24,337 nt of DNA from positions 18,257 through 42,593 of the forward strand of contig JBJCIZ010000327.1 in the NCBI GenBank assembly GCA_051294375.1, given 5' to 3'. Positions 1 to 24,337 of the stretch are shown piece by piece; position 1 is the first letter of the stretch; every line of letters begins with the position of its first letter. A program made the translations under genes and the position numbers. The stretch is from Paraspadella gotoi (Eukaryota; Animalia; Chaetognatha). Under the pieces are notes generated by a model. It was not told the origin of the DNA, did not search any database, and saw only the letters and a list, made by a program, of their open reading frames with translations.

Positions 1-538
1 ATCCATCTCCACTTCATCCTCCGCGCGTCCAATCAGTCCGCCGTGCATCCGATCTGTCCTCCGTGCGTCCAATCCGTCCTCCGCGCGTCCAATCCGTCCT
101 CCGCGCATTCATTTTTTCCTTCGTATGTTANNNNNNNNNNNNNNNNNNNNNNNNNNNNNNNNNNNNNNNNNNNNNNNNNNNNNNNNNNNNNNNNNNNNNN
201 NNNNNNNNNNNNNNNNNNNNNNNNNNNNNNNNNNNNNNNNNNNNNNNNNNNNNNNNNNNNNNNNNNNNNNNNNNNNNNNNNNNNNNNNNNNNNNNNNNNN
301 NNNNNNNNNNNNNNNNNNNNNNNNNNNNNNNNNNNNNNNNNNNNNNNATTTAATAAACTTACCATATATTCTCCCATTGATGAAATCGAGTTACATTCTT
401 TCTCCTGAGCCCTCACCGAAGACCTGAAGTCTCATCTCAAATGGCTGCAAATCTTACATTTAAAATAAAANNNNNNNNNNGAAATGTTTTAAAACAAAAT
501 ACAAATTTAGAAATATTTATTGTTCCTCTTATGGTGGA
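1..538 (+). repeat. Gapped direct copy of ~9116-9617
   Basis: 1-130 aligns to ~9116-9248 and 348-538 aligns to ~9430-9617 (e.g. ctcctgagccctcaccgaagacctgaagtctcatctc is identical). Confidence 0.9.
14..110 (+). repeat. GC-rich 20-bp minisatellite (CCGTCCTCCGCGCGTCCAAT) x~5
   Basis: A 20-bp period is read directly. The same array occurs at ~9130-9225 (+) and ~3525-3620 (-). Confidence 0.9.
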
Positions 539-548
539 NNNNNNNNNN

Positions 549-1068
549 TTCAGTCAATCTCCGTTGTATTACTTTTTTTGGGCGCCGCCTCCTTCGCTAT
601 CCTTGGTTCCATTATTTCGCGCCGCTGCCATCGCCTCTTCCTAGGACTTAAGGGCGCGACTCTCGTTCTCCCGNNNNNNNNNNTTTATGGGCAACGCTTT
701 ACGATCGGGCTCGCTCCNNNNNNNNNNCGCCGCCGCGACCGCCTTTCCAAGACCAAGGCTTCTCTACCGCCACCAAGCCACTCTTCCCTGTCTTGCTNNN
801 NNNNNNNNNNNNNNNNNNNNNNAAAGATCGGCAGCGAGGATTCGGGATTCAAACGAGGCGGGACTTCAGGATTCGGCGTTCGGGGACGTCGGCCGAGAAA
901 GACGGAGAGATTCGACGAGAAGGAGGAAGGAGGAGGAGGCAGGAGAGGCGAGCGCATCTCACTACCACGGACTTCCTCCAGGAGACCAGATTCGCCTACT
1001 GAGGAGATCAACTGAGGGGAGCCGCGGGAGTCAGTCGAGGAGCACCGCGCCGGAAGGGGGACAAGCAA
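549..1068 (-). pseudogene. GC-rich fragmented reading frame of unknown function; 549-797 duplicated at 8090-8344
   Basis: Joining the minus-strand frames of both copies gives protein-like sequence (..PRTPNPEVPPRLNPESSLPIF..REALVLERRRARRRHGASPIVK..SLLGGRTRVARAVKSLRKAMAAARNNEPRIAKEAAPKKK), with frameshifts and Ns. No family recognised. Confidence 0.3.
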
Positions 1069-1154
1069 AAATTCCGCGCAGGCCTTGTGAGGTTAAATGA
1101 AAGGGTTGAGTTATGACTGTGTTAAAAGGAAAGGAACACTCGGGGAAGGGATTG

Positions 1155-1570
1155 GAATAAATTGAATGAATGAATGAAATGAATGAATGAATGAATGAAT
1201 GAATGAATGAAATGAATTAATAATGAAGGATTTGAGACTGAATTTTAATGAATGAATGAATAATGAATGAATATGCATTAAGAATGATGAATGAATGATT
1301 GAATTGAGTGAATGATAAGATGATGAATGAGGAAATGAATGAATGAATAAAAATGAATGAAATGATATGATGAATGATATGAATGATTGTGATGATGTAG
1401 ACATAGAATGAATGAATAGAATGAATGAAGTGAATGAATGAAATAAAGGAAAATAAATGAATGTAATGAATTAAGAATGATGAAGAATGGTGATGATGAA
1501 TGATGAAATATGATGATAAAAGAATGAATAGAATGATGATGAATCAGAACCTGAAGGAAAGATTGAATGA
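1155..1570. repeat. Degenerate (GAAT)n/(GAT)n microsatellite
   Basis: Long run of tgaatgaatgaa and gatgatgaa units. Confidence 0.95.
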
Positions 1571-1719
1571 CGAAAATTATCCATATAAGCGGAGTATTCT
1601 ATACTGAAATATATAGGAACAACTACCTTTTCCAGCATCGCCCAAATTTGTCGCACATTCGTACACACGATATAATCGGACAAGCCCTGACCAGTCGGCG
1701 GCGCCGGGTGCCGGCCAGT

Positions 1720-1876
1720 CTGGAAACTATTTTTTGCCCGCACCGACTGCAGCCTCCAGCTCCGGCCAAGATAAGATCTCAGCTCACTCAGCTCCGACTC
1801 GGTAGAAAATATTCAGCTCCAAGCTCCAGCTCCAGCAATGGCTCGACCCAGCTCCAGCTCCAACTCCACATCCCTG
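1720..1876. mobile_element. One end of a non-autonomous hAT-like DNA transposon (CAGCTC subterminal repeats, terminus ...CTCCACATCCCTG)
   Basis: Homologous to 13570-13770, with the same terminus (reverse complement CAGGGATGTGGAG). CAGGG termini with hexamer subterminal arrays are typical of hAT MITEs. The other end was not found. Confidence 0.65.
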
Positions 1877-4437
1877 ACCCATCCAAGCACGTTCTATGTC
1901 CATGTATCGTATGAAGGATCTTGACACTTTCCCCAAGGATGACAGCATAGTTGAACATGATGGTATTGGTTAAGACGCCCAGTGGAAGGCTCCAAACCCT
2001 AAAGGAGCGCTACACAGGTTGACAGTGAGACGTTCATCCTCATCTAGAGGCAAACAATTAACAACCCGAGGGTATATTAGATATAACCGTTCAGTAATAC
2101 ATATATATTATTATTGTATAATATATATAAATGTAATATATGATCTATACATAATATCAATTTCTAAATGATTTGTCCTTTAATTTCACGCATTAATATT
2201 TTATATAAATCATGTTTGGACAATAGGGGTGAATGAGAAATTTTTTCTATAAAATTTACAATTTAACATATAGAAATAAATAAAACAATAAATATTTAGT
2301 CAAATTATTTTTTAATTCATATACTTTATGTACCAGTGAGCTATATTTAATATATAGGTAATAAGTAAATAATAGGCTAAAGCTTTTAAAATACAAATTT
2401 TTAAGATCGGATTAGGATTCTTACAAACATTAATATTAAAAATATAATTCTTTATATTTTTTCTCCTGATCATATAAGACCAAGATGAAAGCAATAAGCT
2501 AACAACTGGGTTAACGGGCCATTCTTGTGAATTAAGTACAGATGTTGGGTTGGCACACGATCGTCCAAAAAAAATCCTATGCAATGATAAATTTGAAAAA
2601 TAATTTAGCTGTCGCAAATAAACTTTCATTTTTTTAACAAATATAAATTTTTAACATTATTTTGTTATTTATTAACCTATAATTACAATGCTGGAGGCAG
2701 TAAATAAAAAGTTATAACATTTTTTAAAAATTATTAGTTTGAAACGCAAACGGTTACAGAGTAAAAAAAAAAATGCTAAGAAAACTACATTTTAATGTCA
2801 AAGGTTTTAACAAAAACTTTGAAAAACAGCATTTACTAAATGATCTTAACCCCAATGGGTTTTAAGATGTATCGCATCCATCTCCTACAAAATCCCATAT
2901 TTCAAAAAATAAGTCTGGGGCGATTTAAATATCGAAATTTGATACATGGTTATGTGTTAAGGACAGAAACCGAGCGTCAAGTATAAGCCAGTCTCTGAGC
3001 TACCGGATCAGCGCTGTAAGACCGTGTTAACAAGCGGGTTAACGCCCCGTCCCTCTTAACCTTTGGTTAGGGAGGACCAAATGACTTTGCCATCCGGCAC
3101 AATGGCCGCCTGATGAATCGGTTGGTGGATTTAGTCCACCATAAGAGGAACAATAAATATTCTAAATTTGTATTTGTTTTAAAACATATTCAAACGCAAC
3201 ATTTTTGTTTTAAAAATGTAAGATTGCAGCCGATTCTGAGATGAGACTTCAAAGGTCTTCGGTGAGGGCCAGGAAGAAAGAATGTAACTCGATTTCATCA
3301 ATGGGAGAGAGTATAGTGGTAAGTTATAAATGCTCAAATTAGTCATCTTCAAAATAACGGTAAGAAGATGAGGGTACTCATCTTCTTGAAATATATCCCT
3401 ATAGATCTACACAATTATTCATTGAAAATACAATCTCAATTAAAGGTGAAATAAAGATGACAGATACAAGGACAGTGATTGAGGATTACGGAGACATTGA
3501 TAACATACGAAGGAAAAAATGATGCGCAGGAGGACGGATTGGACCGCGCGGAGGACGGATTGGGACGCACGGAGGACAGATGAATGCAACGTCGGCTGAT
3601 TGGACGCGCGGAGGATGAAGTGGAGAATGGATTGTTGACAATGCGGCATAGTTGAATAAGAAAACCAGAGACATGTAAATATTAACTCTTATTTCTTTTT
3701 TAAAAATATTAAATAATTTTTATTCTAATCTGATAAAAACAATATTGATTAAATATTTAAAATATGACAGAATTTATATTTCAACTCTTATTAATAAATT
3801 TAAAATAAAAAATAATTTTTTATTCATTTTATGTAGTCGTGCATTGCGGCAAGGATCACCCTGCTATAAGCATGACAACCTTTTGAATTTTGGACCCGGA
3901 AGCTTATTGATAAACTGAGCTCGGATTATTAAATGATTTTCATACCAAACAGTACCAGACTTTTCAATGAAGTGTGAGGATGGTCAGTTTCATTGCTGTT
4001 AGGGGACAAAAGGATTTAAAAATAAGTAATCTTCAGCCCAGCTAGCGCCTTATCCACATATAAACAATTTTATGTTGTGATTTTATAAGTAATGGTTTAT
4101 AGTTTACCTTCGTCGACTGTAATAATACAGCTACGTTTAATTTTCTGATATCCTACTCTCCACGGAGTTGCCAATAAATTAATTAATTATTACTTATATA
4201 AAATTATCTAATTATTTTTAATACGTTTTTAAAAAAATCAAATGGTGCAGCTTTTTACACTAGTTATAAGTAATACTAAAACAGATAAACAATTGCGAAA
4301 TAAGGGTAAATACAAAAAGTTCATTTAAAGCTTAGCTCGCTTTGCTTGGTAAACGATTCCCTCTCTGTTGTTATTGTGAGCAAAAACTGGACTGGCAGTG
4401 CCAAGTCCGTCCTGCCGTGAATCAGGGGCGCCGAGCC
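1877..4437 (-). repeat. Inverted copy of 8343-10867
   Basis: The reverse complement aligns at both ends (acccatccaagc vs gcttggatgggt; gaatcaggggcgccgagc vs gctcggcgtcctgattc) and internally. Differences are mostly small indels. Confidence 0.92.
3832..4058 (+). mobile_element. Decayed solo LTR (subfamily A) of the tRNA-bearing TRIM
   Basis: Starts TGTAGTCG and ends CCTTATCCACA. Shares CTATAAGCATGACA, GACCCGG and GCGCCTTATCCAC with the LTRs at 16967-17879. Flanks TTTA/TATA match at 3 of 4 positions. Confidence 0.75.
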
Positions 4438-4439
4438 AT

Positions 4440-7293
4440 GTCATCAAATTTCGATATTTAAAGTCGCCCCAGACTTATTTTTTTAAAAATATGGATTTTG
4501 TAGGAATGGATGCGTTACATCTAAACCCATTGGGGGTAGATCATNNNNNNNNNNNNNNNNNNNNNNNNNNNNNNNNNNNNNNNNNNNNNNNNNNNNNNNN
4601 NNNNNNNNNNNNNNNNNNNNNNNNNNNNNNNNNNNNNNNNNNNNNNNNNNNNNNNNNNNNNNNNNNNNNNNNNNNNNNNNNNNNNNNNNNNNNNNNNNNN
4701 NNNNNNNNNNNNNNNNNNNNNNNNNNNNNNNNNNNNNNNNNNNNNNNNNNNNNNNNNNNNNNNNTTTTTACTCTGTCACCGTTTGCGTTTCAAACTAATA
4801 ATTTTTTAAAAAAGTGTATAACTTTTTATTTACTGCCATCCAGCAATNNNNNNNNNNNNNNNNNNNNNNNNNNNNNNNNNNNNNNNNNNNNNNNNNNNNN
4901 NNNNNNNNNNNNNNNNNNNNNNNNNNNNNNNNNNNNNNNNNNNNNNNNNNNNNNNNNNNNNNNNNNNNNNNNNNNNNNNNNNNNNNNNNNNNNNNNNNNN
5001 NNNNNNNNNNNNNNNNNAACCCAGTTGTAGCTTATTGCTTCATCTTGGTCTAATGATCAGGAACTACTAAATAAAGAAAAAAATAAAGAATTATATTTTT
5101 TAATATTAANNNNNNNNNNNNNNNNNNNNNNNNNNNNNNNNNNNNNNNNNNNNNNNNNNNNNNNNNNNNNNNNNNNNNNNNNNNNNNNNNNNNNNNNNNN
5201 NNNNNNNNNNNNNNNNNNNNNNNNNNNNNNNNNNNNNNNNNNNNNNNNNNNNNNNNNNNNNNNNNNNNNNNNNNNNNNNNNNNNNNNNNNNNNNNNNNNN
5301 NNNNNNNNNNTCACCCTATTGTCCAAGACATGATTTATTATAAATATATGTGAAAATTAAGGAAATCTTTAAAATATATATGTATCTATATATATTTATA
5401 TATATTATATATATATGTACTGAAGGTTATACTTATAGCAACAAACTGGGTTGTTAATGTTGCCCAGATAGGATGAACGTCTCCNNNNNNNNNNNNNNNN
5501 NNNNNNNNNNNNNNNNNNNNNNNNNNNNNNNNNNNNNNNNNNNNNNNNNNNNNNNNNNNNNNNNNNNNNNNNNNNNNNNNNNNNNNNNNNNACATACGTA
5601 CAGTGTACATAGAACGCTTGCTTGGGATGGGTCTTAGCCATTGACATTGACTGTAGAAGGTAGGAGGTAAGGCTGTATAAGGCTAAATTTAAGCATAAGC
5701 GGCTAGTTGGCCTGAAGAGGATAATCTGNNNNNNNNNNNNNNNNNNNNNNNNNNNNNNNNNNNNNNNNNNNNNNNNNNNNNNNNNNNNNNNNNNNNNNGG
5801 TTTATGGCCTTCCGCATCCCATTCCATTGGGCATTGATTGTAATGAGTGAAGGTGTTATGCTTATAAGCAGGGTGATCTTAGGCTTCCATGGCGAGTAAT
5901 TAACCGAAAAGATGCAGNNNNNNNNNNNNNNNNNNNNNNNNNNNNNNNNNNNNNNNNNNNNNNNNNNNNNNNNNNNNNNNNNNNNNNNNNNNNNNNNNNN
6001 NNNNNNNNNNNNNNNNNNNNNNNNNNNNNNNNNNNNNNNNNNNNNNNNNNNNNNNNNNNNNNNNNNNNNNNNNNNNNNNNNNNNNNNNNNNNNNNNNNNN
6101 NNNNNNNNNNNNNNNNNNNNNNNNNNNNNNNNNNNNNNNNNNNNNNNNNNNNNNNNNNNNNNNNNNNNNNNNNNNNNNNNNNNNNNNNNNNNNNNNNNNN
6201 NNNNNNNNNNNNNNNNNNNNNNNNNNNNNNNNNNNNNNNNNNNNNNNNNNNNNNNNNNNNNNNNNNNNNNNNNNNNNNNNNNNNNNNNNNNNNNNNNNNN
6301 NNNNNNNNNNNNNNNNNNNNNNNNNNNNNNNNNNNNNNNNNNNNNNNNNNNNNNNNNNNNNNNNNNNNNTGATGGTTAATGATAATATTTAATTACAATT
6401 ACATATTTTAAAAAACATTAGCAAAGTTAACATCAAATTTATTTGGCACAATGTCACTTCATAGTTTGACATTTGTCAAACCAAGTCTCAGANNNNNNNN
6501 NNNNNNNNNNNNNNNNNNNNNNNNNNNNNNNNNNNNGAGCACCGGTTGCTTCGTCAGAACCTTCCAGGCATCTCCTTATTGCTCAAACTTGTTTAGATCA
6601 ATGATTAAAATGGTAAGTAAGAAAATAATGGNNNNNNNNNNNNNNNNNNNNNNNNNNNNNNNNNNNNNNNNNNNNNNNNNNNNNNNNNNNNNNNNNNNNN
6701 NNNNNNNNNNNNNNNNNNNNNNNNNNNNNNNNNNNNNNNNNNNNNNNNNNNNNNNNNNNNNNNNNNNNNNNNNNNNNNNNNNNNNNNNNNNNNNNNNNNN
6801 NNNNNNNNNNNNNNNNNNNNNNNNNNNNNNNNNNNNNNNNNNNNNNNNNNNNNNNNNNTCATTTAATTGTAAAGCAATTTGGGCTAACCCTGGTGGGCGA
6901 AAGTAAAATTAACCCCCAATTGGTATTAAATTATCATCAAATCACTTATTTAAGTNNNNNNNNNNNNNNNNNNNNNNNNNNNNNNNNNNNNNNNNNNNNN
7001 NNNNNNNNNNNNNNNNNNNNNNNNNNNNNNNNNNNNNNNNNNNNNNNNNNNNNNNNNNNNNNNNNNNNNNNNNNNNNNNNNNNNNNNNNNNNNNNNNNNN
7101 NNNNNNNNNNNNNNNNNNNNNNNNNNNNNNNNNNNNNNNNNNNNNNNNNNNNNNNNNNNNNNNNNNNNNNNNNNNNNNNNNNNNNNATTTTTTCGTCGTT
7201 TTTTGCCCATAACTTTTGAACGCGTGAACCGATTTTAATGAAATTTTATTTCGGTAAACTAGACGTAATTCCACGTCGATCGGTACCAAATTT
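4440..7293 (+). repeat. Heavily gapped direct copy of ~9799-12320
   Basis: The non-N islands match 9.8-12.3 kb in the same order (e.g. 6370-6492 vs 11436-11558; 6860-6955 vs 11885-11980). Confidence 0.92.
5674..5900 (-). mobile_element. Divergent LTR-like element (subfamily C), gapped duplicate of 10909-11133
   Basis: The motifs ggctagttggcctgaaga and gaaggtgttatgcttataagcagggtgatctt are shared with the TRIM LTR family. Confidence 0.55.
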
Positions 7294-7614
7294 NNNNNNN
7301 NNNNNNNNNNNNNNNNNNNNNNNNNNNNNNNNNNNNNNNNNNNNNNNNNNNNNNNNNNNNNNNNNNNNNNNNNNNNNNNNNNNNNNNNNNNNNCAAGAGA
7401 GGAGATTTTTACACGATCTTTGTGACCACTCGTCTCTCCGTATTTCTTGCCTATTTGATCTTCACTGATTGTCTTGTGGTTACTTTTATTATTAGTAGTA
7501 GTATTCTACGATAGTTACTTAATTTAGAATTTGCTCTACACACGAGCCGCCAAGCCAATCTCGTCACTGGAACGACCGGCGTTTTTTTTTTCGCTTCCTC
7601 GACGCCGCTTTCCC

Positions 7615-8079
7615 TGTTAGGACCGCGCCGGTCCGTCCCTCCAGAAACCGCCCGAGAATCTTTGGATTCGAGGACTTCTATCGGCGAGCCGCTTCGGTCG
7701 TGTCGGGAAACTGGCTCCTAAGGCAAGAATTGGCGGCCGGAGTGGAATCGACGATGATATCAACAGTTTTATCTCTTTAAATTTTGAGTTTTCTGCAGAA
7801 TTCTTAAAAAGGGGGTACGTAATAAAATAATCAACGCATATAGAATTTATAGATATTCAAAGACAGTAAAAAATAAATATCAAAAATCATTATTTTAAAC
7901 ATTCTGTGTACTGTTTGAATATCTATATGCTTTGACTTATTTTATTAATTGTACCCTTTTTAAGAATTCTTCAGAAACTCAAAGATTAGAGATAAACTGT
8001 TTGATATCATCGTCCGATTCCACTCAAAGATTTCTCGGGGGCGTTTCTTCTGGAGGGACGGACGCGTGCGGGTCTAACA
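7615..8079. mobile_element. Foldback element with TGTTAG..CTAACA termini and a 5-bp TSD (TTCCC); Ginger/TDD-like MITE candidate
   Basis: 7615-7664 pairs with 8025-8079, and 7740-7868 pairs with 7909-8025, leaving a ~40-bp loop. The left arm has an extra ~75 bp. TTCCC occurs at 7610-7614 and 8080-8084. Confidence 0.7.
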
Positions 8080-8711
8080 TTCCCAGCGTTTTCAGTATCT
8101 CCGTTGTATTAACTTTTTTTTGGGCGCCGCCTCCTTCGCTATCCTTGGTTCATTATTTCGCGCCGCTGCCATCGCCTTTCTTAGCGACTTCACAGCGCGC
8201 GCGACTCTCGTTCTCCCGCCGAGGAGACTTTTATGGGCAAGCTTTAACGATCGGGCTCGCTCCGTGCCGCCGCCGCGCGCGACGCCTTTCCAAGACCAAG
8301 GCTTCTCTAACCCGCCACCGAAGCCCACTCTTCCCTGTACTTGCTCGGCGTCCTGATTCACGGCAGGAAACGGCTTGGCAACTGCAGGCAGTTTTGTGCA
8401 ATAACAACGGAGGGAATCCGTTTACCAAGCAAGCGAGGCTAAGCTTAAAATGAACTTTTGTATTTTACCCTATTTTCGCAATTGTTAATTCTGTTTTAAT
8501 ATACTTATAACTAGTGTAAAAAAATGCACCATTGATTTTTTTAAAAAAAACGTTTGAAAAATAATTAGATTAATTATAAAGTAAATAATTCATTTAATTT
8601 ATGGCAAACTCCGTGCGGACAGAGTAGGATATTCAGAAAATTAAACGTAGTGTATTATCAAGTCACGAAGGTAAACTAAACCATATATATCAAACATAAA
8701 ATTGTTTATAA

Positions 8712-8935
8712 TGTGGATAAGGCGCTAAGGTGTGGGCTGAAGATTACTATTTTTAACTCTTTGTCCCCTGACCAGACAATGAAAACTGACCATCCTCACA
8801 CTTCATCGAAAGTGGTAACTTTTGGGATGAAATAGTTTAATAATCGAGCTCCAGTTTACTCAATAAGGCTTCCGGGTCAAAATCAAAGGTTGTCATGCTT
8901 ATAGGCAGGGTGATCTTGCCGCAATGCACGACTAT
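8712..8935 (-). mobile_element. Decayed solo LTR (subfamily A), the same insertion as 3832-4058
   Basis: The plus strand reads tgtggataaggcgct ... gtcatgcttataggcagggtga ... gcacgacta. Homology to 16967-17213 stops at the same two boundaries. Confidence 0.75.
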
Positions 8936-10908
8936 AAATGAATAGAATTTTTTTTTTTAATTTATAAATTGATTTAATTTTTCAATATTTTTAAAAGTAT
9001 TTCTAAATCATATTGTTTTTTATCAGATAGATAAAAATAATTTAATATTTTAAAAAAAGAAAGAGTAATTTAACCAATGTTTTTGGTTTTCCCTTTATTA
9101 ACTATGCGATTGTCAACATCCTCTCCCTTCCATCCTCCGCGCGTCCAATCAGTCGCCGTGACATCCGATCGTGTCCTCCGGCGTCCATCCGTCCCTCCGC
9201 GCGTCCAATCCGTCCTCCCGCGGCATTCAATATTTTTCTCGTATGTTATCAATGGGGTCCCCGTAAATCCTCATCACTGTCGCTCTTGTATCGTCATCTT
9301 TATGTTCACCTTTTTTCAAATTGAGTTGATTTCAATTGATAATTGTGTAGATTATTATGATATATTTTCAAGAAGATGAGTACCCTAATCTTTTCTTACC
9401 GTAATTTTGAAGAAATTGGACTAATGAGCATTTAATAAACTTACATATAACTTCTCCATTGATGAAATCGAGTTAAATTCTTTCTCCTGAGCCCTCACCG
9501 AAGACCTGAAGTCTCATCTCAAATGGCTGAAATCTACATTTAAAATAAAAATGTTGGTCTTGAAATGTTTTAAACAAATACAAAATTTAGAATATTTATT
9601 GTTCCTCTTATGGTGGACTAAAATCCACCAACCGTTCATCAGCGGCCCATTGGTGGCCGAGGCACGTCATTGGCCTGCGCAAACCCAAAAGGTTAAGAGG
9701 GACGTTTGGGCGCTTAACCGCCTGTAACACGTTTGACAGCTGATCCGTAGTCAGAGATGCTTATTATTTGAGCGGTTCTGTCAACTAACACAATGACATT
9801 CATCAAATTTCGATATTTAAACGTCGCCCAGGGACTTATTTTTTTAAAATATGGATTTTGTAGGAAATGGATGCGTTACATCTAAACCATTGTGGGGTAG
9901 ATCGCATTTAGTAAATGCCTGTTTTTCAAAGTTTTTGTAAAAACCTTTGAATTAAATGCTAGTTTTCTTAGATTTTTTTAGCTCTGTCACGCGTTTGCCG
10001 TTTCAAAACTAATATTTTTTAAACCAGTGTATAATTTTATTTTTACTGACATCGCCAGCAATTGTAAATATGGTTAATAATCACAAAATAATTGTTAAAA
10101 ATATATTTGTTAAATAAATGAAAGTTTAATTTGGACAGCCCTAATTATTTTCAAATTTATCATTGCCATAGGAATTTTTTCTGGACCCGATCGTGTCCAA
10201 ACCCCACATGTATTATAAAGAATGGCCGGTTAACCCAGTTGTAGCTTATTGCTTCATCTTGGTCTAATGAATCAGGACTACTAAATAAGAAAAAAATAAA
10301 GAATTATATTTTTTAATATAATGTTTGTACCCAGAAATCTAAATCCGATCTTAAAATTTGTATTTTTAAAAGTTTAGCTCTAATTATTTATTATTACTAT
10401 ATATAAAATATAGCTCACTGGTACATACCAGTAAATGAATTAAAAAATAATTTGACTAAAATAGTTTTTATTTGGTTTTTATTTTTATGTTCTATAATGT
10501 TCAATTGTAATTTTAAAATAAAAAAAATTTCTCTCATCACCCTATTGTCCAAGACATGATTTTTATAATATAATGTGAAATTAAGGAAATCTTTAAAATA
10601 TAATATGGTATCTAAATATATTTATAGTATATTATATATATATGTATCTGAAAGGTTATACTTATACGCAACAAACTGGGTTTTAATGTTTGCCACAGAT
10701 AGGATGACGTCTCCTGTCACCTGTTAACGTTTAGGGGTTTTGGAGCCTTTTTCCACTGCGTTTAACCAAAATACTATCATAGCTTCAACGTTCATGCCAT
10801 ACCTTTGGGAAAGTTGTCACGACTGTACAATAACGTACAGTGTACATAGAAGCTTGCTTGGATGGGTCTTAGCCATTGACATTGACTTAGAAGGTGGAGG
10901 GTAAGGCT

Positions 10909-11133
10909 TGTATAAGGCTAAATTTAGCATAAGCGCTATTGCCTGAAGAGGATAATCTGTACTTTTTAACCCCCTTGCCAGCAATGGAACAATACCTTGG
11001 GGGGGGGGGGGTTACCTCACCCAAAGGCGGTTTATGGCCCTTCCGCATTCCATTCCATTGCGGCATTGATTGTAATGAGTGAACAGGTGTTATGCTTATA
11101 AGCAGGGTGATCTTAAGCTTCCATGGCGAGTAA
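10909..11133 (-). mobile_element. Divergent LTR-like element (subfamily C) lacking the tRNA-like module
   Basis: Retains ataagcgct..gcctgaaga, aacccccttgccagcaatggaac, ggcggtttatggcc and gtgttatgcttataagcagggtga in the same order as subfamily B. Termini are approximate. Confidence 0.6.
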
Positions 11134-13569
11134 TTAAAAAACCGAAAAGATGCAGATCAAAAGACAAAGATTGCTTCTCAGCAAAAAAGACGCAGGGATG
11201 ATTCGCCGCAAAGACGCGGGATGATTCATTTCGGAGATAAATGCTTGATCTGGCATTCTTTATGAACTGGGTCCATGTAATTGTTTTATATTATTTGATA
11301 ACAGCTTTGTTTTTTTTATTGTCCATTTTAATCAACTGTTCAATAAGCTTTTACCGTTTTTTGTTTACTTAATAAGGGCTACTTTAGTCCAGTTACTGAG
11401 CAAGATTGTAAATTCCAAAAGTAATTAAATATCATTGATGGTCATGATAATATTTAATTACAATTACAAATATTTTAAAAAACATTAGCAAAGTTAACAT
11501 CAAATTTATTTGGCCAAATGTCACTTATAGTTTGACATTTGTCAAACACAAGTCTCAGAAAAAACGCCTTCGGGAATTTTGCGCACCTCTGTGGAGCCTT
11601 TCGGCGAGCCACCGGTTGCTTCGTCAGAACTTCCAGGGCATCTCCTTATTGCTCAGACTTGTTTAGATCATGTATTAAAATGGTAAGTAAGAAAAAAATA
11701 GAAAACGATAGTAAGAAGGTAAGGTCAGTTAAAGTCAGTAGCTTACCTTGGTTAAATGTCAAGTTAAGACTTGATTAAGGTCAGTATCCTTGTGCGGTCC
11801 GTTATTGATAAATTAGGACTAAAGAGGCACTGGTGATGAATGAAAGTGGCAAATGATCAAAGAGGTCGCCACGGAAGTTGTTGTCATTTAATTGTAAAGC
11901 AATTTGGGCTAACCCTGGTGGGCGAAAGTAAAATTAACCCCAATTGGTATTAAATTATCAATCAAATCACTTATCTAAGTTTTTTATTAGTAATCAATAA
12001 TCACTTTATTCTTTTATGAATTTGTTTCCCTATACCCAATATTTCTTCTCCGTATTCAGCTCCGTAATTTTCCGTTTATTTCTAATTGGCCCGGAAGAGG
12101 ATTTCGCTTTACCGTTGATTCAGCTCGGACTAAGGAATTAGTAACTACGTAAGTTCAATCTTATGTTAACCACTTTTTTGCTCGTTGAAGGCGGCGAAAA
12201 GTTGATCCTCGAAGGCGCTATTTTTTCGTCGTTTTTGCCATAATTTTGACGCGTGCACCGATTTTAATGAATTTTATTTCGGTAAATCTAGACGTAATTC
12301 CACGTCGATCGGTACAAATTTATCGAATCGAGCCACGAGGAAAAAAAGACATGTTTTCTCTATGTTATGCTAAAGATTTTTTAAAATGCATGATTTTTTT
12401 TAATTACATATACAAAAGCAGCAAAAATATTGTTAACTCTCTTAATCTTTTTCATCACTCCACACTAACTACTATACATGATCTAAAAACATAAGTTTCC
12501 CCTTTGACACTATAAATAATCATTCCTACAGCATATAAAATGACGTAATGACACTAACGATGTCGTGACCTTATAAAAAATTCAAAGACATACAGCACAG
12601 AGAATGGCGTTATAACGATATTGACACTATAAATTAATAAAAATGTCGCAATAATGATGACCGTGACCCAATAAAAAAATGTTATTGCTATTGCTATACT
12701 GAAAATGATATAACACAAAAAAGACTTATCGACTGATGTTGACCATGATGCAAACAAAATAAACAAACCAAACATAATAAGTCACTCGAAAAGACATACT
12801 ACATACTAAACATAAATGACATATGAATCTAAAGGACAAATGATTTAAAAAAATGATAAGTATGACTTTGATATAATTGACTTGGGTAAATTGACTAACG
12901 TAAAAAGAATAAATAACCATCACCAATGACCAACTAACCATGACATAAATTTGATGTAAAGTTTAATAAACTGAAAGTGGTCATAATTTAAAGTAAACTA
13001 AAAGATAAGCGAATATATTATAAAATAAACTAAAAGGTGTAATAATAAGTGGCATAAATAAGTAATATAATTTAGATAAATAACCTAAAATGATGCCACT
13101 TGTCTTAAAATACGTTAATGTTAAATGTATAGGTTAGAGTTATAAGGTTGTAAGGTTGCCTAAGTTATAATAAATAATAATAATAACGACAAGTTAATAA
13201 CAATTTTGAAAATAATGTTATGTTACACTTTAAAGACTTTTCTTATTTAAGTTTACGAAATTTTGTTAACTAAGTTTATATTTGTCACCAACATTTAAAT
13301 CTATTATTTTACGTATACTTATTTAATATCAATTGTAAATGTGTCACTATGAAGCAATTCAAGCTTAATTTTAAAGGAAAAAATATTTTACCATGTTCAC
13401 CGCTTAACATTTAGATTATGCAAAAATTGCAAATTATAATTTGGATTTGATTTCAAATCTATACTGGAACAAACAAGAGACAACGTTTTAATAAATCTTT
13501 TTTTCCTTCTGAAAAAATTAATATTATTTTTTTCATTTTTATAAATTTTATTATTTCCAAAATTTTCTT

Positions 13570-13770
13570 GGAGCGGAGTTGGACCTTTTTTTGCCTGCTC
13601 CGACTCCAGCTCCAGCTCCGGCCAAGATAGAATCTCAGCTCCAGCTCCAGCTCCGCTCCGGTAAAGAAAATAAATTCAGCTCCAGCTCCAGCCTCCAGCT
13701 CCAGCTCCGGCCAAATATGCCAGCTCGGCAGCTCTCCGACTCCAGCTCCAGCTCCAGCTCCACATCCCTG
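13570..13770. mobile_element. One end of a non-autonomous hAT-like element with a (CAGCTC)n array
   Basis: Many CAGCTC/CGACTC hexamers ending in CACATCCCTG. Second copy of 1720-1876 with different flanks. Confidence 0.7.
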
Positions 13771-14160
13771 CTGGAGACAAGGCGGCCCAATTTCCCATTG
13801 CCCATGGTCTGTTTGCTGAAATTGCTATGAGCTTTGAGACTGGATGATGTAGGACGGAGTGCGGCGGACATTTTTTTTGGTGTGTTTTCAATTTTCAGTT
13901 ATCAATCGCCGCATAATACTTTAATTAAATTAAATTTTAAAAACTTCACTATAACTCGTATTTTTCGATGAGATAGTGTTTTAAAAATAAAATTCTAATT
14001 AATGCACGCTAGGTTTCTATGAAAAGGTTTCTCTTTTAAAGGTAAGAGGTAAGCGTAGAATATTCGCGATTTGCGTCTAAATTTCGTTTCTAAAATTTTC
14101 CCCTACAATTTTCTATTACAGAATCCAATTTAAATTTGGTTTGAATTACTTTTTTTTACG

Positions 14161-14576
14161 ATGGAATCTACGGACGAAAAGGAAACTTCTTCCATGGGTA
14201 GGAAACACTAGTTTGACGGAATTTATTTTAAATTTTTAACAATTAAATTATTTTGTTAGCGAACGACATGGATTCATCGTCCCCATTCACAAAACCTTTT
14301 CCCACGGAAACTCCCTACGTTTATGTCCACGGTATGCAGAGTTATTTGTGTATGTGTGATGTGTGTGTGGACGAACATCATGATGAAATTAGAAAGAGTT
14401 CTTTTTTTTTTATCGTTCCTCGGTCAGTCCCTGGCGGCAAGAGACAAAACACGTGTCGCGATTGCAACCAGGACGAAGGCAATGAAGAAAATGATGATGA
14501 TGGCGGAGAAAAGGAACGAAAACATAAAGAGGAAAGAGGAAAAGACAATGACAAAAATGAAAAAGGCAAAGAGTGA
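14161..14576 (+). CDS. Candidate small intron-containing orphan gene with a charged C-terminus
   Basis: ATG exon 14161-14197 and a GT..AG 62-nt AT-rich intron (14198-14259) join in phase to the ORF ending at TGA 14576. An optional in-frame 96-nt intron spans 14332-14427. The product is 117 or 85 aa. No homologue recognised. Confidence 0.35.
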
Positions 14577-14696
14577 ATGTATGAGTGGTGGAATGAATGC
14601 TTAAGAATTTATTATTAAAAAAATCTTAAAAGTGTAGTGATCTCGCCAGACATTACTATCAAAGAAAATTAATGAAAAAATCTGGAGAAAAAAACG

Positions 14697-14890
14697 AATG
14701 ATTGATACGATAACGAATTATTGATGTAATAATAATTGATTTATGTAATAATAATTTATTATTGATGCCATGATAACCAAATGTTTGATGCGATGATAGT
14801 CATTCATTGATGTGATGATAATCATTCATTGATGCGATGATAATCATTCATTGATGCCATGATAGTCATTCATTCTGTCAGTCATTCAAT
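14697..14890. repeat. 22-bp minisatellite (TCATTCATTGATGCGATGATAA)
   Basis: tcattcatt occurs at 14800, 14822, 14844 and 14866, with degenerate units upstream. Confidence 0.9.
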
Positions 14891-14947
14891 GATAGTTCCC
14901 GTCCTCGGCACCGGAATGTGCCACCCTGATGAAACCTGTGCACTGGG

Positions 14948-15155
14948 GGTTAGGGTTAGGGTTAGAGTTGAGTTGGTAGTAGTTAGGGTTGAGTAGTTTA
15001 GGGTTAGGGTTGAGTTAAGTTAAGTTTTTTTTAGGCTTAATATTAATGTCAATTTTAGGGATAGGGTTAGGGAGGGTGTTGTTGATGACCAGGAGGCCCT
15101 CGTTAGGGTGAGGCTTAGGGAAGGTACTGGCGAGGGACATTAGGGATTAGGTAGG
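14948..15155 (+). repeat. Degenerate telomere-like (TTAGGG)n tract
   Basis: Multiple TTAGGG, TTGAG and TTAGG variants, all with the G-rich strand on +. Confidence 0.85.
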
Positions 15156-15311
15156 ACTAAGCTCTGACGAACAAAGCCAGAGGTTTTTTAATATATTCTT
15201 ATATCGGCCAAAGTAGAATGATGGCAATATTGTTAATATTAAGTTTTAATAAAATCCTACCATAAATATAGAAAATATTAACCAAAATCTTCGGAAAATC
15301 CACCCCTTCTT

Positions 15312-15844
15312 TGGAAGATTTTCGCCATAGAAGATTTTTCCTGAATCTGACTCCCGGTTGAAAACTCTTAGAATTCCGATCGTTAGCTCCTCTTTTACTT
15401 TTACTTTAAATAACAATTTCACCAAAATGGACTAATTCACTTTCCCATGATCGTATCATATCAAAATAACCAAATAAAATGTAAAGAAAAATTTTGAGAG
15501 CCCTTCAGACATATGGCTATCGGATTCCTGAATTTGAAGTTTATTGTAAAATCACAACATATGTTAAATGCATTGACATTGCATTGAAGCTGAGAAATCT
15601 TTTTATTTTATATAGAAAAATTGCGTCAAAAATATTTTCCCGAGCGGACCAGTCCATTTGAATCTGATGGTTTGATGTTAAAATGATGGTTATTTGTCAA
15701 GAGAAAAAAAATGCGAGCCCTTCAGATGCAACAGGATCGGAATCGAGTGTTTTTACATTTATTTTTTACCTAAAATTTTCCCAGGGACGTTTACATTGTT
15801 TGGTAGTCAGATTTCAGCGAAAATCTCCATTGAAAAAGTCTTCC
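15312..15844. mobile_element. Degenerate MITE-like segment with inverted repeats
   Basis: 15312-15351 (ggaagatttt..gatttttcctgaatctgact) is the approximate reverse complement of 15806-15844. The internal direct repeat gagcccttcaga..atcgga occurs near 15498 and 15715. Confidence 0.45.
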
Positions 15845-15875
15845 TAGATTTCTAAGAACGACGTAGACTCCTAGA

Positions 15876-16370
15876 TTAGGGTTGAGGCACGGAGATGTAC
15901 GGGAGGCCTGGGCCCGGTTTAGGGTTAGGGTTGGGAGAGAGGCCCGTGAGTTATATATCGAAGGCGATTAGGGTTAGGGTTGAGGTATGGAGATGTTAGG
16001 GAGGCCAGGCCTGGGTTAGGGGAGAGGCATGGAGTTGAACGGGAGGCTCGGTTTAGGGTTAGGGTTGGGAGAGGGCCCGTGGTTGATGCATCGAAGGCGG
16101 TTAGGGTTAGGGTTGAGGCACGGAGATGTATGGGAGGCCGGGCCTGGGTTAGGGTTAGGGGAGAGGCATGGAGTTGAACGGGAGGCTTGGTTTAGGGACA
16201 GGGTTGGGGAGGCGCCCGTGGTTGATGCATCGAAGGCGGTTAGGGTTAGGGTTGAGGGATGGAGATGTACGGGAGGCCCAAGGCCGGGTTTAGGGTTAGG
16301 GGAGAGGCACAGAGTTGAACGAGAGGTCTAATTTGGGTTAGGGTTGGGAGAGGAGCCCGTAGGTGATGTT
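15876..16370 (+). repeat. Composite TTAGGG-containing higher-order repeat (133-139-bp unit of three ~45-bp monomers)
   Basis: Monomers a (TTGAGGCACGGAGATGTACGGGAGGCC), b (GAGAGGCATGGAGTTGAACGGGAGGC) and c (TTGGGAGAGGGCCCGTGGTTGATGCATCGAAGGCG) each follow (TTAGGG)1-2. The order is a-c-a-b-c-a-b-c-a-b-c, with units starting at 15968, 16101 and 16240. Confidence 0.92.
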
Positions 16371-16415
16371 CACCCCCTTGTTAGCTGCGCTTTTCATTAT
16401 ATTCGTTACTTTTAT

Positions 16416-16490
16416 CACTGGCGAGGTCGCCAGTGGGGGGACTGGCGACATCGCCAAAGCCCTGGCGATATCGCCATGGCGAAGTCGCCA
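16416..16490. repeat. Four clustered palindromes TGGCGA-NN-TCGCCA
   Basis: Copies at 16419-16432, 16443-16456, 16463-16476 and 16477-16490, with spacers GG, CA, TA and AG. Confidence 0.9.
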
Positions 16491-16966
16491 ACCAACTCGA
16501 ACCAAGGATTTATTACAAACATTTTTTCGACCTTTCATTGATTTGCCATGGATTTATCTCTACAAAAATACAAATACATAGTGACAATTTTACAAGCGCC
16601 GGTAAAAATATGCTGTCATTTGCAAACCAATGGTTATTTCATTAATTTTTGAGTTGAGTAGAAAATACTAAAACTATTTATGTGTTAAAATTTTATATTG
16701 ATCAGTTAAGATATGCCTTGACAATGAGTGGAGAAAGTTGGCTTTCATTTTCCAACTCACTGTTTTTAACTTTTAGCACTTTTTTAAACAAAGTATTTAA
16801 TAAAATATTAATAATATTAATATCCTCAGAAAGCCCTTAAAAATATAAAGAGATTGATATACTTACGAAAGCTCTAACATAAAAATTAAGCTGCCCAGCC
16901 TTGGTTCAATTAAGAGTGTCAAAAGTGAATTATTTAAAATTTTAATCTTTTTTCAAAATATATGAC

Positions 16967-17213
16967 TGTGGATAAGGCGCTAAGTGGGCAGAAGATGACT
17001 ATCCGTAACTTCTATAACCCCCTTTAGTAGCCATGGAACGGGTCCTGGGCTTGGAACCAGGCTTGAGGGGTTGCCACGCCCCCAAGGCGGCTTACGGGCG
17101 TCCTCACGCTTCCCGCAGGGTAGGTACCAGGTTGGGATTGAACTGAGCCACCGGGTCAGGACTGAAGGTGTCATGCTTATAGGCGGGGTGAACCTAGGCA
17201 ATGCCCGACTACA
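16967..17213 (-). mobile_element. Solo LTR (subfamily B) with a 4-bp TSD (TGAC) and a 38-bp internal deletion
   Basis: TG..CA termini (TGTGG/CTACA), with TGAC at 16963-16966 and 17214-17217. The deletion between 17143 and 17144 removes the middle of the tRNA-like module. Confidence 0.8.
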
Positions 17214-17428
17214 TGACTAGTACCTACCTTTAGCTAGATACCTCATCTTCCCAGTGACGCCCAATCAGGCCTCTCCCCAAGGTTTAACCTTCCCAGGATT
17301 AAGTTTCCCTGCTCTACCGACTAACTGGCTAACCACCATGGAACGGGTCCTGGGCTTGGAACCAGGCTTGAGGGGTTGCCACGCCCCCAAGGCGGCTTAC
17401 GGCCGTCCTCACGCTTCCCGCAGGGTAG

Positions 17429-17500
17429 GTACCAGGTTGGGATTGAACCCGGTACCTAGTGGTCATGAGCTGATGGCTTTACTCAATGAGCCACCGGGTC
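17429..17500 (-). ncRNA. tRNA-like (Met-CAT-like) Pol III module inside the LTR; not a functional tRNA
   Basis: GACCCGG TG GCTC ATTGAGTA AAGC C ATCAG CTCATGA CCACT AGGTA CCGGG TTCAATC CCAAC CTGGTAC: 72 nt with exact cloverleaf spacing, A box and B box (GGTTCAATCC), but the anticodon and T stems are mismatched. TATAAG lies at -24. Confidence 0.75.
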
Positions 17501-17558
17501 AGGACTGAAGGTGTCATGCTTATAGGCGGGGTGAACCTAGGCAATGCCCGACTACATG

Positions 17559-17593
17559 CTCCCCAGATTGTAACCCACCCTGCACTGCTTCCA
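17559..17593 (-). promoter_or_regulatory. PBS-like (17593-17578) and short PPT-like (17564-17559) motifs of the TRIM
   Basis: A TGG-initiated tract directly abuts the 5' LTR. GGGGAG lies 2 nt before the TG of the 3' LTR. Confidence 0.6.
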
Positions 17594-17752
17594 GTGGATA
17601 AGGCGCTAAGTGGGCAGAAGATGACTAATCCGTAACTTCTATTAACCCCCCTTTAGTAGCCATGGAACGGGTACTGGGCTTGGAACCAGGCTTGAGGGGT
17701 TGCCACGCCCCCAGGCGGCTTACGGCCGTCCTCACGCTTCCCCGCAGGGTAG

Positions 17753-17823
17753 GTACCAGGTTGGGATTGAACCCGGTACCTAGTGGTCATGAGCTGATGG
17801 CTTTACTCATGAGCCACCGGGTC
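17753..17823 (-). ncRNA. Second tRNA-like module (5' LTR)
   Basis: Same as 17429-17500 with one base fewer in the D-loop. Confidence 0.72.
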
Positions 17824-17879
17824 AGGACTGAAGGTGTCATGCTTATAGGCGGGGTGAACCTAGGCAATGCCCGACTACA

Positions 17880-17980
17880 TGACTAGTACCTACCTTTAGC
17901 TAGATACCCATCTTCCCAGTGACGCCCAATCAAGGTCCCCAGGATTAAGTTTCCCTGCTCTACCGACTAACTGGCTAACC
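17880..17980 (+). repeat. Duplicate of flank 17214-17334
   Basis: tgactagtacctacctttagctagatac..ctaactggctaacc is repeated, with an indel of about 20 bp. Confidence 0.9.
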
Positions 17981-19184
17981 GACAAACCTCCCAACCCACC
18001 CTAATTTTTTTCTTCCTTCTTTCCTAATCTTAATTTTTTTCATACTAATTTTTTTTTCTTATTTTCCTCGCGCAAAAAAAAAAAATTCAACTAATATTTC
18101 ACAAAAAACTTCATCGCGTAAAAACGTTTGAAAAAAAAATTTGTTTCTTCAACTCAACAACAAAGGAACAAGACGAAAAAAAAGGGAACTTTGCCAATGC
18201 CCATCTCATAAATCAAACAGTAAGATCACTAACCCACCATTTTTCTTTTTAGCTAATCCGGGACATTTAGTGTTGTACTGTGACATATTGAAATCATAAT
18301 TTCATTTTTGTTGCAATAAAATGTAATGTATTTTCCCTAGTTTTCTTCCTCACTGTTTTACAATTTCCCTCAGTCTCTCTTACTTTATTTCCATTTCAAA
18401 CGGAATTGCCCCTATTAAATTTCCTTATTGACCATTCCTCTTACTTTATTATTTGTCTCTCTATTTCAAATATATTTTCCTAGTTTCATTAATTGGCTTC
18501 TCTTTCAACTTTTTCCTCACTGTTTCAATTCAATCTTATATTGCCTCATCATCCTACCCCGCACATTATTTCAGTTCTAATCTGTACTATTATTGTTTCA
18601 TTTTAACCCACTACTCCTTTTTCATAGTTCCACTATTATACGTCGCACAGTATTTCAATTTCTATCTCCCTTCTCAGTGATTTACTATTTCAACATCTAT
18701 TTAGATTCTTATTGCTACACAATTTTACCTCACCATTTCGAATTTTCTTTACTTTTTCAACGCACAATTTCGATCTTTTCTCTCTTTTTACTTAGCCTTT
18801 CATCCTTTACAACTTCTTTCCCCCCCTCTCTTTCACCGATGGATTCGAATCGTGCATTCTTTTACTAACCCTCCCCTCCTTGACCCGTGAGTCGATCCTC
18901 GATCCCAGCGTCTTTTTTTTTCGCGCATTTTCTTCATTTGCTCTTCTTCCTGGCCTCCTCTTCTCTCTTCCCTTTACGCTGCGCCTCTCTCTCCTCATCC
19001 CTTCCTCACTCGAGAAAACAGCTGCGCAGGGAGGAATGTCCTTGTCCATGGTCTGATCAAACGACGACCCTCCCACAAGCCCTGGCCCCTCACTGGTCCC
19101 CTCACTCGATGCTCAGTGCTCACCCTCTCTCTCTCCCATTTCGACTTCCAAACCAAAAAAAAAAAAAAAATCGTTGACCGCTCC

Positions 19185-19535
19185 TTCTCTTCTCTCTGAA
19201 CTTCGTCGTCACGTGATCTTGCTTCACTCGCCTCTCCCTTGCTTGAACGTTTCGTCTCTCTCTCTCTCTTTCCTTCTTCTCTCTCTCTCTCTCTCTGCTG
19301 GTCAAAATCTCTCTCTCTGGCTGCTGGCTGAACACTTCACGTCGTCACGTGACTAGGCATCGCTAGGAAACAAAAAAAAACCAGATCTGACTGAGCTCCC
19401 TCTCGCCGCTGAGTTTGCCCCCCCCTCTTCTCTCTCTCTCTCGCTCCCTTTCTCTCCCTCTCACTTTCACTCTCTCTCCCTTGCTCTCTCTCTCCCTCTC
19501 TCTCACATCTTCTCTCCCTCTCACTCCCTCTCCCC
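19185..19535. repeat. (CT)n-rich low-complexity region containing two GTCACGTGA motifs
   Basis: CT runs at 19253-19318 and 19425-19535; gtcacgtgat at 19208-19217 and gtcacgtgac at 19344-19353. Confidence 0.85.
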
Positions 19536-19567
19536 GTTTCTTCTTGGTTTCTTTGTCTTTTCTCAGA

Positions 19568-20224
19568 ATGGATACCATTCAATATGAGGATGAATACTCT
19601 CAATTTTATGAGGAAGCTCCCTGGACCGACGTTGTTTCCCAATCTATTTCAAACAAAGAAAACAGGTTTGAGAAATTAGAAAAGGTTCTACTAGACAAAA
19701 TAGTAGGCGTGTATGAGTCCAGAATAGATCAATGGGATACAAGATATTCACAACTTCGATCTTTGTACGACAAAAGAGGAGACGGACTTCTTGAGAGCAA
19801 ACAAAAGCTCTATGACATAACCCAAGAGCTAAAAGAAACTAAGGAGGAACTAGCAGGGATGAAAAACCAGAATGAAAAAATTTCACAAATTCAGTTTAAA
19901 CTTGACAAAGGAAAGAACAAACTTTGCAAAAAAGAACAGGAACTCTATGACATCAAGAGAGAGCTAAAGGAAAATAAAGAAAAACTTGCAGAAATGAGAA
20001 ACCAAAATGATAAAATTTCAAAAATTCAGTTGAAACTCGAAAAAAGAAACAAGGAACTTAGTGAAAAAGAACAAGAACTTTGCAACATAAAGCAAGAGCT
20101 AAAAGAAACAAAGGAAAAGGTCGCGCGAATGGAAATTGGAAATATAAAGGTCTCACAGTCACAAATAAAGCTGGATGTAAGAAAGATCATGGCAACTATA
20201 CAAAAAAGAAAGGATCTGAGCTGA
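19568..20224 (+). CDS. 218-aa coiled-coil protein with a 45-aa tandem repeat; probable N-terminal part of a gag-like gene
   Basis: ATG 19568 follows a polypyrimidine-CAG. 135-bp repeats start at 19802, 19937 and 20072 (Q(K/E)LYDI..ELKE.KE.LA.M.NQN.KIS.IQ.KL). The sequence is K/E/L/Q-rich. Confidence 0.6.
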   Translation: MDTIQYEDEYSQFYEEAPWTDVVSQSISNKENRFEKLEKVLLDKIVGVYESRIDQWDTRYSQLRSLYDKRGDGLLESKQKLYDITQELKETKEELAGMKNQNEKISQIQFKLDKGKNKLCKKEQELYDIKRELKENKEKLAEMRNQNDKISKIQLKLEKRNKELSEKEQELCNIKQELKETKEKVARMEIGNIKVSQSQIKLDVRKIMATIQKRKDLS

Positions 20225-20536
20225 CCTACAAACGAGCTGAAAGCAAGACAAAGAGTAACAGCAGCAGAATATCTCACCTTTGAATCGGCCCCGTCGCCTG
20301 TGTGCTTGCCCCAAAATGATAAGATAAGAAAGAGTTCACTACTGTCTCCGTCCTTCCTGCGCCTCTACTTCTAGCCGCCAAGTACTTAGAAGGATGGTTT
20401 CAAAGCGACCATCTCTCCATCACTACACTCGGGAAATAACCCCCAAAAGGAGAATGCCTGTATAAAGGAGAACCCAATCCCAGAGAAAACACAGCAAATT
20501 TTCGTTTTCCCAGCAAGCTCTAGAAACATCGGTAAC

Positions 20537-20970
20537 CGCTGTTATTTTTGTTTGTAAAAATCACTCGATCACATTCAGTGTTTTCAGTTACAGTAAACTA
20601 CTTCAGAATGTTCATGACAAAAAAACAATTTGCCAACCACCACCGACTTTGTTTCCATTGTTTAACGCCTGGTCATATCTCCAGGCATTGTCAGTCAAAT
20701 CGTCGTTGTGTTGTCTGTAATGTGTTTCACCATTCCTCACTTCACGATTCATCTTTCCAAAAATTTCCCAAAAATAGGTCAATACGGAATGTACAAACCT
20801 CTGCCTTAAAAATTATCTCTGAGACACCCTCCATCTTAAATTCTATGACGTCAGCTTTACCAGAAAGAACAACTCTAACATCAACATCAACTCCGACATC
20901 AACAGCACCTTCAACCCCAACCACATCTTTAACGCCAGCAGAAATAGCTTCAACTCCAACACTAAAGTGA
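20537..20970 (+). pseudogene. BEL/Pao-type Gag zinc-knuckle region, interrupted
   Basis: LCFHCLTPGHISRHC-QSNRR-CVVCNVFHHSSLH matches the CX2CX4HX4C + CX2CX3HHXXLH pattern typical of BEL/Pao Gag. A broken first knuckle (RCYFCL*KSLDHIQC) lies at 20537-20581 in the frame of the upstream ORF. An S/T/P-rich tail follows. No pol was recognised downstream. Confidence 0.75.
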
Positions 20971-22152
20971 TCTGGGAACGGGCACCACATGTTTAGAAAG
21001 AAAATACTATAAATTAAAAAAATATATAATATAAATGTCGGCAAGGCAGAGCTTAGAAAATTTAATTAAGACTCGATTCTAAAACCATTGTCATGGCCTT
21101 ACCAAGGATGAGTGAGGAAGGGTTATCAGGACCCTTTCATGTCAGAAACCACGTTTAAAGGACGAACTTATATTTGTTGTGAAAACCTAGGAAGTAAAGA
21201 AAGCCTTACCCAAAGATATTGAATGGAAAGTATCAATTGCTACTTTTAAGTGGAAATTACAAAAAAATTCATAGAAACCTTCTTGTTGAAATAATAACAA
21301 GTTAAGACCCGATGGTGGAATGAGAAAAATAGGCGAGCATGAATCACAATGATTACTCCAAGTACTAAAACCAGAGGATTGCCTCCCCTCCCTTTCTGAT
21401 GCTTCAAAATATGAAAACTCAAAACAAAAACCCAAAATCTTACCAAATTAAACTCCAAATCAAACCCTTCAAAGCATCTTCTAAGTTCTCGTTATGGCTG
21501 TGTCTTAATGACTTAATGACTTGCCCCATTCTCTGAAACCACCAACAACTTATCTTGAAATTAGTCTCAACTCTGTCTGAAACCCTTTTTTTTTGCGCAA
21601 AAATTTCACATATGACGTTGCGTCTTGCACCTTCTCTTTTTTTTTTGCGCTTTTGTTTTACTCCCAGGCTTACTTGGTTTTCCGTTGTTGTCTCCTTCCT
21701 TCATCAATTCTGATCATTTGATAATTTAATTGATCTTGATATTTGATTCCCTAAAGTCCTGAACTTTTACTCATTAAATCTCTCAGCTTCAGGTATTTTT
21801 CCTGCTGGACTCATTTCCTAGGAACGAAAGATGAGTCATTGGTTCAACCATCATCCATGGAATCTAAAGTACAATTTATATTAAGTATTGTTGAGTATAA
21901 AAAAATATTAAAGTTAACAGTATGAAAATAAACTTTGTTACCCCTGTTTTTTGCCTTGTTCCTTGCCGAATGTTCACTTTAAAAACGAAAGCAAAACAAA
22001 TTATTTTAATAAACCCCAATACAATGATTTAGTCAAACTCATTCCCAGTATTAAATAAGTTAAACAAAAGGTCACGGTTTAGAATTATCACAATAACATA
22101 TTTAAACCATTCTCAATTTCACTAACCAGTTAGGTATGAAGTCTACCTTTAG

Positions 22153-22325
22153 GTCGAACGAGCTTGGACGGAGCTGGCAATGGCGAGGGCGATTGCTATA
22201 GAAACGGCGAAAATGATGACGACAAAGACAAAGACGGCAGCGACGATGACGACGACGATAACGACGATGGCGACAACGACGGTACCGGCGTGCCGGCGAT
22301 AGCGACGCCAATGGTGATCAAATAA
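22153..22325 (+). other. GAC/GAT-rich tract; possible acidic terminal exon
   Basis: A ctttag acceptor is followed by an open frame RTSLDGAGNGEGDCYRNGENDDDKDKDGSDDDDDDNDDGDNDG..* . It could equally be a degenerate microsatellite. Confidence 0.3.
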
Positions 22326-22399
22326 AAAAAAATAAAAAAAACTTCTTTGCGCCAAAATCGAAATCGAACTGACGTTCCTTCCCTCTCTTAAGCTCATAG

Positions 22400-22745
22400 A
22401 CTAGAAAATCGTAATATCGTCACCCACAATGCTTACTCTTTCTTAAGCTCTCTCTCTCCCTTCCATCCTACTCTCCTCTCACCTTTCCTCTCTCTTGCGC
22501 GTTTCCCCCTTCCACAAATTCTGAAGCATCACGAAAATAAAAACAAAAACCCCCCCAAAAAATCCCTACTTCTATTTCTTATTCCAAATAAAAAAAACAA
22601 AAAAAAAAAAAAACAACAACAACAAAAAAAAAAACTAGAAATCCTAAACTCGTTTATCTTCATTTCTCTCTTTCTCCCCCCCTCCCATCCTACTCTCGCC
22701 CTCCCTCTCTCTTGCGCGTCTCCCCCTCCTATGAATCCTCGAATC
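22400..22745 (+). repeat. Diverged direct repeat with a ~234-bp period
   Basis: actagaaa..ccatcctactctc..ctctctcttgcgcgt.tccccct starts at both 22400 and 22634. Confidence 0.75.
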
Positions 22746-23250
22746 GAACCAACAAACAAAAAAAAAAGCTTTCGGCGACTCTCCAGCAGAACGTCGGCAT
22801 GCGCCAGCGACATCCCGGCCAACGTCGTCATCGTTTCCCACGTCGGTGACGGACTACGACCCCATGGAACCGTCTTCCCGCGAAACTCCTGCTTTGCTCT
22901 TTTTGTTACCCCCCACTCCCTACAGCCCCCCTCTTCCCCATTATTTTTGCAAATTTTTACTTTCAAACTGAAAATATTCTAAACATTTGAAATTTCCTTT
23001 TAACAAAAGTTGCTTGTCGTGAATAATTTCCTGCGAATTGTAACAATTCTTAGTGAATTTTTATTTCTAGTTCACTGTATGATTTATTGCTACTGACTAC
23101 ATTTTCCCGTTAAATTTTTTAATTTTGTAGTTTTAAATTCTTAATTTTAAATTTTTAAATTAAAACAATCTTAATTTTCATTGAAACGCTTCTAGTTTCA
23201 TATTTGGTATGTTTAAATTGTTTAGTTTTTCAGTATGATTTCATAGATGC

Positions 23251-23757
23251 TTAAGAGGGGTAGCCGCACTCAATGGAGTGAGTCAAAATTAGAGTGAGTA
23301 CATGCTCAAACGAATATTTAGACAATATTTTAAGAATACTTCAATGGACAAAAAATTTCTAATATGGCTCTATACCCTAGTAATTAATTTTTTAATATTT
23401 ATTATAGATAGAAAGGCAAAAAATTTTTTTTGGAATTTTTAAATTTTAAGACCCAGATTCAGATAGCTCATTAAAGAAGTTGTCTACACAAAGTATGATT
23501 CTTTTTAAATATTTTTATGATAGTGTGTCAAAAATAAGAAAAACTATAAAAAAATCATCATCATCTTTCGATGATTTATCAGTTTTTTATGATTTTCACT
23601 TTAGAAAACGTAAGAATTTTTAGAAAGCTGTAATATATTTCTTGTTTAACTTTTTTTTTTTATGCTCTATCAGAATCCATCAAAAATTTTAAGAATTTTA
23701 AAAAAATTATTTTGCTTATAATAGTAAATAATTATTTTTAGTTAGGCGAGTACCCTC
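23251..23757. mobile_element. Degenerate palindromic MITE with a TTAA-type end
   Basis: TTAA-GAGGGGTAGCCGC vs GGCGAGTACCCTC termini. Inner inverted repeats 23456-23471/23662-23677 and 23552-23559/23570-23577 share a centre near 23565. Confidence 0.5.
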
Positions 23758-24259
23758 AGAAGAAAGCATTTTTTGACAAAAAAATATTTTAATACCATAT
23801 CTATGGTCATGATAGTTATTTAACGCTGTATAACATAGCATTTAAACCATACGGCTATGGCTACTTACGATCTTTTTATTTCATCTTTCCCCTTTAACTA
23901 TCCTTTCATTTTTTTTATGAAACAACTTCCTTTTTTTAATTTGATTTTGATTCTGATTGTTTGATTTTCTTTGCAAAAAAATCACGAAAAACTAAACAAA
24001 AACAATATAAATTTTGATTATTAAAAATAGCGTGCCTTACCCTCCCCTTGCGCAATTGTACCCTCCATCCCTTGATGAGCGGGGTTTTCCGTCAGTTGCT
24101 CACCCTTCTGAGAGTATCTATAACGCAGGATTTAGTGAGTCTTTAGAGATCAAGAACTAGAGGTAAGCAAAGGCAAGCATCGGTTAACGATAGAAACAAC
24201 AATGATCTCTCAGGTAAGCTCGGCCTAGCCACTAATCAAATGAACAATATAACCATATA

Positions 24260-24320
24260 AACTCTATAGACGAACCCTATAAACAAATCCTATGAATAAA
24301 CCCCATGAATAAACCCCGAC
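24260..24320. repeat. 13-bp minisatellite (AACCCTATGAATA-like) x~4.5
   Basis: Units start at 24260, 24273, 24286, 24299 and 24312. Confidence 0.8.
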
Positions 24321-24337
24321 GATGGCCAACTATCATT

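Follow-up and report, generated by a model that had tools for sequence, protein, structure and literature searches.

A dispersed non-coding LTR element of Paraspadella gotoi with a tRNA-derived module and a predicted type-P5 twister motif in each LTR

What kind of element lies at positions 16963–17883 of a 24,337-nt stretch of the Paraspadella gotoi genome (the window), and how might its transcript acquire its ends? Reading the sequence alone had suggested a non-coding miniature LTR retrotransposon (TRIM) of ~610 bp, with two TG..CA LTRs of ~286 bp that each hold a tRNA-derived promoter. The locus is instead a rearranged array of three LTR copies, which read on the minus strand in the order flank X, target-site duplication (TSD), L1, a 37-nt internal region, L2, a second X with TGAC, L3 and TSD (Table 1). 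L1 has the proposed LTR length, but the pieces number three, not two; the array measures 921 bp from TSD to TSD, and an intact copy of ~610 bp is absent from the window. The proposed 4-bp TGAC duplication was found on both sides of the array, and the element is non-coding as had been stated, its longest ATG frames being 45 aa in sense and 72 aa in antisense. L1 agrees with L2 in 218 of 219 aligned letters and with L3 in 242 of 245 letters, so the copies are young. Both ends of L3 coincide with piles of loose ends in public contigs (16967 and 17213).

The duplicate of flank X marks either a local duplication or a mis-assembly. With its runs of N and an inverted duplicate, the window resembles a noisy long-read scaffold, so the layout may reflect either a true local duplication or faulty assembly. 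Flank X (17884–18030, 17218–17334) is itself a modest repeat containing an A-box-like stretch, seen by eye; its candidacy as a second tRNA-headed repeat was rejected, since no A/B box pair in it passed the test.

Table 1 Features of the array, in minus-strand order, and the phage twisters used for comparison
Feature	Position	Strand	Remarks
Flank X, outer copy	17980->17884	minus	repeat also described over 17884-18030
TSD TGAC, element 5' side	17880..17883	. (on +)	from sequence
LTR copy L1 (5' LTR), 286 nt, TGTAG...TCCAC	17594..17879	-	adjoins PBS-like TGG; loose-end piles at 17879 and 17594
tRNA-derived module of L1, 71 nt	17753..17823	-	
Twister-P5-like motif, L1	17667..17745	-	predicted cut 17722/17721; outer P4 pair broken here
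Internal region, 37 nt	17557..17593	-	PBS-like TGG start, purine run 17564->17559, then CA
LTR copy L2 (3' LTR), shortened to 221 nt	17336..17556	-	from sequence comparison with L1
tRNA-derived module of L2, 72 nt	17429..17500	-	A box 17493->17483, B box 17449->17439
Twister-P5-like motif, L2	17343..17421	-	predicted cut 17399/17398
Duplicate of outer flank X, 117 bp	17218..17334	-	between L2 and L3
Third TGAC	17214..17217	.	travelled with duplicated flank X
LTR copy L3, 247 nt, TGTAG...TCCACA	16967..17213	-	38-nt deletion within tRNA part
Twister-like motif, L3	17116->17038	-	P1 loop non-palindromic
TSD TGAC, element 3' side	16963..16966	. (on +)	from sequence
Phage type-P5 twister above cut-off	L031:463-517		
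Phage type-P5 twister above cut-off	L032:464-517		
Phage type-P5 twister above cut-off	L034:502-556		
Phage type-P5 twister above cut-off	L035:502-555		
Phage type-P5 twister above cut-off	L041:135-192		

The family was surveyed in contigs of public sequencing runs (X1, X2 and so on) aligned to the stretch; 12 of the 14 listed runs contain part of it, nine of these 12 being from one organism. The contigs aligned to the region in four runs of that organism number 7904, 8774, 3610 and 779, and loose ends pile up at 16967 in 88, 71, 69 and 13 contigs of four runs. Further piles lie at 17213, 17556 and 17879, beyond which the contigs pass into unrelated AT-rich flanks with an agreement of about 0.4. 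Other copies had been expected to have TG..CA ends and an LTR–internal–LTR layout, and contigs show both: the termini are sharp TG/CA ends without a tail in four runs, at dispersed sites, and the LTR–37 nt–LTR layout is seen. In runs X1 and X5 the summed depth is of the order of 10^5 over the LTR and 3-4 x 10^4 over the internal part, where ~15–40 is the reference for single long contigs and the sum is not a copy number. The survey suggests only that copies run into the thousands and that lone LTRs predominate; the family is a dispersed, very high-copy, gene-less LTR element. From a biofilm metagenome, 12 contigs of a diverged version align, and one metagenome contig, which shows 9 differences and a single gap, covers the tRNA part, the LTR start, the internal part and the junction. 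None of the contigs listed covers the entire stretch, and runs X13 and X14 gave no aligned contig, which is not proof of absence. None of the recorded runs that contain the stretch is listed as RNA. Run X9, guessed to be RNA, has a depth profile equal to that of the DNA runs, flanks included, and is therefore uninformative on expression.

Another subfamily is set apart by a different 3' segment of the LTR (loose ends at 17598, 17338 and 17029); its tRNA part, twister motif and internal part are shared. Older LTR relatives of ~64–67% identity lie at 3831–4058, 8712–8936, 5845–5884 and about 10900–11140 of the window; they represent one solo TG...CA copy and one more diverged copy, each doubled by the scaffold duplications. 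The TSD is a perfect 4 bp at the locus and matches in 3 of 4 letters at the old solo copy, as judged by eye in noisy sequence. A 6-bp TSD starting with CA, which would go with an LTR ending in TTATCCA, was rejected, the loose-end consensus having no fixed letters there.

The internal region contains the 37-bp spacer and the PBS-like TGG and PPT-like GGGGAG (followed by CA on the minus strand) described earlier, but GGGGAG reads GGGGGG, through a change at 17560, in nearly all contig depth. Contig cover of the internal part is deep and its junction is gap-free in independent contigs, the metagenome included. The 5' LTR, L1, ends in TCCAC and runs directly into TGG, lacking the final A of the integrated end TCCACA (window 17590–17598), and this TCCAC/TGG junction is free of gaps in contigs of X3, X5 and X10. 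Positions 17575–17584 of the internal part can form 10 bp (-17.3 kcal/mol) with LTR positions 17421–17430, which lie just 3' of the tRNA part; self-priming by this pairing was rejected, as it is not located at the TGG end. The internal part also contains GTTACA, which resembles a Gypsy-type LTR end. The PBS-like start has no match among the PBS/tRNA pairs of Fig. S2 in the available part of the Helenus paper (PMC10886601).

The sequence-only reading placed a 72-nt module with tRNA spacing, a CTCATGA loop and TATAAG at -24 in each LTR. The spacing and loop are present in the module at 17500->17429 and TATAAG is present at the locus, but the module is complete in L2 only, being 71 nt in L1 and truncated in L3. 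It has TRGCY and GGTTC and lacks the YGG of box A. Against the general A- and B-box consensus the two boxes, separated by 44 nt, have 2 mismatches between them, a fit equalled by 15 of 5000 shuffled LTRs; the boxes at tRNA spacing therefore exceed chance. The Rfam tRNA model gave no match at E<=10 on 91 nt. ARAGORN likewise found no tRNA in the module, and the stems pair at 5/7, 3/4, 2/5 and 2/5 positions, the two last values being those of the anticodon and T stems. A functional tRNA is thus rejected, and the findings support the view that the module is tRNA-derived and promoter-like, its boxes kept and its fold apparently lost. In the single metagenome contig that covers TATAAG, 4 of its 6 letters are changed, and it is doubtful that TATAAG is a required element. 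The sense strand contains no run of three or more T in 913 nt; chance alone often leaves a sequence without TTTT, as in 3528 of 5000 shuffles.

The sequence-only reading overlooked a second structured element: just 3' of the tRNA part, each LTR has what sequence and pairing identify as a type-P5 twister motif. In L2 its strands are ordered P5, P2', GAGGA, a palindrome (17406->17399), UAA, the P2 strand, GC, P3 and P4, with a P2 strand of 3 nt, a P3 of 8 bp and a P4 of 5 bp closed by the UUCCAAGC loop. P5 and P4 can be paired by hand over 5 bp each, and the L4 loop and the two pseudoknots pair as well. All three copies have the catalytic G of GAGRN, the UAA cut strand, the L4 loop and both pseudoknots. 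Two features are short: P1 has 1–2 bp as a monomer and 6–8 bp as a dimer, and P2 has 3 bp with a bulged partner where type P5 would lead one to expect 4 bp. The outer arm of P1 is missing, so that an 8-nt palindrome remains. As a side observation, the PBS start resembles the P5–P2' strand of the twister motif as a direct repeat.

The Rfam Twister-P5 model (RF02684) matches all three copies across its full length at 15.5–17.2 bits (16.8 bits in one of them; E 0.11 on 111 nt), all below the gathering cut-off of 37.6 bits, and an Rfam scan of the whole window gave no Twister-P5 match. The score is penalized for a 22-nt insert, which by hand is the 8-bp P3 hairpin, a helix absent from the model. 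A descriptor that follows the domain table in the available part of PMC8501958 and ignores P2, P3 and P5 was matched by 6 of 200,000 shuffled LTRs, and by none of 200,000 once a lenient P2 was required, a setting chosen after the sequence had been seen. Rfam models gave no hammerhead match in the element; the twister motif occupies that position in the LTR instead.

Phage twisters of type P5 provide a direct comparison (Table 1). The 18-nt P4–L4–P4' of the window motif occurs exactly at six places in viral contigs, four of which are Twister-P5 matches above the cut-off (49.6–53.2 bits); these four share the GAGGA, UAA and GC strands with the window motif, and three of them also share the CGG...CCG base of P1. 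Strand order, the L4 loop letters and both pseudoknots are likewise the same as in phage type-P5 twisters. The window motif differs from them in a P1 cut to a palindrome, a 3-nt P2 with a bulged partner, an added 8-bp P3 hairpin and a score far under the cut-off. In a scan of the viral contigs for a short P1 with a 3-nt P2, neither of two matches scored as a twister; with a short P1 and a 4-nt P2, four of nine scored, and the only one of type P5 has a long P1. All 29 matches to a family-specific twister pattern in the metagenome were unrelated, none aligning to the LTR. Viral contigs L038, L044 and L046 also hold type-P1 twisters below the cut-off with strong E-values. A high-throughput study of natural twisters describes, in its available part, defects in P1, P2 and P4 as tolerated and catalytic or pseudoknot defects as not (PMC11662667); the letters of the intolerant class are intact in the window motif.

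Variation among copies was read at the 79 positions of the motif, ten of which vary in at least 5% in either run. Five of the variable sites fall among the 17 free positions (Fisher p=0.03). Three of the five stem changes keep the pair (P2 G-U to A-U, P3 G-U to G-C, P5 C-G to U-G); at one further stem change, in a single contig, a neighbouring change keeps P2, and one change breaks the last pair of P3. None of the ten variable sites lies in the 17-nt core (P=0.07), a result that is not significant alone; these numbers are modest, and the copies share ancestry.

On balance we judge it somewhat more likely than not that this non-coding TRIM, which has an A/B-box module and then a type-P5 twister motif in its LTRs, works in a retrozyme-like way; the twister motif in each LTR shifts the likely life cycle from that of a plain TRIM to a retrozyme-like one. 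Pol III would start near 17823 in the 5' LTR and, there being no terminator in the element, would read into the 3' LTR, so that the transcript would take in the first twister, PBS, PPT and second LTR. The twisters, perhaps acting as a pair through the palindromic P1, would cut at U^A, at the two sites given in Table 1, and release a 323-nt unit, which may be closed to a circle by a host ligase as in plant retrozymes (PMC4918200, PMC7761336, in their available parts). A linear RNA cut at both sites would lack terminal redundancy, and a circle would let reverse transcription rebuild two LTRs: tRNA-primed synthesis around it could remake LTR–internal–LTR, and integration would leave 4-bp TSDs. 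The copying enzyme would be a presumed Gypsy-type partner, an element borrowed from the Helenus and retrozyme papers. Self-cleavage is a prediction here, and we infer Pol III use, ligation, priming at the PBS-like site and an autonomous partner. The predicted 323-nt circle is no more stable than shuffles (z -0.9).

Several features tie the element to Helenus (TRIMp3; Kojima 2024, PMC10886601), which in the available text spans 311–1263 bp, with an internal part of 43 nt in zebrafish LTR-11_DR: (i) it is a non-coding TRIM whose size is within that range; (ii) the TSD at this locus has the 4-bp length of animal Helenus; (iii) its LTRs have A and B boxes (TRGCY, GGTTC) without a working tRNA fold; and (iv) PBS-like and PPT-like ends flank a short internal part. 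The present family differs in that the LTR places its tRNA part in the 5' half, leaves ~160 nt beyond it and lacks a T run; each LTR also has a twister motif, whereas the available text of PMC10886601 names ribozymes in one citation only. The comparison with Helenus is supported for the non-coding nature, the high copy number and the A/B boxes in the LTR, but not for a plain two-LTR element at this locus. Viewed as a TRIM with a tRNA part, the element is a new family within a known type; the ribozyme motif is its distinguishing feature. Five of six short family or twister motifs have no match in the available supplement of PMC10886601, where line breaks can hide matches; 'ttccaagc' is absent from it, and 'tcccaagc' occurs once, unrelated. 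In that same supplement, two wasp LTRs (Helenus-2_SyJa-LTR and Helenus-2_SyUm-LTR) have, by eye, a tRNA part and then a full type III hammerhead whose loops I and II are complementary, on which the available text is silent; they give a precedent for a design of tRNA part plus ribozyme.

Plant LTR retrozymes, as described in the available parts of PMC4918200 and PMC7761336, are alike in having a ribozyme in each LTR, a PBS and PPT, a 4-bp TSD, no coding capacity and a predicted unit-length RNA between the cuts. They differ in that the ribozyme here is a twister and not a type III hammerhead, the host is an animal, the internal promoter is of tRNA type and the predicted unit is 323 nt instead of 600–1000 nt, with cleavage and a circle only predicted here. 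The element may thus resemble an LTR retrozyme in its likely working while falling outside the definition, which names a type III hammerhead per LTR; the accessible part of a July 2026 preprint describes LTR retrozymes as bearing type III hammerheads and as mainly plant elements (10.64898/2026.07.22.740005). A 2020 review, in its available part, refers to unpublished insect elements that carry type III hammerheads (PMC7761336). Schistosoma Perere-3 carries T-variant twisters that are likewise linked to a retrotransposon and tolerate a weak or missing P1, but these are type-P1 twisters that occur singly, at a non-LTR element's 5' end (PMC8501958, available part), whereas here type P5 recurs in each LTR. 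Literature searches in a mostly open-access collection gave no report of a twister in an LTR element or of an animal LTR retrozyme.

A bolder version of the retrozyme-like reading, which we offer tentatively and would not call probable, is that of an LTR retrozyme in an animal genome, one that carries a Pol III promoter of its own and whose twister cuts only when the motifs of both LTRs pair through the palindromic P1. The analogy is with short-stem hammerheads of Penelope-like elements, whose stem is a short palindrome through which tandem copies could pair (PMC6765202, available part); the ribozyme class and the element class are other, and dimer action is here predicted only. By folding, the palindrome duplex has -14.1 kcal/mol, and the dimer MFE keeps it together with P5, P3 and P4. 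A swapped dimer with P2 enforced lies 9 kcal/mol above the dimer MFE, for two cores and with pseudoknots uncounted. The palindrome is absent from L3. Were such pairing-dependent cutting real, full-length copies would release the 323-nt circle and lone LTRs would stay mostly uncut, and a natural twister that requires a partner would be new ribozyme biochemistry.

An ordinary Helenus-type TRIM holding a captured twister that is now a dead relic, replicating through linear RNA with a normal R region and strand transfer, seems to us unlikely, though it is the first alternative to be weighed. The Rfam score below the cut-off and the short P1 and P2 agree with it, and in the monomer a rival hairpin is ~6 kcal/mol more stable than the twister fold, while all four phage twisters fold correctly at MFE. 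Most published Helenus LTRs in the available supplement, inspected by eye, are without a ribozyme, and the old solo copy at 3831–4058 (duplicate 8712–8936) lacks most of the motif. Against it, the motif retains every catalytic and pseudoknot letter, and variation falls by preference in loops and in pair-keeping changes, a pattern that extends to the diverged metagenome version; and the segment 3' of the motif, again by eye, differs far more between copies than the motif itself.

We consider it improbable that the twister is active but weak and forms the 3' end where a T-run terminator would otherwise do so, giving linear RNA and no circle. The first cut would then be escaped and the second made, leaving an R region of ~100 nt from the tRNA start to the cut site. 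The sense strand, free of any run of at least three T, would suit such a role, as would a rival hairpin that could delay the first cut, and many published Helenus LTRs have, by eye in the available supplement, a T run after the B box. Against a difference between the two cuts, both motifs are identical in sequence and upstream context, and a palindromic P1 suits simultaneous paired cutting. That the element is a tRNA-SINE or tandem satellite, its LTR look accidental and its layout the product of mis-assembled noisy long reads, draws on the N runs and long ~80% duplicates of the window (1876–4436 against 8343–10868) and on the lack of a listed contig across the whole stretch, but it is very improbable and already largely refuted by the sharp, tailless TG/CA termini in four runs and by the internal part and junction in independent contigs, metagenome included. 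An artefact, if there is any, may concern the local three-copy layout only.

If the retrozyme-like reading is true, retrozymes would gain an animal host, a second ribozyme class and a defined promoter, the polymerase being a point that the available part of the retrozyme review does not settle (PMC7761336). Retrotransposon twisters have otherwise been described from 5' ends of non-LTR elements. The reading would also suggest one way in which RNA ends are set in a Pol III TRIM that has no T-run terminator. Together with the wasp hammerheads, a 'tRNA promoter plus interchangeable ribozyme' would then be a recurring design that links TRIMp3 and retrozymes.

Elsewhere in the window, 1876–4436 is repeated in inverted orientation at 8343–10868 with 79.5% identity, and 4436–7293 consists of N-separated blocks; the ~80% duplicates and runs of N indicate that the assembly retains uncorrected redundancy from long reads. 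On the plus strand, a 217-aa coiled-coil frame made of 135-nt repeats (19571–20224) has no Pfam family above the cut-off, and a 140-aa frame (20548–20970) has a weak zinc-knuckle match (E 0.034, under the cut-off) and is possibly a fragment of a retrotransposon gag. A TTAGGG-rich tandem repeat with a unit of ~133–141 nt occupies 15870–16368.
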